The notes under the pieces were generated by a model. That model did no database searches, was not told the origin of the DNA, and saw nothing but the letters and a program-made list of their open reading frames with translations. The translations under genes were made by a program, and so were the position numbers. Of a stretch of 47,980 nucleotides of DNA, positions 1 through 47,980 are shown one piece after another (within the stretch, counting starts at the first letter, position 1; each line of letters starts with the position of its first letter). The DNA lies in NCBI GenBank assembly GCA_027923505.1, contig BROI01000002.1, forward strand, positions 2,728,001 to 2,775,980. The letters are read 5' to 3'. Source of the stretch: Mayamaea pseudoterrestris. Lineage: Eukaryota.

Positions 1-2228
1 CGCGAACGTGTCACGCGCGTGAAGCCCTCTTCGTCGTCACTGTCTTCGTCGTCTTCGTCGCGCGACAACAAGTCCGGTACGTCGTCCTCGTCGTCATCGT
101 CATCCGAAGAGTCATAGTCGTCGTCCTCGGTCGGCTCGACGTCAAACTCATTCGGATCCCAAGGTCCATCGAAGGTCATCATGACCCGAGGTAAGGTGTG
201 AAGCTCATGCGCCGACACTGGAAACATTGGCAAGGTCGCCATGCCACTTTCCATCCCGAGCATAAACTTGTATCCATCTGGCGTTTCGATTCGTAACTTG
301 CCACCAAAGTTGTAATGCTTGTCGTTGACATGAAGTCCGAAGGCTTCCATCTGCATACTCGAATGAATCGTCTTGCCGGTTCCAGAATATGCGTAATTAT
401 GGAACTCGCCGACGACCCAACCCTTGGTGCTCTTAAGCTTGGCGACTGCTGTGACGGTAGACAGGTCCGGAAGTTTGAGACCACCGACTCCAGTGACTTC
501 AATCTTGTGGAACTTGTCCTCGGTAAGGATGCGGCCGTCCGCTCCCCATACTCCGCCACTCGCGCCGCGATCGACAGTCGACGCTGAATGCTTATCCAAG
601 TCAATGCTCGCGACTTTGTACTTGCGACTCTGAGCGATATTCGCTCCCCGAGTCGTAGTCGTGGGCTGGTCTGGACCTAAGAAACTTCGCATCGCTGAGC
701 CACGGCTGGTGTTGTTCACACGCTCAGTCGCTGCACTCGCCGTCGTTGCCGCTGATGAAGTGGCTGCGACGTTTGCGTTGCGTGTTGTACTCGTCGTCTG
801 CGTGGTGCCTGCCTGTGTTGCTGATGTCGAACCACCTGCAGCACTGGCCGCTCGACTCGTACCACGGCGTTCAAACACTTCATGTTGCTGATCGCGGGTA
901 AGGAGTCGCCACGTGTTTGGTGGAATCGTCGCATTCACGTCGCTGGGGATTTCGATCGTCTTCGTGTCGGCATAGCTGCGAACATACGTACGAGTATCTC
1001 CCCGACCGCGGCCGCTGCCGCCGCCTCGTCCTGTGCTCAAGTCGCCGCGACCACCGCCCCCCTGACTGGATTGCTGATTGTTGCTGCTACTTGGCGTAGA
1101 CTGGGAATTGTTCGCGCTTGCCTTCTTCGTCTTCTCCTTCTCTTTCTTGGTCTGCTCAGATTGGTTCGCCTGACGCTTCTCGGTCTCCTTGATGCCACGA
1201 CGATTGTCAGATTGACGTGCGACGTCGTTCAGGAGGTTCCAAAACTGGGTGTACGCCATCGGGTTGCCGGTCTTGGACTCTTCGATCAGCGCCATGTTCA
1301 CCGCCGCTGCCATATCCGCATGGCGGAAAACCGCGCGTTCCAAAATCTGACGCTTCGTGCTTGCTGTAAGTAGCTCGGTTTCCTCGGCGTAGTCATTGTA
1401 GTTCTCTTCCTTGCTGGACCACTGGATAAGCCAATTGACGAGAGACTTGGCGTAACCCGCGTCGAGGGTGAAGTTGCGCCATTCGTCTTCGGCCGAACGT
1501 AGATCCAACTTGCGCGCCATCCCGTCGAGGAATGTCGCCTCCAACTCTGCAATGCACGCTGAGGCATTCGCGCTGTCGATGTGCTTGCGGACAATGAGCT
1601 TGCTCTGCGGAGTCTTGCAGGTATACTCGAGCGCCGCTAAAAGCTTCGAACACTGATACTGATACTCGGCGAATTCGGGCTCGAGTGCAGCTGGTGCCTT
1701 GAACTCGTCGTCCCAAAAGTAGCCAAGTCGCTCGCTTCGCATGCGGTTATTGAAGGCCCGCCAGTAGGAGCAGAACTTGCGATCGTTCTTAAGCTCCAGC
1801 ATGGTCTTCAGATCCAGCTTGATGTCATGTCGCTTCGTCGTGTTGTCGTTGCCTCCGATAACGCTGAAGTCTCCGAAACTGCGGTTGCCTGCGGTCGGTG
1901 ACCCCGGTGCTACTGGGAGGTCTCGGCTCGTAATCTGGTCTTTCTCCAAGTCTTGCCATTGCGCAGTCGTCCGACGTTGCTCGTGAATCCAACTCATGAG
2001 CTTGCGCAATCGGCTTGTTCGTATCGTCGACCACTGGTACTGGTTCTTAATGTTCGTCACGTCTTGTTCCGACAACTCGGCCATCGCCTCCGCAGTCGTG
2101 AGTTCCTCGGATTCGAAGCATACTGCGGTAGGGTCGTTTGGGTCCCAAGCTGCGGACGCTGCGAGCCACGGAATATCGAAGACTTTACCGACGGCACGCT
2201 TGTAGGTCGTTACATCAATCGTCGTCAT
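1..2228 (-). CDS. Gag-protease part of the element A polyprotein (partial, runs off the window)
   Basis: ATG at 2228 (MTTIDVTTYK...), same sequence as the N-terminal part of the 1816-aa ORF, including the protease motif VDRGA. Confidence 0.9.
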   Translation of the reverse strand, partial: MTTIDVTTYKRAVGKVFDIPWLAASAAWDPNDPTAVCFESEELTTAEAMAELSEQDVTNIKNQYQWSTIRTSRLRKLMSWIHEQRRTTAQWQDLEKDQITSRDLPVAPGSPTAGNRSFGDFSVIGGNDNTTKRHDIKLDLKTMLELKNDRKFCSYWRAFNNRMRSERLGYFWDDEFKAPAALEPEFAEYQYQCSKLLAALEYTCKTPQSKLIVRKHIDSANASACIAELEATFLDGMARKLDLRSAEDEWRNFTLDAGYAKSLVNWLIQWSSKEENYNDYAEETELLTASTKRQILERAVFRHADMAAAVNMALIEESKTGNPMAYTQFWNLLNDVARQSDNRRGIKETEKRQANQSEQTKKEKEKTKKASANNSQSTPSSSNNQQSSQGGGGRGDLSTGRGGGSGRGRGDTRTYVRSYADTKTIEIPSDVNATIPPNTWRLLTRDQQHEVFERRGTSRAASAAGGSTSATQAGTTQTTSTTRNANVAATSSAATTASAATERVNNTSRGSAMRSFLGPDQPTTTTRGANIAQSRKYKVASIDLDKHSASTVDRGASGGVWGADGRILTEDKFHKIEVTGVGGLKLPDLSTVTAVAKLKSTKGWVVGEFHNYAYSGTGKTIHSSMQMEAFGLHVNDKHYNFGGKLRIETPDGYKFMLGMESGMATLPMFPVSAHELHTLPRVMMTFDGPWDPNEFDVEPTEDDDYDSSDDDDDEDDVPDLLSRDEDDEDSDDEEGFTRVTRS

Positions 2229-2317
2229 GGTGGAGGTTGATCAGAGGAATCGGACTCGCTGCAGACGAATGTGTCACAATAGCTCCCTCGCTCGTTCTCG
2301 CTCTCAAAGCACTGAAA

Positions 2318-2720
2318 TGTTAATCTAACACCGTTGACGATTTCGCAGTCAACGTCTTACCTCCAAAAAGCTCCGATACAGGGTCCTTGGCCACGGTCTG
2401 TACAGCTCTTGATGGAGATGGCTCGTCGAATAGTCTTGCGCTCGCCACTACACGAATACGACTGCACTCTCGTCGCAAACTAGTAGTTCTATATTGTGAG
2501 CTTATCGCTACATCGCTACATCGACCACTCGGAAGATCATCCGATCAATCCGTTTCTTTCAATCACATTACATCAGTCGTAACTGGTCGTTCCATTCATA
2601 CAACGCATCCACACGACGGTTGCGCACTTTCTTCATTCACATGTCACATACGACAGCTGCGGACTCGACACAAGCTAATTAGGGTTCGGGCTCTTGACTT
2701 CGCCGCTCTGCGACTTGTCA
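2318..2720 (-). repeat. 5' LTR of element A copy 1 (403 bp, TGACAAG...GATTAACA on the minus strand)
   Basis: Direct repeat of 9028-9430 and 2726-3112, with TG...CA termini. The internal boundary at 2318 is inferred from the TG/CA rule because the 3' LTR copy is clipped there. Confidence 0.85.
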
Positions 2721-2725
2721 ATATG

Positions 2726-3112
2726 AACACCGTTGACGATTTCGCAGTCAACGTCTTACCTCCAAAAGCTTCGATACAGGGTCTTGGCCACGGTCTGTAC
2801 AGCTCTTGATGGAGATGGCTCGTCGAATAGTCTTGCGCCCGCCACTACACGAATCCGACTGCACTCTCGTCGCAAACTAGTAGTTCTATATTGTGAGCTT
2901 ATCGCTCCGCTACATCGACCATCGAAGATCATCCGATCAATCCGTTTCTTTCAATCACATTACATCAGTCGTAACTGGTCGTTCCATTCATACAACGCAT
3001 CCACACGTCGGTTGCGCACTTTCTTCATTCACATGTCACATACGACAGCTGCGGACTCGACACAAGCTAATTAGGGTTCGGGCTCTTGACTTCGCCGCTC
3101 TGCGACTTGTCA
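2726..3112 (-). repeat. 3' LTR of element A copy 2 (lacks ~9 terminal bp; several small differences from the 5' LTR)
   Basis: Homologous to 2327-2720 and net 7 nt shorter. Starts TGACAAG on the minus strand directly after the polypurine tract. Confidence 0.9.
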
Positions 3113-6100
3113 CTCCCCTCGGGTACGCTGCTCGTCGTAGCCGCATTCTTGTCCTTCACAATCGCATACGATGTATCGCCGCACCAAAACAATACTGGCT
3201 TGAGCAATGGCATCGCATCACAGTACGGCAGGTACTTCGTCAGTATCGTCCGCAATGTTCTCCTTTCCGTCAATCTTCACAACTTGAGTAATCCGCAGCA
3301 ACTGCCCAACGAACACGATGGTAGGCCAACGCATTGTGTCGCTTGGACAATGTCCGAACTCAGGATTGTAGATTGTGTAATCACTGCTTGGTTGTCTCCG
3401 TACATCCAGGCAGACTTCTCCAATGGCGTACGCCCATAGCCATGAGCGATGCGCGTCGAGAAATGCTGATATCCGTTCCACTCTTTGCTACCGCCGACTT
3501 CCGATCCGGGTCGCAGTCTCGACTGTGGCCTGGAGTTTGCAATGCCAGTCGATTGGCGTTCTGGTTGACAAATGACAAAAAACTCCTTCCAATGACTTGC
3601 CTGTCACCATGCAATCCATGAGCACGCATCCTCGAAAGTTGATGTTCGTACAGTCACACCCTTTGGCGGTGGGTGCAGACGTCCAACATCTCATCAACTC
3701 CGTCCTTCCCGTGAACGCTGCGCTCCAATCTTGTTCCTCCATGGTGCCGAAGTGCTCCTCGTTGGCTCCGTTCGTACGGAAACGGATTGCTGCGTCCGGT
3801 AACTCTCGCAAATATCCACAGACTCGCTTCACCCGCTGCAGGTGTCCCTTGCGCGGCTCCACACGGAATCGCGACAGACTCACAACTGCTACGGCAATGT
3901 CAAATCGTCCCAAAGTAATCGCCCACTGAAGTGCTCCGACTAGAGACTGGTAAATCTTCTTCTCTTGGTCGTTCAGTAGCTCGCTTTGGTCAAGTTCGGG
4001 ATGATCGTCTTTGTCGATTGGTGATGAATACTTCTTCGGAGGACCTTCAAACAACCGCTCGTACTGCGCCAAGAGTTTCGCAACGTAGGTCTTGGCCGAC
4101 CAGTAAAGAGTTCCATCAGGGTCTCGTCCAAAGTCACCGCCGAGATGATACTCGGGATGTCCAACACCTTTGAGCTTAAACTTGTACTTCTCCTCTAGCA
4201 TCTTGAAGAACGCTGCTGGATCGTCTGAAATATTCAACAGATCGTCGACCCATACACAGAGGTAGTCGTAGCTGTCGCCGGCGTCCTTGATCCACAGATC
4301 GGAATCGCAATAGGACGGCTTCCACCCTTCCGCAAGTAGGGCGTCGGCTAAGCGTTCGTGAAATCGTGCTCCGCTCGTTCGCAATCCGTACAAAGCCTTG
4401 ACGATGACCAGGATGTGTCCTTCGCGCTCCCCGAACTCGGGGCCTCCAACGAAGTATACCTTCTCCTTGGTGAACGCTTCGAGATAAGCATTCCCAATGT
4501 CACCGACCATGCACTTCTTGCCGTTCGCTTCTCCAATGACGAGAGCTAGACGCATTGCCTTCAATGAGATAACACTGGAGTAGGCATCGTCGTTGTCTTT
4601 CGTCATGTGGCCGCCTGCAACGAGACGTGCCTTGTATCGCAAATCGTGCTTGACATCGTACACAAAATGGACTCGGATCTTCTGGTAACCAGTTGGTGGT
4701 GTTGTGGTGGAACTCGGACCGAGATCTTGAAACGTCTCGTACTCGTCCAGGTTCGCAAGCTCCACGCCTTCTGCATCCGTCCACTTCGTGTGTCCTGCAG
4801 CTTCTTGTAGACGTCGCGCTTCCTTCCAATCTCGGGGTACTTGGACTCCAAACTTGTAGCGCGGTCCGTTCTTCTGCTGCTCCATTCGGGCGATCGCCAC
4901 CTTGCGCGCAACCTTCTTGGCGTTCCGGGCCCATCGATTCAACGATGTCCATCCGTCCTTGTCGAGAAGATTATGCTTTTGCGCGTAGGCTGCCACTGAT
5001 ACTTTGTCGCTTTCGATCATCGCGTTGAGAGGCTCCCAAGTCTTGGATCCATCGTCCCATTGTACAAGGACGTTCCACTTGGAGTGCTTCCAGTTCTTCG
5101 ACTTGCTCGTCAGCGGACCCTGATGGTCTAGAATCTCCTTGAAGAACCATTTACGCTCAGGATTCGCCATGTCTTGGTTCACTTCGGCCTCGTAGAGATC
5201 GGAAACCTCGACATACGACATGATTTCGTCCGCTTCGCCGTTGCCAAGCTTCAGCATCATTTTAATGTTCTGATGGTTCTGGGCGTCGCGGTTGTTCAGC
5301 TTGCTCATGACGGTCGCTCGAACTTCTTGCCCGTCGTCCGTCTTCATGAGAAACGACTTGCCGATAAGTTCATCGGGTGCATACTTCGGGAGTTTGCGCC
5401 ACGGATTGATGTTCTTCTTCTTCGGCTTGTCGTCGTCGTCATCGTCATCGGCAGGATTCGGATCTAGCTCCCCGTCGGTCATATCGTCGTCTTCCGGGTA
5501 TTCCACCGTCTCGACCAAAGGGGTATCGTCTTCGTCAGGAATGAAAGAATCATCGTCTCTGCTGTCGGCGTCGGTAATCTTCTTGATCATTTCCGGCATA
5601 AGGATCTCGCCACCTAGACCAGGTACGGTATAGAGACGCGGCTCCCCTTCTTTCATGACTGGGGAAGCAGGTGCCGGTACGCGAAGGTTCAAAAATTTTG
5701 GGTCATTTCGGGGTAAGCAAACCGATCGCGTCATGATCTCGTGGGTCTCGCAATCACAGATGAAGTACGTCAGGTCGTCTCCGCACGTCGTGTTGGGACC
5801 AAGCCAGTACGCCGCGCGCTGGCGGGTACCCGGGGCCTCGACATCCTTGACAAAGTAGTTGACAATTTCAAACCAACGAAAATGCAAATACTTCGACACG
5901 TCGGGGACTTGCCCAGTGATAAACTCGATGGGAGACTTGCCGTCCAAGGCAGGATGCGACAAATGACGGTACATCTCGGTCTGAAAGAGTAAAGCGCGTA
6001 GCCAGAAGCATGCCGGAGTGCCTGTTCGGTCCATAAGTCGTTCATGACTTTCCTTGACGTGTCCGATGATGCGCTCGGCTGGATTTTGATTCTGGTAGTA

Positions 6101-8938
6101 CGGCTCCGATGTATGACGACGGCGAATCATGAACTCGCGCATTACTTCGTCAAACTCGGCACTCATCGCTTCTTTCGCATTATCCGAGAAGACTTCCAAC
6201 GGAGCTCCAAACTCGCGGATGAAATCACGGAATCGTTTCGGTACGTCACCTTTCGTCCGCATGGGATACACGACAATGATCTGACTGCGACAGCCATAGA
6301 ATAGCTGCACGCATGTGCACCCTGCATGTCCGTCGATATGATCATCCATGGCTGGTTCGTCGAAGAACATGGTGTCATGGGCCACTCGATCATCTAGACG
6401 GTAGACGTTCAGGAATCGGCTCTTTCGATGCATTCGTGGGGGGTATCGGCGCTCGTGCATGTTGAACTGCGTGCTGTGGCGCAAAGTATCCTTGATCGTC
6501 TGCGCCGGGTACCATGCAAAGTTCGGCAGCAATGCGTCGATATCAGGTTTCTTTGGCAGGATAGACTTGTAGGGCTGATAGACGAGATCCGCATTGTACT
6601 TCTGTACGACGGCACAAACATTCAGCTCCTTCTCGGTGTAAACAGGTTGATTGTCGTGTCCGAGATTCGTATACGTCACGTTGCTTTGACGATGGGTGCG
6701 ATTCCGCGTACGCGAACGTGTCACGCGCGTGAAGCCCTCTTCGTCGTCACTGTCTTCGTCGTCTTCGTCGCGCGACAACAAGTCCGGTACGTCGTCCTCG
6801 TCGTCATCGTCATCCGAAGAGTCATAGTCGTCGTCCTCGGTCGGCTCGACGTCAAACTCATTCGGATCCCAAGGTCCATCGAAGGTCATCATGACCCGAG
6901 GTAAGGTGTGAAGCTCATGCGCCGACACTGGAAACATTGGCAAGGTCGCCATGCCACTTTCCATCCCGAGCATAAACTTGTATCCATCTGGCGTTTCGAT
7001 TCGTAACTTGCCACCAAAGTTGTAATGCTTGTCGTTGACATGAAGTCCGAAGGCTTCCATCTGCATACTCGAATGAATCGTCTTGCCGGTTCCAGAATAT
7101 GCGTAATTATGGAACTCGCCGACGACCCAACCCTTGGTGCTCTTAAGCTTGGCGACTGCTGTGACGGTAGACAGGTCCGGAAGTTTGAGACCACCGACTC
7201 CAGTGACTTCAATCTTGTGGAACTTGTCCTCGGTAAGGATGCGGCCGTCCGCTCCCCATACTCCGCCACTCGCGCCGCGATCGACAGTCGACGCTGAATG
7301 CTTATCCAAGTCAATGCTCGCGACTTTGTACTTGCGACTCTGAGCGATATTCGCTCCCCGAGTCGTAGTCGTGGGCTGGTCTGGACCTAAGAAACTTCGC
7401 ATCGCTGAGCCACGGCTGGTGTTGTTCACACGCTCAGTCGCTGCACTCGCCGTCGTTGCCGCTGATGAAGTGGCTGCGACGTTTGCGTTGCGTGTTGTAC
7501 TCGTCGTCTGCGTGGTGCCTGCCTGTGTTGCTGATGTCGAACCACCTGCAGCACTGGCCGCTCGACTCGTACCACGGCGTTCAAACACTTCATGTTGCTG
7601 ATCGCGGGTAAGGAGTCGCCACGTGTTTGGTGGAATCGTCGCATTCACGTCGCTGGGGATTTCGATCGTCTTCGTGTCGGCATAGCTGCGAACATACGTA
7701 CGAGTATCTCCCCGACCGCGGCCGCTGCCGCCGCCTCGTCCTGTGCTCAAGTCGCCGCGACCACCGCCCCCCTGACTGGATTGCTGATTGTTGCTGCTAC
7801 TTGGCGTAGACTGGGAATTGTTCGCGCTTGCCTTCTTCGTCTTCTCCTTCTCTTTCTTGGTCTGCTCAGATTGGTTCGCCTGACGCTTCTCGGTCTCCTT
7901 GATGCCACGACGATTGTCAGATTGACGTGCGACGTCGTTCAGGAGGTTCCAAAACTGGGTGTACGCCATCGGGTTGCCGGTCTTGGACTCTTCGATCAGC
8001 GCCATGTTCACCGCCGCTGCCATATCCGCATGGCGGAAAACCGCGCGTTCCAAAATCTGACGCTTCGTGCTTGCTGTAAGTAGCTCGGTTTCCTCGGCGT
8101 AGTCATTGTAGTTCTCTTCCTTGCTGGACCACTGGATAAGCCAATTGACGAGAGACTTGGCGTAACCCGCGTCGAGGGTGAAGTTGCGCCATTCGTCTTC
8201 GGCCGAACGTAGATCCAACTTGCGCGCCATCCCGTCGAGGAATGTCGCCTCCAACTCTGCAATGCACGCTGAGGCATTCGCGCTGTCGATGTGCTTGCGG
8301 ACAATGAGCTTGCTCTGCGGAGTCTTGCAGGTATACTCGAGCGCCGCTAAAAGCTTCGAACACTGATACTGATACTCGGCGAATTCGGGCTCGAGTGCAG
8401 CTGGTGCCTTGAACTCGTCGTCCCAAAAGTAGCCAAGTCGCTCGCTTCGCATGCGGTTATTGAAGGCCCGCCAGTAGGAGCAGAACTTGCGATCGTTCTT
8501 AAGCTCCAGCATGGTCTTCAGATCCAGCTTGATGTCATGTCGCTTCGTCGTGTTGTCGTTGCCTCCGATAACGCTGAAGTCTCCGAAACTGCGGTTGCCT
8601 GCGGTTGGTGACCCCGGTGCTACTGGGAGGTCTCGGCTCGTAATCTGGTCTTTCTCCAAGTCTTGCCATTGCGCAGTCGTCCGACGTTGCTCGTGAATCC
8701 AACTCATGAGCTTGCGCAATCGGCTTGTTCGTATCGTCGACCACTGGTACTGGTTCTTAATGTTCGTCACGTCTTGTTCCGACAACTCGGCCATCGCCTC
8801 CGCAGTCGTGAGTTCCTCGGATTCGAAGCATACTGCGGTAGGGTCGTTTGGGTCCCAAGCTGCGGACGCTGCGAGCCACGGAATATCGAAGACTTTACCG
8901 ACGGCACGCTTGTAGGTCGTTACATCAATCGTCGTCAT
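3067..8938 (-). CDS. Gag-Pol polyprotein of element A; open to ~3730, RNase H region frameshifted, true stop probably at 3067 inside the 3' LTR
   Basis: 1816-aa ORF 3488-8938 has protease VDRGA, integrase D-D-E (VAHDT, FSDNA, NPAER), a chromodomain-like block (EILDH...LVQW...TWEP) and RT (KARLVAGGH, KALYGL, VWVDDLL). RNase H motifs (TPIDWHCKLQATVETAT, GDNQAV, ENIAD, TKYLP) are split across frames and end ...PEGSDKSQSGEVKSPNPN*. Confidence 0.93.
3113..3120 (-). promoter_or_regulatory. Polypurine tract (plus-strand primer) of element A
   Basis: GAGGGGAG immediately precedes TGACAAG of the 3' LTR on the minus strand. Confidence 0.85.
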
Positions 8939-9027
8939 GGTGGAGGTTGATCAGAGGAATCGGACTCGCTGCAGACGAATGTGTCACAATAGCTCCCTCG
9001 CTCGTTCTCGCTCTCAAAGCACTGAAA

Positions 9028-9430
9028 TGTTAATCTAACACCGTTGACGATTTCGCAGTCAACGTCTTACCTCCAAAAAGCTCCGATACAGGGTCCTTGG
9101 CCACGGTCTGTACAGCTCTTGATGGAGATGGCTCGTCGAATAGTCTTGCGCTCGCCACTACACGAATACGACTGCACTCTCGTCGCAAACTAGTAGTTCT
9201 ATATTGTGAGCTTATCGCTACATCGCTACATCGACCACTCGGAAGATCATCCGATCAATCCGTTTCTTTCAATCACATTACATCAGTCGTAACTGGTCGT
9301 TCCATTCATACAACGCATCCACACGACGGTTGCGCACTTTCTTCATTCACATGTCACATACGACAGCTGCGGACTCGACACAAGCTAATTAGGGTTCGGG
9401 CTCTTGACTTCGCCGCTCTGCGACTTGTCA
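9028..9430 (-). repeat. 5' LTR of element A copy 2
   Basis: Identical by eye to 2318-2720 and flanked on the right by ATATG plus satellite. Confidence 0.88.
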
Positions 9431-10289
9431 ATATGACTTAAAAGTAGATGGACCTCACTCATTTAGCGGAACACATTGGACTTGATAGGTGGATGGACCT
9501 CGCTCATTGAGCGGGAACACATTGGACCTGAAATTGGATGGAACTCACTTATCTAGCAGTAGTGCATTGGACTTGAAAGTGGATGGGCCTCACTCATGTA
9601 GTGGACTTGATAGGTGGATGGACCTCACTCAATTAGCGGGTACACCTTCAACTTGATAGGTGGATGGACCTCACTCATTTAGCGGGAACACATTAAACTT
9701 GAAAGTGGGATGGACCAAACTTATTTTGCGGGACGCATTGGACTTGAAAGTGGATGGACCTCACTCATTTAGTGGGAACACATATGACTTAAAAGTAGAT
9801 GGACCTCACTCATTTAGCGGAACACATTGGACTTGATAGGTGGATGGACCTCGCTCATTGAGCGGGAACACATTGGACCTGAAATTGGATGGAACTCACT
9901 TATCTAGCAGTAGTGCATTGGACTTGAAAGTGGATGGGCCTCACTCATGTAGTGGACTTGATAGGTGGATGGACCTAACTCAATTAGCGGGTACACCTTG
10001 GACTTGATAGGTGGATGGACCTCACTCATTTAGCGGGAACACATTGGACTTGAAAGTGGATGGAACTCACTTATTTAGCGGTAGTGCATTGGACTTGAAA
10101 GTAGATGGGCCTCACTCATGTAGTGGACTTGATAGGTGGATAGACCTCACTCAACTAACGGGAACACCTTGGACTTGATAGGTGGATGGACCTCACTCAT
10201 TTAGCGGGAACACATTAAACTTGATAGTGGATGGACCTTACTCATTTAGCTAGATACATTGGACTTGAAAGTGGATGGACCTCACTTAT
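9431..10289. repeat. Tandem satellite/minisatellite, ~45-bp monomer, about 20 copies, with 171-bp and 351-bp higher-order periods
   Basis: Consensus approximately TTGGACTTGA(A/T)AG(G)TGGATGGACCTCACTCATTTAGCGGGAACACA. A short variant monomer ending CATGTAG recurs at 9595, 9946 and 10117. Confidence 0.95.
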
Positions 10290-10590
10290 AACCATGACAT
10301 TATTTGCTATAATATTACTAGCACAGGATGCTCACTTGTAGCATGTTACTTGCGAGACAGATGTTAATGTCTCATGTGACATATGGGATTCCGATGGGTT
10401 CTGCATGTTGAAGTTTCATTATAGTAGTCGTAGAAAGTGAGTCACAGACTGACAGACACAACATTTTTTATACTCACTGTACCCTACGGGTCAGTGATTC
10501 ATTCATTCATCCTGCTCTCGTAGGTACCGAGTCTGTGTGTCACAAGTAAGCATTAATTACAATAGAAGGCAAACAAGGGAAGCTAACGTC

Positions 10591-11313
10591 ATGGGTGGTA
10601 AAACTTTTGGTCCTCCAGTAGTCATGGGCGACGAGTCAATCATGGTAAGCACGATTGAACGAGGACTTGGCAGCATAGCACCTTCACTGCATATTGGCAG
10701 TTCTCACACTCGTTTGTTTGCGCAGGACCCAAAGGCTCACGGCACATCTGACACTCCAGTTCAAGCTCAGTTGCGTTGGAACTGTGATCGTGAATTGGCG
10801 GATGGTATTTGCAACTTTAATCGCCACTACGCAGAAAACTCGGGTTACTTTGAAAAGATTTCGGCGTTCATGCAGGAAGCCAAGGCAGCAACGCAGCCCA
10901 TGGAATACTACGACTCGAACACTGGAAAGCTCTTGTTCACGGCACCGAAAGGGAGAAGCATGGAAGATTATCTCGTTGAAAGCAAGGCGCATGGTTGGTA
11001 AGTACTAGCAGCCGTAGTGTTAACGCATTGCTTTTCTTGCAGGTTGCTGACCCAAAATTGTCAACTTGCTTTGTAGGCCCTCGTTTAGGGATGAAGAGGT
11101 GAACTGGGAGTTTGTGCGTGTACTCCCGGATGGTGAGACTGTAAGCGTTGACGGAACTCATTTAGGTATGTGATGCAATGTAATGGCAATGTGTGGGTTT
11201 GTTCGTTTCTGATGCTCGCTAACATATTTAAACTTTTAGGCCACAATATCCCCGACAAGAGTGGTAATCGATACTGTATCAACCTGGTCTCAGTTGCAGG
11301 AAATTCTGTGTAA
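10591..11313 (+). CDS. MsrB/SelR-like (methionine-R-sulfoxide reductase fold) protein; exons 10591-10644, 10726-10997, 11078-11165, 11240-11313
   Basis: Spliced product contains GWPSF, HLGH and RYCIN, the MsrB signatures. Three GT-AG introns. Confidence 0.8.
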
Positions 11314-11378
11314 ATTAGTCAACGACTATTTGGTAGTTCTAAGTAACATCAATCGTTATTGCCAACACGTTCTACGTT

Positions 11379-12131
11379 TTACATTGTCGTGACTCCAGCC
11401 GCGTAGTTCATGTCCGTCTGATCCATGACAACGTCCGGCTTTGTAGGTGCACTTTTGACTTTCTCGTTGGCAACCTGTTCCGCAAACTTTACAGACGCTC
11501 GCTTCGAAACTAAATGGTCATGCCCGAGCTTCTTCTTGATTTCCGCTCGGTCCGCCAACGCCGACTGCTCCTTGACGACTCGAGCAAACTTGGCTGCGAT
11601 GTCTGCTTCTTCAAACGACACAATATACTGTACATCGCCCAAGGATGTTTCCAGCGAAACGGGGTGGCGACTCTGCGCTGCATCGTTCGCCTTGGCTTGC
11701 AACTGGCTCAAAGATATAGCATATTGTGGGCTCGACGAGTCATTCGAAGCAAAGACAAAAACAAACGGCCCTTTAACGAGAACGAGGACATCCGAGTTGT
11801 TCATTGAATTGCCAAAACATCCACAGCCAATGCCTTCGCTGGTGCGTTGAATGCGGCCAGTCGCTTCAAAGTCGGCTCCCTTTGTACCACGGAGTTTATC
11901 AGCCGACGCTCCGCGCTTTCCTCCAGACCTGATAGCAATTAGTAATGCATGCGTAATGAGATGTTGTAGCTGAGGATGATAGTAAAACTCATTGTTTGTT
12001 CTTTACCTGAAAAAGCTCTGTCGAGCGCTTCTGAAAATAGAGCTGGCTCGCTTCTTGCTTGCTGTTCCTGGAGTCAGCCCGTCCGAGGCTGGAGGGACAA
12101 AAGATTTCTTTTCGTCATCAGCTGTCATCAT
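11379..12131 (-). CDS. Hypothetical protein with PH-like domain; exons 12007-12131, 11379-11928
   Basis: Removing the GT-AG intron 11929-12006 gives a continuous frame MMTADDEKK...VLVKGPFVFVF...PQYAISL...AAKFARVVKE. Beta-strand pattern plus C-terminal helix resembles a PH fold. Confidence 0.65.
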
Positions 12132-12433
12132 GTTTGCTGTTTAATTAGAACACTGAGACTATCAGGTAGATGTGAAGGCAAGCCGCTATGATATGATCGA
12201 TTGTGTTCCCATGGCAGCAAGAAGTTCGTGGGGGGATGAGTACCGCAAGGACAAATGACTGTGTTTTAGCGATGTACCGTACTGCACGAGTACTTTATAA
12301 ACCTTAAGCACAATGACGACTGCGCAAGATACTGCATAATCGTTAAATGTGTGCATATTAGCTAGACTTTGCACCTTACATTTTCTGTCTAAAGGGCCGG
12401 TCGACAGTTTGATTTGTCTCGCGATGAAAGTCC

Positions 12434-14243
12434 CTATGACGGCCCTTCGTCCCGAGAAAACATGTCTCGCCAACTTTGAATCGACGGCGACGCAAACGGA
12501 GTCGCTGGAAGATAAGGCGTTCCAGCCGAGTTGCTTCCAGGGGTTTGACCCGCACCGCCGACACTGCCGGGTCGGCTGTCGGTGCCTCCCGTCGACCGAA
12601 GGTCTGGATCCGGAAACACCAATCGGAATGCTCGATGTGCAAGCCATATCCATATTAGCATCCAAAACAAAGGGATCGATAGCATTATAAGTAGAGGAAC
12701 AAGGCATGGGAACAATAGCAGCTTACAAAGCGATGCAATGGAGCTCTCGAGCGAGTATGTACGCGTATCAAACACGCGATACCGGCAAAAGCCTCGATTG
12801 TCAACTGGAAACGCCCTGTGTCGCGCAAAGTGATGAAGTAATCGATCTTTCTCCGCCCACTTCTTATCAAGCCATGACGGATCTGTTAAAAAGCACAGAG
12901 AATGAGAGACTTCAATGCGTATCCCGATCAGCGCGCGTCGTTCTGGCAACATACCTGAAAAGACCTCCTCCATGCTATAACGCTTGATTTGAACGTGAAT
13001 CTCTTTAGGAAACCTTCGCCTTAAAATGTTCCACAGAGTCAGCACGTTGAGCTTGTTCGAAGGCGGCAGCGAACCATCATAACCGGCATACGCCTGCACA
13101 GAATGATGAAAGGTCAGCACGGAGCGCATGTGTCGCAACAACACTTTTACTATCATCAATGTCACTTACCATTGTTACATCGTAGACAACCGGACTCGAC
13201 TCACGCAAGCACTCTAGACTTGCATTAAAGCCTCGAGTGCGGGGAAGCAAAAGATGTCTCAGCTGCGGTCGACCTTCCCGCTTGGCAAACTCATTGCTCT
13301 TCGCCAGCATGGATTTGCGATCAGCACCATTGTGCTGTGACCAGCCCTCTGGAAAGAATAGCAAGTGCACAGGCGCCGCGTCCGAGTATTCTGCTAGACT
13401 CCTGAGTAGCTGAAAGAGCTGGTCTCTGTTGGACATGTAGTCTTCGCCATTGATCAGTGGGAACTCGAGAAACAAATGCAAAAGCTTCGCCATGAGCGAC
13501 AAGTCTTGTGGACGGTGGTGAGGCTTATTGTGGCCACTCAAGCTCGAGCCAAGAGCACTCGGACCTGCTGGACCAGAGGCGCTCGCAGTGCTGGTAAAGG
13601 TCGGTGGTATCGAGCTCCCATGCCCATTAGTGTGTGCCCCGTTCGTTCGGACGACAGCCGTCAATGACTCTGCTTCCGGCATGCTTATTTGCAGATACTC
13701 GTTTCGTAGAAACGCCTTGACGCTTCCACGTAATCCGACGCATCGTCCCAGCATGAGAATCACCCACCAATCTCCATCCAGCAAGTGGTTCGAAACAAGA
13801 AGCGACATTCCGACCGGACTCGGTACGTCGCTGTCGCCCGTCAGATAAATCCTCGTATTCGGTAGTAGCAGTGCCAACGCATCCACAAAGGAAGCAGCTC
13901 CAAACTGTGCAGCCAACCGCCGATACAGTGGCAGAGAAAATGGTCGGACTGTCACGTACAAGACGACAAAGATCGTGGACAAGCCAGCCACGCAGACAGC
14001 TGCTAGCATTGCTGTCACCATGTCACCCAGTAGATCCAATGGTCCGCATCGAATATTGTCTTGCTGATCATATTCTTCTTCATCTCCGTTGTGGTCGTCT
14101 GGAAAATGGACGCTGCGAGCCCTACTGGATGCTGGCAGCGAACGGTTCGTTGCGCCGTCCTGTCTTGGGAACGGAACGTTGTTGCTCTTCAATGTGCGGC
14201 GATTGTTCATTACAACGAATGTTTTCTTCAAAGACGCTGACAA
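12434..14243 (-). CDS. PlsC-family lysophospholipid acyltransferase (LPAAT/LCLAT1-like); intron 13094-13169
   Basis: Motifs NHLLDGD (NHxxxxD), FFPEG, LLPRTRGF and VYDVTM|AY, plus hydrophobic segments. The start may be the second Met at 14210. Confidence 0.85.
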
Positions 14244-14789
14244 TTTACTGTAGAGGTAGCTGCTGTTTCACTTTATTGCGTGTATATCCTCGCTCGCTTG
14301 CTTCTGCCGCAAAACCGCGACCTTGGAATAAGATTCCTCCCGACCATTCTCTCGCGAGACGGACATGGGATCCTCCATGAAGAAGACGCGTCACCTTTCC
14401 ATCGGAGCTCCCATCGCGAAACAATTCTGAAGTTGAAAAGCCCTTCCACGCTGACGCGCGTGAACTTAGAGTCGCACCGTTAATTATGAGTCATTTTGAC
14501 GCCCGAAAGTTCCGATCCATGGTGCCTCTGGCACGCGCTGCAAGCGTGTGCTTGCGGGATCTTTTCAGGCTATTTCTACGTGTAGCAAGCACGGCATCTT
14601 TTGCTCCTTCTGCTGCTCTAGGCTTGGAAGAACGAAAGTACAAACGGTTGTACGGTACAGACGAGATGGCGCTGAAAAAAGCACGATGTACGCGCGCACG
14701 CTGAATGCTTGCGACTTGGTGCATCGCTCGGCGCCACGAATACATGATATAGGTCGTATAAAAGTAGATCCGATGACGACGACTATAGC

Positions 14790-15470
14790 TTACTTTTGCA
14801 AGTGCTTATCAACCGTCTCGCGTAGTGTATTAATCACGCCTTGTCGGTCGTCCGAGCCAAAGATTGCACTGGCTGCGACCACCACATTGGCGCCGCTGGA
14901 TGCAGCCTCTTCAATCGTCGATGGACTTAATCCACCATCCACTTGAATGTTTAAAGAAGGATACTTTTCTCTCAAAGTCTTTACCTTTGGCATCATTTCC
15001 GGCATGAACTTTTGCCCACTAAAGCCCGGCTCGACCGTCATAATGAGAACCATGTCCAGCTTGTCAACATAGGGAAACAACGTTTCGACCGGCGTGCCGG
15101 GCTTGATCACCATACCAACATGCATGCCAGCGTCGCGGATCATGCGAATCATGGCATTCGGGTCGTTCTCAGGCAGTTCGCTTTCCAAGTGAAACGTCAA
15201 GCAGCTTGCACCTGCTTCCTTGAGCGGCTGGACCCACTTGTATGGCTCCGAAACCATCAAGTGACAGTCTAAATACGCTTCAGGACAAGCCTTGTGTAGA
15301 CTCGCAATCACTGGTGGTCCAAACGACAAGTTTGGGACAAAGTGGCCATCCATTAAATCCATGTGAAGGTAGTCGGCGCCCATGCGAAGCATTTCCTTGG
15401 CATCGTCCGCCAGTCGAGCAAGATCACACGATAAGAGTGAAGGGCAGATGATTGATTTAACGTTTGACAT
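14790..15470 (-). CDS. RPE: Ribulose-phosphate 3-epimerase (no presequence, likely cytosolic)
   Basis: ICPSLLSCD, HMDLMDGHFVPNLSFG, DCHLMV, MTVEPGFSGQKFM and VDGG motifs. Confidence 0.97.
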   Translation of the reverse strand: MSNVKSIICPSLLSCDLARLADDAKEMLRMGADYLHMDLMDGHFVPNLSFGPPVIASLHKACPEAYLDCHLMVSEPYKWVQPLKEAGASCLTFHLESELPENDPNAMIRMIRDAGMHVGMVIKPGTPVETLFPYVDKLDMVLIMTVEPGFSGQKFMPEMMPKVKTLREKYPSLNIQVDGGLSPSTIEEAASSGANVVVAASAIFGSDDRQGVINTLRETVDKHLQK

Positions 15471-15786
15471 CTTGCAAAAGTAAGTTGTGTATGTTTGTGC
15501 ACTATATAGTGTGAATGAATCTGGATAATGGAACGATTTGCAAAGTGGATGGACGAAGGCGATGGACGTCGAAATCGATGTCGCTTGTCGCATCACTACT
15601 CGCGAAGTAGCTATCATACGACTACTAGAATGACCGTCGGCAGGTACAAGTCAATACTTCGACGTCAAATGATACTGTGAGTTGTTTGTAAGCTTTATAC
15701 TGACTATCAATTCTACTGCATGAATTACCGGCACTGTGCATACAAGACGCCAGAAGAGTTCGGAAACTCTTCAGAGCACCAAATGC

Positions 15787-18255
15787 TTAGATGTCATCTT
15801 CGTCAACTTCCTCATCGTCTGCGCCATCATCAAAGAAGAAATAGTTGCCCGACTTCTTCTGTTCCGAATCCTTTTGAGAATTCTTCTTGTTAATTCTGTG
15901 GTGGACAAGTGGGTCGGGTAAGTTTCAGAGTGGTCACAATGATACGAATAGCAATGCAAAATGGGATGTCAGAAATTAAAACATAAGACTTGCTCCTCTC
16001 ACAACCGACGCCAAAACGGCGCTCACAGAAATCTGCGACAAAGGTATCAAGGTTGTTTTCGCGTCACACATGCCGTCGAATGCGGCTTAGCACGAAAGGA
16101 GCTTACCTCGGACGATGATTAATGGGATCACGTCGGAACGTAACTTCCAGACTCTTCAGAAACTGATTCATTCCCGTCAACAACGACTGGGGACAAGATG
16201 CAGTAGCCTCAATTCCGGGGTTACCGTGGTACACAACGACGCGATCAGCAAGGTAGGTGGCCATGATGAAATCGTGCTCGACAATGAAGGCAGTCTTCTT
16301 GCTGTGCATGATGAAACGTTTGATAACTTTCGCACAGTTCAGTCGCTGCTCCGAATCCAGATAAGCACTAGGTTCATCGATCAAATAGACATCCGCTGGA
16401 GTACCGAGCGCAAGAACAATCGCCAGCCGTTGCAATTCACCACCAGACAGATTCTGTACGCCGTTGTCAATGATACTTTCCATGGCAAGAGGCTTCATCA
16501 CGTCGGATATGAATTGCGGGTGGATGTAGGCATCCCGGATTCGCTTGTGCAGTAGCTGTCGAACGGTGCCTTGAAACTTTGGCGAAATCTTTTGGGGCTT
16601 GTAGCTCACATTTAGGTCGGGAACGCCTGCCAAAGAGGCTTCGTAATCAAAGCCCTCCTCCTCTAGCCTCGTCTGCTCATCGCTCTTGAGCAGACCAGCA
16701 AGCATACGGACGAAAGTTGTCTTGCCAGTGCCGTTCTCACCCAGCAAGACAATAATTTCGCTGTCAGTGAATTGTCCAGCTTGTACGTTCAATTTGAACG
16801 AAGATCCTTCACGAGTTTGAACCTTCGTCATGTCAGGATAGCTATACTGCTTTAGAGTCGAGTCTTTATCAGCCGCCACCGAGTCAGCGCGTTCAGATAC
16901 CTGACAGCAAAAATGCAAAACATTAGCTACGCGTCAAAACATGTTTTCACGCCACATTGTTGCGACTAAACATACCTTAAATGTGAGAGCATGGTCGCGG
17001 AACCTCAAGTTCTCTGAACTCAGAAAGCCAGATAAGAAGGCGTTAATGCCATAGCGCACGCTCATTGGCATTGTGACAACACCATAGCCTCCAGCCTGTC
17101 CATACAAGACGCACACAAAGTCGCTCAAATAGTCGAGAACCGCCAAGTCGTGCTCTACGACAATGACATAGCGACGATCTCCATCGCCTGATTCCAAAAT
17201 CTGGCGAATCATTGTTGCGGCCGTGAGGCGCTGCTTTACATCCAGGTAAGAAGACGGCTCGTCAAACATGTAAACGTCAGACACTTGAACAGCAACAATG
17301 GAAATGGCGAATCGCTGCAGCTCTCCTCCAGATAGCACTTTAATGTCGCGGTCCAGCAAATGATTTAATTCGGCCTCGGTCGCAGCCCAGCCCATGACAT
17401 CCCAGCCTTCTACTTCGGAGCGCTGGAGAATGAAGAGATGTGTAATGAGATACAGCGTAAGTCGCACGAACGAATGTGGACGCAAAGTCAGATGTCACAC
17501 CAACATGACGTCGCAATTAGCATTACTCACCTCATCCTTCAGCTTGAGAATCTCGCCCACTGTTCCTTTGATGGCTTTCGGAATGTGGTCTACATACTGA
17601 GGCTTAATAGTGGCCTTCATCGTGTCTTCAAGAATCTTGGTAAAGTAATTCTGAAGCTCGCTTCCTCGGAAATGGACCAAAATTTCCTCCCAGTCGGGCG
17701 GTGTATCGTAGCGCCCCAGATTTGGCTTCAACTTGCCAGCCAAGATTTTAATGGCAGTAGACTTTCCAATACCATTGGTTCCGACTAATCCCAGCACTTG
17801 GCCCGGTCGGGGCATGGGAAGGCGATGTAGTTTAAACGCGTTCGGACCATATCGATGCGTCGTGTTGCGCTCCAAATCCTTGGGAAGATTGATAATGGAA
17901 ATCGCTTCAAATGGACATTTCTTTGTGCAGATACCGCAGCCTGATATAAACGTGATGGATGGAGGAAAAATTAGATCATGGTCGTGCAGCGTATAGTCCG
18001 TAGCTGTTGTCGTCATCCAAATGACGAAAGCTTCTTCGTTTACTCACCAATGCACAAGGGTTCCGATATGAATGACACCTTGCTCTTAACAGTAACTTCA
18101 ATGCACATCTTTCCTTGCTTGACAACGGGACACGACTTTTTACATTCCTGTCGACACTTCTTGGGCTTGCATCGTTCTGCGTTCACAATGGCAATGCGTG
18201 TGAGCGTCTCCAGCTCTTCGTCGCCCTTCTTTCCGGCTGCCTTTTTCGGAGGCAT
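15787..18255 (-). CDS. ABCE1: ABCE1/RLI1 ribosome-recycling Fe-S ATPase; exons 18048-18255, 17531-17940, 16976-17422, 16107-16900, 15787-15895
   Basis: N-terminal Fe-S cysteines ([27 protein letters not shown]), two Walker A motifs ([16 protein letters not shown]), two LSGGELQ signatures, and C-terminal TFRRD...RPRINK...[10 protein letters not shown]. Confidence 0.97.
15963..16074 (-). ncRNA. Candidate intronic box C/D snoRNA in the last ABCE1 intron
   Basis: Terminal stem GGCATG/CATCCC, degenerate box C GTGACGC (16061-16067), box D CTGA (15969-15972). Box D is preceded by TATGTTTTAATT, complementary to the conserved LSU rRNA stretch AATTAAAACA(T/A)A. The intron is about twice the length of its neighbours. 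Confidence 0.6.
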
Positions 18256-18656
18256 TTCGTTTGCTTTATGGAATGACGAGTGTCTTTTGAAGCACTTCAA
18301 CTGGAAAGCAGTCGATGTATACACGACAGTTGATGTAAAAAGCAGCGACGTTGCTCGTTTGATGTGTGTGAAGGAAAAGGCGCGGAACGAGCGGTCGACG
18401 CATTATCGTCTGCCATGCGCCCGGTTTATTTTAGCTACTTGTACTGCAACGGCACTTGACAATTATATCTTCGATAGTGTTACAATTACACTACGCAAAG
18501 CAAAAGTGGTGTATATGTTTAACTTAAAGCATTACTGCTGCACATGAAAAAGTAGATTGAATCATTTATTGAGCTCCAATCGTTGGCCTTTCAAAAGTCT
18601 AGAGCAAGAGTCAAGCTCCGCCCAATCCCACCGTGGTGAAAGGATTTGGTAGCTTG

Positions 18657-19890
18657 CTATGCCAAAACTCCGCCATCAACTTCGCTTTCGTCTCGATGTC
18701 GCGACTTGGATCGTCTCGATGAGGATGACTTTGTTCGTTCCGACTTGTCCCTCGTCTTGCTCTTGGAGCGACTTGACCGGTCGTCTCTTTTGCTTCGCTT
18801 CTTGCTCGATTGTCTGTACTTGCGCTGCATTAAAGCTCGGCGCCTTCGTCGGTTGGTAAACAAGATGCCTGTAAACATGACAAAGGATGCAAGCAGTAGC
18901 ATGCCGGCAACTACATACTTGAGCTTGGTCAGCCAAGTCTTGGCTGAAAGGCCCACAGACGAGGAAATGCGATTGGTCTTGGTCGTATGAGTTCGCCTCG
19001 ACTTCATGTAATTGTTGTCCGTACAAAGGTCGCTATCGAGAGAGGAGCAGCTATCCGACGTCTTCATGAGCACGTTTGCAAGGCCACCATTGTCGTCGTC
19101 ATTTGCATTGTTACTCTTGTGCACAGTAGCACACGACCGATACTGTTTCAGCGCGCGATTGAGGGTGCGCAGATTATCGTACACGCTTCCAGTCGGATTG
19201 GTGCAGTACGCATCGTTGTAGTATTCCAGCGCAAAGTATCCATCGTCGGTGCAACCGAGACCAACGTATTTGCCATTGTACTGCTCGCACATTGGTAGGT
19301 TGTCGTAGTTAGCTTCGCCATCCTCCTCAGCGTCGTCGGTTGCAACGTAATATCCAAAGGCATTATTGTTGTCGTATTCCGAAAGGTAGTAAATAAATTC
19401 CGAGACACCCTCTTTCGTTATGAACTAACGAATCGAAGGAAATGAGATACGTGAGCTTAGACAGTTTGTTACACAAGCAGATCCCCAAGCCAATCAAGAA
19501 CTAACGTACCGTCTCTCTAAAATTAGAGCTGGAGCAGCTCGTACCCGAGTATAGCCCAAAGACAGCTTGTGCACGTCGACAATTGGCCATCATGTACCAA
19601 TACTGCGTTCCGTCCTCGCTCGATCGCTCCAAGCAAGCGCCATCTTCTGCGTCCTTTACAAAGCCCCAGACGCAGCCCATGAGTTTCATTGAAACTGCCG
19701 ATCCATCATATAGCCAGTCTCGCGTCAGTTTATTGCCGTAAATGCTTGAATCCGATGTATCAGATTCACCGTTGCCCCACGCTGCAGCTTGCAGGGCGAG
19801 CAATGAAAGTAAAGTCGTTGTAAAGACCGCTCTGAGCTCGCATCTGCACGAAGTTCTCTTTCGGGTATTTATCAGTGATATATCCTTCAT
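18657..19890 (-). CDS. Hypothetical Cys-rich single-pass membrane protein with basic Ser/Arg/Lys-rich tail; intron 19425-19509
   Basis: Signal-like stretch (LLSLLALQAAA-W), Cys/Tyr/Asp-rich ectodomain and TM segment YVVAGMLLLASFVMFTGILF. Splicing joins the two ORFs in frame. Confidence 0.8.
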
Positions 19891-20443
19891 ATTTTAATTC
19901 TGTTCGAGAACGTGGACGACTGGTGCGTGACCTTTGGCTGTCCCTTGGCGTTGAAAAAGTTGTTGCGTTTGCTTGACGCAAGACTCGAGCTTTGCCGCAA
20001 TTTTCGCAGCAACTATTAATCCTCAGAGCTAAAGGAGCTGCAAGGATGTTATACAATCTTCTATTGATGGGTATGGAAAGCGTGAACGAGGTGATACTGT
20101 CGAAGGAGGTAAGCAAGCCTACGATAGCAATCGTCGACTTTGGTTTGCTGCCGAGACGCCCCGGCATCGCCAATCAGCACGGGTGCTGGTTGGCAGAGGC
20201 TTATGTATATTTAACCGTTTGTAACGTCCAACGCACGCAGTGGGTAACGGCGAGCGTCTGTCCGGTAAGCCTTAACTCCCAAGTTGAAACGATCTTGACG
20301 CAAGGTTTTCAATTCGTTCCGTCGACATCACGATGGAACATGGATCATCCCTTCTTTCGAACACCGTGTCAAAGATCCCCACAAAGCGTCGTTCGATGCT
20401 TCGCAAAGCTGATCATAACTTTCATTAGTCGACGTTCAACACA

Positions 20444-22539
20444 ATGCTGCTTTCCTGTTTAGAAACGGCGTCGTCCTCCGACTTTAGTCTGAAAAACTTG
20501 CCGCTCGGTGTGTTCAGTACCAAGCTGCCGCTTGTAGTCCACCCTCGCTGCTGCACGCGACTTGGAGACATTATCATTGACTTGGCCGTGCTTGAAGAGG
20601 CTGGTTTATTTGAAGACATTCCCGGTTTGAGCTCGCAAGTATTTTGCCGAGACACCCTGAATGCCTTTTTGGAACATCCTCGTCCAGTCTGGATTGCCTT
20701 TCGCCAGCACTTGACTGAACTATTGACTGGGAATATTCTCAATGCCTTTCATGCTGATCACAAACTACAAGAGGCTTCTTTTCACCTTGTCACGGAGGTG
20801 GAGCTCCATCTTCCGATTAGGATTGGAGACTATACAGATTTCTACGCAAGCCGAGAGCATGCGACGAATGTTGGGTACGTGTACCAAAAGATTATCCTGT
20901 GCCGCATCGAACATCAATGATTAATAGCGTTTTTACTGTTAATTTTTACAGCACCATGTTTCGAGGCAAGGATAATGCGCTGCAGCCTAATTGGTTGCAC
21001 TTGCCGGTGGGATACCATGGTCGGTCGTCTACGGTTGTTGTCTCGGGTACACCGATTCGGCGTCCGTGCGGCCAGCTACAAAAGGATCCAAGTGATCCTG
21101 AGCAAGGAAGTGTTCATGGACCATGCAAGCGACTAGATTTTGAGTTGGAAATGGCCGCTGTTGTTGGAGGTCCACCGAATCTAATTGGGCAGCCAATGAC
21201 TTTGGAGCAAGCTAAGGAACGAGTGTTTGGTTTCATGCTCATGAACGACTGGTCTGCGCGCGATATTCAAAAATGGGAGTATGTCCCTTTAGGACCCTTC
21301 ACGTCCAAGAACTTTGCGACGACGGTCTCCCCGTGGATTGTCACGTCGCTTGCTCTCGAAGACTTTGTAGCGCCAACATCTGCCGGGCAGCAAGACAATC
21401 CAGTTCCGCTCCCATATCTGCAGGATCCCAGCTATTCTTCGTACGACGTGGACCTTACGGTGGCAATTGAGACTTTGAAACAAGATGAGCCGGTTGTCGT
21501 TTGTCGCTCAAATCTGACCAATGTGTATTGGACGGCGGCGCAGCAACTTGTGCATCACTCGGTGACTGGATGCTCTATGAAGGCTGGCGATTTGTTGGGC
21601 AGCGGCACAATCTCAGGCAGCAAACCGGATTCTTTTGGGAGCATGCTTGAATTGAGCTGGAATGCGACGAAGGATGTGGCGCTAGGCGATGAGACGCGCA
21701 AGTTTCTGGAGGACGGCGACAGGGTGATTATGAGCGGACGGTGCGAGAAACCAGGAGCTGGCAGAATTGGTTTCGGAGAGTGTGCTGGAATGATATTACC
21801 GGCAGTGCACAGCGACATGATCCATCCCATTGCTCATTTGAGCGCAAAGGAACGCTATGGACAGTTCAAGCTTTACAGCTACTGGCGATCCTCAAGCGCA
21901 TGGCGTGTTCGCATCGCTTTGGCTGCCAAGGGACTTTCATTCGAAACCATTCCTGTTGATATAACAAAGGGCGAGCATAAGACGGTTGAGTATCTCACCA
22001 AGAATCCTCACGGACAAGTTCCCTGTTTAGAATGTGTTGACAATGTGTCTGGCATTTCTCTTACTCTGACGCAGTCTGTCGCTATCATCGAGTTTCTCGA
22101 CATGGCGTTTTTAACTCGTCGTCAATTGTTTCCTTCTGATTCTGCCGATAAGGCTGCTGCACTGGAGATGGTGGAAGTGATCAACTCTGGAACGCAGCCG
22201 CTTCAGAACATTTTCTTCCTACGCGCTATTGAAGTCAAGTCAGGAGGCCAAGTTGTGGCAGTCGACGAAGCCAAGCGAGTCATTGAGTATGGTTTGTTGA
22301 CACTGGAGTCGCTCGTGAAGAAGCGGTTGGAAGTATGCAAGGGTCCTTACTGCTTGGGAAGTTTTTCACCCACAGTTGTTGATGCGTTTCTTGTTCCTCA
22401 AATGTACAATGCTCGTCGGTTTGAGGTTGATGTAGAGCGCATTTGTCCAACCTTGGTGGCGATTGATAAGTTGTGCTTTGTACATGCATGGTTCAAGCCC
22501 TCCCATCCAAGCGCGCAGCCGGACTTTCGCGATGAGTAG
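20444..22539 (+). CDS. FAH: Fumarylacetoacetase fused to maleylacetoacetate isomerase (GST zeta); intron 20875-20951
   Basis: FAH motifs SDFSLKNLPLGVF, DYTDFYAS..HATNVG, LDFELE, NDWSARDIQKWEYVPLGPF and GDLLGSGTISG. They are followed in frame by GSTZ motifs LYSYWRSSSAWRVRIAL, NPHGQVP, QSVAII, SGTQPLQN and HPSAQPD. Confidence 0.95.
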
Positions 22540-22770
22540 ATACTTAGATCATTATCTTACGTCTTCTACATATACTTAACGTTGTATACATCATTAAGAG
22601 TCTTTCTACTACCTTAGGTAGTACAGTACTGTACGGGTACCAATATAGCAGCGGATTGAGTACCTCTGCGACTACTTGTGACACGACGACCCTGCGACTG
22701 CTTGTGACACGACGACCAAGCCATTCGTTCTGCCAGAAATGCGATCTCACTTTTCCTTGCGCGATGGACC

Positions 22771-24957
22771 ATGGCGCAATCAAGCAACCCAGACGTTGAA
22801 AATGCTGCCGAGAAGGATGGTTTTCACCGTCCTCGAAGGCCAAATCCAGAGACTCTTGTCTACTTAAAGTCCTTGCCATTGGATGCTGATGCTTCCTCGG
22901 ATGAAGAAATCAAGGCGTACGTCGCAAGTGCCAGCGATGACGCCGAGTTGCCTCCCATTATGGCGGCTGCACTGGCAGCAATAGATGAGATAAAGCACGA
23001 AGTAGCGTCCCTCGCTGGAGATGAAGATGGATCTGAGATTCTGGAAGCTTTGATACGAACTGCCGTGCCATACTCGGAGCAAGCTGCTCGAATTCTTTTG
23101 CAGGGAACAATTGGATATTGTGCACATTTGGCGACCCACCGATACGGATCTCATGTCTTACAAACGTTGCTGCAGTTGGCAGTGATTTCGCGGTCCGACA
23201 AGGATGTTGCGACGGCTGGTGATGCGCCACCTATGTCAGCGAGTGGGGTTCCACCGCTGGCGACGCTTGTCCTCGCCATCCATGAAGAGTTGTTGCCTCA
23301 AGCAACTGAATTGAGAGCACATTTATGTGGCTCGCATGTACTTCGAACGCTAGTGTGTATCATGGCAGGTGTACGTATGAAGGGGCATGGAGGTCAAGCC
23401 ATGAGAAGGGGAAAGCAAAAAAATACGAAGAAGAAGCGCAAGCGAGCACTTCACGCGCATGACGGAGACAGCGATAGGTCGACACAGCTAGAATTGGAGT
23501 ACGAGTTAAGTCCACGCGTCGATGTGGCCATAATGGCAGATGCTTTAAATCAGATGACAGAAGCACTTTCTGGTTCTGAAGTGCAAGCGCCAGGTTTACT
23601 ACAGCAACTCGCGTGTCACCAGTCGGCTGGACCACTGCTCATCATATTGCTTCGTGCACTGACGTACAAGGATGCTCCAAGCAGTTGGAGGAAGAAGCAA
23701 GCTAAAAGGGCGGAGCAGCCTGCATCTCGGTATGGCGACACTTCGTTGGAACCTCAATTTGAACTAGGTTCATCAGGTTACAAGTTGATGGAACGACTTC
23801 TTTGCTGGCAATCCGGAAATGCAGATCAGGCGTGGGCTGGCGATGTTATATACGGGCTTGCTGGAGAGGCAAGAGGTTCGCACGTGCTTGAAGCTATTTT
23901 CAAACTCAGTCCTGATTCTATTTACAAAGAAGTGATGGTTTTGGGCGGATTTGACTCGGCCGAGACGTTGAAGGAATATGTCGAACACGAAGTCAGCAAC
24001 TTTGTTGTGCAAAATCTACTGATGACCATTCGTAGCGAGGACCAAGCCACTTGCATCCTGCGAGCCTTGCTTCCTTTGGTCAGCAACGGCTACGTTATCG
24101 ATCCGTCACACAAGCGTCGTGGCGTTCTCTGGCGTGCAGCGGAGCTTGCGTGCAGATTCAACGCTCTGCAGTCCGACTTCGAGGCTAGTCTGCGGGTCGC
24201 ATTTAGTAAAAAATTTCTCGAGGATTGCGTGACAAATCTCTTGTTTGTAGGAATTGATTCGAAGCATAGGGAAACGTTTGCTCTCGATGCGCCAGGCGCC
24301 CACGTGGTCAACAGTCTCTTAAAGTTTACACCTGATATCGCCCTGCGTGCGTTAACTGGTGCTTTGAAGATGTCCAAAGACGATTTGGAGTCACTTGCAA
24401 AGAATAGTCTCGGGAGCCGATGCATATGGGATGGCATAATGGGAAGAGCTCATGGCGTGCCCGACTTCGCATCAGCGTGTGTCAAGCTGGTGAAGAAGCT
24501 TAGTGGACGGTGGGTAACCATTGCGTCCGATCGTGTGGGGCAGCATGTTGTCATGAACCTTTTCCAATGCCTACCCGCCATGGATGATCGCAAGCGTCTG
24601 GTTGAAGAGCTTTCTGTCGGCAGATCTCGTTTGAACGGTTGTGCCATGGGACGAAATGTCATAGCTGCTTGTTTTGTTCGCGAGTTCAGCATGGACGGCG
24701 AAGAATCTTGGAGTGCACTGGTGAAGAAGATGTTGAGAAATACTGCTTGGGTCGAGGGATTGCAGGAATCTGGCAGCAGGGATGAGAGTAAAAGCGTACC
24801 ACGGACGAAGCGAATATACAAGGATAACTTCGAAGAGCCACGAAAAAGCAAGGCTACTAAGCACACGAAAGACTCTGTGGCGACGATAATGGACGTGATC
24901 AAGCTTCCGACAGACAAGGGGGCTCCAAGACGTGACTCGTACCATGATGCAGAATAA
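22771..24957 (+). CDS. NOP9: Nucleolar protein 9 (Pumilio/PUF-like repeats, 18S rRNA maturation)
   Basis: Repeated GSHVL motifs (ATHRYGSHVLQTL, CGSHVLRTL, GSHVLE), SNFVVQ, GSR and GQHVV; basic NLS-like insert. Confidence 0.85.
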   Translation: MAQSSNPDVENAAEKDGFHRPRRPNPETLVYLKSLPLDADASSDEEIKAYVASASDDAELPPIMAAALAAIDEIKHEVASLAGDEDGSEILEALIRTAVPYSEQAARILLQGTIGYCAHLATHRYGSHVLQTLLQLAVISRSDKDVATAGDAPPMSASGVPPLATLVLAIHEELLPQATELRAHLCGSHVLRTLVCIMAGVRMKGHGGQAMRRGKQKNTKKKRKRALHAHDGDSDRSTQLELEYELSPRVDVAIMADALNQMTEALSGSEVQAPGLLQQLACHQSAGPLLIILLRALTYKDAPSSWRKKQAKRAEQPASRYGDTSLEPQFELGSSGYKLMERLLCWQSGNADQAWAGDVIYGLAGEARGSHVLEAIFKLSPDSIYKEVMVLGGFDSAETLKEYVEHEVSNFVVQNLLMTIRSEDQATCILRALLPLVSNGYVIDPSHKRRGVLWRAAELACRFNALQSDFEASLRVAFSKKFLEDCVTNLLFVGIDSKHRETFALDAPGAHVVNSLLKFTPDIALRALTGALKMSKDDLESLAKNSLGSRCIWDGIMGRAHGVPDFASACVKLVKKLSGRWVTIASDRVGQHVVMNLFQCLPAMDDRKRLVEELSVGRSRLNGCAMGRNVIAACFVREFSMDGEESWSALVKKMLRNTAWVEGLQESGSRDESKSVPRTKRIYKDNFEEPRKSKATKHTKDSVATIMDVIKLPTDKGAPRRDSYHDAE

Positions 24958-25076
24958 ATTGGCAACGACTGAGTGACCTTTAAATAATGTAAGATGACCA
25001 TTTGGTGCGATCCATAATCAGAATGCTTTAGAGACTATCTTAGTTAGTTATTAAGCGTCAATCGACTTTATTTTCT

Positions 25077-26493
25077 TTATGGAATTTGGTACACTTGTTC
25101 GATTTGCGCAGTCTTCATAAGGACAGAGCCGTCGCGTTTCTCCTCACTCCTGCGTCGTGAAATGTTGTAGGTAATGCGACAGTTGTACAAACGCGAGTTC
25201 TCCTTAGTCCGTAACATTTCCAATTGGCCTTCAACGCGAGTCGTTTCTCCCTTGAGCAAAGGATAACTGGCAGGAAAGTAAAACATTTGCTGTCCCCAGT
25301 GTGTGTATCCATCATCTGGTCCGGTAGACAAGAATGCAGGATGAAGAAGCTTCGGTGCGTCCACGCCAGCGGCATCCGTTCGACTTTTGAAATCAGTTGT
25401 AAACCAACCAGCAATACCACTTATTGGTCCGCGCACGACGTCTCCATCGACATCGAAATCAAACTTGGCGTTTTCTTCGTCCGCAAAGACGCCCTTGGCG
25501 TCCTGCAGCGTGCATGTTGTCATGTCCAGATGCTTAATCATAGCAGGCTCGGCAAGCATGGCATCTGATGATAGCTCTCGCCATCGACTGCTCAATAAAT
25601 AATACTCTTTTTGCTCGCGCTCATAACTCTTGGTCAATATATCCATGTCAACTCCATACACTTGACTCGTCGTTTGCGTAAAATCGTTCCAATCGGCCAC
25701 GGCACCGGAAAACTCATTCTGGTTCGCTTTACGCTCTTCCTCGTCGTATATTGGAGCAACATACATGGTCGAATGGGAAGGAAACATGAGGCCAGTTCCC
25801 TTTTTAAGAAACTTGTCTCTGGCGCGGATGACAGAATCCAACATGCTTTCGCGGAGCAAAAAGTAGCCCATCCACTCGCTCACAATAATGTCAACGCAGA
25901 GAGTCGTTCCTTCCTCCTCGACAACCAATTGGTCCTGCTCAATCGGTAGCTCGATCTTTTCCACTGCACCTTGAATTACAGTGACAATATGATCCACCTT
26001 GTTTGCCTTCATGACTTGCTCGGCATGCTTGGCAATGTCCGTGTACTCAATGGCATAGACCTTTTTCGCTCCCGCCTGGGCAGCCCAGACTGCTAGAATG
26101 CCGGATCCTGTTCCAATATCCATGACAACCTTATCGCGAAAAACGTCCTGGTTGCCGAGAATGGCAGCATGGTAGGCGGCCATGCGATTGTGGTCGGCAA
26201 GCATTTGCTTCTGATGGTAAAGCTGCGCGTAGCTGCAAAAGTAGTTTGCGAAATCGGACGCTTGTGCCTATGAACATGAAAATGATGATGAGATGTGACA
26301 AGTAATAGACGGCAGCCATGAAAGAACGTGCTGCTGTAGGCTGGCAAAGAACAATTTTCGTATCTGCACTCTGCATTAGTAACGCCTATAAACGTCACAA
26401 GCATACCTGAGCATCCCCATTAAAGGACGGTATTTCACCATCTTTACTGGCATTGACAAAGGCCGGTGCTGCTACCTCGGATTCGCTCGCCAT
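25077..26493 (-). CDS. Type I protein arginine N-methyltransferase (plant PRMT10-like); intron 26268-26406
   Basis: DFANYFCSYAQLYHQKQML, VMDIGTGSGIL, SEWMGYFLLRESM (double-E loop) and THW motif. Confidence 0.93.
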
Positions 26494-26743
26494 GGTTACA
26501 AGGAGACAAGGATTGGCTCGAGGAAAAATGCGAAAATGTATGGCGCTGCACGCGAACGAGCGATCAATGAGTACCGGTCAGACGGTTTTCCACCGCTGCG
26601 ACATTTTGGGCTGGTCGATCAAAAGGCACTGCCTCGAGGTGCGGCATGCACGCATGAATCAATAGGACTTGTGACCTTCCAAGCAACAACTTTATAGCCT
26701 CCTGATACAAGCCATCCCACCCTCGATACACAGACAATAGGCC

Positions 26744-29665
26744 ATGGGCTTTGAAGTGTATCAAATTGTATCAGACGAGAAGCATTTTTCTCCGTTTGTA
26801 TGCCAATTGTGCGAGTGTCTTTGCTCGCTCGATGCCCTCGTCACGGACGCTTGCTCGCACCCGTTTTGTCGATCCTGCTTGGAGTCTCATGTTGCATCAT
26901 GTAGTCAATGTCCGACGTGTCAGCAATCTATCATTCTGACTGAATCAAGTAACGGAGAGGAGACGATAAGAAGCGCTCGATACATCATGCTCGGTTCTTC
27001 AGCGACCATGGCCCATCCAATTAAAACGGCTCAACCATTGGCGTATCAACTTCTCTGCGCGGTCCAAGTTGCATGTATCATACAATCAAGCAAGACGGAG
27101 GCTTTAAAAGCGGACAAGGAAGTCACGATGATTCACACGTGCGAATGGATTGGCGATTACGCGCACTTTCATGAGCACATTTCTGAACATCACAATCATT
27201 CTTCTGCATCCGATACAGCTCTAGCTAAGATTCCCGTCAAGACTTCGCAGCAATTAACATCTTTTCTACCTGAACAGAATAGCAAAGTAAAGACTCGCCC
27301 GACAATGAAGGGACTGCGAAGTCTATCGACTCCATCCGTTTGGTCTGGCGAAGTCAGCGAAAGTACCCTCGAATTTACAATGTCAACAGAAGCCACTCCC
27401 ACCATGCCATATCGGGGTGACGACTCATCTGCCTCCAAGGATGATTCTGCGATTGATATGCTTTCGCCGCGTGCAAAATTCCGACGATCCAAGAGTTTGA
27501 AAGACATGGGCATGACAAAAACAATATCAATTGACGAGCTTCGACTCAATACGCCGCCCAAGCCACAAGTAACGAATGCAACAAGTAGAACGCCACCAAA
27601 ATCACTTGGATGCGACGCAACAACGTCTCGAGACACACCGCCAGCCATGGTGCATCGAAAAATATCGGGTGATGGCATGGTCAAGGGTCCGCCGCCGCAA
27701 CCACAACCAAAAGTAACAACTACTATCATTCCAGTGGCAGATGAAACGTTTAAAGGTGGAGTAGGAGGAGGAAGTAAATCAAAGCTTTTACATGGGTCGC
27801 CGTCATATTCGGGCCCAAAAAGATCAAAACGACCACTCACTCCATCAGCAAGCGCTGCGGCTGCTCCATCCAGTACAAACAATGGTGATTCAGACCTTGA
27901 AGTCTCGTACAGTCACGCCCTTGACTGGAACATGTCCATTAACAATTTTGGCGGTGGCTTTAACAATAATAACAGCACTAGCGACGTGAATGAAAACGCA
28001 ACGACCCGAAAGCAACCTGCCATGGATACACTTTTGGAAGACGAGGAAAAGACTGACTTTCAACTGGAGTTTGAACCAGAGGATTCGAATGGCATTGGTA
28101 GCGAACAATCTACGCGTCGCATATTCGACAAGGCTGAAAAACTAAAGAAGCAGGCAAACGCAAAGTTCAACAAGGGTGATTTTTCGGCGGCGCGAACCCT
28201 GTACACGGTCGGCATTAACGTGATGCAAACCATGACGGCTGTCAGCCAGGAGGAGCGAGAGTTGCTTTCGGGCATGCACTCGAATCGAGGCGTGACATAT
28301 TTTCGAGAAAAGAAGTTCCAAAGTTGCATTGAAGATTGTGAGCATGCCATACGCTACGATTCCACCTACGATAAATCATGGATTCGAAAGTGGAGGGCAC
28401 ACATGGCGCTTGGTGATTTTGACGGAGCGTACCACTGTTTGGAAAAGGCCAACCGACTTATACCAGCTTCGAAAAAGATTCAGGAGGAGCTTGCAAACTG
28501 TCAACAGGACAAGGAACTGCTGATGACGGCGCGGCAATTTTTGATGAAGAAGGATTACGAGCAAATTCGCGAGGTCCTCCGACCACATGCTACGTCATCG
28601 GACAATATATCGTTACTCTTCTTGGCAGCGCGGGCAGATGCGTATCTGGGTCACACCGAAGCAGCTTTGGAGAAGATTAATAAAGCGCTTCGCTTCAATC
28701 CCATGCATGCCGAAGGTCTTGAACTTCGAGGTCATACTCTGTTTCTCGCTGGCGAAACCGAGAAGGGAGCTCATTTGTTACAGGAGGCCTTAAATATCAA
28801 CAAGGACAGCAAACTTATCAACAAGGAGCTGAGCCGTTGTCAAAAGACGCATACGTCGTTTCAAAAAGGCCGGGCGTCGGTCAAGCGGGGACGGTACGCT
28901 GAAGCAGTGGAGCACTTTGCGCAAGCGATCAAAGACAGCGGAAACGTGCCGCCACAGACGCCATTGTTTGGATCATTGCGCATTGAACGAGCCGAAGCTT
29001 ATTTGCTCTGCAACAGATACGTTGACGCCTGCAAAGATTGCCAGGAGGTTATCAATTCGCAACCAGAGCATGCGACAGCATGGAGCGTTCGGGCCGACAT
29101 TTTGGTTGCTCTAGGAGAACCGGAGCAGGCGAAGAAGGAGTTGAAGAAGATACGAAAATCATGGGGCTTTGACAACCCAACAATTGGCGAAGCTTTCAAA
29201 CGTGTTGATTTCGAGCTCCGCGTAAGGAAGGCCGATGATGAACTGGAAACGTTTCTAGCGGATCTCGAGTCTGGCCGAGCCGAGCCAATCTTTGCTGAAG
29301 ATGATCGGAAAACAAAGCGAAAGGAAGGGCACCGCAGAAACAATCGGTCTTCCAGCTCATTTGGATTTGAAGACGACATTGACTTAAAGAATAGGGACAA
29401 GAAGCGCAACACGACGAGGAGATCATTAAGCAGAAACCGCTCCGGGTCAAGAAATGAGTCGGATAATGAGCTTCTTCCGGAAAAGCCACGTTCACAAAGT
29501 GCCAGACGAAGTGAGATACAGAAACGCAGCAGCTTCGTCCCACCTCCATCGATAGAGGATTTGACCAGTGGTGACGATACGCCCGTGCCTGAACGACGAT
29601 CGAGTACGAATGATCACGAGCCCTCGCGAAGTTCAAAACGTGAACCAAGTCGAAGACGAAGCTAA
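26744..29665 (+). CDS. RING/zinc-finger plus TPR-repeat protein (DNAJC7-like TPR array, no J domain seen)
   Basis: C3HC4 RING (CQLC...CSHPFCRSC...CPTC), TRAF-like C...CEW.G...H..EH, long S/T/P-rich linker, then multiple TPRs (AEKLKKQANAKF, HSNRG, LRIERAEAY). Confidence 0.85.
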   Translation: MGFEVYQIVSDEKHFSPFVCQLCECLCSLDALVTDACSHPFCRSCLESHVASCSQCPTCQQSIILTESSNGEETIRSARYIMLGSSATMAHPIKTAQPLAYQLLCAVQVACIIQSSKTEALKADKEVTMIHTCEWIGDYAHFHEHISEHHNHSSASDTALAKIPVKTSQQLTSFLPEQNSKVKTRPTMKGLRSLSTPSVWSGEVSESTLEFTMSTEATPTMPYRGDDSSASKDDSAIDMLSPRAKFRRSKSLKDMGMTKTISIDELRLNTPPKPQVTNATSRTPPKSLGCDATTSRDTPPAMVHRKISGDGMVKGPPPQPQPKVTTTIIPVADETFKGGVGGGSKSKLLHGSPSYSGPKRSKRPLTPSASAAAAPSSTNNGDSDLEVSYSHALDWNMSINNFGGGFNNNNSTSDVNENATTRKQPAMDTLLEDEEKTDFQLEFEPEDSNGIGSEQSTRRIFDKAEKLKKQANAKFNKGDFSAARTLYTVGINVMQTMTAVSQEERELLSGMHSNRGVTYFREKKFQSCIEDCEHAIRYDSTYDKSWIRKWRAHMALGDFDGAYHCLEKANRLIPASKKIQEELANCQQDKELLMTARQFLMKKDYEQIREVLRPHATSSDNISLLFLAARADAYLGHTEAALEKINKALRFNPMHAEGLELRGHTLFLAGETEKGAHLLQEALNINKDSKLINKELSRCQKTHTSFQKGRASVKRGRYAEAVEHFAQAIKDSGNVPPQTPLFGSLRIERAEAYLLCNRYVDACKDCQEVINSQPEHATAWSVRADILVALGEPEQAKKELKKIRKSWGFDNPTIGEAFKRVDFELRVRKADDELETFLADLESGRAEPIFAEDDRKTKRKEGHRRNNRSSSSFGFEDDIDLKNRDKKRNTTRRSLSRNRSGSRNESDNELLPEKPRSQSARRSEIQKRSSFVPPPSIEDLTSGDDTPVPERRSSTNDHEPSRSSKREPSRRRS

Positions 29666-29728
29666 TGAGATAGGTGTAATTGTAATGAATGCACTCTAAT
29701 TAGCTATTTCTTTGATAACTTAGCTGCG

Positions 29729-31303
29729 CTAGCGCGTGTTGCTGGGATCATCATACACAGAGTATGGCTTGTTAAGATTGGCTGTCCCATTGCATGCCCT
29801 CTCTTTTATATACACAAGCGCCTCGTTAACTTTAGCTGTCATGGCGCAGACCATAAAGGCCTGTCGACGTGCCTCTTGTAGACTCGAAAAAGGCGTATGT
29901 TCCTCCTGGTACGTATCGCGATCTCGACCATTCGCCAAGGGCACGTTGACAGTAAAGTTGTACCTTGGATACGAGTACACGTCTATCGCAGGCGGAAAAA
30001 TGAGGGCTTTGTCGCAATCCATTATATTCTTTTTTAAGCGGTATTTGCTGAAGAAATTCTGTCGAAAATTATGCAAATCTTAGAATGGTATGTACCCCCA
30101 TAAGTTACAATACTGGTAGTGCATTTCGTGAACACATGCAGCACAATGAACGACACACCGATTCGTTCTTACCTTTCCAATCATGTAGCGACTACAGTAA
30201 TGTAAAGCAATCGGCATTGGAGCCGACTCTGGAACGTTGCAAAGCTCTTTGTCGGTAAGAGCATCAATGAACGGCCAGCCTTCTCGTTTCGGCCCAGCAG
30301 TGGGGTCTGAAATTACAATGGATCGAATAAACGTAAACGGGAGGTTCAGTTCCACACCGGCAAAAATGAGAGCATACATTTCCGCAAACAATTTTGGATA
30401 CACTTGCAATACATTGGGCAGCCACAAGGTCCACTTTAAAGTGAGTTGATAAAAGTCCTTGACCGTGGCCAGATATGGAGGCCCACTGTTCCAGTGCAGG
30501 GGTCCGTCCCGATCAAAAGGCTTGGTAAAATTTAATGGCAGTGACATCCATTGGTTCGTCAAGTAGCCATCGTGCTGTGCAATTGGATAGCCGTGTTTAA
30601 CCATTCTGGTAACTGGTTCATTCTCCACCCAAAGTACATGTTCGTCCGTAAAGTCGTGCTGCAGTGGTCGCAGCAGAATCATGTCAGGATCCATGAGAAT
30701 GACAATGCCATCCAATAATTCGCCAGAAGCTGCTAAAATATTGCTTGTAGAATTTAGTCCTAGAGCATGTTCGAACCAGTGCAAGAGTCCATAGGGTTTG
30801 TTTGAGTACTTGTAGGGTGCACCTTCCGCAAGGTGAAGCTTGGAGTAGGACGGAGTAAAGTGAACGTGAAAATCTCCCATTGGCTCGATGTACCTTTCGT
30901 AAAAATCTCGTTGCTCCTTTTCTTCAAAGTCTTTGCAGCCAGATAAAATTCTTGTGACTGATCCAGGTTGTTTGACTTGCATGGCGTGAAAGAAAAAGAC
31001 AAAGCTCTCCCAGTCTTGTTGTGGGCTGCAGCTCGTGGAAAAGACAGTGTAGTAGTGCGGAATTTTTGTGCTTGTCTTGTTTCGTAAGGTTTCAAGGTGG
31101 ATTTGGTCTTTGGCTAGTGGTCGAGTTACAGTCGTTGGTTTTTGTTTGACGAATTCGTGCCTGGTAGGCAGCACTTGCGAATGTACATCAGTTAGATCGG
31201 CTTGCGGAAGTAGTGAGTATTGCACAAATGCACAAATGAAGCAGCCAGCAACTATGACGACTCCGACAACCCCTCTTCCTGCATTGCTATGTTGTTTTCC
31301 CAT
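29729..31303 (-). CDS. Type II membrane glycosyltransferase, hydroxyproline arabinosyltransferase / peptidyl-serine galactosyltransferase-like; intron 30059-30172
   Basis: N-terminal TM, VFSTSC..QDW, VTRILSGC, NKPYGLLHW, DxD (DPDM), AEMY, HYC and FSKY motifs. Confidence 0.75.
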
Positions 31304-31576
31304 GGCTAAAGGTTCTATGAGATGGCATGATGATGCAAGTAGTGTAACTGAGGTGCGTTAGATGAACCGATTGTGGTCACGTTTCGTCGTCGCTTCGCAT
31401 TCATATCGTCGGAGCGGTTTTAAACGTCGTACCGGTTCTCTTTACACGATTCTCGTCCTCGCTTTCCATCGATCACACACCACTACAACGAACATGGAAC
31501 AATATGGGACTACGGTGGCCAAATAGCAATCAGTACAAGTAAGCTTATTTAGTGCATCTTCGATACTCAAGAAAGA

Positions 31577-34500
31577 ATGGAGCCATTGGATGACGGAGAA
31601 TGGGAATCGCTCGGAGAGCAGCCCAGCACGATTGGACCAGCAGACCGGCCATTGCAGTCTGCTGCCGAATCAACAATGAATACAGACAGAAACCATATGA
31701 TCGAAGAAACGAGCGCGAGCGACGAGTGCCAGAACGAAGTATCGACGGCAATAATGCTTGCAGCTGGGCCTCATAGGACGGCCACTTTAACGAACGATAA
31801 TGAATCGCGCATTCTTGCTGTCAGTCAACGATTGGAGAGCAAACGGCAACTCAAGGACAAGCTGATGAAGCATCCGCTGCATTTATTATGGAGCCGATTT
31901 CTCAGATATTTGGTGAATGAAATATGGGATCTTGATGCGAGAATCAGACTGGCTTTGATATTGATACTGCTGGGGTTGGTTACCAAGGTTTTACTCCTTT
32001 CGACGGCGTTCCTTTGGTATCCTCGTCTCTTTGTTGTGCCAGCTTTGATTTTGGTACCATTCTTTTACTTGAACCCGTCATACGTACCAGTCAAGCTGGA
32101 GCGAGCTTTCCATGCGTTGCAGAATCCTTTAAAGCTCGCCGACGCACTCGGCGATTTCGATCCGTCGGCTCTGCGAAAAGTTGTTTGCCTTTGCCTGTTT
32201 ATCCCCACTCTCCTTGAAGTACGAACTATTCAGTTCTTGTCGCAGATTCGGGTTGAAGCTTCATGGGGCTTCATTTATCACTTAACAATCTCAGGTTTGA
32301 TTGCTGCTGTCATGGGCGCGGCCTATATCAAGTTGGACAAGTCACCGCGAGAATGTACGCATATTGGACTCGTTTGTTTGTACGGATCGGCCCTATTTGT
32401 GGTGACAATCATTCAGTTTGATATCTGGAAGATTCCGGTGCTCGTCGCTCCGTTCTTTGTGGCAACTGGTATTTTATTGCTGCACAGTGTCGATGATAGT
32501 TATGAATGGTGCAGTCAAGCCATTCATAACGCTTTGCGCATGTCACTGCGAGATGCTCTTGCTTCCGTCAGCGAGTCGATATCACAGGATGAGATGCTGC
32601 AGCTTGCCATGCTGCGGTGGCTGGTTGATTATTGGGGAAGTACGCAGCAGCAATCTGCAGAGTCGACTGCTGGTCCATCGACAGCAACCCCCGCACCGCG
32701 CACATCCAATGCATCCCGTCGAAACATGTCTCTTGTGGCGGTGCCACCGGAACGACAACTTACTTGGAATGAACTTCTTCCAATGCTTACCGTGACGTCG
32801 GAGCAAATTCGAACTGAAGTTGATATACTTCAAAATGGCCGTGCCGGCAGTGAGTCGATTCACGAACCGGGAGATCAGCGCAGCGAGAGTCTTGTTGTTC
32901 ACGAAAGCAGCAATCAACATCAGCAGTACACATCCTCTATGCCAGCATCGTCTTCATCTTCTCCTTCACCGGGATCTGTGAGTGACTTTCAGACCATGTT
33001 GGCGTCAATGGATTTGGATGCGCATGCCAAGCCTGCCGTCATGGCATACAAAAAGGCGGTCGAGAGCTTTCCACCGTCCCGTGAAATGGCTGTTTTGCTG
33101 TCTGTTGCTCGACGATGCCCAGCACTTCTTGCTTTACTATGGGAACTCATTTTTGCGCAGTCTGGAAGTTTTGTCTCGACAGTGGCTCTACTTCCGTTTA
33201 TTGCCTTTGAACTATTTCGCTGTAAGAATTGGAGCGAATCTTGCAAGCGCGCTGCTAATAAGCCAGAAATAAACACTGGCGGCCTTGGCTTTGGAGCTGA
33301 AGCTCTGTTCCTTGAAAATGTAGATCCAATGGTGATACTATTAAGTACCGATAAGCTCTCTTTGCACCGACCCCCGACTCTGCTTGGTGTGTGGATGAAT
33401 GTTGTCTCGTCCGTCGCTGCGCTTGAAATGGGGCTCATTGCTGCTCGATGTGTCCAGACAACGACTGCCGCAATCGACTTTGCACAAAACATCATGTCTT
33501 TGGCGGAGTTTGGATACCAAGTGGCGTCGCACGGATGGATGCATGGCGCTGGCGTTATTGCGAAGGAACTAATCATACAGCGTGCTCGAGCAGCGCGAGA
33601 GCCGAACATGCACGAAACCAAATACACTAGCGCGGCAATCCGAGCAGTTGAAAATAGCCGCAAAGTGACCAAGAACCTACAAATTTTGATGGAGGAGGAA
33701 AATGCTAGTCACTTTCTGCCTCCAGTTTTTGGCTTTGTATCTGTTGCAGTTGGCCGAGGCTGGTTGTGGGGAAGGGAGGAAAATGTTCCGGTATCTACTC
33801 ATACACAGTCGACAGTTGTCATTGAAGAGCTTGATAGCAGTAACACGGAAGCTACTGATGTTTCTAACAATATTCTTGATGCAAGGGACGATAGTACGAT
33901 TATACCCCCTCGTATCCAATCCACCGTTTTGCACGAAGAAATGGTTATCAGTGCTTCCAAAAGTCCTGAGAGTTCCAATGGCCGTGCTGTTGAAGGCATT
34001 TGTGCACTGGATCAGAAGCTTGTGTCCGAAATTATGGACTTGATTGCAGCTGCATCATCGCGGCAGTTAATTGACCAAGTCGAGAAGAACGATTTGTGCG
34101 AGAGGCTCTCGAAGTTAAAATCGGAGGGTCTGTCTGAAAGAGGTTGGCTTGAGGCCACAAAAAGAACTTTGGAGGGTCTCATTTTGATTGACGAACGCGC
34201 CGGGATGCTGGCGATGGACAACAATTGCATGGGGGGCGAATCGACGGAGGAGACACGCAATCCGCATGGTGACGCCTGTGTGCCGAGCTTATCGGACGAT
34301 CAGGCAGCACTGGAGAGTGAACGCTGCACAAACGGGCGTACTGAAGAAATGTACGAGCCGATCAATAATAGCCATGAGTCCGGATTAATGTCTCAAGTTG
34401 TCGATATCGACTCAGAATCTGTTATTCCACCGGTGCCGTCAACAGGCTTCCAGCAGGGTTTTTCAGGCGAGTCACAAGCTAGTGGAGATAACATTTGGAT

Positions 34501-34639
34501 GCAGCTTGGAGGCGGACTTGCTGTGGTTGGAGCTGTTGTGGGGATGGCTGCTGTTGCAATGCAAAGTAACAACAATAGCGACGGCCGCCGCAGTCGAGAA
34601 CGGCATCGCCGTGACGAACATTTTCAGCCGAGCCAGTAG
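31577..34639 (+). CDS. Hypothetical multi-pass membrane protein (1020 aa)
   Basis: Long uninterrupted ORF with several hydrophobic helices and a C-terminal GGGLAVVGAVVG anchor. No family recognised. Confidence 0.8.
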   Translation: MEPLDDGEWESLGEQPSTIGPADRPLQSAAESTMNTDRNHMIEETSASDECQNEVSTAIMLAAGPHRTATLTNDNESRILAVSQRLESKRQLKDKLMKHPLHLLWSRFLRYLVNEIWDLDARIRLALILILLGLVTKVLLLSTAFLWYPRLFVVPALILVPFFYLNPSYVPVKLERAFHALQNPLKLADALGDFDPSALRKVVCLCLFIPTLLEVRTIQFLSQIRVEASWGFIYHLTISGLIAAVMGAAYIKLDKSPRECTHIGLVCLYGSALFVVTIIQFDIWKIPVLVAPFFVATGILLLHSVDDSYEWCSQAIHNALRMSLRDALASVSESISQDEMLQLAMLRWLVDYWGSTQQQSAESTAGPSTATPAPRTSNASRRNMSLVAVPPERQLTWNELLPMLTVTSEQIRTEVDILQNGRAGSESIHEPGDQRSESLVVHESSNQHQQYTSSMPASSSSSPSPGSVSDFQTMLASMDLDAHAKPAVMAYKKAVESFPPSREMAVLLSVARRCPALLALLWELIFAQSGSFVSTVALLPFIAFELFRCKNWSESCKRAANKPEINTGGLGFGAEALFLENVDPMVILLSTDKLSLHRPPTLLGVWMNVVSSVAALEMGLIAARCVQTTTAAIDFAQNIMSLAEFGYQVASHGWMHGAGVIAKELIIQRARAAREPNMHETKYTSAAIRAVENSRKVTKNLQILMEEENASHFLPPVFGFVSVAVGRGWLWGREENVPVSTHTQSTVVIEELDSSNTEATDVSNNILDARDDSTIIPPRIQSTVLHEEMVISASKSPESSNGRAVEGICALDQKLVSEIMDLIAAASSRQLIDQVEKNDLCERLSKLKSEGLSERGWLEATKRTLEGLILIDERAGMLAMDNNCMGGESTEETRNPHGDACVPSLSDDQAALESERCTNGRTEEMYEPINNSHESGLMSQVVDIDSESVIPPVPSTGFQQGFSGESQASGDNIWMQLGGGLAVVGAVVGMAAVAMQSNNNSDGRRSRERHRRDEHFQPSQ

Positions 34640-34797
34640 GTAGATGACATCGTCATAGTTAATTACATAAATTATTATATACACTTTAGACTGTGGGTCT
34701 ATAATGTTTTCACCTGCTTAAGGCAGGAGGAGCCATTCTGCGATAGCAGTATACATATAAACGTTTCGTTATTAATTTATTTATCATTATATACACT

Positions 34798-36417
34798 TTA
34801 CAAATCAGCTGTCTTTCTATACGATTTCGCCACTCCCATATCGATGAAATGTTTCGATCTGATGTGCGTTGCTTTGCGAACGCGCTCTTGGAAGAAGGGA
34901 TTGCTTCCGTTCTTGTACGACGGACAGTCAAAGCACCCTCTCTCCGGACAAGCAGAGCTTTTGCAGCACTTGTCCTTCAAATAATGGTACCAGCTGCTCC
35001 TGTGACTAGCGTCACTCTCCCTGCGTTGTACATGAAGTGGCTTTCGCGCAACCGTGCCCCGTGCCTTGCTGCTGCCAAAGTGGCGATGGTCCTCTCGTCC
35101 ATCACCTTCATCCCGAGCAGTCTCAAGTTCCTTTAACTCGTCGAATGATACGTCATGCATGCAGTCCACCGGACAAGCAGCAATGGCAGCCGCAATATCT
35201 GGACTTCGCGGACGCTGATCAAATGTACGCGCCCTTCCATCGTCGCTAAGTATTTCAAAACTACCAGGAGCGGCCAATGCGCAATTGGTACATCCAATGC
35301 ACGAATCTTCGTCGATGAAGATAAACTCGCCGTCATTAATCCAAAGGGGTGTCTCTTTATCCGATGCCAGCTCCACGAGCTTGTGGCTACTCTTCTTGAC
35401 GCGGTCATCTCCAAGTTTTTCGTAAACGAGGTCACATTCGTCCATGCTATTGTGTGAACTAAAGTGAGTTGTCGGCTCATGAGTAAGCACCATCTCGAGC
35501 TGCATGCGTTCCCGTTCCACGTCCAACGGCGGAAGTATTCCATGATGTTTCAAGTCTCGCCAAACAGATTTCAGAGCATCGGAACGTCGCTTAACAATGT
35601 CCTCGGGAGAGTTGCATTCACTTTGTTTCTCACCAACAAGCGCTAGTAGATAAAGTCGCTTCAAGTCATCCAGCGTCAAGTATCCTGTTCCATACGAAGA
35701 GTAGGCTGCAAGGATACTCAGCACTCGCTGGTCATGGGGTCCAATCGCTTGCGCTGGCTGAAGGCACCGCTGAAACCAAGAGGCAACCGATTTAGCATCC
35801 ATGACCTTGATCTTTTCGTCATTATTGCGCGTTGTGGCAGTTTTGGCGTGCGAGTCAAACATTTTGTTGACGCTGCGGTCTAGGAATTTGGAGGAAACCC
35901 ACTGCTCACCGACAAACCGCTCCAGTAGTTGCGAAGGATGGAATCGCTCAGCATTCGTCAATGGAGGTAGAGCCCGTCCTTCCTGCACGAGCATGGATTG
36001 TGGTTGTTCATTGCAGCGAATCAATAGTGCAATTTCGTCGCCCATGTCGTCCTCAAAGGAAGCAGGTAGATTGTTCTTTTGGTGAATAGTCTCGCTAGAA
36101 TCATTGTTATCTTCTTTATCATATAATATTGCATCCACTGTATCTTGTAGCCACTGTTCCTCGGCAGATGGAATCTTTTCTGGGCTGTCAACTTGATGAA
36201 TGAGCCCAAAAGGGAGATTGTTGTCAGCACTTTCAGCCTTTGAAAGACCATTCCAATCATCTGTTATCGACCAGGAAGACTCGCTAAATAGGCGAGTAGA
36301 TGAGGAAGTGGGAAAGGATTGCGTTACGGCCTGTGATGGCATCCATCCGTCGATGCGTTCCGGCAGTAGAAGGAACAGGACGAAGATTCCGTTGGTCGAT
36401 GGAAAGCGACGATCCAT
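34798..36417 (-). CDS. Probable plastid-targeted protein with a bacterial-type ferredoxin domain (as in chloroplast DnaJ-Fer proteins)
   Basis: Signal peptide ending IDG-W, then Ser/Thr-rich transit-like region. FIDEDSCIGCTNCALAAP...GRAR...AAIAACPVDCM ferredoxin motif; extra C-terminal Cys cluster. Confidence 0.8.
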   Translation of the reverse strand: MDRRFPSTNGIFVLFLLLPERIDGWMPSQAVTQSFPTSSSTRLFSESSWSITDDWNGLSKAESADNNLPFGLIHQVDSPEKIPSAEEQWLQDTVDAILYDKEDNNDSSETIHQKNNLPASFEDDMGDEIALLIRCNEQPQSMLVQEGRALPPLTNAERFHPSQLLERFVGEQWVSSKFLDRSVNKMFDSHAKTATTRNNDEKIKVMDAKSVASWFQRCLQPAQAIGPHDQRVLSILAAYSSYGTGYLTLDDLKRLYLLALVGEKQSECNSPEDIVKRRSDALKSVWRDLKHHGILPPLDVERERMQLEMVLTHEPTTHFSSHNSMDECDLVYEKLGDDRVKKSSHKLVELASDKETPLWINDGEFIFIDEDSCIGCTNCALAAPGSFEILSDDGRARTFDQRPRSPDIAAAIAACPVDCMHDVSFDELKELETARDEGDGREDHRHFGSSKARGTVARKPLHVQRRESDASHRSSWYHYLKDKCCKSSACPERGCFDCPSYKNGSNPFFQERVRKATHIRSKHFIDMGVAKSYRKTADL

Positions 36418-36702
36418 TTTGTTTAGTCAGTCGCTTTTTTGCAAATGCTTTTGTCTGCTTGAAGGTTCCAGTAAGTTGTAAAGTATGCGGGTCAACGCGA
36501 GAGGTGCCCGATTCAAAGAGAAGATTGATGTTTGTTGCTCGTGGGATCGATCCATCGAATCCGTGACGCCCATCGCCTTTTTAGTACCGTAAAGACTGTC
36601 GTAGCGTTACTCATGGGATGGCGTCGAGATCCATCCACCATGGCCATCCGGTATAGCATTCGCAAAAGTGTTCCCTCGCTCGCACACATTCATTGCTTCA
36701 AT

Positions 36703-37476
36703 ATGTGGAATCATGCCGCATGGACAATCATTGGGATCCTATCGCTTTTGAATGTCGCACATGGTTGGAGCTGTAGCAGCAAATTCGGGACGAAACGCAG
36801 CAAAAAAGCTATTGCAAACGACCGAGAATTTCATGCAACAATCTTTCAATCTACAACTCGGCTCGCCAGCACTCGGTCATTTGTCCTCGACGATGACTAT
36901 GAGGAGTATGGACAAGCTTCTTCGTCGTCAAGTTACGAGTCTCCCTCCGATCCTTCCGACACGTACTCCATGTCAGATTCCGATCTTGAAGCACACATGG
37001 GACCATGGGACGAAGGAGTCGCCAAGTTTAACACGATTCACTTGACCGGACGCATTGGTAACGACCCCGAGCCGCGTTACTTTGACGATGGCAAGGTGGT
37101 TGTCAATCTATCACTAGCGACCAATCGCAAGTACCATTCGCTGGAACGACAAGCAAGCAACCTTCAATGGGGCCAAGAGGAAACGGACTGGTATGCCTTG
37201 GAGATATGGGGAAGCACTGCCGAGTTTGTGTCCAAGTATGTTGATCGAGGGACGCATGTTAGTGTAATCGGAAGCTTGCAGATTGACGAGTGGACGGATA
37301 GGGCGACTGGCGAATTGAGAAACAAGGCAAAAATAATTGTTCGAGACTTTGATATACTGGAAAGCAAAGACGAAGCGGAAGCTCGACGAAGTCGGTCGGG
37401 TAATAGTGGTGGCAAGTCGTACAATGATCGAAGCGATGGCGGGCCAAGTTCTGCTGGTTCTGGTGATTTCTTTTGA
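36703..37476 (+). CDS. SSB: Bacterial-type single-stranded DNA-binding protein with bipartite (plastid-type) presequence
   Basis: NTIHLTGRIGNDPEPRY, ETDWYALEIWG, VIGSLQIDEWTD and a C-terminal acidic/aromatic tip (GDFF). Signal peptide ends VAHG-W. Confidence 0.9.
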   Translation: MWNHAAWTIIGILSLLNVAHGWSCSSKFGTKRSKKAIANDREFHATIFQSTTRLASTRSFVLDDDYEEYGQASSSSSYESPSDPSDTYSMSDSDLEAHMGPWDEGVAKFNTIHLTGRIGNDPEPRYFDDGKVVVNLSLATNRKYHSLERQASNLQWGQEETDWYALEIWGSTAEFVSKYVDRGTHVSVIGSLQIDEWTDRATGELRNKAKIIVRDFDILESKDEAEARRSRSGNSGGKSYNDRSDGGPSSAGSGDFF

Positions 37477-38053
37477 AGAAAGGGAGAGCTCGGTGCATTT
37501 CCTCATTGGCCGACGTATACAGTATCTGAGTCCATTCTGCATTGTTTGTAAACATTTTGGTGCCAGACTACCGTTGGGTACTAGATATTCATACTAGAAC
37601 TACAGTCTATCATAGGTTTTCCAACACAGTACGTACCGTGCGTAGATGCGTACTGTACATATGATAGAGACCTTGTTCAAGAGAGGCGATTGCATCGCAA
37701 CGGCACTAAAATCTTTGTCGACGCACGGGAAGGTGTGACGAGCGCGGCGAAATTGAACTGCTGCTGCTGTAACTGCGAAGCAGCGAAGGAATGGGCTTCT
37801 TGCAAGTCTTGTCGGCAGCCGAGCTTTCAGCAAGAGCAAGATAAGCTTGCGCAGCCATATCGTTGACAAGTTCATATCGAGAGAATCTTTGTTGCTAGAA
37901 ATCAGGCGGAGTGAAGGAGTACTTCTTCGAGCCTCGAGCGTTCCAACAACCGATAGTTTTTCGAACAGCATCGTAGTTCAAGTTCGTCAAACTTGTGCAA
38001 AAGTGCCTGTCAGTCACATCAACTTACTTGTACGCTTAATACATTGGAGCACG

Positions 38054-38998
38054 ATGCCGGCAAGTAGTGAGAAGGCTGTAGCGGCGCCAGATTTACAAAC
38101 AGATGCACATCGCAAGAACGACGATGGAAACGGAAAGCAACAATTGCGCGCGCCCCAGACCAGCAACGCCAAAATACGACAAAATGTAAATAGAGGTTCT
38201 TCCTCCTTGTCATCCAACGGAGTTAATAGACACCAGGAGCACAATGAAGATGATAATGCCCAAATTTTTCAAATGCAAAATTACTCCAACTACGCCAACA
38301 ATATGGCTGCTGCTGCCGCCACAAATACCTCCAACACCAGCCCCAAGCAACCGACGCCACTCTTTGAACGACTAGTCACAGAAGAAGTGCAAGAGATCAA
38401 AGCATATGCGCGGATCATTGAAAGCCAGCAGCGACGATTGGTTGAACTGGAACGCGTGCACGGAGACTTGGAGGCTCGACTAGAATCGGAAAGCAACCGA
38501 CGCAAGGAACTGGAGAAAACACTGGAGTCGCGAGAACGAGAATGGGCAAACAGATTCGACGAGCTTTCAAAAGACAGGGATCATTGGAAAGGAGTCGTGC
38601 AGGTTGAGCAGACGAAGAATTCCAGGTTGATTGATCAAGTGGTGCGAAAAGACCAAGACATTCATCGCATGCTGCAGCGTAAGGTAAGCAAGATTGATCC
38701 AATGGGCTTCGTCTGTAAGCGAGTATTATCTGTCTTTGCACTGCATGTCTCAACGTTGTGTTTGGCGCGTTTATAGTACGACCATGAACCCATTCGAGGG
38801 TCCACGCGCAACGTTCGTCAGCAGCAGCCAACGACTGATCGAGGCGAACGAACTGCCGCTTCCGCTTCGAGATCACCCGAGTCGCGGCTGCATCGGCATC
38901 ACAAGAGTCCTCATGAAATTTTGGCAGCCAGTGGATCGGCGGAAAAGGTTCGGCTACGGAATGTTAAATCGCTTCTGAATGATTTTTTCGGCATGTAA
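38054..38998 (+). CDS. Hypothetical coiled-coil protein; intron 38684-38776
   Basis: Heptad-rich central region (TPLFERLVTEEVQEIKAYARIIE...). Splicing gives an in-frame last exon ending LLNDFFGM*. Confidence 0.75.
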
Positions 38999-39325
38999 AG
39001 TGGACAGCGGACTATGTATCTTTGTTGTTTTCGATCTTGATTAGTAAAATGTTTAAATTTGCGGTGAAGGTCTTTGCTTTTTAGTACGTGTTACGCTGTA
39101 CTGCAGAATATGTTCTTGTAGCGCTGCTTGAGGTTGCAACTTTCTATCTACGCTCGTCCATGCACAACAGTAGATCAATCTCCGTCGAGTGAGATTAATA
39201 AGTACTCGAATAGCACGGACATAAATGTAACTCCCAATTAAATAATGATATACGGTAGTCTACTAGCGTAAGCCCCATGAGTAAACGCGCAAATCGTCTG
39301 CGCGAACTCATTGGGCAGGCCCCCT

Positions 39326-40387
39326 CTATGGATTGGACCATTGCGATGGCTGTTGGTCCGATTGATGCTGCTGCTGTTGTTGTAGCTGCATCCTGCTTGC
39401 AGCTGCTATTGCTTGTTGCTGCGCTTGAGCTAGCTGTTGTAAAGATGGCTGTTGCTGCGCTCCGTTATTATGGTTCTGTTGCTGTTGACCATTGGTGTTG
39501 TCAATATGAGCAGTCAAGTTTGGTAGCTGGGCGGGATAGCCAAGCTGCATGAGCTGTTCAGGATTTAATTGTTGGTGATGTTGCTCCAGTATGGCGTTGA
39601 AGTCAACCTGGCTAGGTGCCCCGCTAGTTATATTTCCTGCATGTTGAAGCATGGCCGCAGGCAAGTTGATATTCATCTGACCTGGCGGTATGCCAAAGTT
39701 TTGCACAACTAATGCTTGGCCCACTTGTGACATGTCTACCGGTACAGCATTAGGTGCTGGTAGACGATGTGTGGCGACACGCGGGATAATGTCTATTAGA
39801 AAGTCGTACACGTCACTTTCGCCGACGGCTGCGTGTATGTCTTGTCGCTGCAACGTCCTCCGTCGATTCCTTGCTGTATGCTGCCAAGCTCTAACGGATA
39901 GCTCTCGGATGAGAAGCTCACAAGCTTTGCTCATCACCAGCGGTGCTTCGGCCGAAATCATGAACTTGATGGATGTTTTCTCGTTTGGATCGATCCCTTG
40001 TTGTATACAACGATCCTTCTCCATTTCTTGCATTACAAACTCCTCGCTTTTCATAATCTTCTTGATCCGAGCCAAAGGTAAAGCTTGTATCTTCCAGTTT
40101 TCCGCCTCTGCCGACAAGGAAATTATACGGAAAACAAGCAATGTGTGAGCCAAACTATCCTTGGATAAAGTGGAATGACGACTGTCGGAGGGCACATCAG
40201 GGTCGACCATCGAGTACATACCTGGTGCAATGTAATTTATATCATGAGTCGCCTTTGACCACATGTCGTCTAAAAGATTTTCTAATTCGCCGTTTTGATT
40301 CTGCTGGGGCGCTTGAGCAGCAACTTGACCCTCATTGGCAGAGCCGGAAGCGTTCCCACCTGCGTGGCCTCTGGCTCTGGAACTCAT
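39326..40387 (-). CDS. CCAAT-binding factor subunit C (NF-YC/HAP5-like), histone fold plus Gln-rich tail; probable intron 40108-40221
   Basis: LPLARIKKIMK, MISAEAP..MSKACELLIRELS.RAW, NRRRTLQRQDI and DFLIDIIPR motifs. Confidence 0.93.
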   Translation of the reverse strand: MSSRARGHAGGNASGSANEGQVAAQAPQQNQNGELENLLDDMWSKATHDINYIAPGMYSMVDPDVPSDSRHSTLSKDSLAHTLLVFRIISLSAEAENWKIQALPLARIKKIMKSEEFVMQEMEKDRCIQQGIDPNEKTSIKFMISAEAPLVMSKACELLIRELSVRAWQHTARNRRRTLQRQDIHAAVGESDVYDFLIDIIPRVATHRLPAPNAVPVDMSQVGQALVVQNFGIPPGQMNINLPAAMLQHAGNITSGAPSQVDFNAILEQHHQQLNPEQLMQLGYPAQLPNLTAHIDNTNGQQQQNHNNGAQQQPSLQQLAQAQQQAIAAASRMQLQQQQQHQSDQQPSQWSNP

Positions 40388-41031
40388 AGCACAAGCCGAG
40401 GGGTGGCAAATGGACTCCAGACAGACTTTGACTAGTAGTATCTACTCTCAATACTTTTACGAGAGATAGTGGAGTAATTCGAAAATGTTAGCATCAATTC
40501 ATCGCCAGCCAAATGATCGCAATCTGTGGCAGAGGAGAAGACGATGGCCGGACATTTTTGATGAACTTCATCGTGCGTTTGTCGCCACGGCAAAACCGCT
40601 GCGTTTCTCGGTGAGAACCGATACGATGCTCTAGCTACCTGCCCAAAATGATGTGCATTTCATACTGTACCGCAGTGTAGTACAGAAGCAGCAAGATGGC
40701 TGTTAATGTTCCATTTATCTGCCCTCACTTGTCACCATGGAACCCACTATTTTTCTTATTAGAGTGTAAGACAAGTTTCATGGACGGAAGGTGGTGCGAT
40801 GGAGCTTTGTTCCATGGTTGCTTCGACCATCTTTTGCGTTATCGTCTCACCTCGCTGACTGCAGCTGATCGAGTCGGCACAAACTAAAGTTTCTCAAAGT
40901 CGATAACGATTTGCAAAAGGTACTACTATCTGTACAGTAAGCTAACGCACATCCGCCGATGCCTCGCTGGGAGTGCTAATCGACCGCGATGATACTACAG
41001 ACAACTCACCATCCAAGCATCATCTCGAAGG

Positions 41032-41754
41032 TTACCACCGCTTGAAATGCTTGCTTGTCTCATGAAAATTCTTATCCAGCATTTCAGGCGGAACGCCGAA
41101 TCTGCTAAATATCTTGACCGAAAAGTGACGAAAGTAAACGTGTCTGCCAAACAAGGTACCGACGCAAACCAACATGACTCCATAGATGGGCGACATGACA
41201 ATGAGAGAACATATCCTATACGCCCAAGGACCATCCTTCATGGAACCTTCCAAGCCAAGCACATCTTTGACGGCTGGGCGAACCAACTTTTAGGTGTGAC
41301 GACAGCGAAAACGAATTAGTGAGATGACACAAGTGACGACGAGAAATTCCCTCATAAACAGGCAATAACCAATCCAAGCGACATAGTATCGTACCATCAT
41401 TGTTGAAGATCCTGTAATTGCAAAGACTGTACATATCAGGGCAACTTCTCTATACCATGCAAAAGTGTTTCGCTGCGGCATAGGTTTCGGACCAAGGAAT
41501 CGCTGCAGCCACGTCGGCTGACCTCCTGTATCTGTCGGCGTCTTTGTCACTGCTTGCGGTTCTACCTTTGGTGTCTGTTTTGATGAGTCCATAGTCAAAC
41601 GGCGGATCCTTGTCGTTGCACTGCGCAGCGACAATTCTTCACTGGGCCGCACGATTCGTGCCGAGAAAATTGGTCGGTGAGCGACGCCAAGACGGTTTAT
41701 AATAGTCATGCTACTAAGGCTGCGAGCTGCTAGTTTAGACGTCCTTCTAAACAT
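41032..41754 (-). CDS. Small conserved membrane protein (DUF6787-like) with mitochondrial-type presequence; intron 41287-41394
   Basis: Arg/Ser-rich N-terminus, VFAITGSSTMM|LVRP, and a second hydrophobic segment ending GTLFGRH.YF. Confidence 0.7.
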
Positions 41755-42068
41755 GGTGATTGACCTTGATTTTGATTTGACACTACAAAGAAGAGTGACT
41801 CGTTTGTTGGCTGCGATTTTAAAAAAATGGAGCTGAGCTCTCGTGTCGCATCATCAATGGAACGATCCATAGTCGTACGACTCGTACGTAGCTCGACCTA
41901 CCCATCGTTACGTTATAATCACGACCAAACTATAGGCCTTGTTAAGCAACATGCATCTTTATTTACAACCAATTCTATGTGTAAATCATGTGAAGGAACT
42001 TGAGGAATGATACATCATCTGTGTATGTGTGTATGTAGTGGGGAAGGATGTCGTGTGTGTCTGTGTCG

Positions 42069-42566
42069 TTACTGAAACTCAGAGTCTGCGTTGGTGATCG
42101 TCACTTGAACTGGATGGGCTCGTTTAATGCCAAGATATGCCATCACATCAAACGGCTGATCATTAGGAAAGCGTTTAAATTCTTCCGGAATCAAGCAGTC
42201 TTCGCAGTCAGCTCCACATGATGAAAGATCGCCCTCGACCGCAATAGACTCCTCGTACTGTTCCAATAGCCCCAATAGCGAGAGATCATCCACGACAAAC
42301 GATTCTTTTAGCGCAATTCGTTCTCCATCCTGATTGAATAACAAATCAAAGACTGACTGCCCCGAAGGAGGAAGTGTGTAGGTGTGTTCGAGGGCCATTA
42401 CTCCGCGACATCGATTCTCGTCCTCATCACGTTCCGAGGCAGTGTTCCTGATAGCTGTTGATGACGATGATCCATGAAATGAATAGGCTGGCTCAATGCG
42501 TGGTCCAAAAGCGCTAACGCAGGTGACCGACGATAAGGCAAGCAAGACGGTGCTCCTCTTCATCAT
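42069..42566 (-). CDS. Small hypothetical plastid-targeted protein (motif DCxxPE...DVMxxLGxKRA)
   Basis: Signal peptide ending VSA-F (ASAFAP-type) followed by a Ser-rich transit-like stretch; intronless ORF. Confidence 0.75.
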   Translation of the reverse strand: MMKRSTVLLALSSVTCVSAFGPRIEPAYSFHGSSSSTAIRNTASERDEDENRCRGVMALEHTYTLPPSGQSVFDLLFNQDGERIALKESFVVDDLSLLGLLEQYEESIAVEGDLSSCGADCEDCLIPEEFKRFPNDQPFDVMAYLGIKRAHPVQVTITNADSEFQ

Positions 42567-43093
42567 GGTCGATTTATGCGTCTTCCGGAAGAACATGGCG
42601 CGAACTGCCCGCGTCAACGAGGTGTCAAGACCCGGAGGATGCTACCTCGCCGTTACATCATAGCGAACCTAGCGCTGGGAAAGTTAGCATGTGGCCACGA
42701 TAGCTTTGTTCTTTCCATTTCAGGAGCCTCGCGATGGACAAACGAGCGATACATGCCTTGTCGAGGCGTGCAATAGCATGGGAGCTCACGAATGACCTGT
42801 ATATACCAACAGATGCACCATTCACCCATGGAATCACTTTGCGTTGAGGCTGCTCTTCGCAGCAAATTTTGGAAGTTGGATCCATTCTGCGGCAAGATTC
42901 GATTGTTATACGAAAGATGTTCGAGCGCGGCTAATGGAACGATAGGCTGGAAGCGCGCGGTGCGACCGACCGTTTCCTAAACGACTCAGGTCGCTGATGG
43001 ACTCTCTACAAATATGATCTCACTACTTGATATCAATCATACTCTATAATCAATCCTATCTTATTCCTATACATATGCGTAATCATTTACTAT

Positions 43094-43582
43094 CTAGGGC
43101 ATCTTGTCATTCGCGTGATGAGCCTTCAGCGAGTCCGCGCGTTTAAGACCCAGAAACGACATTACATCAACGTCGTCAACCCCGCCGTCTCGGTATTCCG
43201 CCGGCGTCTGCAACTTTTCAGGCATGTCACAGTCCTGCAAATTTAATAATGTTTGAGCAAAGTCAGTCGAGATGCATCATGATTTGAAGTTGGCGTCGAC
43301 ACTGTTGCAGCACTTGAACCTTGGATCCAAAATCAGTGGACGTACCTCGATACCAGCCGCGCATGGCATGCCCTTGATCCACTTGCTCGCAACGAATCCT
43401 GCAGCAGCTATATTGCTCATGCTACAATCATCATCGTAAATGTCTTGCCAACATGGATTGTCAGTCATTCCTTCCGGTACGGTTGAGCGGAGACTCGTCA
43501 CAAACGCAAGTTGCGAGGAGAGCGGATGAAAGGCGAGGCAACATGGAACAAGGAAGAGTGCCAGAATGCTTGTTACTTTCAT
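43094..43582 (-). CDS. Small hypothetical plastid-targeted Cys-containing protein (same C-terminal motif); intron 43235-43345
   Basis: Signal peptide ending CLA-F. Spliced C-terminus DCDMPEKLQ...DVMSFLGLKRADSL...KMP*. Confidence 0.75.
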
Positions 43583-44294
43583 TGTGCTAGCGTTGATTGG
43601 TATCAAAATAAGGAGGTACGGACAGCTTTTGCTTCGGCTGCTGCTTTCAGCTTTGTAGCGTAGCGGTGTGGCGACGTGACTTCGCTTCGCAGGATCATGG
43701 ATCATGCGAGGTGCCACTGCAGCCAAAAGGCTTCACAGTGGTGGTCACCATAACCTGCACAACTTTAGAATCGATAATTAGGGATTTCATCATATAGTAC
43801 TTAACGATACGAGTCAGGAATGACCCTCATTACCTCGGCAACCTCATGGTATCGATAGATAGATATGATTCAAGGTACCAATTTGTGGTTTTCGGTTGAC
43901 ATGATGCGACATCTGGGACCTGATTTACATCATTTCATCATTACATCAGCACCTTGAGGGTTTATACAAATGGATCGTCATGTTTGTAGCTTTTCAGCAC
44001 TTGTCGTTCCTTGGTTATTGCTGGTTGGTGAATCGGTACAATTTTAGCGATGCGAAACACGCTTGTGAAAAGTGGCGGAACGAGTCCCGCTTGCAAAAAT
44101 CCTGCACAACAGCTGGCGCACCTCTAGATGTGCCGAAGCGATTCTTGCGAAACTTGGCCACCATATTCTTTAAGCCTAGCTCTATCCATTGCTAGGTTTA
44201 TAGGAGAAAATATCATTGGCTTCGGGACTTATGTCCGTTTGTGCAGGTTATGGTGACCACCACTGTCAGATCTTGCATGCTTCTCCGCACATTC

Positions 44295-44649
44295 TGTGGA
44301 TTTACTATCCAGTTTAGTGTACGTCGTACAGCCGGCAATACCCAATCGCAGGCTTTTCACAAAGAAAATGACACCTGCCTTTGAAATGTCGCATCACGAT
44401 CGCACCACCAAACGACGACAGAAACGCGCATCGCGCAAACGTCGCTCATCGATCAAACTGTTGAGCATGGATGAGAACCCAAACCGAAGCGGCAGCGGTG
44501 ACGTCACGAAGACGGTCACATTTAAGTAAGCGCGGTAAGCGGCAACCGAAGGAGTGGATCGAGGACGATCACTTCTTGGAGAAAATAAGTAAAGTGGTTT
44601 TATTGACTCTGTCTGCTAATCAGTGTGCCAAGGCGCGTTAAATCCAACA
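44295..44649 (+). repeat. Putative 5' LTR of element B (~355 bp)
   Basis: Begins TGTGGATTTA and ends TAAATCCAACA (terminal inverted repeat with a 1-nt gap, TG...CA), 27 nt upstream of the gag ATG. The second LTR is outside the window, so the boundaries are inferred. Confidence 0.7.
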
Positions 44650-44676
44650 TTTTCTCCAAGAAGCGAGTGAAAAGAC

Positions 44677-47600
44677 ATGTCTTCGACGAGCAATACTCCG
44701 ACGACAGGAGCGGCGTCGAGCGGTGGAGGTGCACCTCCCGCTCCGCCAGCAAGCGAAGGAAACCGACGCAACCGTCATTATCGTCGTGGGAATCGTGCTG
44801 GGAATCGTTCCGGGAATCAAGGCAATGGTAACAGACTCAACGGACCGAGTCGTGCGCCGAGTGGAAATTTCCAAGGAAGCGAGCCGACGCTCGCTGGATT
44901 CATCTACGACTATAACGGTTCGCGCGATCCCGATGGATTCATCCGTACGACGAACGAGATCATCACTTTCGTCGGGCGCTCCTACAAGAAATATACCAAG
45001 GAGCTGCTCAAGGGCATGCGCAACGTGGAACTGGAGATTCCTGACGAGCCTGCACGTCCAACGAAGGATGCCGACACGACGGACTCGGACTGGTCCATAA
45101 TGCTCGAGGAATACAAGGCCGACAAGAAAGAGCATGTCGAGCGCGTGCGTGTATACTCCGACTTCCTCGCTGGTCTCTACGCCGTGTTGCATGGACAATG
45201 CACGGAGCGTATGAAGGATCGTGTCAAGTCGCACGCCAAGTTCCGAGACGCCGAGGAGGACACGGACGGAATTAAGTTGCTGGCGATTATCAAGGAGATC
45301 TCGCATACGTACGAAGGGCGCTGCAAACTTGTGGATCAAGTCGTGGACATTCAAGCTGAGTTGTTCGGACGTACTCAAGGAGCGCGCGAAAGCCTGCAGA
45401 AATATTACGAAAGCATGGTCACGCTGGCAGACGTGGCGAAGGCGGTTGGCGTCACGATGCACAACGAGATTGTGGCGTTGGAACATTGCCAAGGATGACA
45501 ATCGTAACAAGGCGAACAAGGAGGATATCAAGGCCGCCGAAGAGCTCGAGCTTGCGATGCTTTTCGTGCGTGGCGCAACGGGCGAATACGCCTGGTATTG
45601 CAAGCACTTGCGCAACTGCTACCTCGACGGGCACGACAACTTCCCGTTGACGATCCACGATGCATACAACATCATGCAGCGTCGTGAGCATGCGGATGGA
45701 GAAGCCACGTTGCCAACGAACGAGGGCGTGGCGTTTCACACGACTGGTACAGCGCGTGACCCTCCCAGATGCTGGACCCGTCAACAGGTTGGTCATGTGC
45801 AGCGAGACTGTCCTACGAGAACGGAGTCTACGGAGAGTGCGCCGGCTGCAGAGGCTAGTGGGGCGCAGCACTTCACGCTGGGTAGCGAGGAAGAAAGCGA
45901 TGACGACGATGAGGTCGGATACATGTTCGCGCAGCCGCCGAAGGTGAACATCTCGAAGAAGGCTGTGCTCTTGGACAATCAGTCGACAGTGGATCTGTTC
46001 TGCAACGCCAAGATGCTGACGAACATTCGCCCGGTGCCAACGTGGATGGTGATCAAGTGCAACGCTGGTACAGTAAGGACGAACATGATGGGCGACCTGG
46101 AGGGCTATGGTCCGGTGTGGTGGTATCCGCAGGGACTGGCGAACATTTTGAGTTTGGCGCAAGTCCGCAAGAAGTTTACCGTGGAGTATCTCATGCACGG
46201 CGTGGATCGTCCAATGTTCGTTGTGGAGAAGCCGGATGGTAAGCAGCGAGAGTTTGTCGAGACTGACTCTGGGCTGTATGTTTGCGAGAGCTTTTCGAAG
46301 GGCAAGCGCAGCGATGTCAAGGATGGAGTGGCGATGTTGACTACGGTAGACGATAACCGTACTAACTACACCAATGATGACTATTTACGCGCTGTTAGAG
46401 CTAGGAACTGCAAATCAAAATTGGACGGCCAAGCCTCAAGGATTATCTGCGCATTGTTAGTAGCAATCAGTTGCGGAACTGTCCTGTGACGAAGGCCGAC
46501 ATCCTGGCTGCTGAGCACATCTTTGGACCAGATGTTGGCTCGTTGAAGGAAAGACGACGCGTCGCGCGTCGCATCTGGTGAAGCCTGCGATTGTTGAGCA
46601 GCTTCCACCGGCTATCATGAGTCGCTATCGAGACGTTACTCTTTGTGCTGACATCATGTATATCAACAAAGTCCCTATGTTGGTGACGTTCTCCCGCAGC
46701 ATTCGTTTTGCTACGGTTGAGGTGATTCAAAACCGTACGCTTCCGGTTATGTTGAAGGCAATCGAGTCTGTGTTGAAGATTTACGCACGCGGTGGGTTCC
46801 GTGTCGTCGCGGCTCTGATGGATGGGGAGTTCGCTCCAATGCTTGGCGCGTTGGCTGATCTCGGAGTGGCGCTCAATGCGACATCTGAGGATGAACACGT
46901 TGGCGAAATTGAACGTTTTATCCGTGTCGTGAAAGAACGGGTGCGCGCGACATACAACACGTTGCCATTTAAGCACGTGCCGGCACGCTTGGTTATCGAA
47001 ATGACGAAGTCTGCCGTGTTTTGTTGAATGCGTTTCCGAACGAGCGTGGCATTTCGAAGGATCTCAGTCCACGCACTATTGTGACTGGTCAGACAGTTGA
47101 CTTTAATCGGCATTGCAAGTATGAATTTGGTCAGTATGTGCAAACGCATGAGTCGCACAGCAATGACATGCAGGCGCGCACGATCGGTGCGCTGGCTCTG
47201 CGCCCGACTGGTAATGTGCAGGGTGGGTTTTATTTCCTCAGTTTGTCTTCGGGCAAAGTTCTGAATCGTGGGCACGCTACGCCTTTGCCCATGCCTGATG
47301 ATGTCATTGAGCGCGTGCATCGTCTCGCTCGTCAACAGAAGGCCAATCCGGCATCGTGTTATGGACCGCCACCGTGTTGCGGAGGCTGCTGAGCCAGTCA
47401 TGTGGCACGAAGATGACGCCGAGGATGATGATGACTCTGATTATGATGACGACGCTTCTCGCGGTGACGACGACTCTGCCGGCGGAAGCGAAGGAGTGAA
47501 TGCGACCGATGACGACGACGACGACGACGATGGTGCTGACGGCGCAATCGAAGGAGTGCTGAACTACGAGTATGGTGAGGCCATTGACGGCGAACGACGA

Positions 47601-47980
47601 CGCGCCAGCCGGGATGATGGCGAAATTCGAAGGAGTGCCCGATGAAGGCGAATTGAAGGAGTGCCAGCCGGCAGACGAAGAGGATTTCGATGCGCGTATG
47701 GCCCACGCTGGTCGGTATGGCCTGCGTGCGCGCAAACCTCGTCGTTCGCTCATTTGTTCAGCTCGACGTGCAGAGGAAGTGTCGGAGCCACTCGTCACGG
47801 CACAGAGAATATGCGACAAGGTTTAAAGGCTTTTGGCGATGCTGGAGGGAGGCAGTGCGCAAGGAATGCAGCAGCACACACAGGCACGTCGCGAAGGAGC
47901 CCAATCACTTGATCGAGCAGCGCAAGGATGCATTGATGTTTCGAGAGATGCGGACTGTGAAGGGACGCGGGCGGATGGAC
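44677..47980 (+). pseudogene. Gag-Pol of element B, broken by several frameshifts/stops (decay or consensus error)
   Basis: Consecutive ORF pieces 44677-45498, to 46489, 46578-47027 and 47021-47392 carry collinear gag, CCHC-like (CWTRQQVGHVQRDC), protease and integrase motifs. Confidence 0.85.

Follow-up and report, generated by a model that had tools for sequence, protein, structure and literature searches.

A putative Tf1-type self-priming layout in a diatom-associated Ty1/copia clade, with predicted transcript start and cleavage sites

Element B, an LTR retrotransposon at the right-hand end of the window (by which we mean the whole 47,980-nucleotide stretch of DNA analyzed here), most likely uses its own RNA as the primer for minus-strand DNA synthesis, in the manner of Tf1. 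Directly behind its 5' LTR lies a primer-binding site (PBS) that is the exact reverse complement of a segment inside that same LTR, and the arrangement recurs, with different sequences, in distant relatives. We describe this as a putative Tf1-type self-priming layout in a diatom-associated Ty1/copia clade, in which the transcript start and the cleavage site are predictions. Priming by tRNA is regarded as the norm among LTR retroelements, and, to our knowledge, self-priming has been proven only for Tf1 and predicted for a few lineages.

The proposed course of events is as follows (Table 1). Transcription would start right after the TCA at 44569 to 44571, and the first 14 nucleotides of the RNA (44572 to 44585) would fold back onto the PBS at 44650 to 44663, which lies immediately next to the LTR end. 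Cleavage of the RNase H type after A44585 would then leave a 3'-OH opposite T44650, from which reverse transcriptase would copy positions 44649 to 44586 into strong-stop DNA, with a predicted length of 64 nt, or of ~78 nt in the commoner form of the family. The plus strand would copy the retained primer, so that each cycle would renew the PBS from the LTR arm. Such renewal should keep the two arms perfectly complementary within an element yet different between elements; it would also predict perfect pairs free of G-U, a sharp outer edge at the predicted start, and concerted change from one element to the next. In the regeneration of the retroviral PBS, too, the plus strand copies the retained primer, and a 2006 paper by Atwood-Moore et al. 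reportedly bears, to go by its title, on renewal of the PBS from a retained primer.

Table 1. Features of element B in the window
Feature	Position	Strand	Basis
Possible 5-bp target-site duplication, CAAAC	44454..44458	+	5-bp duplications in relatives
5' LTR, 191 bp, TGTTG...CAACA	44459..44649	+	Run contigs and P0151 C terminus (start); 3' end predicted
Predicted U3, with the position of the pol stop codon (TAA, 44527-44529; used in the 3' LTR copy)	44459..44571	+	Predicted transcript start
Initiator-like TCA/CT; predicted start C44572 (or A44571)	44569..44573	+	Motifs
5' arm, predicted self-primer (first 14 nt of element RNA; predicted cut after A44585)	44572..44585	+	Repeat search, shuffles, relatives
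Rest of R-U5, 64 nt: fold-back loop and template of predicted minus-strand strong-stop DNA	44586..44649	+	Fold
PBS, exact reverse complement of 44572-44585	44650..44663	+	Same position relative to the LTR end in 43/80 related loci
gag-pol, with several frame changes; runs past the window end	44677..47980	+	ORFs; 97-99% identity to P0151

Coding sequence and classification

The open reading frame (ORF) at 45215 to 46489 has 3,412 relatives, the nearest of which, P0151 (97% identical), is a hypothetical protein of 1,477 aa from the diatom Mayamaea pseudoterrestris; further named relatives are from Nitzschia and Fragilaria. In Pfam, P0151 contains a zinc knuckle (zf-CCHC) at residues 223 to 238 and an RVT_2 domain at residues 968 to 1191 (60.3 bits against a cut-off of 31.6). 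Window positions 46515 to 47027 correspond to residues 482 to 641 of P0151, between these two domains, and the window stops short of the reverse transcriptase (RT) part of the element, the RVT_2 assignment being read from P0151. The ORFs of element B in the window gave no Pfam match at all and were not similar to element A, a second copia element of the window. Likewise, neither the window ORFs nor P0151 matched a Pfam integrase model, and a PDB sequence search with a relative, P0100, returned nothing. The putative order of pol in the family is protease (PR), an integrase-like region, and RT. Given the RVT_2 domain (in P0151), the TG...CA ends of the LTR, and the 5-bp target duplications found in three relatives (L010, L034, and L078), element B is classed, on its sequence features, as a Ty1/copia LTR retrotransposon of a diatom-associated clade.

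Limits of the LTR and state of the window copy

Nine public runs contain this stretch, none of them recorded as RNA, and the window was compared with contigs from four of them (X1, X3, X4, and X6). In all four, the element contigs match the window at ~99% beginning exactly at 44459, and in X4, X3, and X6 the letters preceding this position read ...AAAGGAGTG (...CTCGGCCCAAAGGAGTG in the longer reading), a polypurine-tract-like motif. The final 23 residues of P0151, in turn, are the translation of window positions 44458 to 44526 (21/23 identical). Since the run contigs and the P0151 C terminus are independent sources and agree, the start of the LTR (TGTTGAG) is fixed at 44459. In an intact copy, pol would cross the AGGAGTG tract, enter the 3' LTR, and stop at the TAA equivalent to 44527 to 44529; in the intact family member represented by P0151 (residues 1455 to 1477), this TAA sits 69 to 71 nt inside U3.

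The other end of the LTR had been placed at 44649 (...ATCCAACA) in the earlier note, and this placement is supported. Because the 3' LTR of the window copy falls beyond the window, we infer the position from the 5-bp terminal inverted repeat that it forms with the start (TGTTG...CAACA) and from relatives in which both LTRs end in CAACA. One contig from X1 is 4,945 nt long and circularly permuted, which fits an LTR-plus-internal unit of ~5.0 kb. Low-depth contigs in X1 and X3 follow the left flank up to 44458 and then continue into other sequence; the insertion is therefore absent from this site in part of the DNA sampled. The depth of the element contigs is 4 to 10 times that of the flank contigs. 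The insertion seems to be polymorphic and the family multi-copy.

The copy in the window is defective, its reading frame changing several times. Single-base indels relative to the runs were found at 45480, 46403, 47022, and 47628, all of them at or close to places where the frame shifts, and C45779, which gives Arg in the window, is a T in the runs, giving the zinc-knuckle Cys that is also present in P0151. In all four runs, moreover, the copies carry at least 14 extra letters between the arms, within 44611 to 44641, in the form of eight small insertions; this part of U5 may be damaged in the window copy. Among the differences listed for X6, none falls within 44459 to 44597 and none is a substitution in the PBS, with PBS indels leaving a small doubt. 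In summary, gag-pol of the window copy is broken and its priming signals are intact, and this copy offers no evidence of activity.

Paired arms at the LTR end

The claim from which this study departed, that the 14 nucleotides at 44650 to 44663 are the exact reverse complement of CTTCTTGGAGAAAA at 44572 to 44585 (plus strand), was borne out: these are the only two copies in the 47,980 bases of the window, and no further match to the 14-mer appeared there when one mismatch was allowed. The 5' arm stands in the context ...GATCA/CTTCTTGGAGAAAA/T... (44567 to 44586), and the PBS stands in the context ...ATCCAACA/TTTTCTCCAAGAAG/CGAGTGAAAAGAC/ATG (44642 to 44679). A repeat search delimited the arms as 44569 to 44586 and 44649 to 44666, complementary at 17 of 18 positions and spaced by 62 nt. 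As the earlier note had also held, T44586:A44649 adds a fifteenth pair to the duplex. At the opposite edge, A44571 lies unpaired across from C44664; the two further pairs that are possible beyond this mismatch are within chance expectation and would not be needed if transcription starts at 44572.

None of 100 dinucleotide shuffles matched the 14-mer. When the 191-nt LTR was shuffled 20,000 times and scored for its complement to the sequence beginning 0 to 5 nt past the LTR end, the longest complement was 11 nt, with none of 12 nt or more. Folding of the RNA from 44569 to 44680 placed the arm duplex as the closing helix of the minimum-energy structure (-31.1 kcal/mol; z = -3.42), and none of 200 shuffles was as stable. 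The distance from the LTR end to the gag ATG (44677) is 27 nt, of which 14 are taken up by the site at the PBS position; the remaining 13 nt leave no room in the window for a second primer site. Rfam gave no match within 44300 to 44800, and exact-pattern scans of the viral_contigs and genome_contigs sets gave none either.

Recurrence of the layout in related loci

Alignment of the ORF with 23 relatives led to 80 metagenome loci at 27 to 44% amino acid identity. Three of these (L010, L034, and L078) hold complete elements inside longer contigs, with both LTRs bounded by TGTTG...CAACA, flanking target duplications of 5 bp (ATTAC, GTGTG, and GAATC, respectively), and an AGGAG(T/C)G tract ahead of the 3' LTR. 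In each of them, the 14 nt past the 5' LTR are exactly complementary to a segment of the LTR, and these 14 nt were not found after the 3' LTR.

A blind search for inverted repeats (perfect arms of at least 12 nt; loop of 30 to 150 nt) was then run over the 80 loci and the window, 411 kb altogether. On the gene strand, 45 of the 62 perfect repeats found have an arm directly after CA, and 43 of these also have a TCA at the 5' arm; on the opposite strand, the same 62 repeats show the CA context four times and both contexts never. Counted by locus, a perfect site of 14 to 16 nt is present in 43 of the 80, namely, 41 from the blind search, L033, a circular contig whose junction falls within the site, and L046, in which the 5' arm is seen only in the 3' LTR. 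In 7 more loci, the site has one or two mismatches. The remaining 30 carry no weight for or against the layout. In 26 of them, the sequence upstream of the match is no longer than 1,355 nt, compared with a distance of 706 to 1,831 nt from the PBS end to the match in the positive loci; the other 4 are broken copies, with the ORF interrupted near the match.

Because perfect pairing was the search criterion, the sites are 100% paired by construction, and the independent evidence consists of their fixed position and their strand-specific flanking motifs. We tallied these for 43 perfect sites (42 loci plus the window; L046 is not among them). The site begins exactly at the LTR end in all 43, and this end reads CAACA in 41 and TAACA in 2. 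The sequences themselves are highly diverse, with 33 distinct 14-mers in which each of the 14 positions varies: two arms taken from different elements agree, on average, at 6.65 of the 14 positions, and the window arm agrees with the others at 3 to 10. MAFFT aligned the 3' arms in register and the 5' arms out of register, and pairs were therefore counted by script. In all 38 elements that were folded, the fold-back duplex closes the minimum-energy structure, and loop lengths range from 34 to 137 nt.

Absence of the pairing from relatives had been named in advance as an outcome that would speak against self-priming; the finding was the reverse, with 43 of 80 loci perfectly paired in 33 sequences that had changed on both sides. 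Among these relatives, the pairing is kept by changes in both arms. A search for relatives in viral_contigs found none, and among the loci there was no poly(A) end or poly(T) start (an A-run in L030 is internal), hence no transcript-like contig.

Subgroups of the relatives share further motifs. Seven loci (L007, L009, L010, L012, L035, L045, and L047) have in common a U5 hairpin, CTGTTG..TTATAGACACAG, as well as a CT(A/G)GTTT motif directly after the 5' arm; in other subgroups, TAG.GTG or ..ATATTGTAA occupies the latter position. These motifs may be further recognition or poly(A) signals.

Predicted transcript start

At 42 of the 43 tallied sites, a TCA (mostly CTCA) ends just before the 5' arm or supplies, with its A, the first base of the arm; by composition, TCA falls at one or the other of these two offsets at ~3.9% of positions. 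The distance from the TCA to the inner end of the arm, where the cut is predicted, measures 14 nt, with seven loci having 15 nt. A short initiator-like motif, TCAH+1W, has been proposed for the diatom Phaeodactylum from visual inspection, and starts mapped in its FCP genes lie at CAY+1A, according to the promoter passages of PMC4686930; for oomycetes, the initiator motif YCAYTYY has been described (PMC3599244). The conserved TCA matches these published stramenopile initiator motifs, and the predicted +1 in the window is C44572. An initiator-like TCAC with a start at or near A44571 had been suggested previously: the TCAC is indeed there (44569 to 44572), but perfect complementarity begins at C44572 rather than at A44571, both here and in most relatives.

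Weighing of alternative explanations

Self-priming is supported in that every sequence-based check (position of the site, pairing in relatives, and the TCA) came out as predicted. The first competing explanation sees in the fold-back a conserved RNA structure that serves a different purpose (packaging, dimerization, or control of gag translation, for instance) and assigns priming to something else, for example, a tRNA fragment with few pairs. We regard this as improbable. The duplex does end 13 nt before the gag ATG, so that an effect on translation is possible, and fungal GalEa copia elements have, in the passages of PMC5445492 that describe it, a conserved hairpin of unknown role at the PBS position; against this explanation, the site begins precisely at the LTR end in 43 of 43 cases. 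Selection on folding alone should, in addition, leave G-U pairs and mismatches, whereas in 43 of the 50 loci that show the layout the pairing is flawless for 14 nt or more, as copying of a primer predicts. As to the other primer, no single cellular molecule fits 33 different sequences, and in the window a second site would have no space. A tRNA in particular is unlikely as primer, judging from the sites themselves: of the 33 sequences, 31 have T as the first base of the PBS and 2 have C, and a TGG start, as would pair with a tRNA 3' end, occurs in none. There were no tRNA genes in the window or in the relatives' loci.

A second alternative retains tRNA-independent priming and moves it in trans, the 14-nt primer being supplied by a second, co-packaged element RNA or by a short LTR transcript. 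Every signal found here fits cis and trans equally, and sequence data cannot separate the two; we nonetheless consider priming in trans quite improbable, because the intramolecular duplex closes the minimum-energy structure in every one of the 38 elements folded, because the short loops (34 to 137 nt) favor fold-back, and because RNA structures in Tf1 bring the two regions together, as reported in the part of PMC7175516 that deals with them. Finally, a chance match or a local duplication-inversion without function, for which it might be said that the window holds a single copy of the family and a defective one, has a practically negligible probability and is refuted by the shuffles (0 of 20,000 reaching 12 nt), by the strand specificity of the flanking motifs (43 versus 0), and by the presence of the layout in 43 of 80 distant relatives with 33 different sequences.

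Relation to known elements

Self-priming by element B would most closely resemble that of Tf1. In Tf1, the PBS pairs with the 11 nt at the 5' end of the RNA, and an RNase H cut between nt 11 and 12 yields the primer, as set out in the priming sections of PMC7175516; in element B, the predicted cut likewise falls at the inner end of the duplex. A PBS beside the 5' LTR that is complementary to the element's own RNA start is shared with Tf1 and Tf2 of Schizosaccharomyces pombe and with the Tf1/sushi group, as described in the corresponding passages of PMC7175516 and PMC6317226. There are also differences. Tf1 is a Ty3/gypsy element, whereas element B belongs to another superfamily, with an RVT_2 reverse transcriptase and a putative pol order of PR, integrase-like region, and RT; the hosts of the element B family are diatoms rather than S. 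pombe; and the duplex comprises 14 to 15 nt against 11 nt in Tf1, for which the mechanism was shown experimentally (same sections of PMC7175516), whereas that of element B is predicted from sequence.

Outside Tf1 itself, self-priming has been predicted for the Tf1/sushi group and plant Tcn1 and, within Ty1/copia, for the plant TAR lineage, including Houba and Osr-1, in the portion of PMC6317226 that treats these lineages. The TAR elements belong to the same superfamily as element B, have land plants as hosts, and rest on the same sequence-based kind of prediction, a likeness that is drawn from the published description in PMC6317226. Fungal GalEa elements, known for their "Conserved Hairpin Site," are also copia elements without a tRNA-type PBS, and they have a structure at the PBS that includes the last A of the LTR. 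The passages of PMC5445492 on this site give a 9-bp palindrome and a nearby hairpin with no complement in U5, whereas the element B site has its partner within the LTR, where the RNA is predicted to begin. The diatom CoDi groups of Maumus et al. (2009) are similar to element B in being Ty1/copia elements with TG...CA LTRs, and their PR-IN-RT-RH order may be shared as well; primer-binding sites are not discussed in the main text of that paper (PMC2806351).

A full-text literature search, covering main texts, found no description of self-priming in diatom copia elements. This agrees with the earlier note; for the superfamily as a whole there is a precedent, self-priming in Ty1/copia having already been predicted for plant TAR. 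What the element B family adds is, by the evidence given here, a diatom clade to the Ty1/copia self-priming predictions, of a kind already known from TAR.

Element A and other repeats in the window

The second RVT_2 copia element in the window, element A, has an intact ORF of 1,820 aa (3488 to 8950, minus strand) and served as a negative control. No complement of 7 nt or more links its LTR to the bases that directly follow it, and the feature is thus specific to the lineage of element B. The region of element A (1 to 9430, minus strand) is a tandem array consisting of an LTR, an internal part, two adjacent 394-bp LTRs split by CATAT, and a second internal copy; window bases 1 to 300 equal 6711 to 7010. 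Its LTR ends in ...GGTGTT, not in CA, and an array of 45-bp tandem repeats (9424 to 10290) adjoins its 5' LTR.

Upstream of element B, a perfect 28-nt inverted repeat (43735 to 43762 and 44239 to 44266) encloses ~480 nt, and one X3 contig joins 43732 directly to 44266, skipping 533 nt. The segment from 43733 to 44265 looks like a polymorphic insertion with terminal inverted repeats, possibly a small DNA transposon.

Implications

We hold, more tentatively and with slightly less than even confidence, that self-priming could be standard for the whole of this widespread diatom-associated Ty1/copia clade, having arisen separately from Tf1/sushi and from plant TAR, with the first 14 to 15 nt of the RNA as primer and a PBS rewritten in each cycle. 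If this is true, the transcript start could be read, to the base, from the outer limit of the pairing, and evolution of the two arms would be concerted. The scheme makes precise predictions, testable in diatoms that can be cultured: a primer of 14 nt, cleavage after A44585, and strong-stop DNA of 64 or ~78 nt. Such elements would escape defenses based on tRNA fragments, as well as annotation tools that seek tRNA-type sites. The idea that early LTR elements were primed from a 5' hairpin has been mentioned before (PMC3601003), and the layout in the diatom clade bears on it. A large protist copia clade with a Tf1-type layout would widen the known range of self-priming.
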